From Octopus vulgaris (Eukaryota): a stretch of 64,000 nucleotides of DNA. Below are positions 1 to 64,000 of this stretch, piece after piece (positions within the stretch are counted from its first letter, which is position 1; the number at the start of each line of letters is the position of its first letter). The notes below the pieces were generated by a model. It was given only the letters and a program-made list of their open reading frames with translations. It ran no database searches and was not told the DNA's origin. The stretch covers positions 86,056,001-86,120,000 of the forward strand of contig OX597824.1 of the NCBI GenBank assembly GCA_951406725.2, read 5' to 3'. Made by a program: the position numbers and the translations under genes.

Positions 1-69
1 CAGTTTCCCAGCCAAAAATACTTTGTTCACAAGAATAATGTAACTGGAAATGACATTATCTTTGGCTTA

Positions 70-440
70 AGCCATTAGACTGTGGCCATACTGGGGTACT
101 GCCTTGAAGGGTTTTAGCCGAATGAATCTTATTTTTTTAATTCTGAAAGCCTAGTGCTTATTTTATCGGTTCTTTTGCTGAACCGCTATGTTTCAGCGTT
201 GTAAGCACACCAATACAGGTTGTCAAGCAGTGATGGGAGACTAACACAGACACAAAGATAAACACACACACACACACGACGAGCTTCTTTCAGTTTCCAT
301 CTACCAAATCCATTCAGAAGGCTTTGGTCAGCCCTGGGCTATAACAGAAGACGCTTGCGCAAGGAACCACGCAGTGGGACTGAACCCAGAACCTTGTGGC
401 TGGGAAGCAAACTTCTTACCACACAGCCACGCCTGCGCCT
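70..440 (-). mobile_element. tRNA-derived SINE family A, diverged copy
   Basis: Matches the many copies elsewhere in the window (e.g. 45738-46188): head aggcgcagg..tggctgtgtggtaag on the minus strand, internal (CA)n. Confidence 0.8.
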
Positions 441-655
441 GTTGAAACAATTTAAATGACAAAAATAACCGTAACCACAATAGCATTAATAATACACACT
501 CGTTTTGTGAAGAAATGAATGGAAGGTTTGAATTGAGGGTTAGCAAAAACAGCCACAGCCGTACGTTGTTCGCTGGAGTAATGTCGAATAAACAAGCTCT
601 AGATAGCTGGTCTGGCGGAAATAAAATTAGTCTTGCAGGGCTATGTGACAAAATA

Positions 656-866
656 CAAGGAGCTGCTTAAAAGTTCCTGGCTTTGGGTTAAAGAAAATAC
701 AGGAGGATCAGTTATGATTTTATTCAACATATTCCTGTCTCAGTTTCACACACTTATTGCAACGGTCCTTCAGTTTTTCTAAGCCCTGTAGAACTCGGAA
801 GGTTGAGCCTTCAACCAGGCCTTTCGTAGTACCCTTAAAGCCAGGAATTTTTCAGCACCCCCTTCG
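656..866. mobile_element. Tc1/mariner-type MITE
   Basis: Imperfect TIRs caagggagctgcttaaaagttcctggc / gccaggaatttttcagcacccccttcg, flanked by TA on both sides. Confidence 0.75.
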
Positions 867-2184
867 TAAAGTGCAACCATATCGCAGTCCTTTACAGAAC
901 AGGGAAAGGGCATAATGTATCTCTGAATCTCAGAAGCCACAATGGGCTTTGTGGGCTTTCTTTGTGCCTACGAATGAGTAATTGCAAGCGGCTCTTACCG
1001 ATATGTAGAATATTTCTTCTTTCAGCCAGGTAGAAAGTACAAAACCGCTTACACTGTATTCAGAACTATGAGTGAAATGAAAAAGCAAGCCAAAGATATG
1101 TTACACACCTAGCCAGAGATGCATACCCCCAATATTTGGAGCAACGGGACACAAGTTAGGTAGATAATATTAACTCGCTGACCCTTGTCCCATTGCCATT
1201 TGTAGTACAGTAGGAACAGATGGTAAAGTAGCCAAGGAGAATTTGTTGTCGAGTGGGGGGGAGGGTCTTTGGATATATAATTCCTAATGATTATTCCATC
1301 TGAAAACCATGAGGCCATTCTGAAGTTGTGCTCTGTAGTGAGTGCAGATGGCAAAATAACGAGACTGATCATGCAGGACTGAAAAAATCCAGTTGGTATA
1401 CGTGTGACAGTAACTGCCCGCTGAGGGCTTTTTAACTGGTGGGATCAAAACTCTAAGAAGTGAGCAGCAGAAATTGCTTTAACATCATCAGACCTCAGAG
1501 CTGCTGTTGTTTGGGCATCATTCATCACAGATCCGGTAACGGTGAAAGAGGTCGCTTCATCCTCAGTTTCAAGAACCTTCTCTCCTGGCTATAACGATTA
1601 TTACCATTTATTGTCTTGCGATGGTGAGGAGGGGTTGAAAATTGAACAGGGACGGAAGCTTGTTGGGGACAGTGGAAACAAAAATGAGAAGACAAGATCC
1701 CCAAAAGAAGAATAGGCCTGAACAGAATTGAATGCAGAATAAAGAGCGGTTAATTCTTTCCTCGGGGATTTTAGAGTTGCAGGGGCCCATGGTCTGACTC
1801 AGAAGGTTGTATATTTTCTATTTTACTATATAAGATTTATATAATCATCTAATTAATTTATGTAATTTAAAATATTTTTCATGTTTTGATATTTTATATA
1901 ACATCTCTGTACCTCTCCTCGTTTGTATATAATAACTCAATTGTACCTTATACGCTCTTGCAACCTGAACGGGTTCTTGTGGCAAAAATATAAATTATCA
2001 TTTGCTACTGCCGAGGTTGCCTTTCATCCTTTCGGGATCGATAAAATAAGGACCAGTTGAGCACTGGGGTCAATGTAATCGACTTGCCCCCTCACTCCAA
2101 ATTTCAAGCATTGTGCCTATAATAGAAAGGGTCATTATTATTTTAGCAGTTTTTAATATTATTTTAGGGTAGTTCACAGATTTG

Positions 2185-2623
2185 GGATCTTTTCGGTTTG
2201 ACTGGCAGTTTTTTAAAATAATTTCCACGTAACTAAACACTTTTAAACTTCGTATACTGGTAGAATGTGTTTATAAAACATCTTTTTCTCTTGGCTTTAT
2301 TGAGAAAATTCTATAGTTTGTAAGATATTTGTTGTTGTTTTTTCTTCAATTTCTGCAATTTCAACCAATCAATGGCATCTGTTGAGGTGAAAACATTCTG
2401 TGCCATATGAAAATGTCCCTCGTTTAAGAAACAGATTGGGTTCATTTACATTTCTGAAGAAAAAAAAATACCCTTTCCCTACCCCTAACCCTAACTAACC
2501 CAAACTCTAACCCTAACCCTAAAATAGATTGAAATGCAATAGATCGATACGAGGGTCATAATTATGGGTGACAATTTCATATGACACTGCTAGAAAAAAC
2601 TGCCGTTCAAACCGAATAGATCC
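2185..2623. mobile_element. GGATC-ended MITE (Merlin-like) with internal CCCTAA repeats
   Basis: TIR ggatcttttcggtttgactggcagtttttt / aaaaaactgccgttcaaaccgaatagatcc; exact 8-bp TSD cagatttg (2177-2184, 2624-2631). Confidence 0.85.
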
Positions 2624-3425
2624 CAGATTTGACTGAGTATCGGAAAAATTTGTCTTGCAGCATTTGTTACGACTCTTTACATTTTGAGTGTAAATCCCAA
2701 TAAAATAAAGTACCAGTCAACTACTGAGATCGACAGCATCCACTTTCCCCCCCCCTCCCCTCAAAAATTTTTGGCCTTGTGCCTAAATTAGAAACAATCA
2801 TTTCAGCAGTTATTTCGAGCAGAGGCGGAAGTAGTGTGGTCAAAAATCTGACTAAATGACTTGTCTGATGTTAATTTGGGACACGGGTTGTAGATGGGGG
2901 AGAAAAAGTTGTGTCCTCTGACTCAGTTTCCGCTGTTCACTAACCGTGAAAGGACAATCTCAGTCAATTATTATTTAACTGCTGTTGTTACCAGGGAGGT
3001 GGTCTATTTATGTATCGTATAAATGTAATGCATGTGTATAAGTTAACTATTATATAAATATAGTCTGTTCGTGTATTACGTATTTTGTGAATGTACAAAA
3101 TCCGTGCAAATCAATTATTTCTAGTCTGTGTGTATCATATTCAAATCTGCTTAATGTTTGTGTGTGCTCATAACCAGGATGTCAATAAGTCGAGTTATAA
3201 ACAGTATTAAGTAAGACCTGACATACTAACGAAACAGGATTTTGGATAAATTGAAGTAATCATATCGTTTTAGCTCTCAAAAGTAAACTAGTTTCACCAC
3301 AGATTTTACCTCTTTGTTATGAGGGAAGGCGGAGATTGATTTGCTTATTACCATCCTTGTTTGACCTTCTTGATAGAAAAAAACACTTACATTCTACCTA
3401 TTTACAGATCGGTAAGAGAAAGAAT

Positions 3426-3816
3426 GGAATCTATGGAAGCACTCCGTCGGTTACGACGACGAGGGTTCCGGTTGATCCGATCAACGGAACAGCCTGCTCG
3501 TGAAATTAACGTGTAAGTGGCTGAGCACTCCACAGACACGTGTACCCTTAACGCAGTTCTCGGGGATATTCAGCGTGACACAGAGAGTGACAAGGCCGGC
3601 CCCTTGAAATACAGGTACAACAGAAACAGAAAGTAAGAGTGAGAGAAAGTTGTGGTGAAAGAGTACAGCAGGGATCACCACCATCCCTGCCGGAGCCTCG
3701 TGGAGCTTTAGGTGTTTTCGCTCAATAAACACTCACAACGCCCGGTCTGGGAATCGAAACCGCGACCCTACGACCGCGAGTCTGCTGCCCTAACCACTGG
3801 GCCATTACGCCTCCAC
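3426..3816 (-). mobile_element. tRNA-derived SINE family B, full length
   Basis: Minus-strand head gtggaggcgtaatggcccagtggttagggcagcagactcgcggtcgtagggtcgcggtttcgattccc with A/B-box-like motifs; 12-bp TSD aagagaaagaat (3414-3425, 3817-3828). Partial copies near 26815, 38915 and 44800-44990. Confidence 0.88.
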
Positions 3817-4480
3817 AAGAGAAAGAATACTCCCATCTTATCCACAGAGAGAAGATTGGTAGCTTACAACTTATTTATAGTGTATACAAGATGATTTGAG
3901 AAATTCATTTACTGTAAGCTACATAGATCGCAGCACTGAATTCTTTGTTGCAAACGCGAATTCTTAATTATTAAAATGACTGAAAACTGCCCCAAACAAT
4001 AAAAGGAGGGCTATATTCGCCTTTTGCCCTTCCTCTATTAACTAGCGTTTCGACTACTAACTTGGTAAGAGAGGAAGTTGTTTATGAGAATGAACAAGGT
4101 TTACTCAGTTTTATCTGTTGAATATAGTCAATTGTATACTGTCTAAGCTATCGAATAAGTGTTACATTGTTACATGCAATTTTTTGTTGGATATAGCCTT
4201 CAGATAAGGTTTCTATTGTAACATAAACATTATTCAACCAAACTGCACTTATCGTGATCAGAAAACTGACTACGTTAATATAAGCCACTCACTTCATAAT
4301 GGATCGTCTGCTTTGACTTGAGCTGAACAGCTCAATGTCGATTCCAGCTCAGCAATGACTGATAAATAATAGAAACGTTAGTTTAAAGCTTTCGAAATTT
4401 TTGTTAGTTTTACTTCAAGTCAATTTAAATAAGTTTGGTCTCATAACGTTGAGTCATCAGAGATACGAAATTATCATAGA

Positions 4481-4871
4481 ACTAGCAGTATCGCCCGGCG
4501 TTGCTCGGGTTTGTCTCGACCCTTTAGAATTGGAATTTTTGAAAAGTAAAATTTTTGCATTATGTAGCTTGTTATTCTCTTTAAGTGAACAATTTTCTGG
4601 TTGAAATACACCGAAAATGGCGACACAGCAGTCAAAAAATCGTAAAAAATAGGGATTTTCGTAGAAAAACACCTTTTTGATGTAAATAATTTTTGGTCTT
4701 AACATGGTCCGATTTGGATTTTATCTTCTACGGAATGAAGAGCAAGCCTTCTCCTATCATACTCTCAATTTTGGTCAACTTGCGCCGCAGGGTCTCAGAG
4801 GAGATAGTGTTAGTTGAAGGCTACCATACCTGCCATACACAGACAACTTCAGCTTCATATATAGAGAGATA
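4481..4871 (-). mobile_element. Non-autonomous Helitron, family H1
   Basis: On the minus strand: 5' TC-(TA)n start, 3' hairpin cccgagcaacgccggg followed by CTAG/T. Near-identical to 5088-5481 and 40986-41383. Confidence 0.8.
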
Positions 4872-5087
4872 TATTACTTTTGAAAATGTCATAAGTGCTT
4901 CACAAACTATACATAAAACTCAGAATGAAGTTTTTGCGCGCTCTTTTTACACTTCTGTGGCAGCAGATCGGAGAGTCGTTAAAAGAATATATCGAAACCC
5001 TAACGACTTCATGAAAACGATTGTAACTTTCAGTTTGTGACCATTGCTCTACGCTGTGAAAGTCAGTTTGACGTTGTTTTATCAGGG

Positions 5088-5481
5088 ACTAGCAGTATCG
5101 CCTGGTGTTGCTCGGGTTTGTTTCGACCTTTTAGAATTGGAATTTTTTGAAAAGTAAACATTTTGCATTATGTAGCTTGTTATTCTCTTTAAGTGAACAT
5201 TTTTCTGATTGAAATACACCGAAAAATGGTGACACAGCAGTCAAAAAGTCGTAAAAAATAGGGATTTTCATAGGAAAAAAAACACCTTTTTGATGTAAAT
5301 AACTTTTAGTGTTAACATGGTCCGATTTGAATTTTTTCTTCTACAGTAGGAAGAGCAAGCCTTCTTCTATCATACTCTCAATTTTGGTCAACTTGCGCTG
5401 CAGGGTCTCGGAGGAGATAGTGTTAGTTGAAGGCTACCGAACCTGCCACACGCAGACAACTTCAGCTTTATATATATAGAT
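5088..5481 (-). mobile_element. Non-autonomous Helitron, family H1
   Basis: Second copy, same termini as 4481-4871. Confidence 0.8.
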
Positions 5482-6100
5482 TTGGAATTATTGTTGATCC
5501 ATCAGCATTACTCTCCTGAAGATCGCAAAATTATAGAAAAAGAAATTCAATGGTTGCTAAGAGAGGGATTAATTCAGCTCAGTAAATCCTCTTGGCATGT
5601 ACAGGTTATAAAAAACGAAACATTTTCAGTTCTTGACGAGAATCTTATTGATGACATAGGGAATAATGTTGCTTGATTTACGTGACGATCAACAATACAC
5701 TGCATCCAAAGCCTGAAGAAGCTTCTACAATTTACTGGAGTCGCCTTTTGAGGTGACAAATAGTGATTTGTTTCTTGTGCATTATGAATTTTAGTTATCT
5801 AGGATGAAAAACTAGTTGGAACTTTTGCATACTTGGACAGCCATCTATATACTTTGACACAGAAAGACCACGATACTAATACTCAAATATTCGTTACGGT
5901 AACAAAACGAAAGAATAATTATTATAGCGAGGGTAAATGTGTTTTCGGCTGAAAGACTGAGCGTCTTTGGTTATGTAGTTGAGAACAGAAATGCGTCCGA
6001 ATCCTGACCGACTCCAGCCTCTACGAGATCTATTGTTCCTTAGAATATTAAGTTACTTTGCAAAAATGTTGGCCTTTTACCCTATTATTCTGAAAGAATA
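5482..6100 (+). pseudogene. Degenerate Ty3/Gypsy reverse transcriptase fragment
   Basis: YSPEDRKIIEKEIQWLLREGLIQLSKSSW, FAYLD and MRPNPDRLQPLRDL resemble Gypsy RT blocks; many stops and frameshifts. Confidence 0.75.
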
Positions 6101-6156
6101 TATATTATATATTCAATGCATAGATGTTTATTCGTCCTTTGAGTATTACAAGTTAA

Positions 6157-6397
6157 GGATCTTTTCGGTTTGAACGGCAGTTTTTAACATAATTTCTAGG
6201 TAACTGAAAAAAATTTAAACTTCGTATACTGGTAGAATGTGTTTATAAAACATCTTTTTCTCTTGGCTTTATTGAGAAAATTCTATAGTTTGTAAAATAT
6301 TTGTTGTTTTTCTTCTTCAATTTCTGCAATTTCAACCAATCAGTGACGTCGTTGGGTTTATTTACATTTGTGAAGAAAAAAAGATACCCTTCCCCCG
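6157..6397. mobile_element. Truncated copy of the GGATC-ended MITE
   Basis: One TIR (ggatcttttcggtttgaacggcag) plus body matching 2185-2623; other end missing. Confidence 0.75.
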
Positions 6398-6695
6398 ACC
6401 AAGAAAACTAATGATGGTCTGTCTGCAGGGCCCTGTCTAAAAAATAGAATTGTTGACATCTCTACGGCATAGAAACTTATTCAAATCTACAGATTTTATT
6501 GCAAATATTGTAAATTTCTATATTATTCCCCTCAACATTAAAACAACATTTTTTTAGCACTCTGTATCTCATACATAAAGCAGATACATCATTGAAAGCC
6601 TGATGAACAGTTGTATTATCTCGAAATAGCATCTCTTATCGACTTCCAGTGTTAAAAAAAAAAAAAGAACCAGAAAATCGTCCTTTGGCGTTGTT

Positions 6696-7253
6696 GGCAT
6701 TGCTGAATACGTATTTCTGCTGCTTTCGGCATCGTCAGTAACGAGTATCATCTACTGGCAACCACATACATACTAAGACAAAATCAGTCATTACTGATAC
6801 AGTAAAACCGTTATAGAAAAATCACTGATGTTGCAATTAGCCGGCAGGCAAAATAAAATTTTGTTATGAGCGGCAGAAGCAGTACTAGTTCAAAATAGCA
6901 ATCTGTGTATCATACTTAAACTTTTATTTTGATTTTTTGACCAACATAACTGAATATTTTCTCTTTTCCTTCATTGCTGAATACGTATTTCTGCTGCTTT
7001 CGGCTTCGTCAGTAACAAGCATCTACTGGCAACAACATACATACTAAGACAAAACCAGTCATTACTGATGCAGTAAAACCGTTATTAAAAAAATCACTGA
7101 TGTTGCAATTAGCCGGCAGGTAAAATAAAATTTTGTTATGAGCGGCAGAAGCAGTACTAGTTCAAAATAGCAATCTGTGTATCATACTTAAACTTTTATT
7201 TTGATTTATTTTTATTTTTTTGACCAACATAACTGAATATTTTCTCTTTTCCT
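6696..7253. repeat. Tandem duplication of ~275 bp (2 copies)
   Basis: cattgctgaatacgtatttctgctgctttcggc...aactgaatatttttctcttttcctt occurs at ~6696-6971 and ~6972-7253 with few differences. Confidence 0.9.
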
Positions 7254-7324
7254 TAGTTTTAAAGCTTCCAGCGTTTCCAACGACAACTATCTACAAAATT
7301 TCTCAGGTTTCTATTTCGTCATCG

Positions 7325-7355
<31 letters not shown>

Positions 7356-9289
7356 TACTGCTATTACTACACAGTAGGAAATTGGTTTGTCTCTTCAAGT
7401 CATCCTTCACTATTTCCTTCTCATATCTTCCGTTTAAACGCATCGATAAAAGCAATCCATCTATTAAACGCCCTCCCTACCCAAACTCCTTCCATGCTCT
7501 AAATAACATCTTTGTTCACAAAGTCTCCTTCCTCCCTCCCCCGCCTCTCTCCTTTCTCTCTCTTCCTTTCTCTCCCTCTCTCCACAATTGTTTCAAGGCC
7601 ATTTCGTTGGCATACTTCGCACTATCTTTGCTCTCGTCTTCCTTCCGCATTTTTCTAGTTTTCTGGGATATGTTTGTGTGCGTTTACACCTGTGTGTGTG
7701 TGTGTAACCGTGCGAGTTAAAATAATATGCGTTTATTCAGTCGACTGTATGTGTATTCATTTGCTCATATGTATGCGTTTATGTGTGCGTGCACGTAGCT
7801 ATTCCTATACGTGTGTATGCATTTATTTTCTACGTGTGTATATAGGTATATACGTGCGTTTCAGTATTTTTATGTGTGTGCCTGTGTTTCTTCTTTTATA
7901 CATTATAGTATATATTGATTTCAGTTGTTACCTCGGAAATTCAAAAACATTATTGAAATAAATTAAATAATAACATACGAAGAAGAGAGAAATTCCGAAC
8001 TAAGAATAAAATAATTATAATTTCTGCATTTTTTTAAAAACACGTGTAGTCATATTGTTATTGTAAAGATGTTTGTTGTTATCATTGAGATAATTTGGGC
8101 CAACAGGTTAAAAATGCATTGCTATATTCAATCACTTTCTTTTCTTTACATTCCGAGTTGGGATCCCATCAGTACGGACTTGGCTTTTCATCTTTCTCGA
8201 GTTGATTAAATAAAGTACCAGTGAGATTTACGGTATTGTGCAGGACCGGATTAAAACCCATAGGGGCCCGAAGCAGTTAAAAGATTTTGGTGTCCCCTTG
8301 TCACGTTTCGGTTAGGCGGTATTGACAGGTCACAAAAATGATGAAATATTAATGTCTATCGCTTCTGTAGCGGGACCTAATGCTAGTTATCAAGCTTGTC
8401 TGTGACCTCCAGATGTTTTAACACCAGGTGACTTCATGAGAATATATTCTCTTATGCCTATAAGCGCAGCCTGCCCACGAACTGGCAAAACACAAACCTT
8501 GTGTATGTGTGTTCGATATTATATCACTGTGATCGCCGTGACCGACCAGGCTATCAGATGTCGTTACACATCGTTGGTCACAATGCGCTTCGTATTGTTT
8601 TAGCCTTCAAATGACACCACCCCGCTGGCTAAACGAGTAGGCCAACAGAAGAAACAGTAAGAGAAAGTTGTGGCGAAAGAGTACAGCAAGGATCGCCACC
8701 AAAAGAGACCGATAGAATAAGTACTGGGCTTACAAAGAATAAGTCCTGGGGTCGATTTGCTCGGCTAAAGACGGTGCTCCAGCATGGCCACAGTCAAATG
8801 ACTGAAACCAGTATAAAAGAGTAAGTACTGGGGGTCAACTTATTCAACTAAAATTCTCCAAGGCAGTGCCCCAGCATGGCCACAGTCTAATGACAGAAAC
8901 CAGTAAAAGAGAGTAAAAGAGTATATATATAGTTAGTTGTTGATGGAAGCATGATGTAGTTGGCATATGGAGTTATGCGTGCATGTATAATAGTCGTAAT
9001 GTGTTTGTAAAGATTGCGATAACACCATTTACGCGTATTCTAGATGCTTGCCTGTCTTGTCTCTTTCTTTATTTACAAACTTCTTCTTCTTAAGACTATC
9101 TTCTGTTCCAGCTATTACAACATTCAGTGGTGAAGATGTATCTGACTTTTATTCATTTATTTAAAATTTCCAACTCAGTTGTTGGTATCGAGAAAAGCAG
9201 TGGAGCAGTAAAAAAAAAAAATTAGAGCATTAGACTAAATGCCTTTCAGCATTTAAGTTCTACATTCCAACTGCATTCTGAGATCAATA

Positions 9290-9326
<37 letters not shown>

Positions 9327-9704
9327 GTATATATATGTGAGAGAGAGAATTAGTGAGGAAGATGTATAGATACTCTGCTACAACCATCTTAGTGAGCATA
9401 TGCTTCTACGATAAAGTCTTTTCGACGAGTGTACATACCCTTATGCTGTTCGTTCTGTGAACACGGTACATTGTTCTTTCCATGAACCGAACTTTCATAT
9501 GGTCGCTCGAAATGCTGAAAATAGCAGCCGTATTTCGATAATGTAGTCTTAGACAAATATTTTTATTTATTGCCCACAAGGGGCTAAACACGGAGGGAAC
9601 AAACAAGGACAGACAAACGGATTAAGTCGATTACATCGACCCCAGTGCGTAACTGTTACTTTATTTATCGACCCCGAAAGGATGAAAGTCAAAGTCGACC
9701 TCGT

Positions 9705-9932
9705 ACAAAATAGGGATTTTCATAGGAAAAAAGCACCTTTTTGATGTAAATAATTTTTGGTGTTAACATGGTCCGATTTGAATTTTTTCTTCTACGGAAT
9801 GAAGAGCAAGCCTTCTTCTATCATACTTTCAATTTTGGTCAACTTGCGCCGCAGGATCTCGGAGGAGATAGTGTTAGCTGAAGGCTACCAAACCTGCCAT
9901 ACACAGACAACTTCAGCTTTATATATATAGAT
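9705..9932 (-). mobile_element. Truncated Helitron H1
   Basis: Matches the TC-(TA)n half of 4481-4871; abuts a SINE fragment at ~9560-9702. Confidence 0.75.
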
Positions 9933-9944
9933 AATAAATAAAAG

Positions 9945-10745
9945 GTTTAAATTGCGAGTGACTTCGTCGACAGATTTCTGGAATGTATTAGCACCTTTCC
10001 GAAGACCAAAATACATTTTAAGAAATTCGAAAAGTCCAAAAGGAGTAGTTATGGCTGTTTTAGGAAGATCAGTAGGTTATATAGAAGTCGTATTACAGGC
10101 GCATGCTTAATCGATTTTTGAAAAAGACAGTACAACCATGTAAAGAAGCTGCGGTGATAATTGCAAGTGTGACGGCTTTTGCTTCCTTTGATCTTCTTGT
10201 CTTGGTCCTAGTTATGATGGGCTGATGCTCAAGCACCGAGTCGGGTTGATTTTAACGGCTTTTGCTGGCTATAGAATCAAATTTGCGTTGGCCTTTTACC
10301 GATAACAACAACGATAATTACATACTAGGAGATGGATACTGCTTAGAGTTTACGGCAAGCTATCGATACCACAACCTGAAACTTGCCCGTCATAACTGGA
10401 AACAATTGTGTTACATTCGGGGCGACGGAAGTTCAAGTCACTTATCTGCGCCATCTGTCTTAGCCGTCTTCGTGGGTCATCTGGCTGGTGAAAATGCGCG
10501 CCGGTTTTTATTGGGGACTGGAAGTCAAATTTTAGAATATTCAAGAAAACCTGCTCACGCCATCGCTTCATGCTAGTTGGTCAGTTAATAGACCGATCAC
10601 GTAAAACTATGGTGGTTTGCTCGTGATTCTGGCCTCGTATCTAGGGATTCAGTTTCCACTTGTCTGGTGTTATTAATCATTCTTAACTTAGCCAATTTCC
10701 ACGGATGTAATCTTTTATCGAACTCACGACCCTCGAAACACTTAA
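9945..10745 (-). pseudogene. Degenerate Ty3/Gypsy pol (protease-RT) fragment
   Basis: Minus strand reads FSKID*...PKTAITTPFGLFEFLKMYFGLRKGANTFQKSVDEV, a typical Gypsy RT block; upstream SPIKTGAHF..DPRRRLR resembles the protease C-terminus. Left (RT) part is firm; right boundary uncertain. Confidence 0.8.
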
Positions 10746-11552
10746 AGAGAACAACAGATGGAAATGTACTTTATTTTTTCTTATAAAATTGTAAACAGTG
10801 TTTGGTGGGAGAGAAAGAATTGGTTAAAAGAAAAAAAGTGATAGCCCTTCTTTCTCCAGCACCAAATTTTTTATTTTATTTTCTTAACATATGTTTGTAT
10901 TTAAAATGAGTGTGAACTATTTCTGTATAGATGTGTAACTCCGTGCAGCCCTACCGAAGAACCTCTCTCAAATGTATGATCACCATCTGTCTGAAAGTCC
11001 GTTCATTATCTGGCAAGCATTCCCGCCCCCGTTTCATTCAAGAAACAGCGCTACTTATCTACTGTTATTTCAGTATATTGGTATTAGTTGTTGTTAAACC
11101 CCGAGTCGGCACTGGTCGAGCAAGCTCTAGATCAAAGCATTCCATCCATCACCATCGTGTTTTTTTTTATCTCAAATATAGTGTATTTTAGACAGTACTA
11201 TCAAATCTTTCTTTTTTTTTAAGACGGTAGAACGTATACAACAAGAGATTTGCTTGATATTTCTAGCAAGTTAAGCTCTCATTGGTTCAGTTTGAGCTGG
11301 TAAGATGAATTAGGTCACATGTAATTCTAATTAAAGTAGATTGGGAATAAACATTTGTTAGATAATAGGGTGTAGTCTCGTCTCAGACATTTTTTAAAAT
11401 AGACCTACTGTCCTCGACTTATCGTTTTATCATATTTATTAATCTGTTTGTCAAAATATCCTAATTTTCATTGTGGACAGAGCTCAGGCTGCACGTCTTG
11501 TATTCCAATGTTTGATGTGTGAGGAGTATCATGCGGAATATAAAGGCTCTTT

Positions 11553-11963
11553 GGATCTTTTCGGTTTGAACGGCAGTTTTTTCTAACGGTATCATATGAA
11601 ATTGTCACCCGTAATTATGACCCTAGTATCGATCTATTGCATTTCAATCTGTTTTACAGTTAGGGTGGGGGGAAGGGTATCTTTTTTTCTTCAGAAATGT
11701 AAATAAACCCAATCTGTTTCTTAAACGAGGGACATATTCATACGGCACAGAATGTTTTCACCCCAAATGGACGTCATTGATTGGTTGAATTGTAAGATAT
11801 TTGTTGGGTTTTTTTCTTCAATTTCTGCAAACTATAGAATTTTCTCAATAAAGCCAAGAGAAAAAGATGTTTTATAAACACATTCTACCAGTATACGAAG
11901 TTTAAAAGTGTTTAGTTACGTGGAAATTATTTTAAAAAACTGCCGGTCAAACCGAAAAGATCC
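11553..11963. mobile_element. GGATC-ended MITE (Merlin-like), opposite orientation to 2185
   Basis: TIRs ggatcttttcggtttgaacggcag / ctgccggtcaaaccgaaaagatcc; exact 8-bp TSD ggctcttt. Confidence 0.87.
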
Positions 11964-13432
11964 GGCTCTTTTTTTTAAAGTTCATGTTGAATTATAACTC
12001 TTATTTCGTAAGCTTGTCCTAAACGTCCAAGCTTCTCTCCAGACTTGTACGTAGCCCTTGTTTCATACACTCTTAGTGATACGTAGCTCTCCTTTCATAA
12101 GTCCCAAGTTACTCTGGTGGTTGAAAGAAATTGATAATGTGTATCGTATATGATGTATGAATGGACGCCTGGGAGATATGTCCTCTGTATCACAGGCCAA
12201 GCAAAGAGTTAAAGGTCTTGTATTCAAATCCACTGCAGGCATTTCATTGTGTATTTGAACGTCAATTCTAATTCAACCCCGTTTCCCTTAGCTAACAGGG
12301 ATAGACGATCTCGTAACGTTATCCGGGAGATAGAGGAGAGAGCTGTCTCGTTGGCTTAATGCTATGAAACCAGATCTAAACAGCAATTCCTCCATCTCAA
12401 TAATTTGAAATCTTACATTTTGACCTTTGGTTTACGGCTATTTGATCTTTGGTTTACTCTGGTGGTTGAAAGAAATGTGTATCGTAAGCAGGACAAGCAA
12501 AGAGTTAAAGGCCTTGTATTCAAATCTATTTACATAGAAGTAAACTAGTGATCAAGAATGCCATAGTTGCTACAGTGGGAACGCTTGATTTTTCGCCATA
12601 CAATTCAGCTGCCTGTAAAACCATCCCATTTTAATTGAGCATCCGATCATAAAGTACACATATACTTCCTCTTTTAAAGATAGTACAAAATTTAAGAGAA
12701 ATTAGGCCACTAAATAACTATTTAGGAGCAACTATATTGGCAGGGGGCGATTGGTGCTTAAGCGGTTGATCTTTCAGTCGTTAGAGCGTCGGATAGATTG
12801 TTTTACGGCAATCGTTCCGGTTTTCCACACATTGAACGCCTATCTAACCAAGATCAACTTCGCTCTTGATCCTTTTGAGATCGATAAATAAAATACCAGT
12901 CCTGTACTGGAGTAAATTCGTCACCATCCTAGTCAGTTCCCATTTGGAGTTACTACTATCTTAGAAGATCCGGAACACGTGTCACTCGTATGTTCCAAAG
13001 TTTCCAGGGTTTCTAAGGTTGGGTGCCCTTCCTAACACCAACTACTTGGTGCATTTTACCATGGAATCGCTTCTGGAGAAGTTGTCATGCACTTGGCAAG
13101 ATTACTGAGTCCTCTCTCCACTGTCTCTGTTCGTTTACCAGCCACTTCATGTAGAATGCACAAGGAGCATTTTACCATAGTAATGTTAGTGCCCCGATAA
13201 AATACTCTTTAGTTTTATAGGGGAAAGGCAAGTGTTCTGGTGTTAGTCATAACACCGAAAGGGCTGTTACTTTGCTGCAAGACTACGTTACCTCCGTTCT
13301 TTCAATGGTAAAGGTGTGTGAAAAGAAGAAAATGGTGACCAGGAAGGTCAATGAGTAGAAAGTACGAGTGTGATGTGAAGAAACAATGATGAAGGTGGTA
13401 TGGGGAGAGCATAACGCTAAAGGTACAGTGTT

Positions 13433-13666
13433 AGCGGCGAGCTGGCAGAAACGTTAGCACGCCGGGCGAAATGAGTAGCCGTATTTCGTCTGCCGTTACG
13501 TTCTGAGTTCAAATTTCGCCCAGGTCGACTTTGCCTTTCATCCTTTCGGGGTCGATTAAATAAGTACCAGTTACGCACTGGGGTCGATATAATCGACTTC
13601 ATCCGTTTGTCAGTCCTTGTTTGTCTTCTCTGTGTTTAGCCCCTTGTGGGTAGTAAAGAAATAGGT
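13433..13666 (+). mobile_element. SINE family C (ggcgagctggcagaa... head, gtaaagaaataggt tail)
   Basis: tRNA-like head with B-box gagttcaaat. Copies at 13851-14070 (-, TSD taaaggcccattatttatc), 15827-16044, 28206-28420, 34288-34408, 62727-62960. Confidence 0.85.
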
Positions 13667-14178
13667 ACATTTCGGTTGTTGTCTAGGAGGTTGAATAGGA
13701 AACTTCGCGTTTTAAAAACATATAGAATACACTGAATAACTCTGTCTTGTAGATATTATGCTAGAAAATAAGACACAGATATTAGAAATTGTCTTGGTGT
13801 TTCAACTTGTACGGAAATGGATGGAATGCTATAAAGGCCCATTATTTATCTATTTCTTTACTACCCACAAGGGTCTAAACACAGAGAGGACAAACAAGGA
13901 CAGACACACGAATTAAGTCGATTACATCGACCCCTGTGTGTAACTGGTACTTAATTTATCGACCCACAAAGGATGAAAGGCAAAGTCGACCTCGGCGGAA
14001 TTTGAACTCAGAACGAAATACGGCTACGCATTTCGCTCGGTGTGCTAACGTTTCTGCCAGCTCGCCGCCCTAAAGGCCCATTATTTATCGTCTGCAACTT
14101 GTACTTGAGCCCGGCACAATGAAGGCTGCTCAATATTCCATTTTATCATCAGCAGTCGCATCCTCCATCACAGTCTTG

Positions 14179-14573
14179 AGATCTTTTCGGTTTCAACGGC
14201 AGTTTTTCTAGCGGTGTCATATGAAATTGTCACCCATATTGATCTGTTGTATTTCAATCTGTTTTAGGGTTAGAGTTGGGGGGAAGGGTATCTTTTTTTC
14301 TTCACAAATGTAAATAAACCTAATCTGTTTCTTAAACGAGGGACATATTCATACGGCACAGAATGTTTTCAACTCAATAGACGTCATTGATTGGTTGAAA
14401 TTGCAGAAATTGAAGAAAAAACAACAAATATCTTACAAACTATAGAATTTTCTCAAAAAAACAAAAAAAAAACAAGATGTTTTATAAACACATTCTACCA
14501 GTATACGAAGTTTAAAAGTGTTTAGTTACGTGGAAATTATTTTAAAAAACTGCCGTTCAAACGGAAAAGGTCC
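14179..14573. mobile_element. GGATC-ended MITE (Merlin-like)
   Basis: Same TIR family; TSD cagtcttg / cggtcttg (1 mismatch); internal ttagggttagagtt. Confidence 0.85.
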
Positions 14574-16280
14574 CGGTCTTGGAATGACGCTCGTGGGTTT
14601 TATACTTCTATAGGTCAGTTCTCAGTCATAATAATTGATAATGAGAATATCGATGATGATGTTGGTGACGATCGATGGGTTTACTAGCAACAACACTACA
14701 GCAAAATTTGGCCTTACAGCCAATACAACAGTAAATATAAATTATCCAGTCAAGTTTATTATTGCCACTGTTGTTGTTGTTGTTATAGTGGTTTTTGGTT
14801 GTTGCTTCGGCTGCTCTATTGCCAATCCTGTTTTCTAATGGAAAAAAAAAAGAATAAGGAAAAGGAAAAAATCCTATTAAATGGTGTCTTTGTTGTTTTT
14901 CTCTATAATAATCGCCCAGTTTACTGTCCAAGACACGTTGTCTCAGTCTGCGCCGCCGTCGTCGTCGTCGTCATCATCAGGAGTAACGATGCCATAAAAG
15001 AAACTTTCCCAACTGGTTTTACTTCATTGTGTTTGATCAGCTTTATATTTCAGTTGTCGTGGCTGTAGTGGGATTAGTACACGTGAAAAGAGTTATGCAC
15101 ATACATTTTTTACTTATATATATATATATATAAATGTTTTATATTTATGTGTACGTTTGTGTGTGTGTGTGTGTGTGTGTTTGTAAGAAGAATGGAAGCT
15201 TGGCTATATGTAAGGGTTAGGTGGGTTCTACGTGTATGTTAGTCGGAGGGTGAAGGAGTTTGAAGGACTGGAGAGGTGATGGTGGTGGTGGTGGTGGTGG
15301 AATTAATGGGAAAGTGGGTGAGTCGGTTGTGTACATAGGTTTGGAGGAATGTGTGTTAGTGGGCCTGAGTGGGTGGAGGAGTCTGTGTGTGTATGGGAGT
15401 GAAGGTGCATGTTTATAGAGGAAGAGGAATGGGGGCGATGGATTTATGCATCCTCCCTCTGTCTCTCTCTCTCTCTCGTACACATCTACTCTCAACTTGT
15501 AGCAATAATCAGACGTGGTGTGTTTCGTTTTATATTCAACTTAACGACCATCTGTAGTATTTGTAAAGGGAAAGAAAGCGATGTTTGGTGCGGATGGTAA
15601 CGGGAAGGACAGAGATGTGTTGTAATGATCGGTGATGATAACATCTCTGATCTAACGGTTGTCTTGTTGTTGTTGTTGGTGGTGGTATGGTTAACATAGG
15701 GACGTGTAGATGTGGTGGAAATAGCCACGATGGTAACGACGACCATGTTTTGACTGTTTTGTAATTATATAATTCCATTGACAACATCCAGGATGATTCA
15801 TAGGAATGATATTAAATCGACCCTAGGGCGGTGAGCTGGCAGAACCGTTAACACGCCGTATTTCGTCTGTCGTTACGTTCTGAGTTCAAATTCCGCCGAG
15901 GTCGACTTTGCCTTTCATCCTTTCGGGGTCGATTAAATAAGTACCAGTTACGCACTGGAGTCGATATAATCGACTTAATCCATTTGTCTGTCCTTGTTTG
16001 TCCTCTCTGTGTTTAGCCCCTTGTGGGTAGTAAAGAAATAGGTACTAATAAGGATAAAGAATTCAAAAAGTCATTTGTGTATCATACTTAATGTAAATAT
16101 ATCTAGTACTGCTTATGTCGATGGATTTTTTTTATTGAGCAGGGCGGTTGCCAGCAACACCAGTGATTGTTCTTCATTGCTTCCATGTGTATCTGTGGTG
16201 ATGGATTTCATCTGAACATACTGGTAGTGAGCACACATTATTGATAACACCTAATGAAGCTGAAATGCATCTAACGTTCC

Positions 16281-16536
16281 TGTAGTGACGCTACTGTGGA
16301 AGCATCGACGCTCAATGTTTGAGGCACTGCACTCCTTATCACATCCTGGCATCGCTGCTACCCTTAAGCTTATCACTGTTCTGTTTTTTCTGGACACGCA
16401 CTCGAGGGGGAGCCATGTAGTGACGCTATTTTGGAAGTTTTCAGCGCGCATGCGCAGAGTTGGATTACTTCTGGTAGGCCGCCGGAAGCCCCCTCGTGTG
16501 CATGCGCGCTGAAACTTCCACAGTAGCATCACTACA
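16281..16536 (+). mobile_element. Miniature TG..CA element with Gypsy integrase fragment, PPT, terminal inverted repeats and 4-bp TSD
   Basis: Ends tgtagtgacgctactgtggaag / cttccacagtagcatcactaca; ttcc on both flanks; encodes HRRSMFEALHSLSHPGIAATLKLIT; PPT-like gagggggagcca before a second tgtagtgacg at 16416. Confidence 0.8.
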
Positions 16537-18179
16537 TTCCCATTCATCCTGCTGAGACGAGTTCCGTCTCCTCCCATCATCACCATCATCGTCCTCATTT
16601 AACGTTCGTTTTCCATGCTGGCATTGAGTTGGTCGGTTTGATATCAGGAGCTGCACCAGACTCCATAATCTCTTTTGACTTGGTTTCTACAGCCTGATGC
16701 CCTTCCTAACGCCAACCACAATACAGTATGTACTGGGTGCTTTTTTTATGTGGCACCAATACTTCTTATATATACGTATTTCATTTTTAAACACTGTATC
16801 CATAGGAGATACTGTCTCCAGACGAATACTGCAGTAAATTTTACTTTCACAAAGTATTTACATTCAGTATGATACATAAATGTCTGTTTTAATCTACTAC
16901 TGCTTCTGTTGCATATAATGACTAAGAAATTTGCTGTTTAGCACTGCTATCTGGATATTCAGCCTGTTTTAGCAGCAATATGTTTTGGCACTGGCTCACA
17001 CACACATGTATATGTGCAGAAATATACACTAGCACATTGTGTGTGCATGTGTGTGTGAGTGAGTGTGTGTATGTGTGTGTGTGTGTGTGAGTGAGTGTGT
17101 GTGTGTATGTGAGTGTGTGTGTGTGTGTGTGTGTATGTGTGTGTGTGTGTGAGTATGTGTGTGTTTGCGTGTGTGTGTGTGAGTGAGTGAGTGAGAGAGA
17201 GAGAGAGATGTTACAGTCATAACTGAATGTTTACATAAACAGAGAGAGAGCAGGAGAGAATGAGAGAAATATTAAAAAGTCTGATGTCAAATAAGTCAGC
17301 ATTGACTCAGCTGCACCTAATCGTAAGCACCGAAATGGCTGTGCCAAAACGACTTGTACTGCAAGTCTGTTGAGGAAGATGGAATTAGGGAACATGGGTA
17401 AATCTAAAAGAGTGCAATTAGCATCAAATTTCATTAGTGCTTTCAACTGGGAAAACAGTTTTATATTTCCTTTTGAATATTTCTTCATCCGTCCTTCTGT
17501 GTATCTTTTAGGTGTGTGTGAGAGAGAGAGAAAGCTGTGGCCTTCACCTTATGTATACGTGTGTGTGTGTGTCTGTGTGTGTGTGGGGGGGGTTGCTTAA
17601 TCTCTGCAATCTCTGCTAATAATCTCTTCCTACCCACTGCCAGCCTGTTACTGCTGTAACTGGAATTGCTGAACGGAATTGCCAAAATCCTGTGGAATCC
17701 GTCCTCGTTGTTTGCTGAACTGGAGAAGAGTCCATTGCATGCTGCAGCAGGCAGTTGAGTTCTTCATTTCAACACAGCTCCGTCTGGATTCTGTCAGTGC
17801 ATTATAGGTATGTGTGTGTGTGTGTGTGTGTGGAGAGGGGTGGTGGGACTCCGAATGAATGGGAGGGTAGATGTGTGGTTGTGGTGGTGGGGTAGGAGTT
17901 TAAAACATGGGTGTTCCATGTCTGGCTGATTTTTATCTCTCACTCTCTCCCTCTCCTCTCTCACCATTCCTCTCTCTCGCTTTTTCTCTCCTTCCCTCTC
18001 TCTCCCCCCTTTTCTCTCCTTCCCTCTCTCTCCCCCCTTTTCTCTCCTTCGTCTCTTTCTCTCTCTCTCTCTCCCTCCCCTTCTGCTCATCTTTACACCA
18101 GGGTGGAGTAAGAGATGACTCACATTATTTATGCGTATGCATGTGTGCATGTGCTTGTTTGTATGGACACGTGTGCATG

Positions 18180-18690
18180 CAGGTGCACTTGTGTGTGTGT
18201 GTGAGTGCAGTTATGTTCCTGTGTGTGCAGTTGTGTGTGTGTGTGTGTGTGTGTGTGTGCATATGAGTGCAGTTGTGTGTGTGTGCAGTTATGTTCCTGT
18301 GTGTGCAGTTGTGTGTGTGTGCAGTTATGTTCCTGTGTGTGCAGTTGTGTGTGTGTGCATGTGTGTGCAGTTATGTTCCTGTGTGTGCAGTTGTGTGTGT
18401 GTGTGTGTGCATATGAGTGCACTTGTGTGTGTGCAGTTATGTTCCTGTGTATGTATGTGCATATGAGTGCACTTGTGTGTGTGTGTGTGAGTGCAGTTAT
18501 GTTTCTGTGTGTGCAGTTGTGTGTGTGTGTGTGTGCATATGAGTGCACTTGTGTGTGTGCAGTTATGTTCCTGTGTATGTATGTGCATATGAGTGCACTT
18601 GTGTGTGTGCGTGTGAGTGCAGTTATGTTCCTGTGTGTGCAGTTGTGTGTGTGTGCAGTTGTGTGCATGTGAGTGAAGCTGTGCACATGC
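18180..18690. repeat. Compound (GT)n-derived minisatellite
   Basis: Recurring unit gtgcagttatgttcctgtgtgtgcagttg(tg)n with variant catatgagtgcactt. Confidence 0.9.
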
Positions 18691-19189
18691 ACACAGGGTG
18701 ATGGTGAAGTTGAATGGTTTGTAAAACTGCACAACTACTTGAAGAGACGTGAAAATGATAGACATGGCAGTGATGTTGCTTGATGTGTTGCGGTTGGAGT
18801 CGTGGATGGAAGACGAAGTGGGGGGCAGCACCCAAAGTTTTCAAAAACAAAATGAAACCCAATCTTTTTGAGTGGAAGAAAAAAAATGAAGGAGAAGGCA
18901 GAGATATTAGTCTGACTAAATATGTTAGACCAAGAATTATAAGCACCATAAATCCATCATCATCACCATCATCATAAGGATTGTTAACCTTACCACCAAT
19001 GTGTTATTAAAGCTTGTCAATGGTATCATCCTCGTTATCGTTCATCTAGCTCTCATCTGTATTGTTCAACTGTTATACCTCACTTATTTGCCTTCTATCA
19101 TAGTTAGTAGACAATTGTACACCTCCACCAAAAGCTTCAACAGCATCAGCACCGCCACAAACATCAGCAATCGGCACCGTTGCCATCAA

Positions 19190-19690
19190 CATTAGCACTA
19201 GCATCATCATCAGCATCGATACCAACGTTACCCTCATGGACGCCAACATCACCCTCATCGATACCAACATCACCCTCATCAATACCAACATCACCCTCAT
19301 CGACGCCAACGTCACCCCCATCGGCACCAATATCACCCTCATCAACACCAACGTCACCCTCATCGACGCCAAGATGACCATCATCGATGCCAAGATCACT
19401 ATCATCGACGCCAAGATCACTATCATCGACGCCAACATCACCGTCATCGACGCCAACATCACCATAATCGGCGCCAACGTCACCCCCATTGGAGTCAACG
19501 TCACCCCTATCGGTGCCAACATCACCCTCATCAGCGCAAACATCACCCTCATCAGCACCAGCATCATCAACATCACCCTCATCGGCACCAACATCACCCT
19601 CATCAGTGCCAATATCACCCTCATCAATGTCAACATTTCCATCAACACAAACATCTTTGACATTAACGCCCAGCCATCAATGCCAACATC
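19190..19690. repeat. 21-bp minisatellite
   Basis: About 20 diverged copies of atcgacgccaacatcaccctc. Confidence 0.9.
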
Positions 19691-21564
19691 ATCATAGAAC
19701 ATTAGCATCAACACCCTAAACACTTAAAAGATTTTGGTGCCCCCATAAAAGATTATGTAATTCAAAATATAAATATTAACAAACCATGAAATAAATTTTT
19801 ATTTTTCAAAACGAAACAAAACAGTAAAAGATGGAAAATAATGTTTATTTTTGGATTCTTCCACTTTATTTATATTTGAAAAGTTTCCTCCTACTTTTTT
19901 GAATTGCAAAGTCTTTGATCAAATCCTCAAAATTAATCTTGGGTAACACATCTGCGTCTATACTTAGTAGAGATAAAGGCATCCCGAATATTATTTTAAC
20001 AAGTTTAAAGTGATTTCTTTTGTGCCGTAAGCTATTTACCATTTCTGTGGTGCCCCTCCTGCCCTTGATGCTCTAAACACATGCTTATTTTGCTTAATGG
20101 TTAATCCAGTGGTGCCTGTGACCTTTTACAGGGCTTCCGTGACAAGTGCAAGGGAGAGAGAGAGAGAGAGAGCTAAAGGGAGGTTTCCTCTTGACATTTG
20201 GCATAAGTACTTACAAAGGGGTAGATTTATTAAAGGTGCTGGTGTAGATGTGTGGTAAGTAGCTAGCTTCCCAACTACATGGTTCCAGGTTCAGTCCCAC
20301 TGCGTGGCACTTTGGGCAAGTGTCTTCTTCTATAGCCTTGAGCCAACCAAAGCCTTGTGAATGGATTTGATAGATGGAAACTGAAAGAAGCTTGTCATAT
20401 ATATGTTTGTGTGTGTGTGTGTATCTTTCTCTGTCTCTCACCACCACTTGACAACAGTGTTGATGTATTTACATCCTCATAACTTAGTGGTTCAACAAGA
20501 GATACTGATAAAGTACTAGATTTTTTTTTTAACTTGTACTGGGGTTGACCCATTTGACTAAAATTCTTCAAGGTGGTGCCCCAGCATGGCCATGACTGAA
20601 ACAATTAAAAGATAAAAAAATAAAAGGTATTAGGCAACTGATTAAGACTACCACTCATCCTGCTAGAAATAACAGCCAAAACTTCCACAAACTCGCTCTG
20701 CTATCTTAGGAAAGGAAAGAACACCTCAGATAACCTAGTCTTAGTTATACCTCTAAAAAGACAGGATTGTCATGATTGGAATACCTTTGATCATAGGCCT
20801 ATTCATGGGGCTAAACACATGCTTCTACCATCACCACTACACACTACTACCATCACTGCTACCACTATTACCATCACCACCATCGCCACAACCACCTATA
20901 CTACCATGACTGTCATCACCACTACCCCCTCTATTGCTGCTGCCACCACCATCACCACTACCAATAATACTACTACTACTACTACTACTACTACAACAGT
21001 AACCCTACTTTACCTGCATCAGTACCCATCCCAACATGCCATCTTCACAAGCCTCTCTAGCAGCGCTGCCACTACTAGTAATACAGCCTCTACCACTAAA
21101 CCACCATTGACATCATTACTGCTAGCACCACCACCACACTACTAGCACCACCCTTTACCAGTTTGTTTAATTTGCTTTAATTACAAATAGAATTTTCTTT
21201 AATTATAACAAGAAAAAAAACAGAAAAAGAGAAATGCCAAGAATGTTGGCACAGATTTTGTGAGTAGAACTACAGAGATGAGGGGGAGGGGTAAAAAAGT
21301 TGTGTGAATTGCTTTCAGGTTTGGATTGATTTTGACCTGTAAAACCTTCGTAAGATTTTACTTTACCTGTGATGTAGCTAGATTAGGTCCCACATGAGGC
21401 AGCCCTTGAGTTTTTCCACATCTTCCTCACCTCAAAAGTGCTTCTTCCATAAAAACAGACACAAAAGTGCCACTCCACCATAAAAGTGTCACCTGGAGAG
21501 GACCATCTTCTCTCTCACCCCTAACTTTGTGACAACACTTTAATAACATTTATCAATGAGATAG

Positions 21565-21918
21565 ATGCCAGCGCCGCCTCGACTGGCTTCCGTGTCGGTG
21601 GCACGTAAAAAGCACCATCCGAATCGTGGCCAGAGCCAGTGGCGCCTCGACTGGCTTCCGTGCAGGTGGCACGTAAAATGCACCAATCCGACCGTGGCCG
21701 ATGCCAGCCTCGCCTGGCTCCAGTGCAGGTGGCACGTAAAAAGCACCCACTACACTCACAGAGTGGTTGGCGTTTGGAAGGGCATCCAGCTGTAGAAACA
21801 TTACCAGATAAGACCGGAGCCTGGGGCAGCCTTCTGGCTTCCCAGAACCCTGGTCGAACCGTCCAACCCATGCTAGCATGGAGAACGGACGTTAAACGAT
21901 GATGATGATGATGATGAT
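21565..21918 (+). mobile_element. Retroposon with ~60-bp internal tandem repeats and (GAT)n tail (probable RTE 3' UTR / SINE)
   Basis: Repeats ..ggtggcacgtaaaaagcacc.., core gggcatccagctgtagaaac, ccatgctagcatgg palindrome, (gat)n tail. Other copies 24005-24490, 29390-29890 (-), 32120-32300, 34605-34800, 35250-35465, 50531-51190 (-), 55017-55310. Confidence 0.8.
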
Positions 21919-22439
21919 AGAGGTAAGTATTGTTTTGTAGAAGTTACTCAAAAAAAAACAAGATTGTCTTCTGTATTTCTGTAGCAGACAATATAAAATT
22001 ATTTCATGGCAAAAGTTATCCAAGATATAACAAAACTAGGAAATTAGAAACCATATTTTGCTGTGAGGAGTTAATCCAAGGTAGAGCTAAGAATGTCACC
22101 TTCCTCGATAAAATAGTAAAGAAAGGATAAAAACAAGTGATGTCGTTGTTTAGTGCAGGTCAGCTTCTCTTCCCAACCACATGGTTCCAGGTTCAGTCCC
22201 TCTGTGTGGCACCTTGGGCAAGTGTCTTTTACTATAGTTTCAGGCTGACCAAAGCCTTGAGTGGATTTGGTAGATGGAAACTGAAAGAAGTTCATCGTAT
22301 ATATATATATATATATATATATAAATATAAAATGTGTTTGTGTTTGTCCCACACCACAACTTGACAACCAGTGTTGGTGTGTTTGCATCCCCATAACTTA
22401 GCAGTTCGGCGAAAGAGAGATGTGAGACCCAACTCTCAA

Positions 22440-23140
22440 AAGGAACTCACCCACTTGGCTTCCATGAGTCCCAATGCTTAAAAGGTGTTCTTTACATGCC
22501 ACCAGCACAGGTACACTTGGCTTGACAGGTCCTCTCAAGTACAACACATTGCCAAAAATCTCTCAGACACCTGTCATTGCCTCTGTGAGGCTCAAAATTC
22601 AAAGATCATGCTTCGCCATCTCGTTCCATGTCTTCCTTGGTCTACCCTTACCACAACTTCCCTCCACAGTTAGAGATTGGCACTTCTTTACACTGCTGTT
22701 CTAGTCCATATGCATCACATGACCGTACCAGCACAGTCGTCTCTCTTGCACACCACATGTAATGCCTCTTATGCCTAACTTTTCTCTCAGGATGCTTACA
22801 CTCTGTCGAACATGCACACTGACATTACACATCCAGCAAAGCATACTGGCTTCATTCCTTTCATGTCTACACATGTCCTCGGCTGTCACAGCCCATTTTC
22901 ACTGCCACGCAGCATAGCTGTTCACATACAGGCATCAAACAATTTGCCTTTCACTCTGAGAGAGAGACCCTTTGTTGCCAGCAGGGATAGGAGCTCTCAG
23001 AATTTTGCCCATCCCAATCTCATTCTCTCAGCTATGCTCTTGGAGCATCCACCTCCACTACTAACTTGGTCACTTAGATAACGGAAGCTATCTACTACCT
23101 CTAGCTTGCCCACCTGGCATTTGATGGAGTCTATTTTCTG
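22440..23140 (-). mobile_element. RTE-clade LINE 3' fragment (degenerate)
   Basis: Minus-strand translations LEVVDSFRYLSD, GWAKF, LSLRVKGKLFDAC, NEASMLCWMCNVS, RRLCWYGHVMHMD are typical of the RTE ORF C-terminus. Confidence 0.85.
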
Positions 23141-23326
23141 CTCAAAAGAACATTTAAATGTATTTTAATTAAAATCTCTATATAGTCATCCTCTTCCATT
23201 TGAGAAAACAATATATGCATGTGTGTGTGTATATATATATATATATATTAATAATAATATGACAATAAAAGAATGAATGATACCTTGATATTATGTAAAT
23301 AGAGTAATTTATTTATAAATATAATA

Positions 23327-23658
23327 TGTGACAATTAGTCGGTTGCCATAATAAAACTCAGTTTCAGATACCGGGGCTGAAGTCTGCTCTGGCATCTCAT
23401 TAGTTATTAAGACAAAACGCGCTTTGTCTTACTAAAATTCTGAGTTTTATTATGACAACCAACTAATTGTCACATCATCATCATCATCATCATTTTAAAG
23501 CGGACCGCTTTAAATGATGATGATGATGATGATGTGACAATTAGTTGGTTGTCATAATAAAACTCAGAATTTTAGTAAGACAAAGCGCGTTTTGTCTTAA
23601 TAACTAATGAGATGCCAGAGCAGACTTCAGCCCCGGTATCTGAAACTCTGAGTTTTAT
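23327..23658. repeat. Long palindrome built from an inverted duplication of a small hairpin element
   Basis: Arms ~23351-23503 and 23505-23658 are near-perfect reverse complements around aaagcggaccgcttt; unit 23327-23474 has its own TIRs tgtgacaattagt / actaattgtcaca. Confidence 0.92.
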
Positions 23659-24607
23659 ATAAGTATACATATATATATATATATATATTATTTAAAATTA
23701 CAGTAGTAATTATGTATTTGAATATTTTTTAACAACAACCCCACATGGTCACGTCATTGGGGGTATTCTGAGAAAGACTGCCAAATTTTACAGAATTCAT
23801 CAATTCAAGGATGTACAGTTCTCTCCACTTATCAAAATATTCATTGCATTGGTAAACGTTACTTATGAATAACAAAACAGGAACTAAAACTCAGCATAAT
23901 TGCAATCATAATAACAAAAATGATAGCCATAAGCTATTCTGATTATATTCATAGTTTTTATGCCCTATATATATACTAATCCTCCACAACTTTATTTTTT
24001 AGTTAAGAGCACCATCTGAGCATGATTGTTGCCAGAGCAGCTAACTGGCTTCCATTCAAAAGCACCATTCAAGCGTGATAGTTACCAGCATTGCCTTACT
24101 GGCACTTGTGCTGGTGGCACGTGAAAAAACATTCGTGCAAGGTCATTGCCAGTGCTGCTGGACTAGCCTCCTGTGTAGGTGGCACGTAAAAAAAAATTCG
24201 AGTGAGGTTGTTGCCAGTGCCGCTGGACTGGCTACTGTACAGGTGGCACATAAAAAATGCCATTTGAGCGTGGCCATTGCCAGTACTGCCTGACTGACCC
24301 TCGTGCCGGTAGCACATAAAAGCACCCACTACACTCTCGGATTGGTTGGCATTAGGAAGAGCATCCAGCTGTAGAAACCCTGCCAGATCAGAATGGAGCC
24401 TGGTGCTGCCACTTGGTTCGCCAGTCCTCAGTCAAATCGTCCAACCCATGCTAGCATGGAAAGCGGACGTTAAATGATGATGATGATGATTGTTAATTTT
24501 TTACCTAATAACATACGATTTCAATCCTAGAATTACTTTAACAGTGACAATCCTCTACTATCTTTGTTTTCCTTTGTGAAATCTCAGATTCATTTCCTGT
24601 TTACTGA

Positions 24608-24638
<31 letters not shown>

Positions 24639-24723
24639 TATTGAATGCGGAGCTGTACCTGTTTGTGTCTAGCTAGTGCATATTTGTTTGTGTACATAAC
24701 ATGTTGTGTATATGCTTGTAGTG

Positions 24724-24754
<31 letters not shown>

Positions 24755-25202
24755 AAAGTTGATGAGTCATGCCATATCTATTTGGGTTTTTATGCGTGAG
24801 ATCTTTGATGCTGTCTGAAATATCTATAAACCTTAATACATGAATTGAGGCTCTGTGAAAAATTATGGAAACTGTCCTCAGGGTTTCTATCCCCCCCATT
24901 GTCCTTGCAGTATAATACTAAACAAAGTTTTGGTGTGACAAGAAGCCATGGCCTTGCTGAAGGCAATACTAGCAATGATGGTGGTGGTGGTGGTGGGGGG
25001 GATTACAGTTATGTTGGTGATGGTGGTTGCGGCGGTGGTGGTGGTAGTAGTGGTGGATGTATCTGTGATTATGACAATGGTGCTGAACCTTATTTTAGCT
25101 GTTGTGTATTGTTGTTGTAGGTGCAGCCCTAGCTATAGTTTTTGTTGTAGGGAATATAGTTGTGTTTATTGTAAGTGAAGGCATGTAGCCAAGTGGTTAG
25201 GG

Positions 25203-25421
25203 CAGTGCTTTTCAAACTTTTTGCTGGAGCGGAACCCCAAGGAAACATTCCACTGGCTCGAGGAACCCCTGTGCAATAATCTAATAGTTTTATGCACACA
25301 TATCTGCACAGGAGAATTAAAAATTACTGCCGATTTTAGCAGTTTTGTAACTTCTTGCAGAACCCCTGGACTGTACTGGCAGAACCCTAAGGTTCCGCGG
25401 AACCCTGGTTGAAAACCACCG
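25203..25421. mobile_element. hAT-type MITE inserted in a SINE head
   Basis: Ends cagtgcttttcaa / ttgaaaaccaccg; exact 8-bp TSD ggttaggg (25195-25202, 25422-25429). Confidence 0.85.
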
Positions 25422-25769
25422 GGTTAGGGTATATGGCTTGCGATCAGTAGGTCATGAGTTCAATATCCTGCACTGCGTTATGTCCTTGAGCAAGGCAATT
25501 TTATTTCTTGTTGCTCCAGGGATAAATGAGTATTACCTGTAATCCTGCTGAATCTCCCAGCAGTCATTTCACTGTGGCCATACTGGAGCTCTGCCTTTAG
25601 TCGAGCAACCCAACCCCAGGACTTATTCTTTGTAAGCCTAGTACTTATTCTATCAGTATCCTATCTTTTTCTATCTTTTTGCTGAACCGCTAAGTTACAG
25701 GGACGTAAACACATCAGCATCGGTTGTCAAGCAATGTTGGGGGAACAAACACAGACACACAAACATATG

Positions 25770-25817
<48 letters not shown>

Positions 25818-26031
25818 TGCATGCATACATACATACATATACACATACATATATATATATATATATATGACAGGCTTCTTTCAGTTTCCATCTATCAAAT
25901 CCACTCAAGGCTTTGGTCAGCCTGAGGCTATAGTAGAAGACACTTGCCCAAGGTGCCACTCTGTGGGACTGAACCCAGAACCATGTGGTTGGTAAGCAAG
26001 CTACTTACCACACAGCCACTCCTGCGCCTTG

Positions 26032-26142
26032 ATGTGAAGAATTGTGGCTAACAGGTGATTCTGTCATCATCTTCATCCTCCTTTGACATTAAATGGTGGT
26101 GATGATGATGATAGATCACCTGTTAGCCACAATTCTTCACAT
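26032..26142. repeat. Inverted repeat with 28-bp perfect arms
   Basis: atgtgaagaattgtggctaacaggtgat / atcacctgttagccacaattcttcacat around a tcatcatc..gatgatga spacer. Confidence 0.9.
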
Positions 26143-29100
26143 ATGTCTACTCTATCTTGGAAATAATATCAACGACTCCTCAAAATCCTGAAACTCTCAA
26201 ACCAGGGCCTCCTCTACATGATGCAATTTAGTCGTACCGTTGCAGCTGATGTGATATAGTCATAGTAATTGTGCTGCTAGCGATAGAAATAAAAATAATG
26301 GCAGTGGTTACTGTAGGATTGGAGATGAATGGTGGTTGTTGTGTAATCCAGGTCAAGCAGTCTTGTGTCATTCAGGTTATTATTAGTTGAACAAAAACAT
26401 GATCCACATCCATGTTGACATATTGCCAGCTATATCGTCTCCCAAGGTGGTGGTGGTGATAGTAAACCACAGGCGGTGGCAATAGTAGCTGTAGCAATCG
26501 TATTGATGATAGCTGTAATAGTAGCTGTATGATTTGTAAGGTGGGGAGAGTGAATGGGGTTTGTCTTACACCAGTGACCTCCCCTGTTTTGACCAGTTGT
26601 TCACTGTTTCCTCATTGTTGATATCATTCCCTATATACACACAAATATAAATTCTTTCCCAAATAAATTGCACTTCATATTCAAGGCTCCAATGAAGCTA
26701 TGAGTCCATTGCCTCTTATAGCAGAAACAGCTGTTAGCCAATGAAGTTCATAAGATAATCCTTTATTCCTTTGTCATCTCTCCTTCTTATTACTGCTCTC
26801 TATTCAGCTAACGTAGAGGCACATGGCCTAGTGGTTAGAGCAGCGGACTTGCGGTCGAGGGATCGTGGGTTCAAATCTCAGACCAGGCGATGTGTGTGTT
26901 TATGAGCGAAACACCTAAGCACACACATGAGTACTCTTAATGTAGTTCTCAGGGAGATTCAGCAGGCTTACAAAGAATAAGTCCTGGGGTCGATTTGCTC
27001 GACTAAAGGCAGTGCTCCAGCATGGTCGCAGTCAAATGACTGAAACAAGTAAAAGAGTAAAGAGTTCAACCTACATAAGTTAAAGTAAGTAAAGCAAAAT
27101 AGGAATTTTGAAAGATGCACTATAAAACTAGTTTCTAAATATCAAATGGAAGTGGGGGTCCACCTGAGTAAAATAGTAATCAAAGGGGGGCATAGGTAAA
27201 AAAACTATTGAGAACCACTGATCTATACCTGTTTCTGTAGAGAGTACATTTGCCTGTCTTGCTGCTTATTAGACTATGTAACCTCATATTTTGTCTGTTC
27301 ACTTGGTGTCATGTTGATAGGTAAAGTTACATAAACCTTTATAAAAAATAAGCAGCCACATGACACAGACATTTAAAACAGAAATGATAGTTTTGGCACA
27401 ATGGGTAGCTGTGCATTGTGGGTGATCACTGAGGGTGGGTTTTTGGTGTACAAGCAGAACTGATCACTGGCCTGTGTTATCACTCAGCAATCTGTGATAA
27501 GCATGATAATAATTAAATAAATAAATAATAAATGCAACCTTTTAAAGCCTAAGCCAGGCTCATGGGCCCGGTTTCCCGGTTTCTGTAGCGTATGTGTTCC
27601 CCAGCTGGACGGGATGCCAGTCCATCGCAGTGTTACTCATTTTTGCCAGCTGAGTGGACTGGAGCAACGTGAAATGAAGTGTTTTGCTCAAGAACACAAT
27701 GCATCGCCCGGTCCAGGAATCGAAACCACAATCTTACAATCATGATGCTGACACCCTAACCACTAAGCCACGTGCCTCCACGATAAGAATGATATGGTTC
27801 ACAATTGAGTGTACCATGTTGTTCCAGATCAGTGATGAATGAATCAGTGATAAATGAAGTTACTTGCATACACATACAAATAAATTCTCGTTATCATTTT
27901 GCATTCTTCTCCATGTTAGAATATGTTGGCCGGTTTTCACCATATCTTGTCATTCATTGCCATCCTTTGTCATCAGGTACACCTACAGATAAAACTGACA
28001 GTTTTGTTGTGAATGTCAAGGTTGGTATGACTGTGTTCTTCCTATCACCAACCACTTTACAATATGAACTGCCATTAGAGAAATTGTCCATAGCAAGACT
28101 AAAAGATCTCTTCTTGCCTGTATCAGTCTTCAGATGGAATGAGTTTAGCTGGCCATTGGTGTTTGGACACTAGCAATTTGGCACGGCTGATCGGTCATTG
28201 AACCTATAGGTATTTCATCTGCCGTTACGTTCTGAGTTCAAATTCCTCCGAGGTTGACTTTGCCTTTCATCTTTTCGGGGTTGATAAATTAAGTACCAGT
28301 TACGCACTGGGGTCGATATAATCGACTTAATCCGTTTGTCTGTCCTTGTTTGTCCCCTCTGTGTTTAGCCCCTTGTGGGTAGTAAAGAAATAAGTATTTC
28401 GTCTGTCTTTACGTTCTGAGGGTTTAACTACCAAGGAAGTGATAGTGACTGATTGTCAAGAATAAAAGGTCACCTTGAGCATGTCAGGAGATAAAGGTAG
28501 GGAAGGTCCTGGCAATGTACCCTGGTAGAGTAGAGGAAGATGGGTAAGAACTGAAGCGGGGTTGTTGATGTATTTCAGTTCTGCAGATGTATTTCAACAT
28601 TGACCGTACCTAAATAATAACAGCAGAATTGTTGGTAATGATTATTAATTAATTAATTAATAATAGCAAAAAATGAATAATTTCCTACTGATTGCTTACA
28701 ACTTGATGTATATGGGTTATTTTTTTGTTTGCTTTTTTTTTATTTATTTATTATTTTTTTTTTTTGCTGCATATACCCAAGATGCTTTTTTGAGAGAAGT
28801 GAGATGGCTTGCAATAACAATACTGAAGCTGTAGAACTTGTGAACTAAAAATGTGTTGATTGATGAGCCATATATGTGTATGTGCATGTATATATGTGTG
28901 TGTGCATGTATATATGTATGTGTGCATGTAGACATTCACTTACATTCATGCAGAAAGATCTGCAGCTGTTAATGCAATTTTTGAAATTAGATTTTTGGTT
29001 GTTGCAATTTTTTTTTATTAGATTCTTTATTACCATTATTGCATTTCTTTAATGCTTTTTGTTTTTACAATTGATTTCCATTACCAGAGCATTTAACAGA

Positions 29101-29980
29101 TTAAATTTTATTTATTTATCTTTGCTCTGCTTTACATGATTTATAAAAATTTTCTCCGGGGGAAGAAAAAAAAAATTTTAATTATCTGTATGACAAACTC
29201 CTGCACCATTTCCATCTTCAAAATTTTGCTTACAAGGCATCGACTAATCAGTCCAAGTCTTTGATAGAAGACACTTGCCCAAGGTGTCATGCACTGAAAC
29301 TGAACTTAAAGGCGGTGAGCTGGCAGAAACGTTAGCAAGCCGGGCGAAATTCTTATCAGTATTTCGTGCGTCTTTGCGTTCATCACCATCATCATCATCA
29401 TCGTTTAACGTCCGCTTTCCATGCTAGCATGGGTTGGACGATTTTGACTGAGGGCTGGCGGACCAGATGGTTGCACCAACCTTGATTTGGCAGAGTTTCT
29501 ACTGCTGGATGCCCTTCCTAACGCCAACCACTCTGAGAGTGTAGTGGGTGATTTTTACATACCACCAGCACGGGGGCCAGTCAGGCGGTACTGGCACTGA
29601 CCTCGCTCGAATCCTTTTACACATGCCACCGGCACAGGTGCCATTAAGACGACGTTGGTAATGATCATGCTTGAATGGTGCCTTTTACATGCCACCGGCA
29701 CGGAAGCCAGTTGGCTGCTCTGGTAACGATCACGCTCGGATGGTGCTCTTGGCACCCTACTAGCACGGGCACAAGTGCCAGTAAGGCGACGCTGGTAACG
29801 ATCACGCTCAAATGGTACCCTTTAAATGTCACTGGCACGGAAGCCGGTTAGCCGCTCTGTCAATGATCACGCTCGTATGGTGCTCTTTGCACCATACGAG
29901 TACAAATTCCACCGAGATCAACTTAGCCTTTTATCCTTTCAAGATCAATTAAATAAGTACCAGTTACACACTGGGATCGT

Positions 29981-30022
<42 letters not shown>

Positions 30023-31408
30023 TGTTCTGAAGAAATTTAACCCATATCTGGTGGTGGTGGTGGTGTGGTATTCTATGTTCAGTATGGATTGGAACATTGC
30101 ACATGCTAAAGTTGATTTCTATAACATCTACTTCAAGATCTTACAGTTGTGAGTTCAAACCTACTCAGGGTTAGATTTCCAATTAGTCCTTTTGTGTGGG
30201 TATAAACGAATACTTGTAACATGTTGGAAGTAGGGGAATTTAGTGTGTTCTTATCGGTGTATGATAGTGTTGGTAGTGGTGATAGTGTTTTATGTATAGT
30301 AGTGCTAGTGATAGCAGATGTTTTTTGTGTTGTAGTAATGGTGGTAGTAGTGGGGTTTTGTGTGTGTGGCAATGATAATAGTGTTTTGTGAGTGTGATGG
30401 TGGTGGTGGTAGTGGTGCTTTGCCTGTTGTGGTGTCTTGTATGTAGCTGTAATGGTTGCGGTGGTGGTAGTGTATTGCATGTAATGGTGGTGGTGGTAGT
30501 GGTGGTAGTCATGGTGTTGATTTGCATGTAGTTTTATGATGGTCGTGCGGAGCACCTGCCTTTATTTTTTTTGTTCTACATCACCTGCCGTCAATTCTAC
30601 AAGAATGACCTTTGACCTAAGGAAAGTGTTTAGAAGTAGGAGTGGTGGATGGATGAATGGATGGATGGAGTAGTATGGGTGTGTGTAGTGGGTTTTTGTT
30701 GATGCATTGTCAGTTGTATCTGGATGATGCGGGGAGGCTGACAAACATAACTAATTACATTATTTCCCTTCATACTGCCTCTCTTTTTTTTATCTCCTCT
30801 TTTTTTGTTACATCCCTTCTCCATTTCCATCACCCACCACCATCTCCACCACCACCACGCCACAAGCATGTGTTTAGAAGTGCACGCCTACATATGCTTT
30901 TGAAAGTATATGTGCACGCACGCATGCACACACAAACACAAACACACACGCTCAGTTATTTTCATTCAACTACACATGGTATATATATGTATGCCAACTG
31001 CATTAAACGAATCACGTGTACCTTATAAACCGAGAAATGTAAACACTGCATTTAATCATACACACACACATACACACACATGTGCACATACATATACACA
31101 CTCGCTCACACATGCACGCATAAAGATTTAGAAAGCCGTGAAATCAGTCAAACACTCGACCTATTTAACGAAATGTCCTTCAAAAGTGAACAGCGTCACC
31201 AAATTAGGTTCAAACGAGAGACACCACCCTGCCTTGCCCTAGTTTACGTGATAATTAAATAAATACTGCTGTACTGTTTTGCCAATATACTGTGTACCAC
31301 CACACTGCACTACACAGCGATGGGACAGTTATATCATTCAGCTTTTTGCTTTTGGCTCAATCAGATGAAAGCAAGGGTAATATCCATGATATTTAGCAGG
31401 GTGTTTAA

Positions 31409-31628
31409 CCCTTTAGTGTTTAAACCGGCCATATCTGGCCCAGATATTCTACATGTTTTATATTCAAACTGGCCGTATCCAGCCTCTTACACCTAACCTA
31501 CATTGACATTCTAAAAATAGACACTCACATCATTGAAACCTCAAAGATATAACATAATGCATGATTAATTCAAAACAATTTGAGTGAAAAAGTATTACAT
31601 TTAACAGAGTAATCTGAACACTAAAGGG
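31409..31628. mobile_element. piggyBac-type MITE
   Basis: TTAA on both flanks; TIR ccctttagtgtt / aacactaaaggg. Confidence 0.85.
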
Positions 31629-32705
31629 TTAAGGCTAGATAGAAGAGAGAGAAGGAGCAACCCGGGTTTGTTCGGTTTCCTCTGTAGAATAGAGTATATT
31701 GAAATATTAAGCTAGTTATAATGTTGTGTCTCTGGAGGGTCTTTATGCCAGTAATTAAAACGTGTAATGATTCTGTTTCGTGACATTTTTATTAACAAAT
31801 TAATTAGTTAACCGTCTAACTGATTAACTGAGTTATAAAAATAAAGAAGTGAAACAGAATTGGTGTTTGTGTTTATTGTCGCCTTACTGGCACTTGTGCC
31901 AGTGTGCAGGTGACACGTAAAATTTAAAAAAACAGATTTTTTTTTGTGGCCATTGCCAGTACCAATTTCTTTACTGCTCACAAGGGGCTACACACAGAGG
32001 GGACAAACAAGGACAGATAAATGGATTAAGTCGATTATATCAACCCCAGTGTGTAACCGGTACTTATTTAATCGACCCCGAAAGGATGAAAGGCAAAGTT
32101 GACCTCGGCGGAATTTGACACCTGACTGGCCCTCATGCCAGTGGCACGTAAAAGCACCCACTGCACTCTCGGAGTGGTTGGCGTTAGGAAGGGCATCCAG
32201 CTGTAGAAACTCTGCCAGATCAAGATTGGAGCCTAGTGCAGCCATCTGGTTTGCCAGCCCTCAGTCTGGAAAGCGAACGTTAAACAATGATGATGATGAT
32301 TGACACAATGACGCACCCAAGAAAATCAACAAAATATATATTTCAACAGATGAGTTCACATCAAGAATCTTGCAAACCAAATACAAAAAGACGAAACTAT
32401 TTATTGTCTCATTGAAGATGGCAAGCTGTTAGAATTATTAACATATTGGACAAAATGCTTAGCAGCATTTCTTCCAGCTCTTTACATTCCGGACTCAAAT
32501 TCTGCCAAAGTCAACTTTACCTTTCATACTTACAGGTCAAAAAGGCAACTTAACTTGCTTCCCTTAAAATTGCTGGACTTATGCCAATATTTCAAACCAT
32601 TTATTCTCTAACTGGAAACCTAGTCCAAGTGCTTCCCACAGTAGAGACTCCTCTAAAGGCACCCATTGACATATACATACATCTGTGTGTGTGTGTGTAT
32701 ATATA

Positions 32706-33157
32706 TTGGGTCATCTCATAAATAATGCAGTTTTTTTTTTATACTTCTTTTAGTTTTCAAAGTTAAGATAAACAAAGCTCTTTTTTAATCTAAAATATAC
32801 TCTCCTTCATTTTCTCCAAAGCTCTTCCATCTATCTGGTAGACTTGCAAGACCCTTCTTCCAAAATTCACTTGTCCATGACATAAAATACTTCTCTAGTA
32901 CTGTTCTGACTGCATCTACAGAATTCACATTTTTTCCGTCCAAATGATTTTGCAGACTGCAGAATAAATGATAATCAGATGGGGCAATGTCCAGTGAATA
33001 TGGTAGGAGGGGCATCGTTTCCCATTCAAAATGCTCCAGCCTTTTGGATTGTCATCCTTGCTGTATGTGGCCAAGCATTATCCTGATGGAAGAACACCTT
33101 TTGTCTTGAAGCCAAAGATGGTCGTTTTTCTTCTAGCGCTGACTTAAGCCTCTCAAG
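32706..33157 (-). mobile_element. Mariner transposase 3' remnant with one TIR
   Basis: PYSLDIAPSDYHLFCSLQNHLDGK...FWKKGLASLPDRW (YSPDLAPxD motif of DD34D mariners); TIR ttgggtcatc preceded by TA. Confidence 0.88.
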
Positions 33158-33905
33158 CTGCTCACAGTAGATCTCCTATATATATATATATACACATACA
33201 TACATACACTGTGTGGTACCTTGCGCAAGTGTTTTCTACTATAGCCTCAGGCCAACCAAAGCTTTGTGAGTAGATTTGGTAGACAGAAACTGAAAGAAGC
33301 CCATCGTATATATATATATATATATATGTGTGTATGTTTGTGTCTGTGTGTCTGTGTCCCCCCAGCATCACTTGACAACCAATGGTGGTGTGTTTACGTC
33401 CCTGTAATATAGCGGTTCGGCAAAAGAGACCAATAGAATAAGTACTAGGCTTACAAAGAATAAGTCCTGGTGTTGATTTGCTAAAGGCGGTGCTCCGGCA
33501 TGGCCGCAGTCAAATGACTGAAACAAGTAAAAGAGTAAAAGAGATACACACACACACACAACAGGCTATGGTATTGTTCAACCCAGGGGCTACAGTAGGA
33601 CTGTATCTGAAGCCACAAGGTATTGGTCAACCTAGGACTGAACCTGAAGCCACCTGGTTTCAAAGCAAGCTTCTTAACCACACAGCCATGCTTCCTTAAC
33701 TCTTTGCCTTCCTTTTAATTAATTCTTTTAGGTACGGGTCAATGAATGCTTGAACATGAAGCTCTGTCTGCAAGAATATTGAAAACTAATATTTTGAAAT
33801 AGAATCGCATTGCCTTCTTCAGTTGATAGGATACAATCAGAATTACTTATCAATGACTTTCTTCTGTCAGCAGCCAGTCACAAAGTGTTGAGCACTTCGC
33901 TTTCT

Positions 33906-33984
<79 letters not shown>

Positions 33985-35957
33985 ATACTTCAGACCAATC
34001 CATTTGGATGTTTACTTTTCTTTCTTTTTCAGTTGTTCTGTCATCTAAATAAACAATCACAATTAGTTTGAGTTAAGGAGAGAACTCTTATGTGAATACT
34101 GGATCTGCTAGAAATAGCAGTCAGATCTCCTTCTAGTCACACTCAGCCATTTAAAAAAAGGAAAATATTAAACAATTAATGTAATCATAGGACCTCGATG
34201 TGGTCACTCAACATGCATGAAATAGCAGTCAGATCTCCAAATAGAAACACATTAAACAATGTTGCCAGAGGAGCTCTATAAATACATTTGGGGTCGATAA
34301 ATTAAGTACCAGTTACGCACTGGGGTCGATGTAATTGACTTAATCCGTTTGTCTGTCCTTGTTTGTCCTCTCTGTGTTTGGCCCCTTGTGGGTAGTAAAG
34401 AAATAGGTTCTACTCAGTTTTACCAGATGAGTGGACTGGAATAATGTGAATAAAATGTCTTGTTCAAGGATATAAGATGCCACCTGGTATTGGACTCATG
34501 ACCTTGTAATAATGAGCTGAATACCCTAACCACTGTCATACACCTTCACTCACACACACACACACACACATACAGAGTCACACATGCACATAAATGTTCA
34601 TGTGTGTGCCAGCCTCGCCTGGCACGTAAAAAGCACCCACTACACTCACGGAGTGGTTGGCGTTAGGAAGGGCATCCAACTGTAGAAACATTGCCTGATC
34701 AGACTGGAACCTGGTGCAGCCTTCTGGCTTCTCAGATCCTGGTCGAACTGTCCAACCCATGCCAGCATGGAAAACGGACATTAAACGATGATGATGATGT
34801 GTGCGTGTGTATATTTATATATACGTGGGTGTATATATAAATATATGTGTTTGTTAATTACTGTGTTTTCCATACTAACGTAAATGGGATGGGTAGATCC
34901 TGTTCTCTTTGTCAACTTTTCTTTGTCTTTGAAGTAAGTGATTTGTATTCTAGAGGTCTTCAAAAGCAAAGACCAGCTGGTCATAGTATCAATAATGAAT
35001 ATAAACATTAGGTAGTGCCCCAGTATGGCCACAGTCCAGTGGCTGAAACAAGTAAAAGATAAAAGATACCACTACTTTGCTCAAATGAGAACAAGTGTGA
35101 AATAAATCCTTAATATCCTTTAAAATGTTTTAGCCCGAAGGCCGCGGCCATGCTGGGGCACCACCTAATGTTTATATTCATTATTGATACTATCGACATT
35201 TATTTACATTTACATTTACATTGCATGCACCCCAACAATCAGAATACATGGCTGTACCGCCTGACTGGCCCTTGTGCCAGTGGCACATAAAAGCACCCTC
35301 TACACTCTTGAAGTGGTTAGCATTAGGAAGGGCATCCAGCTGTAGAAACTCTACCAGATCAAGATTGGAGCCTGGTGCAGCCATCTGGTTCGCCAGCCCT
35401 CAGTCAAAATCGTCCAACCCATGCTAGCATAGAAAGCAGACGTTAAACGGTAATGATGATGATGCGCACACACACACACACACACATACACACGTTCTAC
35501 TACTGAAATTTTGGGGGAGGAAGTAGTCAATCACGTCAGCCCCACTGCTCAACTGGTACTTATTTTAATGACCCCCCCCCAAAAAAAAAAAGAATGAAAG
35601 GTAAAGTTGACCATGGCACAATTTGAACTCAGAATGCAAAGATGGATGAAATACTGCTAAGCATTTTGTCTGGCATGCTAACAATTCTGCCAGCTTGCCA
35701 CCTTACGCACACACAAAATTTGAATTTTATTCTACTTGTGCAGCACAATTTCATATCAGTAAATAGATTTTACATTATTTGACATTAATATGCTTCTAGC
35801 AGGCTATTTCAAGTTTATTTTGGAAGTGGGGTGACTACACAATGCCAATGAGCAGCAAAATCTGTAAAACATTATGTGTTCTTTATTTATTTCCAGAGCA
35901 GTTTCATTTCACCTAGCATTTGAAGAATACTTTTTGTTTTAATACTATCATATTTAA

Positions 35958-36157
35958 CCCTTTAGCATTTAAACCAGCCGTGTTTGGCCAAAATAATGTG
36001 TCTGTTTTATCTTCAAACTGGGCAGATCCAGCTTCTCATACTTACCTTACGATATTTTTATAAAAATAAACAATCACATCATTGAAATCTCAAAGCCACA
36101 ATGTTAATGCATGACTAAACCAAATCATTGTGAATAAATAGTCTGAATGCAAAAGGG
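35958..36157. mobile_element. piggyBac-type MITE, diverged copy
   Basis: ttaa|ccctttagcattt ... aatgcaaaaggg|ataa; body homologous to 31409-31628. Confidence 0.75.
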
Positions 36158-37446
36158 ATAAAGGGAGTTACTCCCAGATGAAATGCCACAGTTGCTATGA
36201 GTTAAACCACTTGGAACAATGGGATTTTTGTTGGGTGGAAATTGTAAAGGCATTGCCTGAAAGAATGGCTTCTAGTTGTTTCTGATGGGTCAGGAGTGAA
36301 GCATATATATATACTACTTGGAATAACCTGAGTAATAACTGATGGAGCTCCAACTATTCAGCTAATTTGAAAGTACCCTAGGGTCCAGTGAAGATAGAAG
36401 GTGTTGTGTTGTAAGATGTGTGTTATACAGTATAATAGGTTATTCATCCATTACTGCACAGTTTTACCAGTGTGGATTTTTATTACAATCTACACTAGTG
36501 AAACTGTGCAGTAACAGATGAGTAATTATCATGTACCCACTCTATCAGTATTGAGTCCTTTTGTTTTTGTTTTTTTTTTTGGGGGGGGCTATAGTAATAA
36601 AATTTCCTTCGTATTGCATCGTTGCATCTTAAAAACAGAATGGCACATTAAGTAATCAAGTCCTTGATACATTCTTTGGATAAAATAAAACAACAGGGAT
36701 TGTCATGGCTGGAATGCTTTTGATCATAGATCTGCTTCCTTCAAGCTAACCTGTGGCTAAACAATAGCAATAACAACAAATGGACTTTCCAGCTGACCTA
36801 ATTCTCTCCAATCCACACCACCCCCACCATTTCTCTCTCTCTCTCTCTCTCTCTCTCATTCTTCCTCCCTCTCTTCGTTTTCCTGATACTCTTATAGGCC
36901 AGCCCACTCTTATGTATATCACAAAGCAACTTCTGTTATCATCATTATCCTCATCAAAACAAACAAGCTGACAACCTCCGCTTTCATGGCTGAGCAGTTG
37001 ACTGTAAAGGATAGATTAGAACGGAGGTGGGGGTGGGGGAATAGGAGAAGGAGGGAGTAGTGTGTGTGTGTGTGTGAAAGAGAGAGATTGATGGAGGATG
37101 AGGAAGGAAAAAAACCCGCTTTTTATCAATGGTTTCTTTTATACACTTTTCTTTCCTCTTCCTACAACTACCTCCTTCTCCTTCTGGGATGCATCTTCTA
37201 CTTTCCCCTTTCCGTTCAGCACCTTTCTCTTTGCTTTTTGTCTCCCCCACCCACCAGCTGTTTCTTCTCCCTCCCACTTTCATTGATTCCTTACTCTCCC
37301 CTCCTCTATCTCATATCCATGGTTTTTTTACACTCCCCACTCCCTGCCTCCACCCTCCACTTACTACTTTTCCCTTTCCTCATCTGCTCCATTTTTTTCT
37401 CCTTTCCTTCTTTTCCTAACATCTTTTACTCCCCTTTGATATTAAT

Positions 37447-37489
<43 letters not shown>

Positions 37490-39513
37490 CCTCCCTCCCC
37501 TTACATCTTATAACTCACCCTCATCCTCAGACCTCAGGTTATTGTGGAAATATAATATCTGGTCTTTGCTAATGCTACAGAAGTACCTCCCCTTCTATCT
37601 GCCTGCCTGACTCTCTCCCTCTCTCCCCTCCCCCTCTCTCTCACATACACTCTCTCCCTCTCTCCCCCTCTCTCTCTTACTCTCTCAATTCCATATATCT
37701 CTTTCTGTCCATGTTTACAATTGCTTGCATTACATAAAGAAAACTTTACGTATTCCTTACACTCTGTCTTTCTCTTACAGTTATATTGTCTATTCATATC
37801 GTACACACATACATACTCATTGTTTCTTTCTCTCTCTCAAACACTTTTTCCTTACATACGTACTTGTGTGTGTGTGTGTGTGTGAATATATGCACATGTT
37901 TACGCATACATACACACATATACACATACATACACGCCTTTTACTTTCACTTTCAATCCAGTCTCTATTTCCCTTATTTCAAAGTGACTTAGCAGCAGGT
38001 CAGCCCTGACTGAGCAGACACATGATCAAAGACGTTCCATCTGAGGAAATCCTGTCTTCTTTCAGACACACATTATAACTATGTATACTTTTTTGTTTTT
38101 CTCTCTTGTGTTATTTATTTGAGGTTTTTTTCTGTTGAAATCCACTAGCCTGTGATTTGAGGGAAATTTGGTTGTTATTTCTAGCAGTTCAAGTGACCAT
38201 GTAGAAGCTTCTCTTCTGGCATGTTGACCGAGGGACCACATTGGTTGTGACCAGCTTGTGCACAGTCTTCACTCTTAATTACTGTTATTGAGCTAGTCAG
38301 GTGGTCTCTGCTTGGTTGGTTTATCTACTGCAGTGATATTCAACCAGGGTTCATATGGCCCTGAGGACCTATGTAAAATTCTTAGGGGTCCACGCAGGTG
38401 GTTTCTGCTTGGTTGGTTTATCTACTGCAGTGATTTTCAACCAGGGTCCATATGGCCCTGAGGACCTATGTAAAACTCTTAGGGATCCACGCAGCAAAAT
38501 AGTAAATTGGGGATCCACAATAGTATTTTAAGGGCCCCTGAAAAAATGTTGCTTTAGGTTATGTATTGCATGATAGATGCACATGAGCATCACTAGAATG
38601 CAAGCTGTGGCCTTTGTTTTCAATCTTCCATGTAAACATGTCTGATCATGGGTAAATATGACCCTATCTGGAAACAGGCAAGGGTTGGTGACAGGAAGGT
38701 CATCCAGCCATAGAAAATGTACTTCAAATTCTGTCTGACCCATGTGGGCATGAAAAAGTGGACATTAAAACGACAACGATGATGATGATGATGATACCAT
38801 CAAACATTGGAAAAAAACAAAAAATTGAAGTGTTGTTCATCTTGCAGATGTAGGACTTTTCAAAGATGGTTAAATGTTTCATTAAGATAGTTCCAAGATA
38901 ATTGTTTCATTAAGGCGCATGGCTTGATAGTTAAGGGTATTTGGCACACGATCATAAAGTTGGGAGTTCAAATCCCAGCGACATGTTGTGTCCTTGAGCA
39001 AGACACTTTATTTCACATTTCACCAGTCCACTCAGCTGGCAAAAGTGGGTAGTACCTCTATTTCAAAGGGCCAGATTTGTCAGATTCTGTATCACGCTGA
39101 ATCTCCCTTTAAGGGTACATGTGTTTGTGTAGTGCTCAGCCACTTGCACGTTAATTTCACAAGCAGGCTGTTCCGTTGATCAGGTGAACTGGAACCCTCA
39201 TTGTCATAACCGACGGAGTGCCATTAAGTGTTTCATTGTGCATTTGGGGCAATGCATGTGTTAATTCTACATGCCCCTGTTGAACTACTTGCATGTGGAA
39301 GTTGAGAATTTTCTTTTACTCATTTCAGTCATTGGACTGTGGCCATACTGGAGCACTGACTGGAATGGTTTAGTGCAACAAATTGTCCCCAGTACTTATT
39401 TTTTTATTTTTAAAGTCTGGTAACTATTCTATCAGTCTCTTTTGCCACAGAGATGTAAACAAACCAACACCGGTTGTCAAGTATTGGTGGAAAACAAAAA
39501 CAATACATACATG

Positions 39514-39812
39514 CAGTAGCAGACTGGGTCTAAAAATATTGGTTGCCAGGAGACTACAAGGGGGCCCACCCACAACTACAATGCTATCATTTATTATTAT
39601 TATTATTATTATTTTTGTTAAAAGTATTCTTTTCAACTGTCTACAAACACAGCTGAAATAATTAATGCATTCTTCCAGGAGTGAAAAAAATATTCTCAAA
39701 CTTAAGGGGACGGGCCCCTTAGCTACTAACATGGGCCCCCACATATAGATTCTAATGCCGCAGGAGCCCACTTGCCACCAGACAGGCTGGCAGCCTGGCC
39801 AGTCTACCACTG
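39514..39812. mobile_element. hAT-like MITE nested in a SINE A microsatellite
   Basis: TIR cagtagcagactgg / ccagtctaccactg; imperfect 8-bp TSD catacatg / catacaca. Confidence 0.65.
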
Positions 39813-40985
39813 CATACACACACACACATACCTACCTACATGCATACCTATATATACACGGTTTCCATCTACCGAATTCACTGATGAGACATTAGTTGGC
39901 TTGGAGGCTATAGAAGAAGGCACTTGGCAAAGATGCCATAGAATGGGATTGAACTTGAAACCATGTGGTTGAGAAGCTTGCTTTGCAATCACACAGCCTT
40001 GCCTGTGCCCCTCTCAAGATGTGATATGAGATAAACTCTGACAAGACAGGATATGACTTGTGTTGGAGACAGTTATTCCATAGAAAGTGAAAGAGTCTGA
40101 AATGATTGGCTTCCATAAGGAGAAAAGACTCTTGATTCCTCATTAATATGTGTGAATGTGTATTCATATATATTTTATGTATGTATGTGAACGTGTGCGT
40201 AAATTTATATATACAAGTAGGTGTGTGTATGTTTATTGATAAGTTTCTAGGTTATCAATTGTTTGTGCCTAGTTTACGTCTTTTCCTGAAATTGACAATA
40301 ATTATTATTTGAAGTGGATCCTGTTTCTCTGTTTTGCATTTGGATTCCGTTCTACTTTTCCTGGATGCACAATACAACAGGTCAGTATTTGTCAAACTGG
40401 AGTGGCTGTGGAAACTGAAATGATAGCTAGATTGCCATCTATAATAATAGAAGCAACATTCTGTCTGTCCGTCTGGGACCCCTGTATCTCAGCCTATATT
40501 TGCTCTACATAGACATCTTACACCTTTTCGGAATCAGGATGATCCCAGGATTGAAAATCTGATCTTCATTTGGTTCTTGAACATCCAGCATTGGGATCTG
40601 ATTTAAAAGCATTTGGGTTGCTATTTCTAGCAGGTAAAGCTTGGCTGATTCACACCATCTTGGTGGCGTTTGTCAGATGATGTCAGAAATCAAAGGGAAG
40701 ATAAATGTCATTCGCTTCATTAATTTTATGTCAAGATAAGAAATTTGGGACAAATTGGCCAACAGTTGGAATTCAACTTGGGACTGGAACAATAGAATGA
40801 TTGCATTACAGAATAAATTCTCATCTGTCCTTAACCTCCGATCAAACACCACCAGGGCATATAGTCATTAAAGACCTTATAAAGCTATTTAGCTCTCTTT
40901 AGTTTTGGGCTGCAAATCTAATCAGCCCTCTGCGGGAGCTAGCTTAAAAGTCTGCAAAGAGTACGGCTTTTAAGCTAGTGTTTAA

Positions 40986-41383
40986 TCTCTCTATATATAA
41001 AGCTGAAGTTGTCTGTGTGTGTATGGCAGGTTTGGTAGCCTTCAACTAACACTATCTCCTCCGAGACCCTGCGGTGCAAGTTGACCAAAATAGAGAGTAT
41101 GATAGAAGAAGGCTTGCTCTTCCTTCCATAGAAGAAAAAAATTCAAATCAGACCATGTTAACACCAAAAATTATTTACATCAAAATGGTGCTTTTTTTTC
41201 TATGAAAATCCCTATTTTTTACGATTTTTTTACTGCTGTGTTGTCATTTTCCAGTGTATTTCAACCAGAAAAATGTTCACTTAAAGAGAATAACAAGCTA
41301 CAGAATGCCAAATTTTTACTTTTCAAAAATTCCAATTCTAAAGGGTTGAAACAAACCCCAGCAACGCCGGGCGATACTGCTAG
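40986..41383 (+). mobile_element. Non-autonomous Helitron H1, complete
   Basis: A|TC start, subterminal hairpin ccccagcaacgccggg, CTAG|T end, no TSD. Confidence 0.85.
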
Positions 41384-41802
41384 TAATAATTTAAGTGTAT
41401 TTAGTCTTTCAGTTTGGAATACCGTGGTGAAGGAAGACAGATTATATGGAATGAAATTCTGTTTTGTGTATTTAATAATGGATGGAAGAATCCCCAAAAT
41501 TTTGCTGATATTTACTGGAGAGAGAGGGGGGGGGAAGGTGGCATGTTTTGTTTTGAGAAATTGGGTTATCTCCCCACTAAAAAATCGAGTTAATGTGATG
41601 ACAACAGAATGGATTAAAAGTGAGATCCTTTTCATTCAATACGTCAACATACTGTTGACATTTGACCTCCTCAACAGGCATATTATGATTTGTTATAAAA
41701 ATATCAGATTCAGCAGGATGTTTAATTTTTCCTGTTTTCATGTTTATTAACCTTTTCAGTTTTGTAAGATTTCTTATAGAAATATTATCAAATTCAAAAT
41801 GA

Positions 41803-42434
41803 GGATCTTTACCTTTTGACCTACAGATTTAAAAAAATATTTTTTTGTAACTAAACACTTTCAAACTTCGGACACTGGTAGAATGTGTCATATAAAATAT
41901 CTTTTACTCTTAACATTTTTGACAAACGCTTATATTACAAAGTTATTTCACGTTAAAGTAGTCCTATTTCAGTAATTTCAACCAATCAATGACGTGTATT
42001 CAGCTAAATAAAATTACTGCTGTTGTTTGTCAACAAGAACTTCCAGCAGTGTATTTTTCGTTTGTCACTGTTATTTATGGCAACCCTAACCCTAAAACCT
42101 TAACACTAAGACCCTAACCCTAAAACCCTAACCCTAACACCCTAATCTTAAAACCAGTACAAATGCATGAACGATGTCATAAATAACAGTGACAAACAAA
42201 AAATACACTGCTGGAAGTTCTTGTTGACAAACAGCAGTAATTTTATTCAGCTGAATACATGTCATTGATTGGTTGAAATTACCGAAATACGAGAACTTTA
42301 ACATATAAGCTTTTCTCAAAAGTGCTAAGAGTAAAAGATGTTTTATATGACACATTCTACCAATGTCCGAAGTTTGAAAGTGTTTTGTTACAAAAAATTA
42401 TTTTTTAAATCTGTAGGTCAAAAGGTAAAGGTCC
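41803..42434. mobile_element. Long fold-back MITE with a (CCCTAA)n core
   Basis: ~270-bp inverted arms starting ggatcttttaccttttgacctacagatttaaaaaa; TSD caaaatga / ccaaatga; centre 42082-42150 is degenerate aaccct repeats. Confidence 0.87.
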
Positions 42435-45275
42435 CCAAATGATGTTTCATTTTTTCACTTTTTATGTTTAGTAATATTTTTTTGTGTTATTGAGGGCTAA
42501 ACAATTTTTTTAGTTGAATGCAATAACCAAAAGTAACAATGTTTCTTGTAAAACGAGGGAAGATAACCCAATTTTTGAACCAGTGAGATATCCAAAATGT
42601 ACCAAAAAAAAACAGTGTAAAAAGACCTCTTCCAAAATTATGTTTTGAGCTCACATTCCACCAAGGTTGACTTAGCCTTTCTTCCTTTCAGAGTTGATGA
42701 AATAAAGTACCAGTTGAGCACTGGGGTTGATCAAATCAACTGCCCCATACCCCACTAAGTTTCAAGATTTGTACCTGTTGTAGAAAAGATTGTTATTTTT
42801 AAGGTGGTGAGCTGGTTTGTTGAAAACCTGTCTTGGGGAGTTGAATATATCATAGATCTTCTCAATCATGACTGATTTAGGACTGAACCATTGGTTTGTG
42901 AGCACGAAGGGCCAAACTTGACTGCACTTTTTCATGGGGTTTGGTCTTGGTACATTGAGAAAGTATATTAGCCTGAAAGCCACGTGCAGCACTCTAAAGC
43001 ATTTTGAGAAACTTAAGTAACTTAAGAGCCAGCACTTGAATGACCCCAATTAAAGGTCAATCTATTATTAGTCCTCTGTGTGTGTGTGTGTGTGAGAAAG
43101 AGAAAAGGAGGGCAAGATAGAAAAAGAACTATATTTTGAAAGAATTCACTCCTCCCTAACTTTCTCCTTTCTCATGCCAGCTTGCTTAGTGATGTTTTGT
43201 TTTTTCTCTCTGATTATTGTTTTTCAAACAGTTCTTTGTCTTCCCCCACCCCCACCCACACACCCTTTTTTTATGCTCACTTCATTTATTTTTGTCATTT
43301 CTTTTCTATTGTCTTACCATGCCCTCTTTCTTTCTCTCTCTCCATTTCTCCTCTACTTGTCTTTTCCCTTTGCCATCTTTACTCACATCTCTTTTCCATC
43401 TCCGTATTTTTACCCCTTCGCATTTAAGTCCCCATCACTCTCCCTCCCTCCTTCCCCTCCCCCCACTCACACACATACGCGCATGCACACACACGGTGCC
43501 ATACTTTTCCTGTTACAAGTGCCATAGTTATGTCCCCAACTTCTTCATGCTTCCGTCCACTCTGCACCAATTCCTTTCACATCTTGAACATTCTAACAGC
43601 TTCCCCAGTTAAAATTTCCTGCACCTCTTTCTCCCCACCACACACACATAACTTCTTAGCTTGATTATTTTTTATTCCATTATTATTATTATTATTATTA
43701 TCATCATCATTATTGTTATTATTATCATTGTTATTATTATTATTATCATTGTTATTATTATTATCATTATTATTATTATCATTTATAACCTAATTTTAGG
43801 TTATTATAACTAGGTTTGTATGACTCATTCTGAGACATATTCTGCTTTAAGATTCAGTGTTCTGACTGTCAACAGAATACATGTGTGTATTTATATATAT
43901 GTGTGTGTGTATTTTTGTGTGTGTGTTTATATATGTGTGTATGTTTATGTTTGGTCTTTGTTAGAATAAGAATGACAGAGCTGTTATCAAACACCAGTAT
44001 TAACCAAACAGACAGGCTGATTCCTTGTGAATGAAATCTAGTAGCTGGTAGACACACACAGATGCATATAAAAGTAATTAGGGTGTATTATGTACAGCAA
44101 CCTCTGACAATGGGAAAAACTTTGTGTATTTGTGTTTATTGTGGGAATTTAAAAATTCAATTCCTACAATATATTAATGTTAGTTTTTTTATGTCAAGTT
44201 ATAATAACAAGTTTTCATTATTCTGAAGGATGACCCAATACTTTTTTTTTTTTTTTTTTTGTAAAGTTATGATAAAGAACAGTTTAAGATTTTTGATTAA
44301 AAATATCTATTTTTATCATAAACAAAAAATGTTACTCTGAATGACAAACATCGAAATAGTTTGAAGTTTGTTCTTGGACTAGTTTGATCGTAGTTGCTGT
44401 TGTGGGTTCCTTGATATTAGCTAATCATTGTATGTTGCTGTCGCCATCTGTCCAGTGTTTTGAGGTTGTGACAGTGCTCTGACCAACTGCTGGTTCTGCT
44501 GCTGTCTTCTTCTTCTTCCAATCAGGACTCACGCCATTAGCTACAAAGAATAATTTCTAATTCGAGCCTACTCTAAGCTATTAAGAATGTGTGTGGCAAC
44601 TTGAAGATCCACCCACCACACGCAATAGCCTGGCGGTTGCACAGGCACAAAAGCTATGTTGCTATCCTCATTCCATAAATGGTGGCTTTTAATGGGTGGA
44701 GAGCTGAACCATCCTGGGGTACAGAGGATTCGCAATCTAGACTAGGGTCTGAAAGTTTACCACATCATAGTGGGTTACCCCATGGTTCCTCTGCTTTGTG
44801 GCAGAAGTAGGAAGAAAGAGTGAGAGAAAGTTCTGGTGAAAGAGTACAGCGGAGTTCACCCCCGCCAGAGCCATGTGGAGTTTAGGTGTCTTTGCTCAAT
44901 AAACACTCACAATGCCCAGTCTGGGAATCGAAACCGTGTTCTTACGACCGCGAGTCCGCTGCCCTAACCACTGGGCCATTACGCCTCCACTCTGCTGCTA
45001 GTCTATGTCTGACCTGATGTCTACCATTTGTCATCTACTGTCCATTATCTCTCGATAGTAGCTAACATGCACTGAATATATACGGGTGGCCTTGCTCAGA
45101 AGAAGCACTGCAAAGATGAAATGGTTGTTAGACCCAGTTCCACACCAAATCTTGAATGGTCAGATTTTTTATGACCTTGGAAATAATTCATTATTTACAT
45201 TTGAGGGATATTTGTCCTCATCTTGTTTGTTGTTAACACAACATTTCTGCTGATATACCCTTCAGCCTTCATCAG

Positions 45276-45329
45276 GTGTCTTGGGAAAATTTTGAACCTG
45301 GGTTCTCATTCCTAAGGTATTTTTCGATA

Positions 45330-45367
<38 letters not shown>

Positions 45368-45453
45368 TCACTGCCTGGAATCAAACTCAGAATCTTGGAG
45401 TTAAAAGCACGGGCTACTAACCCCAAGATTCCGAGTTGGATTCCAGGCAATGA

Positions 45454-45485
<32 letters not shown>

Positions 45486-45539
45486 TCGAAAAATACCTTA
45501 GGAATGAGAACCCAGGTTTGAAATTTCCCCAAGACATCT
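45276..45539. repeat. Palindromic element with (ATT)n/(AAT)n arms
   Basis: gtcttggg..aacctgggttctcattcctaaggtatttttcgat(att)n caggtca..cttgg is mirrored by ccaag..tgacctg(aat)n atcgaaaaataccttaggaatgagaacccaggtt..ccaagac. Confidence 0.85.
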
Positions 45540-45737
45540 TATAAATATAAGATGCTGATGATACGTGCACATATGTATTTTTCTAATTGACAATGTATAA
45601 TCAGCAACCAATTTTCTGATCAGGTACATTGATGTTGTCTCAAGAATATATAACTATTATTATTATTATTATTATTATTATTATGATAATTATTTGAGCT
45701 TGGCTGACAAAAGCCAGTTACGCATCACGGGTGAATT

Positions 45738-45955
45738 ACTCTTTTACTCTTTTACTTGTTTCAGTCACTTGACTGCGGCCATGCTGGAGCACCGCCTTTA
45801 GTCAAGCAAATCGACCCCGGGACTTATTCTTTGTAAGCCCAGTACTTATTCTATCGGTCTCTTTTGCCGAACCGCTAAGTGACGGGGACGTAAACACACC
45901 AGCATCGGTTGTCAAGCAATGCTAGAGGAACAAACACAGACACACAAACGTATAT

Positions 45956-46022
<67 letters not shown>

Positions 46023-46188
46023 TACGACAGGCTTCTTTCAGTTTCCGTCTACCAAATCCACTCACAAGGCTTTGGTCGGCCCGGGGCTATAGCAGAAGAC
46101 ACTTGCCCAAGATGCCACGCAGTGGGACTGAACCCGGAACCATGTGGTTGGTTAGCAAGCTACTTACCACACAGCCACTCCTGCGCCT
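45738..46188 (-). mobile_element. SINE family A, young full-length copy
   Basis: CpG-intact copy with head aggcgcaggagtggctgtgtggtaagtagcttgct..ggttcagtccc and tail (gtaaaaga)n. Further copies near 20245, 22150, 25560-26030, 33210-33545, 39310-40010, 49622-50010, 51847-52328, 52710-53010, 54213-54567, 56538-57112, 58785-59080, 59737-60517, 62570. Confidence 0.88.
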
Positions 46189-46753
46189 TTGTGTATTTGG
46201 CTGGAAAACAAAATGCTTTCTCCAACAATATGCAGACACCTTAAATTTGCATAAACGCATTCCGGCTGAACCAACCTGGAATGTTTATGAAAAAATAACA
46301 ACATAAACAAATAAATTAATATGATCAACATATATAATTTAATACATTTTCTCCACCCCACCAACAAATCTATTAAGTATTAGTGTTGTGTACCCTCTAA
46401 AATGTATCACCATTACACTCCTGTATTCACCAGGCTTAGCAAAACCGGTAAGACCAACTGTATCAAATGTTCATATATTCAGGACATGTATATTTAATCT
46501 AGTGGGCATGAGAAACTGATTTTTAACCATACAAGTGCATTTCTACTTCTAGCACACCCTCAGCTCTAGCTAAATATACACTACAATTCAGAAATGCATA
46601 CAAATATACATATATATATATTGTATGTGTGATCATTGTTTAATCATAATCATAAACGTCAGCTAGTCATTATTGTCAGCTAGACCTGTTTGTGATGTGT
46701 GCAGAGCAACAAGATCATCTTACACACAATTCATGCAGTGTCCAAGCACATAC

Positions 46754-46798
<45 letters not shown>

Positions 46799-47009
46799 GG
46801 CGGTGAGCTGGCAGAATAGCACACTGGACAAAATGCTTAGCAGTATTTCATCTGTAGGTCGCAACGTTGTGAGTTCAAATTCCACTGAGGTCAACTTTGC
46901 CTTTCATCCTTTCGAGATCGATAAATTAAGTACCAGTAAAACACAGGGGTCGATGTAATTGATTATCCCCTTCCCCCAAATTTCAGGCCTTGTGCCTATA
47001 GTAGAAAGG

Positions 47010-47047
<38 letters not shown>

Positions 47048-47684
47048 GGCAGCAACGTTACGAGTTCAAATTCCACTGAGGTCAACTTTGCCTTTCGTCC
47101 TTTCGAGATCAATAAATTAAGTACCAGTAAAACACTGGGGTCGATGTAATTGATTATCCCCCTCCCCCAAATTTCAGGCCTTGTGCCTATAGTAGAAAGG
47201 ATTATTATTATTAAGGCGGCAAGTTGGCAGAATTGTTAGCACACAGGACAAAATGCTTCGCAGTATTTTTCCCATCACTACATTCCGAGTTCAAATTCCA
47301 CCGAGGTCGACTTTACTTTTCATCCCTTTTGGGATCAATAAATTAAGTACCAGTTGAGTACTGGAGTCGATGTAATCAACTATACCCCCTCCCTCAAATT
47401 TCAGGCCCTTTGCCTAAAATAGAAAGGATTATTATTATCATTACTACTACTACTACTAAGTCGGTGAGCTAGCAGAATCATCAGCGTGCTAGGCAAAATG
47501 CTTAGCGGCATTTCATCTATCTTTATGTTCTGAATTCAAATTCTGCCAAGGTCAACTTTGCCTTTCATCCTTTTGGGATCAATAAAATAAGTACCAGTTA
47601 TGCACTGGGGTCGATGTAATCAACTAGCCCCCTTCTCCAAAAATTTTCAAAGCCTTGTTCCTAGAGTAGAAATCATTATCATTA

Positions 47685-47718
<34 letters not shown>

Positions 47719-48155
47719 GGGCAGTGAGCTGGCAGAATCGTTAGCATGCTGGTTGAAATGCTTAGCTGTATTTTGCCCATTGCTATGTTTTGAGTTCAAA
47801 TTCCGCTGACTTTGCCATTGTTGATGTAATCAACTAACCCCCTTCTCCATTGACTTAATCTCTTCCCCCAAATTTGAGGCCTTGTGCTTCCGGTAGAAAG
47901 AATTATTATTATTATTATTATTATTATAAGCCAGTGAGCTGGCAGATTCGTTAGCATGCTGGGCAGAATACTAAGCAGCACTTCATCGCTATGTTCTGAG
48001 TTCAATTCTGCCGAGGTCGACTTTTCCTTTTATCCTTTCAGGGGTCAATAAAATAAGTACCAGTTGAGCACTGGGGTTGATTTAATCAACTTACTTCACC
48101 CCTGTAATTTCTGGCCTTGTGCTAAAATTTGAAACCAATATTATTATTATTATTA
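46754..48155 (+). mobile_element. Head-to-tail array of six SINE C-related copies separated by (ATT)n
   Basis: Heads aaggcggtgagctggcagaa (or variants) at ~46797, 47046, 47213, 47458, 47718, 47928, each preceded and followed by (att)n. Confidence 0.88.
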
Positions 48156-48571
48156 TGATGATGATGATTTAATGTCCCTTTTTCCAAGCTGGCATGGGTT
48201 GAATGGTTTGACAGGAATCGGTAAACCAGAGGGCTGCACTAAGCTCCAAGGTCTTCTTTGGCATAGCATTAGGAAGGGCCATCTTACTGGACAAACTAAC
48301 TACTTTACAGAAAGATCTGGATGCTTTTTGTGTGGCACCAGCTCTGCTGAGGTTGCCAAATACTCACCAGACAAAACTCCCACGACTGTGTGAGGTGTAG
48401 TGTTGAGGGATAGAAGTATGATAGAAGGACAGGAGTGGGCCTTTTGCTGAACAGGTGGGCACATGGCTTCTCCATGTAGAAAGGAAAAAATAGGAAGGAA
48501 GGAAGAGAGAAGGAAAGTATGGAGAGGGAAGGTAGACATGAGAGATATCCATCGAGTTATATCAAACAGCT

Positions 48572-48991
48572 TAGGGTGGCGAGCTGGCAGAAACGTTAGC
48601 GTGCCGGGCAAAATGCTTAGCGATATTTCGTCTGTCATTACGTGCTGAGTTCAAATCCCGCCGAGGTCGACTTTGCCTTTCATCCTTTCGGGGGTCATTT
48701 AAATAAGTACCAGTTACGCACTGGGGTCAATATAATCGACTTAATCTGTTTGTCTGTCCTTGTTTGTCCTCTCTGTGTTTAGCCCCTAGTGGGTAGTAAA
48801 GAAATAGGTATTTCGTCTGTCATTACGTTCTGAGTTCAAATCCTGCCATGGTCGACTTTGCCTTTCATCCTTTCAGGGTTGATAAATAAAGTACCAGTTA
48901 CGTACTGGGATCGATGTAATTGACTTAATCCGTTTGTCTGTCCTTGTTTGTCCCCCTCTATGTTTAGCCCTTTGTGGGCAGTAAAGAAATA
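48572..48991 (+). mobile_element. Dimeric SINE C (body duplicated)
   Basis: One head, two bodies joined at agaaataggtatttcgtctg; 14-bp TSD tatatcaaacagct. Confidence 0.85.
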
Positions 48992-50703
48992 TATATCAAA
49001 CAGCTATTATCATACATAGAATGGATTCAGCTATCAGCCAGGTTCTTAATGAGTTTCACCCTGCACTTTTTTTCCATTGGTCAAGAAGGGCAGGCAGTTT
49101 TCCTTTGTCTGGTTGTTATGATGTAAAAAGTTATTTGTGACTAGGATTGAAAGGAATGAAGATGGACTACTCTTTGGCCAATCCTAAATCCATTTCATTT
49201 TTTTTTTTTTGTTTGTTTTCAAGTGCCATTTGAAGGTGAAAAAGAAGTGTTTGTATTCTAGTAAATTTACTGAAAGGTGGTGGGAGTGTCAAGTGTGACC
49301 TTTGTAAATAGATCTGCTCTCAGCAAGTACCTGAGAGTGAGATCTTACTTTTGCTAGCAAGGGAATTCACTATCTGTAGAGTTCTTTGAATAACCCCAGA
49401 CTGTTGCCTCACTATTGTAATACATTTTTGCTTTGTTTTGTTTTTCATTGTTTTTCTTCCATTTTTTCATACCCTTTTTTTTATTTTTTTATTTCATTCT
49501 GTAAAATCCTCACACTTTATTTCATCAACTCTGAAAGGTAGAAAGGCAAAGTCAACCTTGGTGGAATGTGAACTCAAAACATAATTTTGGAAGAAATGGT
49601 GCTAAATGTTTTGTTTGGCCTACTCTTTTACTTGTTTCAGTCATTTGACTGTGGCCATGCTGGAGCACCACCTTCAGTCAAGTAAATCGACCCCAGGACT
49701 TATTCTTTGTAAGCCTAGTACTTATGCTATCGGGTCTCTTTTGCTGAACCGCTAAGTTACGGGGATATAAACACACCATCATCGGTTATCAAGCAATATT
49801 GTGGGGAGAAACACAGACAAAAACATATACACACATATACATGTATACAACGGGCTTCTTTCAGTTTCCGTCTACCAAATCCGCTCACAAGGCTTTGGTC
49901 GGCCCGAGGCTATAGTAGAAAACACTTGCACAAGGTGCCACACAGTGGGACTGAACCCGGAACCATGCGGTTTGTAAGCAAGCTACTTACCACACAGCCA
50001 CTCCTATACCTATGATAAAATAAAGTACTGCTCAAGTACTGGAATCAGTGGTATAAACTAGTCCCTTTCCCTCCAAAATTGTTGGACATGTATCTAAATT
50101 AGAAACAGTTTTTTTAAGGTGGCAAGCTGGCAGAATCATTAGACGAACAGGAAAGCTATCCTACCAGATTTATTCCAATTTCTTACATTCTGAATTCAAA
50201 TCTGGCCTAGGTCAGCTTCACCTTTCATCCTTCTGGGTTGATTAAGTACACGTCAAGTATTGTCTTAAGTGTTGTATTTTCTCTCGTTAAATCTTTGTTT
50301 TGAGTGCGTGTCACTTCAGTTTATTTAAACTAGATCTAGAAATTCTAGACCCTTCTCCTCAAACTATAGTGGAACTATAGTGGATAAGAAGTGGTTCCAG
50401 ACTTCTCAGAACCCTAAAATTCCTTTACCAAGGCCCCCCCTACCAGATGCAGTTTAAAGTCTTACCTAGGACATAATTCTTCGACATGCTAACAAATCTG
50501 CCAGCTCATCACCTTATTAATAGTAATAACATCATCATCATCATCATCATCATTTAGCGTCCGTTTTCCATGCTAGCATGGGTTGGACGGTTCAACTGGG
50601 GTCTGGGGAGCCCGAAGGCTGCACCAGGCCAGTCAGATCTGGCAGTGTTTCTACAGCTGGATGCCCTTCCTAACGCCAACCACTCCGAGAGTGTAGTGGG
50701 TGA

Positions 50704-51186
50704 TTTTATGTGCCACCGACACAGGTGCCAGACGAGGCTGGCAACGGCCACGCCGGATGGTGTTTTATGTGCCACCGACAAGGTGCCGGATGGCAGACGG
50801 CCACGCTGTTGTTTTTATGTGCCACCGACACAGGTGCCAGACGAGGCTGGCAGACGGCCACGCTCGGATGGTGTTTTTATGTGCCACCGACACAGGTGCC
50901 AGACGAGGCTGGCGGACGGCCACGCTCGGATGGTGTTTTTATGTGCCACCGACACAGGTGCCAGATGAGGCTGGCAGACGGCCACGCTCGGATGGTGTTT
51001 TTATGTGCCACCGACACAGGTGCCAGACGAGGCTGGCAGACGGCCACGCTCGGATGGTGTTTTTATGTGCCACCGACACAGGTGCCAGACGAGGCTGGCG
51101 GACGGCCACGCTCGGATGGTGTTTTTATGTGCCACCGACACAGGTGCCAGATGAGGCTGGCGGACGGCCACGATCGGATGGTGTTT
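50704..51186. repeat. 62-bp tandem repeat (~8 units) inside retroposon 50531-51190
   Basis: Unit gtgccaccgacacaggtgccagacgaggctggcagacggccacgctcggatggtgtttttat, near-identical copies. Confidence 0.93.
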
Positions 51187-51318
51187 GTTACGTCCCCAAA
51201 GCACGGATAATAATAATAATAATACATACATGCATACCTGTAAAAAGATTATTTTTCATGACATTGTCACTGTTCTTGGTCATTGAAAGTTAATTAAATT
51301 TTTCTGCTGTCTTTACAG

Positions 51319-51427
51319 GAATTGCGTCTACAAGGAATCAAAGACAAGGAGGAGGATACATATCCGGCTGAAGAAGGCAAACAGATCTTTAACATCAAAA
51401 AGAACAGATATAAAGATATCATACCAT
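51319..51427 (+). CDS. PTPN12: PEST-type non-receptor protein tyrosine phosphatase (PTPN12/18/22-like), internal coding exon A (109 nt)
   Basis: Acceptor ctttacag|GAA, donor CCAT|gtaagt. Translates ELRLQGIKDKEEDTYPAEEGKQIFNIKKNRYKDIIP with the KNRY phosphotyrosine-recognition motif. Ends in phase 1, matching the next exon. Subfamily call is from recalled similarity to PTPN12 exon 2; the symbol is provisional. Confidence 0.9.
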
Positions 51428-52008
51428 GTAAGTGGCACTATTGTTCTTCCCCCACCCCTTTTGTTGTTCCTCTTTATGCAATCTCTAAACAAGAATGTGA
51501 TCAATCAGTCAATTACAGTTTTTCATATTTTCTCTCTCTCTCTCTCTCTCTCTCTTCTCTTTTTCTCTCAGTAAGAAGGCTGAGTAAAAATAACTCAGCA
51601 TAACACCATCATCTTTTAATGTTTTCCATGCTAGCATGGCTTGGGCAGTTTCACAGGATCTGTTAAGCGACAGGGCTGTTTTGAGCCCCAGTGTCAGCTT
51701 CAGCGCATTTTCTAAAGTTCAATGCCCTTCCTCGCACAAATCACTTTAGCGGGTGCTTCTTTCGTGCTACCAGCACTCAATACAAATGCTGCAGGGTCTG
51801 ACATATGTAGCATGATTGAGAAAACTTTGTAACTGAGATTATCGATAGGCATAGGAGTGGCTGAGTGGTAAGTAACTTGCTTACCAACCACATGGTTCCA
51901 GGTTCAGTCCCACTGTGTGGCACCTTAGGCGAGCGTCTTCTACTATAGTCTCGGGCCTGCCAAAGCCTTGTGAGTGGATTTGGTAGACGGAAACTGAAAG
52001 AAGCCCGT

Positions 52009-52066
<58 letters not shown>

Positions 52067-53677
52067 TGTGTATATGTGTGTATGAGTGTGTGTATGTATG
52101 TGTGTGTATATGTTTGTGTGTCTGTGTCCCCCCCCCCCCCTCAACATCGCTTGACAACCGATGCTGGTGTGTTTACATCCCTGTAACTTAGCAATTCGGC
52201 AAAAGAGACCCGATAGAATAAGTACTAGGCTTACAAAAAGTAAGTCCTGGGGTCGATTTGGTCGACTAAAGGCAGTGCTCCATCATGACCACAGTCAAAT
52301 GACTGAAACAAGTAAAAGAGTAAAGAGTAGATTATGTGATTAGTAAATAGAAACTCCCTTCTAGAGGTGTTTGAAATCTTAATAAAACAAGCAAGGAAGA
52401 TAACTAATGATATAAATTCAATAAAATTTTGAGAAAGCAATACAAGGAACACCTTGACTTAACGATTTAGTTTCTTCCAAATATCCCATCGTTAAACGAA
52501 GAATCATTAAAAGGCTAATTATAAACAGTGGTTATGTTCTCACTGATGAAACTTGACATGAGAAATTGATTAAGTGTTAAATAAGAAGCAATCAAACTAG
52601 TTTAAACATAATCAATTATTTCATTAAATTGATAATTTACAAATAATTAACAGGCACAGGCATCAATGTGTAATTAAAAAGTTCACTTTACAACTCAGTG
52701 GTTTCAAGTTCAGGACTTATTCTATCAGTCTCTTTTACTGAACCGCTAAGTTACGGGGACGTAAACACACCAGCATCGGTTGTCAAGCAATGTTGGAGGG
52801 ACAAACACAGACACATACATACACATACACATATATACATATATTCGATGGGCTTCTTTCAGTTTCCGTCTACCAAATTCACTCACAAGGCTTTGGTCGG
52901 CCCAAGGCTATCGTAGAAGACGCTTGCCCAAGGTGCCACGTAGTGGGACTGAACCTGGAACCATGTGGTTGGTACGCAAGCTACTTACCACAACAGCCAC
53001 TGCTACGCCTATGATGATATACGTGTGAGATAATATTGATATGTTGGTGTCTGTGCACATTGGTATTGGTGTGTGTGTGTGTGTGTGTTATATTAGTATA
53101 AACATGTATGCACACACACACACACACATTTCACACTTCTTTGAAATTACTGTTTTCTCACTTGTTTTCCTACAACTCTCTTACTGTCTCTCCTCCTCCT
53201 CCCACTACCAGTGCACTGGTCACCTCTCCCACCACCACCTCCCCACTCATTCACCCACCCACCTATCTTCGCCCCCTCCCAACCCTGTCCCCCCACACTA
53301 ACCCCACCCTCCCACCTAGTTCTCCTGTTTATTCCCCAGTTTTTTCCCCTAAAATGTCACTAGACTAATTAACTGAATTTACATCCATCACCAGACCACT
53401 GCTTATAAAAGTTTTTGTTCTTCTTATTGCTACCACTGTGCTGTTTAGAAAGCTGTCGTCCATGTGGTGGTGGTGGTGGTGGTGGTAGTGCAGTTGTCAC
53501 CAGTGGCATGGTAGCACTATTGTTGTCATTGTAGTAGAGGTAGTAGTAGTAGTAGTAGTAGTAGTAGGTGGTAATGGTGCAGTTGTCATCAGTGGGAAGG
53601 CAGCACCACTGTTGCCATTGTAGTTGATGATGGTGGTGGTGGTGGTGTCACTGCAGAGCAAGTGTGAGGGTATTACC

Positions 53678-54078
53678 TATTTCTTTATTGCCCACAAGGG
53701 GCTAAACACAGAAGGGACAAACAAGGACAGACAAACGGATTAAGTCGATTATATCGACCCCAGTGCGTAACTGGTACTTAATTTATCGACCCCGAAAGGA
53801 TGAAAGGCAAAGTCGACCTCGGCGAAATTCGAACTCAGAACGTAACGGCAGACGAAATACCTATTTCTTTACTGCCCACAAGGGGCTAAACTTAGAGGGG
53901 ACAAACGGATTAAGTCGATTATATTGACCCCAGTGCGTAACTGGTACTTAGTTTAACGACCCCGAAAAGATGAAAGGTAAAGTCAACCTCGGCGGAATTT
54001 GAACTCAGAACATAAAGACAGATGAAATACTGCTCAGCATTTCACCCGGCATGCTAACAATTCTGCCAGCTCGCTGCC
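53678..54078 (-). mobile_element. Dimeric SINE C
   Basis: Two bodies and one head on the minus strand; TSD gtgagggtattacc (53664-53677, 54079-54092). Confidence 0.85.
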
Positions 54079-54714
54079 GTGAGGGTATTACCATCACCGC
54101 AGCAGTAATAGTCATGAAACTATCTTGGGTGAGAGAGAGAGAAAGGAAGGGTGTGTGAGAGAAAAAGCATGTGATAGAGAGAGAGAGTGCATTGTGAGAG
54201 AAAAAGAGAGATACTCTCTTTTCTCTTTTACTTGTTTCAGTCGAGCAAATCGACCCCAGGACTTATTCTTTGTAAGCCCAGTACTTATTCTATCGGTCTC
54301 TTTTGCCGAACTGCTAAGTTACGGGGGACGTAAACACACCAGCATCGGTTGTCAAGCGATGTTGGGCGGGGACAAACATATACACACACGCACACACATA
54401 TACGACGAGCTTCATTCAGTTTCCGTCTACCAAATCCACTCACAAGGCTTTGGTCGGCCCGAGGCTATAGTAGAAGACACTTGCCCAAGGTGCCACGCAG
54501 TGGGACTGAACACGGAACCATGTGGTTGGCAAGCAAGCCACTTACCACACAGCCACTCCTACACCTATGTCTGAGTATATTCCTCATTATGCATATGAGG
54601 ACGGGGGAGTGTGTTTGTCAATCATCCTTAATTAATAAATTTTAATGACTTTCTCTCTCTGTATGTGTATATTTCTGCATATGTGTGTGTTTGTCTCTAG
54701 TACTAAAAAGCACA

Positions 54715-54996
54715 TTCAGATGAAACTTTCAGGGATGTTTGTCCTTGTGACTGGCACAAACTGATTAGATTTTGGGATCGATTTGGGACCGGAAAAGGAC
54801 TCTGGATTTTTCTGGGGTTTTTTTCACTTAATTTTTGAGAGTGGTCAGGTTCATTTTTACTATTCTCATTTGTGAGAGCAGTCGAGTTTATTTCAGATAT
54901 TCCCATTTTAAAATTCATCTCTGGCTAATGGCTAATCATTGAGAGGACATTGGTCTTGCCTTGGTGGAGGTTTGTGCTCTCTGAGTGCTCTTGTTG
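54715..54996 (+). mobile_element. Probable Helentron-associated non-autonomous element fragment
   Basis: gatgaaactttcaggg..gattagattttgggatcgat.. and terminal ggtggaggtttgtgctctctgagtgctcttgtt hairpin resemble HINE-type ends (recognition only). Confidence 0.45.
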
Positions 54997-55636
54997 ATAA
55001 ATTTTCTCTCTGATGACTGGCATCCGTGCTAGTGGAGCACTAAGAGTACCATACGAGCATGATCGTTGCCAGAGCAACAAACATATATTGTTGCCAGTAC
55101 TGTGGGACTGGCCCTCGTCCCGGTGGCACGTAAAAGCACCCTCTACACTCTCGGAGTGGTTGGCATTAGGAAGGGCATCCAGCTGTAGAAACTCTGCCTG
55201 ATCAAGATTGGAGCCTGGTGCAGCCATCTGGTTCTCCAGACCTCAGTCAAACCATCCAACTCATGCCAGCATGGAAAGTGGATGTTAAATGACGATGATG
55301 ATGATGATGTACGTGTATATTTCTGTGTATGTGAGCATTTGCCTCTAGTACTAAAAAATACCTTCACTAAAGCAGGTTGAATGGTCCAGTCAGCCATGCC
55401 AAATTGTCAGCATCCAAACAGCAATGCCCAATCCATTTTAAACATTATTCCCAATACAGCTCTTCCTTCATCCATTATGCCTATGGAGGTAAACTGGAAA
55501 TGTCATCAGAACTTAAGACGAAATAATTTGCTTTATTTTCCCAGCTCCCTGCTCTATAAGTTCAAACCTTGCCATGGTCAGCTTTACTTTTCATCCTTTA
55601 GGAGCATAATAGTCCAAGGTAGTTGATTAATAGAAA

Positions 55637-56135
55637 CATTCATCATCATCATTGTTCGACCGTGGTCGAGACAATGGAATTTACCATGCTACGCCAGACT
55701 TCACGGTCTACCATGGCATTACGGAGGTCCTGTTGCTGGATGCCTGTATCCCTGGGGATTACATCAGGGTAGGAGAGTGTGTGCCCTCTGGCATTGCGAG
55801 TAGATGGCTTCCAGAGGAGGAGAGTAGAAATTACCTCTTTTTCAGCTCTACAACAATGTCCAGCAAACTGGACTCTCCTACCTTTCACAAGAGATGACAC
55901 AGGTGGTAGTTTCCCATATATTTGCATTTTGGTTGGATGGCGCTTCCACGAGAGATTTTGAGCTCTCATAAGGAGGCGAGTGTAGGTTCCATCCAACTGC
56001 CTCTCAAGCTTCTTTGATAACGTCCAGGTTTCTGAGCCATATTGTAGAATTGGTTCGACTGTGGCTTTGAAGATTTCAAGTTTGAAGTCTCTACTTAGAT
56101 TTGATGACCAGATCTTATGCATGTCATGTAGAAAC
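55637..56135 (-). mobile_element. RTE/RTE-X LINE 3' end, 5'-truncated, ORF still open
   Basis: MHKIWSSNLSRDFKLEIFKATVEPILQYGSETWTL...RRVQFAGHCCRA...AMVDREVWRSMV; the stop runs directly into a (GAT)n tail. Confidence 0.9.
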
Positions 56136-56900
56136 ATTAGAACACCATTTAAGATGGCTTGTGGTTGAATATCCCTAGTCATCTGAGTCCTTTGACATCA
56201 TCTCCATGAGGTTCAAAGTCCTGAGATCAGCATTCACCACTTTGTCCTGTAAACATAAAATCAACCTACACCTAAGTTAACCTACTTTATATGCTCACAG
56301 ACAGGTCACACCCTTAGTTTGAGGTTGTCAAAGTAGGTATTTGCAGTTGACTTGCAGATAGGTCACACTTTAATCTGGAGAGTTACATGGCCTTTTTTAA
56401 TGTAAATACAACTTATATTTGTTAAAGGCTATCAAATATTTACCGTTATTTCAAAACTTTGCTTAGAAATATTGAAACATTTTTGTGGAAGTGACTTTAT
56501 GAAATCAACTCAATAAAAAAATAATTAAAAAATCAATAGGTGTAGGAGTGGCTGTGTGGTAAGTAGCCTGCTAACCAACCACATGGTCCCGGGTTCAGTG
56601 CTACTGCTTGGCACCTTGGGCAAGTGTCTTCTACTATAGCCTTAGACCAACCAAAGCCTTGTGAGTGGATTTGGTAGATGGAAACTGAAAGAAGCCCGTC
56701 GTATATATATATATATATATACAAATATAAGAGAGTGTCCACTATGTGGTCGACTCTTGCGCTAAAAATATATCCGCTATGGTCTCAACTACCACAAATT
56801 GTTTCCAAGGAGAACTAGCACAACTATTAACGTAAACGAGCAAGGCAAATGAAAAATAACAAAAATGTAGATTAATTTTAATTCTAGACAATTGTTTTGC

Positions 56901-56966
<66 letters not shown>

Positions 56967-57440
56967 ATGTGTCTGTTTGTCCCCCTAACATCGCTTGACA
57001 ACCGATGCTGGTGTGTTTACATCCCCATAACTTAGAAGTTTGGCAAAAGAGACTGATAGAATAAGTACTAGGCTTACAAAGAATAAGTCCTGGGGTCAAT
57101 TTGCTCGACTAAAAAAAAAGGTATCAACTTGACCACAAAAACATCTGCTTCAGACCCCTTAAATTTCAAGCAAATAGGTCACACCCCTGATTTGTATTGA
57201 AATTTTTGGTTTAAAAAAAAAGTGCGACCTATCCGCGAGTATGTACAGTTCTTACAAAAAGATATCAGCTTAACTCAGGTAACTTAAAATAGCATCTTAT
57301 TCAAGTTTGTTATTATTTCTTATTCCCTTAACATCAAGAAATCAGAGATGAGCAGCATTTCTTCTCAGCTAAGACAACATTTGTGTTTCTGTTTCTAAGT
57401 TTGTATACAACCAGTTCCTTTTTATCATTTTTGCCTCTAG

Positions 57441-57517
57441 ATGACGCCACCCGGGTGAAGTTAAAATCCGTCCCAAATGTACCTGGCTCGGATTACATCA
57501 ATGCTAACTATATCCAA
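57441..57517 (+). CDS. PTPN12: PTP coding exon B (77 nt)
   Basis: Acceptor ttgcctctag|AT, donor CAA|gtaagt. With T from exon A reads YDATRVKLKSVPNVPGSDYINANYIQ (DxxRVxL and DYINA motifs). Confidence 0.93.
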
Positions 57518-57719
57518 GTAAGTACCCTTTCTTAATCTCTTTTGAAATCCTGAATTTTAGGAAATTTTTATTGGAATATATGGGGGTGAATATGACAGTT
57601 TGTGTTTCTGCAATGTTTAATCTGATATTTACTGTTTTACACATTTGTTCTTGTATTTCTAATGAATTCCTTGGATTATGTATTTAAATTAATTTTGAAA
57701 ATAATCAAGCACTTAATAA

Positions 57720-57758
<39 letters not shown>

Positions 57759-58889
57759 AATTATTGTATACAGTGCTCAGGTGCACCACAACTTGTCAAA
57801 AGTGTGTATAAAGGTGGAGAAACAATCTGTAACCTTGTTTCCATTTCCAGCTGATACATTCAGAGCACATGTTATCCCTGCCTTTGGTAAAGGCTTGAAT
57901 GCCACTACCTCTCATAACTTTTACTTCAGAAATAGTCAGGTCAAATCCAAGAATATTGGGAAGACTTCAGAAATGGAAATAGCTTGATGTGAAAATAATG
58001 GGAGATGTACTATATTGCAGACTTATTCAACCCATGCCAGGTGGGAAAACAGCAGTTAGTAAAACCTTGTTTGTGATAATACTATGTGAATTAGGTTTGG
58101 TAATAAAAAGAAATTTCTCAGAGCTGGATTCAGATCTTATATTAGATGTGTGTGTGTGTGTATATATAATATAAATTAGAGATAAAACCACTATTATACA
58201 ACTCAAACAATGATAGACATAAACCAAAACATAAATAACAAATAAAATATATTTTTATAAAACATATAACTAGATCTCCAACAGTATAAAAATGAATAAT
58301 CAATATATAAGTAAAAAAAAACTACGTACATTTCATGGCTACAATTAAATTCGAATTACAATTAACTTTAATTTAATTGAAATGATTTCAATTTAAAATT
58401 ATTGTCAATCTTCAGGTTAACAATAATAGTTAAATAAATAAGCAAATAGAGTTAAACAATATTTATTCAAAAAATAAATAAAATAATAATTTTTCTTATA
58501 GAAGAAACTCCATTAACTAAATTTGAAACTTAAAACATTAGGATTAGTTTCCTACAACACATTTATTATGTTAAATATTTAAAATTTAAGATTAAAAAAA
58601 GGTAGAGTAAATAGATAAAAATATGTATTTATCTGTGAAGATATAATTTAGCTTAAAAAAACATTAATAAACTATAGAATATCTTTAACCCAGTTATACT
58701 TCAATATTTAATTACCAAATTATTTAACAAAATAATCACTATTGATATTTTTAGATTTTAGTTCACATTAGGTTTTTAGATTTTAGTACTTATTCTATTA
58801 GACTCTTTTTCCTGAACCGCTGAGATACAGGGATGTAAACGCACCAACACTGGTTGTCAAGTATTGAGGGGAGGGTGAACAAAGACACG

Positions 58890-58920
<31 letters not shown>

Positions 58921-59083
58921 TTATACAACGGGCTTATTTCAGCTCCAGTCTACCAAATCCACTCACAGGACTTTGGTCAGCCTGAGGCTATAGTAAGAGA
59001 CACTTGATCAAAACTCGAACAGGGACTGAACTTGGAATCATGCAGTTTGGAAGCAAGCTTCTTACCACATAGCCATGCATGTA

Positions 59084-59114
<31 letters not shown>

Positions 59115-59116
<2 letters not shown>

Positions 59117-59466
59117 GGTCCTTCAGGAATCGTCTAACCGTGTCCACTTGACAACTTAACTCCTCCACAATGACATGTAGATAGGTGCCTTTAGCACTTT
59201 CTTTGATGATGTCAGACTTTTCTTCATCGTTAAGGCCTTTTCCATGTCCCATTGTTCTTAGAGAGGAGAGATGCTATTAGCATGTTTCACCCAAAACTGA
59301 AGAATCTGAAATAAAAAAAGAAAGGACGTTACACAGAATAATGAGAACAGCAATGGTGCTGCCATAATGTGTAAAACCAGCTGGGAAACGTTTTACCAAA
59401 ATTGATTCACAGAGAACCAAGAAATCCTAAATTTCACTCCTAAAATATTAGCATGGTTCTGAGTGT
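59115..59466 (-). mobile_element. Tc1-like transposase 5' remnant
   Basis: MGHGKGLNDEEKSDIIKESAKG..IVEELSCQVDTVRRFLKDP resembles the N-terminal HTH of Tc1/Tc3 transposases; truncated at (GT)n; ta|cactcagaacc end. Confidence 0.65.
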
Positions 59467-59923
59467 ATATATAAAGTAAGATTTAAATCGAACTCTGAGA
59501 AATTTGCGAGTGTGTGTGTATGTTATTGCTATTCAGCAGAAGTAACAGTGTGACTCAAAGGTCAAGAGTTTTGAGTGTTAGCACTTATCACAGCGCTAAC
59601 ATATAAAACACTTGGGCCTTGAGTCATTGTGTTACTTCTGCCAAATATTAATAAAAAATATATATATACACTTATGTTTTGAGTTCCGTTTTTTTCTGTT
59701 TGCATCGCCAAGCCTATATATATATATATATATATACTCTTTTACTCTTTTACTTGTTTCAGTCATGTGACTGTGGCCATGCTGGAGCATCACCTTTAGT
59801 CAAGCAAATCGACAAGCCTAGTACTTATTCTATCAGTCTCTTTTGCCGAACTGCTAAGTTACAGGGACACACCAGCATCAGTTGTCAAGCAATGTTGGGG
59901 GGACAAACACACACATACATACA

Positions 59924-59955
<32 letters not shown>

Positions 59956-60330
59956 CTAGCACTATGACCCGGCAATGCCGGGTCATAGTGCTAGTGCATG
60001 CATATACAGCTGTGTGTGTGCACACACACGCGCAAGTACTGTCCAAATCTCCGACCAATCACATACAGCTAGTTGGCATTCAATTGGCGTATCAAGTTTC
60101 GGGCATTTTGATTGGGTTTTGGATGGAAAATTCACAAAAAAGTCACTTCTATTGATTTTTTAATTTTGTGGGATGACTGAGGAAATGTAAAGATGTGCAC
60201 GACCACCCTTGGACGGTTTTGAACGACCATAGAAAGTGCAAGCTCTCTAAATGAAAAATTGTGGATTTGTATAAAGGATACACACACACAGACAGACATT
60301 TTGCCATTTATATATATATATATATATATA
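59956..60330 (-). mobile_element. Non-autonomous Helitron family H2 nested in the (TA)n of a SINE A
   Basis: CTAG/T end with hairpin cccggcaatgccggg at the left; acagacagacattttgccattta(ta)n at the right; SINE A halves on both sides. Confidence 0.7.
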
Positions 60331-61579
60331 TATGGCTTCTTTCTGTTTCCGTCTACCAAATCCACTCACAAGGCTTTGGTTGGCCCTATAGTAGAAGACA
60401 CTTGCCCAAGGTGCCATGCAGTGGGATTGAACCTGGAACCATGTGGTTGGAAAACAAGCTACTTACCAAACAACCACTCCTGCACCTATGCTTACCACAC
60501 AGCCACTCCTGCACCTATATATGTATATTATATAATATATACGTGTGTGTTTTGAGTTCCATTTTTTCTGTTTGTATCGCCAAACCTATATATATAAAAT
60601 TTTGATTCTTAAATTAAAGAAGGTCAGTGCCTATAAATATTTTGGGTTTTTTTTTAGACTGAGGTTTAGGGGCAACATAGTGTGTATATTGCTAGTGACT
60701 TTTGGGTAATAACTTGTATTAGAATTACAACTTATCTATGCCAAAAATATTAAATCTTCCCAATACAATCTTAGGGTGTGAAATAAACCTAAACTTGAAT
60801 TAAATGGATTTTTGTTTGTTGTTTTAGTCATCAATTAGTATTTAAATGTAACTTATTGTATAGGTAAGGAAACTTTCCAAGGTAGACATATGCACCAAAT
60901 TTGAGAGAGAAAAAAGAAACTGGCCGAATGACAGAATATAAACAAACTGAGCTTTTATGGTTTTAGCTATGGTGTGGCTGTGGAGTTAAGAAGCTTGCTT
61001 CCAACCATATGGTTTTGGGTTCAGTCCCATTACATGGCATCTTGGACAAATGGATCTGTGTGTATGTATGTATGTAGATTGTGTGTGTGTGTGTGTGCAT
61101 GTATGTAGATATGTGTGCATATGTATGTATGTGTGTATGTATGTATGTGTATGTATGTGTATATATATAAGAGTGTATATATGTCTATGCATGTGTGTGT
61201 GTGTGTGTGTTTTACTCTTGTCCAGAATTCACATGGTGTTTATAAATGGGCAGCGTCCTCGTACAACCAAGGTGGTTCCCTTCCACTCTTCCGTGAAAAA
61301 GCATGTCTGGCCATGGAAAAATATCACCTTGCTTGGAAAGAGATGAGAGTTGGCAACAGGAAGAGCATCCAGCTGTAGAAAACCCCTTCAACAAATTCCG
61401 TTTGACTCCTGCAAGCACAGAAAAGGGAACATCAAAAGATGATATTGTTGTGGCTTTCTGTCTAAAATTGGTGCCTATAATGTCTAATAGTAGTTACACT
61501 AATATCTTAGCAGAATATTCAGCTATAACTAATCAAGTTGTTTTAGACATTCATGAATTTGTTGTTTGGATTCTTCTAG

Positions 61580-61714
61580 TCTGCAGTTAGTGGCCATGGA
61601 TATATTGCCTGCCAAGGACCATTACCAAACACAGTTGCAGATTTTTGGCGAATGATAATGGAACTAGATGTTGAAACTGTTGTGATGGGCTGTAAGGAAG
61701 AAGAAGGTAACAAG
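61580..61714 (+). CDS. PTPN12: PTP coding exon C (135 nt)
   Basis: Acceptor ttcttctag|TCT, donor AAG|gtaagg. Translates SAVSGHGYIACQGPLPNTVADFWRMIMELDVETVVMGCKEEEGNK (YIAxQGP, TxxDFWxMI, VVM motifs); phase 0 at both ends. Confidence 0.93.
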
Positions 61715-61741
61715 GTAAGGTCAAATTCCATCTCTGTTCTA

Positions 61742-62307
61742 TTGGGTTGTCCGGAAAGTTTGTGCCGATTTATTGTAGCTTACCTTTCGACTTATTTTAG
61801 AACATGGTTGAGTCCATAAAATAGGATTTGACTACACCTCCATTTAGAGCACAGTTTAAGTTATCTTTTCGTGGAAGAAGGTTTATGTTCCTATAATCTG
61901 TGTGAATTCTGTAACCCTTTAAAATGGAAGATAAGAAAGTTCATTTTCGGCACTTGATGCTTTGGGAACCAGACAAAAATTGCTGCAGCTCGGCTGGGAT
62001 GTGTTACCCCACCCTCCACATTCACCAGATATTGCTCCTTCGGATTTCCACTTATTCAGGTCTCTGCAGAATAGTCTTAATGGTAAAAATTTCAATTCCT
62101 TGGATGACGTAAAATGATACGTTGATGAATTCTTTGCCACAAAACCACCTCAATTCTGGGAAAAGGGTATTTTCAAGTTAAAGGAAAGATGGAAACGCAT
62201 TGTGCAACAAAATGGTTCATATTTGGTTAATAAAAAATGTAATGGCAAGTATTTATTGACCTTTTGCTTTCCTTTAAAAATTGGCACCAACTTTACGGAC
62301 AACCCAA
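61742..62307 (+). mobile_element. Internally deleted mariner element
   Basis: TA TSD; TIRs ttgggttgtccggaaagtttgtgccgattt / aaattggcaccaactttacggacaacccaa; MEDKKVHFRH start fused to HPPHSPDIAPSDFHLFRSLQNSLNGK..FWEKGIFKLKERW. Confidence 0.92.
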
Positions 62308-63360
62308 TATATTGTTGTTGTTGCATGAGTAAGGTGCTAAAATCAGGGTCATTTTTTATTTAACTCCATTCAACTACATAACATCAATGGTAAGCTACTC
62401 CTTTTTTTCTTGATTTGGGAGCTTTTGAATTCTGTGCTTTTGAAGGCAGTTCTCAGTCTCCTTGCTATCTGCGTACGACAGTGAACTCTGATGCAACCAC
62501 ATCATAGTGCTTATCTTGCTTGCATGAAAATGAGACAAGAGAATTGGTATTGCAAATATCTAGTCCTATAGGTGCAAGCATGGTTGTGTGGTTTGGAAGT
62601 TTGCTTTCCAACCACGTGGTCTTGAGTTCAGTCTTGCTGCACAGCACCTAAGGCAAGTGTATTCTTCTAATAGCTTCAGACTGACCAAAGCTTTGTGAGT
62701 GGATTTGCTAGATGGATACTAGCAAAAGGCGGCGAGCTGGCAGAAATGTTAGCACGCTGGGCAAAGTGCTTAGCGGTATTTCATCTGCCACTACGTTCTG
62801 AGTTCAAATTCCGCTGAGGTCAACTTTGCCTTTCATCCTCTCAGGGTCGATAAATTAAGTACCAGTTACGCACTGGGGTCGATGTAATCGACTTAATCCG
62901 TTTGTCTGTCCTTGTTTGTTCCCTCTATGTTTAGCCCCTTGTGGGCAATAAAGAAATAGGAAACTAGCAAATGTGCATGCATATTTGTATGTTTGTGTAC
63001 ACATACCCTTCTCTTGACATCACATGATGGTTGTAAACAAGCTTTACCATCATAAAAAGCAATGTTGTTTATTTCCACTCATCCATGTGAAAACATGTCT
63101 GGCCATGGAGAAAGTTACCTTGCCCAGAAAGGGGTGAAAGTGACAGTTGTAGAAAATTTGCCTCAACAAATCCCATCTGACCCACACAAGCATGGAAAAG
63201 TGAATGTAAAATGGTGTGGAAGAAATGATATAACTAACTTTGATCCTTATCTAATCCCTTGATTTCTCATCTTCTCTGGATTTATTTCTTCATTCCATCT
63301 ACCCATCATCCTTTTCATCTTTAAAGTTTCAATCAGTTTCCTCTCTTTCTTTCTTTACAG

Positions 63361-63429
63361 CCAAAATGTGAGCGATATTGGCCTAAAGACAGTGAAGGCA
63401 AGTTATTTGGCAACATTGAAGTTAAATTG
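63361..63429 (+). CDS. PTPN12: PTP coding exon D (69 nt); gene continues past the window end
   Basis: Long polypyrimidine tract ending ttctttacag|CCA, donor TTG|gtaagt. Translates PKCERYWPKDSEGKLFGNIEVKL (KCxxYWP motif). Confidence 0.93.
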
Positions 63430-63499
63430 GTAAGTACTGTCTCCTCTATCTTGATTAAGGGAAATGGATTTATAATGGGAGGCAAGGTTCAAGATATCG

Positions 63500-63970
63500 G
63501 ATGAATATCGCCTTCTCCCATTAAAATTGTTCTTTGTGTTGTTTCAGGCTCCAGCAGGCGAGGAAAGAAGTCTTAAGTAAAAATGCAATTCACAACCAGT
63601 TTATTTACAAGTTACACAGAATAGATGAAGAGTGTTGCCCTCAGTATACCATCTCAAGCTGTGTGCGTCTCGTTGTATCTCAGTTAACGCGGGCCCATTG
63701 CCTCTGGAGATATGACATGTAGACAGGACTACCCTGGAGACCCAGCCAGCGAAGTGTGTCCAGCAAACGCTTGCAGTGAAGAAGAGATAGAATCTGTTTT
63801 GTTGGGCCCTTATATCCAGTTTGCAATCGCGAGCCTCGTTGTGATCTCGCACATGGCAAACGGATGCAGGTGAGGTCTCGCTCCTATCTCAGAGATGGCA
63901 ATGGTGGCTGCAAGATCTCATCCAATATGGCGCTGACTGCTTGTGCCGCTACAAGGGCTCCCCTCTGAGT
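63500..63970 (+). mobile_element. Possible degenerate LINE fragment
   Basis: GC/CpG-richer island in a PTP intron with broken frames; family not identified. Confidence 0.3.
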
Positions 63971-64000
63971 ACATCATCATCATCATCGTTCGCTTTCCTT

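What the first reader, a model, noticed from the sequence alone, without database searches (positions are those of the whole stretch)
16281..16536. 256-bp element that looks half Gypsy retrotransposon, half TIR DNA transposon
Seen: TGTAG..CTACA termini with a 22-bp inverted match (1 mismatch), 4-bp TSD ttcc, an internal Gypsy integrase Zn-finger-region fragment (FEALHSLSHPGIAATLKLIT), a PPT-like gagggggagcca, then a 121-bp TG..CA unit (16416-16536) whose own ends form ~38-bp inverted repeats. Known: LTRs usually have only short terminal IRs, while Ginger (Gypsy-integrase-related) DNA transposons have TGT-starting TIRs and 4-bp TSDs. Inference: either a heavily deleted Gypsy with an unusually hairpin-like short LTR, or a miniature element on the LTR-to-Ginger path mobilised by an integrase.
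Basis: partly seen in the sequence, partly recalled or inferred. Interest (0 to 1): 0.7.

Follow-up and report, generated by a model that had tools for sequence, protein, structure and literature searches.

The report
Retrotransposon miscopy with two left ends
This 256-base insert is a single, scrambled scrap of a common Gypsy jumping gene that carries the element's left end on both sides; it was likely made by a copying slip and likely pasted in whole by the element's own integrase, so it is a fossil of a recurrent error rather than a new kind of transposon.

Summary
The described features are all present, but the reading changes. The 121-bp unit is not an LTR. The family LTR is 410-470 bp, and ordinary ~5-kb parents with RT, RNase H and integrase exist. 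The element is: U3 1-22, integrase scrap, PPT, U3 1-92, then U3 40-1 inverted. Both ends are therefore the LTR's left (U3) end, joined by 3-11-bp microhomologies. The two terminal U3 pieces are one subfamily and the inner U3 another, so at least two templates were used. The integrase/PPT junction is single-copy. The 4-bp TSD is real: a relative's contig shows the empty site with one TTCC. Five other closed U3-U3 inserts (≤500 bp) with different junctions exist in this genome (3 with perfect TSD, one of them ambiguous). Best explanation (0.6): a plus-strand strong-stop DNA mis-primed at a U3 palindrome and copied back onto itself, and integrase inserted the product. It is not Ginger, a MITE or a TRIM. 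The scan noted this class before, here and in other genomes (unchecked notes); ten literature searches found no description of it.

The parts
16277..16280 (.). Left copy of the 4-bp target-site duplication (TTCC)
   Evidence: empty site with one TTCC in run X6, contig 25
16281..16302 (+). U3 bases 1-22 of the family LTR, subfamily B type; left attachment end
   Evidence: 0 differences (median) from the 6 B-type starts, minimum 2 from the 30 A-type starts
16303..16393 (+). Integrase H2C2 zinc-finger-region fragment, joined to U3 over a GAA microhomology (16299-16301) plus one mismatched base
   Evidence: 93-95% identical to L060, L062-L064; Pfam PF17921 E=0.0049; junction
16394..16402 (+). 9-bp integrase remnant after a 30-bp deletion (TGG microhomology)
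16397..16415 (+). Pre-U3 segment and polypurine tract, joined to integrase by a 6-bp CGCACT microhomology across a ~1.25-kb deletion
   Evidence: 1246 bp in L062; junction single-copy
16416..16507 (+). U3 bases 1-92 of the ~460-bp LTR, subfamily A type
   Evidence: 93.5% to L007; minimum 6 differences from A-type against 11 from B-type starts
16497..16536 (-). U3 bases 1-40 inverted, subfamily B type; right attachment end. 16497-16507 is the 11-bp palindromic overlap with the A-type piece
   Evidence: 36 bp at 97% to B-type L012; junction
16537..16540 (.). Right copy of the target-site duplication (TTCC)

Best explanation
The element is a single-copy, rearranged piece of an ordinary Gypsy LTR retrotransposon with the LTR's left (U3) end at both termini, likely built by template switching during reverse transcription and likely inserted whole by the family's integrase. 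Shown: the parts, the junction microhomologies, two subfamily sources, the 4-bp TSD and empty site, single copy. Inferred steps: (1) a B-type plus-strand strong-stop DNA stalls at about U3 base 40, on the self-complementary GCGCATGCGC; (2) it anneals to the second copy of that palindrome (U3 82-92) on a co-packaged plus-sense template of A type and primes minus-sense synthesis through U3 92-1 and the PPT; (3) RT jumps twice by microhomology (1.25 kb, then 30 bp) into the integrase region; (4) it finishes by copying back onto the 5' 22 bases of a B-type strong-stop DNA, most simply its own 5' end, which gives a panhandle with 22-bp inverted U3 ends; (5) after second-strand synthesis integrase joins both U3 ends and leaves the family's 4-bp TSD. 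The product lacks R, U5 and PBS, so it is predicted to be dead on arrival.
For: Every piece maps to the parent family and every junction has microhomology: 3, 3, 6 and 11 bp. Both terminal pieces are B type and the inner U3 is A type, so the right arm was not copied from the U3 next to it. [quoted passage not shown] TSD length equals the family's: 10 of 19 loci with both LTR ends found had a 4-bp TSD and none another length. Empty site in X6. The left flank with the U3-integrase junction lies in contigs of X1, X3, X18 and X20, the right end with flank in X1 and X20, so it is not an assembly artefact. Recurrence with different junctions: 5 other closed U3-U3 inserts of 376-493 bp, TSD match 4/4 in L083, L211, L217, 3/4 in L212, 2/4 in L215; L060 has a turn-back left end, a normal right end and TSD GTGT. 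L083 is a perfect 376-bp palindrome of a young sister family (copies 100% identical) centred on a natural AAGGCCTT. L081 has a 23-bp U3 cap on a GGG overlap, the same geometry as this left end. Intasome structures were built with 22-bp ends (PMC5329712, passages).
Against: No step of the copying was observed; microhomology junctions are also the mark of host end-joining and fork template switching. L211's flanks are mirrored over 9 bp, which fits host copying after insertion. L215 (2/4) and L081 (no second end or TSD found) lack a clear TSD. Ends other than U3 also turn back: L121 is U5-U5 (flanks CAAT/CAGT) and L123 has a U5 turn-back, so the process is not U3-specific. The lineage of the integrase scrap and PPT is unresolved: the other 6 of 7 PPT-plus-A-type starts end GAGCCT, this one GAGCCA like B copies, so a further A/B switch may be needed. 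The U5-U5 control search was swamped by a natural inverted repeat.
Confidence: 0.6

Rival explanations
1. Two-molecule integration plus host repair: integrase paired the U3 ends of two separate B-type cDNAs, inserted both at one site, and the host joined the two free inner ends by microhomology-mediated end joining, trimming them and capturing cDNA scraps.
For: Gives the same TSD and two same-type U3 ends; retroviral integrases insert two separate oligonucleotide ends in concert in vitro (PMC5329712, passages); all junctions have microhomology; U5-U5 forms exist (L121).
Against: The interior keeps parental order and strand (integrase, PPT, U3) as if read along one template with jumps. Turn-back points fall on natural palindromes or hairpins (here, L083, L060). 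In L060 and L081 the turn-back runs on through U3, PPT and 3' region on the opposite strand.
Confidence: 0.17
2. Post-insertion host rearrangement: a full-length copy with a B-type 5' LTR and an A-type 3' LTR inserted normally, then lost three internal stretches and had most of its 3' LTR replaced by an inverted copy of the 5' end through replication template switching that returned at the 4-bp terminal TACA.
For: Proviruses with unlike LTRs arise by intermolecular plus-strand transfer (PMC9278108, passages). The insertion is old enough to have decayed (5-7% from nearest copies). L211's mirrored flanks. Internally deleted copies with normal ends are common (L149, L163, L070).
Against: Needs four events, the last ending exactly at the terminus with the TSD intact. 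All 4 carrier runs with a contig across the left end already have the U3-integrase junction and none shows a longer form (contigs show presence only). L083 is a perfect palindrome with TSD in a family whose copies are 100% identical, leaving little time.
Confidence: 0.15
3. A non-autonomous TIR element (MITE-like or proto-Ginger) that moves as a 256-bp unit using a Gypsy integrase or Ginger transposase.
For: TGT..ACA inverted termini and a 4-bp TSD as in Ginger (PMC2836005, passages).
Against: Junction single-copy; each U3-U3 insert found has its own junctions; the integrase scrap belongs to an element with RT and RNase H; TIR 22 bp against 40-270 bp and TSD TTCC against CCGG/CCGT for Ginger1.
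Confidence: 0.04
4. Autointegration product: the cDNA's own end attacked its interior, giving an inversion that later integrated.
For: Inversion circles from autointegration are abundant in some plant retrotransposon particles (PMC7197481, passages).
Against: Autointegration joints should have an intact LTR terminus (..CA) fused to internal sequence; the internal joints here are microhomologies inside U3 and integrase, and both termini remain free for the host insertion.
Confidence: 0.04

Closest known systems
Ty3/Gypsy LTR retrotransposon, parent family in this genome (~5 kb, LTR 410-470 bp, PBS TGGTGACCCC; CsRn1 clade by recall and by note e1-9904579, not tested by tree)
   Same: All 256 bases derive from it; same TG..CA termini, PPT and 4-bp TSD.
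   Different: Both ends are U3; no R, U5, PBS or ORF; two LTR subfamilies in one insert; single copy.
Defective proviruses with RT-made deletions, inversions and asymmetric LTRs (HIV-1, PMC9278108, passages)
   Same: Template switching between co-packaged genomes, deletions and inversions, integrated by integrase.
   Different: The passages read describe direct LTRs; here the right terminus itself is an inverted left end.
Dead-end plus-strand strong-stop DNA of Ty3/Ty1 (PMC5371799, passages)
   Same: A free strand starting at U3 base 1 is the inferred primer and final template.
   Different: The passages do not describe such strands mis-priming or being integrated.
Ginger1/Ginger2 DNA transposons (PMC2836005, passages and Discussion)
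   Same: TGT termini, inverted ends, 4-bp TSD, Gypsy-type integrase sequence.
   Different: No transposase ORF, short TIR, no target preference match, no copies, parent has RT and RNase H.
Copy-back and snap-back defective genomes of RNA viruses (recalled, no call)
   Same: Polymerase leaves the template and copies the nascent strand's own 5' end, giving complementary termini.
   Different: Those replicate as parasites; this one was fixed once in host DNA.

Membership tests
Gypsy LTR retrotransposon (parent family) | Direct LTRs with TG..CA ends and TSD | tested here: met
   Pairs of 410-432-bp LTRs 96-98.5% identical; 4-bp TSD in 5 of 8 full-length copies at the printed ends
Gypsy LTR retrotransposon (parent family) | pol order RT, RNase H, integrase | tested here: met
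   L073, L074: RVT_1, RT_RNaseH, Integrase_H2C2, rve in that order
Gypsy LTR retrotransposon (parent family) | CsRn1 clade placement | not tested
   PBS TGGTGACCCC seen in 7 of 7 copies; its tRNA-Trp match and clade link are recalled; CsRN1 is common in cephalopods (PMC6238403, passages); no tree built
Intact or non-autonomous LTR element / TRIM (the 256-bp unit itself) | Two direct terminal repeats, PBS and PPT | tested here: not met
   Ends are inverted; no U5 or PBS; only the PPT is present
Intact or non-autonomous LTR element / TRIM (the 256-bp unit itself) | Multiple copies with the same structure | tested here: not met
   1 hit; only the window itself matches over the full 256 bp (40 of 665 candidates scored)
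Ginger1 | TGTNR termini and 4-bp TSD | tested here: met
   TGTAG, TTCC; shared with Gypsy per PMC2836005
Ginger1 | TIR 40-270 bp | tested here: not met
   22 bp
Ginger1 | CCGG or CCGT/ACGG target | tested here: not met
   TTCC; other inserts CACT, TATT, CTAG, GTGT
Ginger1/Ginger2 | Autonomous partner with integrase-like transposase and no RT/RNase H | tested here: not met
   The scrap maps to copies that carry RT and RNase H; no search for unrelated Ginger elements was made
MITE | TIR, TSD and many near-identical copies | tested here: not met
   TIR and TSD present, copy number 1
MITE / cut-and-paste element | Excision | tested here: inconclusive
   X6 shows a clean empty site without footprint, read as pre-insertion; X6 also has zero depth on U3 16461-16556

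The most novel reading that the evidence does not exclude
LTR retrotransposons make TIR-bounded, integrase-competent cassettes in one step: reverse transcriptase turns back at LTR palindromes and integrase inserts the two-same-end product, at roughly 1-4% of inserts in this genome, sometimes with pol sequence inside (this element, L215, L060, L121). This would be the missing step from Gypsy to Ginger1-type DNA transposons, which Bao et al. left as unclear and guessed to need a second, nested insertion.
Probability: 0.2. Interest if true: 0.7.

Novelty: new variant of a known kind. Interest (0 to 1): 0.38.

Why it matters
Alone it is a dead 256-bp scrap with no sign of function. As one of a class it matters in three ways. 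It suggests that a Gypsy integrase accepts two U3 ends in an animal germ line, one of them only 22 bp long. It is a likely fossil record of reverse-transcription intermediates and of two subfamilies sharing a particle. And it offers a one-step source of inverted termini, which bears on the open question of how Ginger1 transposons could arise from Gypsy (PMC2836005, Discussion). It also warns that such inserts look like MITEs to structure-based annotation.

Tried and rejected
121-bp hairpin LTR: rejected, family LTR about 460 bp. Mobility as a unit: rejected. Assembly fold-back artefact: rejected, flanks not mirrored and junctions lie in independent contigs. Fold-back on the same molecule: rejected for this element because the arms are of different subfamilies; it fits L083 and L060. 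U5-U5 control search: uninformative, most of the 36 sites are a natural 57-bp inverted repeat at the end of normal LTRs. Search for inverted ends up to 6 kb apart: gap not accepted, so the genome-wide search covers only 10-500 bp. One search gave 13 pairs at 12 loci; 4 loci (L213, L214, L216, L218) are unrelated palindromes, have no TSD and were dropped; L081 and L082 are ends of larger elements. In the survey the 'INV' flags of L145, L156 and L169 come from neighbouring unrelated hits and were dropped. The distance score of the right arm was distorted by its last bases; subfamily was read from the BLAST match and diagnostic bases. Raw-read runs X23 and X24 (3% read) and contigs of X5 gave no listed cover of the junctions: no evidence either way. 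No tRNA gene in the window. No A1-type copy with internal sequence was found. PMC1170264 not held. No supplements were read; they could hold examples of such inserts.

Full report
OBSERVATION. The window is G000:C11:86056001-86120000 of a 2.8-Gb genome; 'octopus-like' is an inference, also made in note e1-9904579. The peptide hits Pfam Integrase_H2C2 at E=0.0049, below the curated cut-off.

THE PARENT. A genome search with the unit gave 55 matches from 40 of 665 candidates scored; only the window matches over the full length, and most others stop at query base 227 or cover bases 19-113. The stopped matches continue into a 434-508-bp LTR ending GTTACA. Of 28 loci examined, 19 had both LTR ends; 10 of these had a 4-bp TSD and none a TSD of another length. 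Full-length copies of 4.7-5.4 kb with 410-432-bp direct LTRs (C subfamily), PBS TGGTGACCCC (7 of 7), PPT and a pol frame with RT, RNase H, H2C2 and rve exist. So the 121-bp unit is not an LTR and the parent is an ordinary Gypsy. The clade label CsRn1 is recalled and taken from note e1-9904579; PMC6238403 (passages) says only that this clade is common in cephalopods.

ANATOMY. On the plus strand: U3 1-22; integrase 91 bp; 30-bp deletion; integrase 9 bp; 1246-bp deletion; PPT; U3 1-92; U3 40-1 inverted. Overlaps at the four junctions, measured on natural copies, are GAA plus one mismatch, TGG, CGCACT and the 11-bp palindromic TGCGCATGCGC. Normal U3 holds this palindrome twice and folds 31-92 into a hairpin. 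At least two templates were used. The lineage of the integrase scrap and PPT is unresolved: the scrap is 93-95% like B-type copies but shares one base with A2 copies, and of 7 PPT-plus-A-type starts only this one ends GAGCCA.

COPY NUMBER AND SITE. The integrase/PPT junction occurs once at up to 2 mismatches (control 4). For the left junction only the window matches exactly among 242 sites; the first 100 were listed and the two 1-mismatch sites continue as normal LTR. Contigs of 4 of 8 runs laid (X1, X3, X18, X20; four organism labels) run from the left flank through the U3-integrase junction, and X1 and X20 cover the right end and flank. A contig of X6 (organism C, depth 42.6) joins 16280 directly to letters matching 16541 onward: the empty site, with one TTCC. 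The duplication was therefore made by the insertion. X5, X23 and X24 gave no listed cover of the junctions.

RECURRENCE. A pattern for inverted U3 ends 10-500 bp apart gave 13 pairs at 12 loci (control 3). Four loci are unrelated palindromes without TSD. Six are closed U3-U3 inserts from three LTR families: this one, L083 (376 bp, perfect palindrome, CACT/CACT), L217 (386 bp, TATT/TATT), L211 (473 bp, CTAG/CTAG but flanks mirrored over 9 bp), L212 (453 bp, 3/4) and L215 (493 bp, folded RT scrap and PPT inside, 2/4). Leaving out the window and L211's match, 2 of 5 perfect TSDs has p about 4e-4 at a 0.6% background. L083's arms are the first 188 bp of a ~555-bp LTR whose copies are up to 100% identical, and its centre is a natural AAGGCCTT; L217's arms come from a ~490-bp LTR with 4-bp TSDs. 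Two loci are turn-back ends of larger elements: L060 (4.4 kb, normal right end, GTGT/GTGT) and L081 (23-bp U3 cap, no TSD found). No two share junctions. Rate: the first 100 places fall into 76 elements besides the window; 61 were read at 10 kb, one at 3 kb, and 14 same-strand pairs were taken as normal without reading. Three of 76 have a U3 turn-back (L060, L081, L159=L212), one is U5-U5 (L121) and one has an internal inversion (L174). Two-start elements are over-sampled in that list. Against about 500 LTR starts genome-wide (568 minus 67 control, including one further sister family), the five A/B/C-type turn-backs give about 1%.

MECHANISM. [quoted passage not shown] The simplest path (inferred): a B-type strong-stop strand stalled at base 40 anneals through its self-complementary end to U3 82-92 of an A-type plus-sense template, is extended through U3 and PPT, jumps twice into integrase, then copies back onto its own first 22 bases; integrase inserts the duplex. 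This accounts for same-type termini, a different inner U3, parental order inside and the family TSD. Rivals are two-molecule integration with host joining (0.17), post-insertion rearrangement of a copy with unlike LTRs (0.15; such copies are known in HIV, PMC9278108, passages; L211 fits it), a mobile TIR unit (0.04) and autointegration (0.04; PMC7197481, passages). Sequence alone does not separate the first three fully, and U5 turn-backs (L121, L123) show that the process is not limited to U3.

COMPARISON. Against Ginger (PMC2836005; passages; Discussion read whole): TGT ends and 4-bp TSD are shared, but they are shared with Gypsy too; TIR length, target preference, copy number and an RT-less parent are not met. 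That Discussion calls the path from LTR element to DNA transposon unclear and suggests two LTRs in opposite orientation from a nested insertion. The inserts here show inverted LTR-derived ends likely arising in one event, but none was seen to move again. Ten searches (listings only unless named above) found no paper describing two-U3-end inserts; subscription papers are largely outside the library, so this is weak. The scan's own unchecked notes report the same class in this genome and others; they are not independent support, and my reading was entered before I saw them.

VERDICT. Real sequence feature and real TSD; a dead single-copy miscopy of a common Gypsy, one of a recurrent class. New variant of a known kind. 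Interest 0.38; novel reading probability 0.2, interest 0.7.

Noticed in passing
L121:2446-7354 (G000:C5:2022445-2027353): 4.9-kb copy with 485-bp inverted ends (3' LTR plus PPT, 96% identical) around gag-pol cut within the integrase C-terminal region; flanks CAAT/CAGT. Closest to a proto-Ginger layout seen here.
   Followed up: partly
L060:2895-7285 (G000:C2:57235394-57239784): Copy with a hairpin U3 left end, ~900-bp inverted duplication, normal 3' LTR and TSD GTGT; a SINE-like repeat lies inside.
   Followed up: partly
L083:1501-1876 (G000:C3:78442141-78442516): Perfect 376-bp palindrome of a very young sister LTR family with TSD CACT; best case to test in reads and individuals.
   Followed up: partly
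L187:757-1840 (G000:C7:36727256 onward): Element starting with an inverted U5 end, then U5, PBS and a U3 piece; other end not found.
   Followed up: partly
L061:5543-6290; L067:8037-8739; L127; L174:4598-4714: Further copies with internal inversions next to the PPT or 3' region.
   Followed up: no
L154, L156, L170, L176: About 2.8-kb LTR elements (LTR starts 2.3-2.4 kb apart), two with 4-bp TSD, 70-77% like the parent: candidate non-autonomous derivative.
   Followed up: no
Family LTR 3' end, e.g. L105-L113: Normal LTRs end in a 57-bp inverted repeat (TGTAACAGGAT..ATCCTGTTACA), so U5 as well as U3 is hairpin-prone.
   Followed up: no
window 16061-16099 and 16855-16893: 39-bp inverted repeat (87%) of a high-copy repeat around the insertion site.
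   Followed up: no
window 15830-16043; also 13631-13666, 34373-34408, 48774-48809: Copies of an abundant SINE-like repeat (label recalled).
   Followed up: no
L213, L216, L218: Unrelated palindromic repeat family whose arms extend beyond the TGTAATGAC pattern.
   Followed up: no
L078:3342-8948: Tandem head-to-tail partial copies of the element (2.16-kb period, 98.8%).
   Followed up: no
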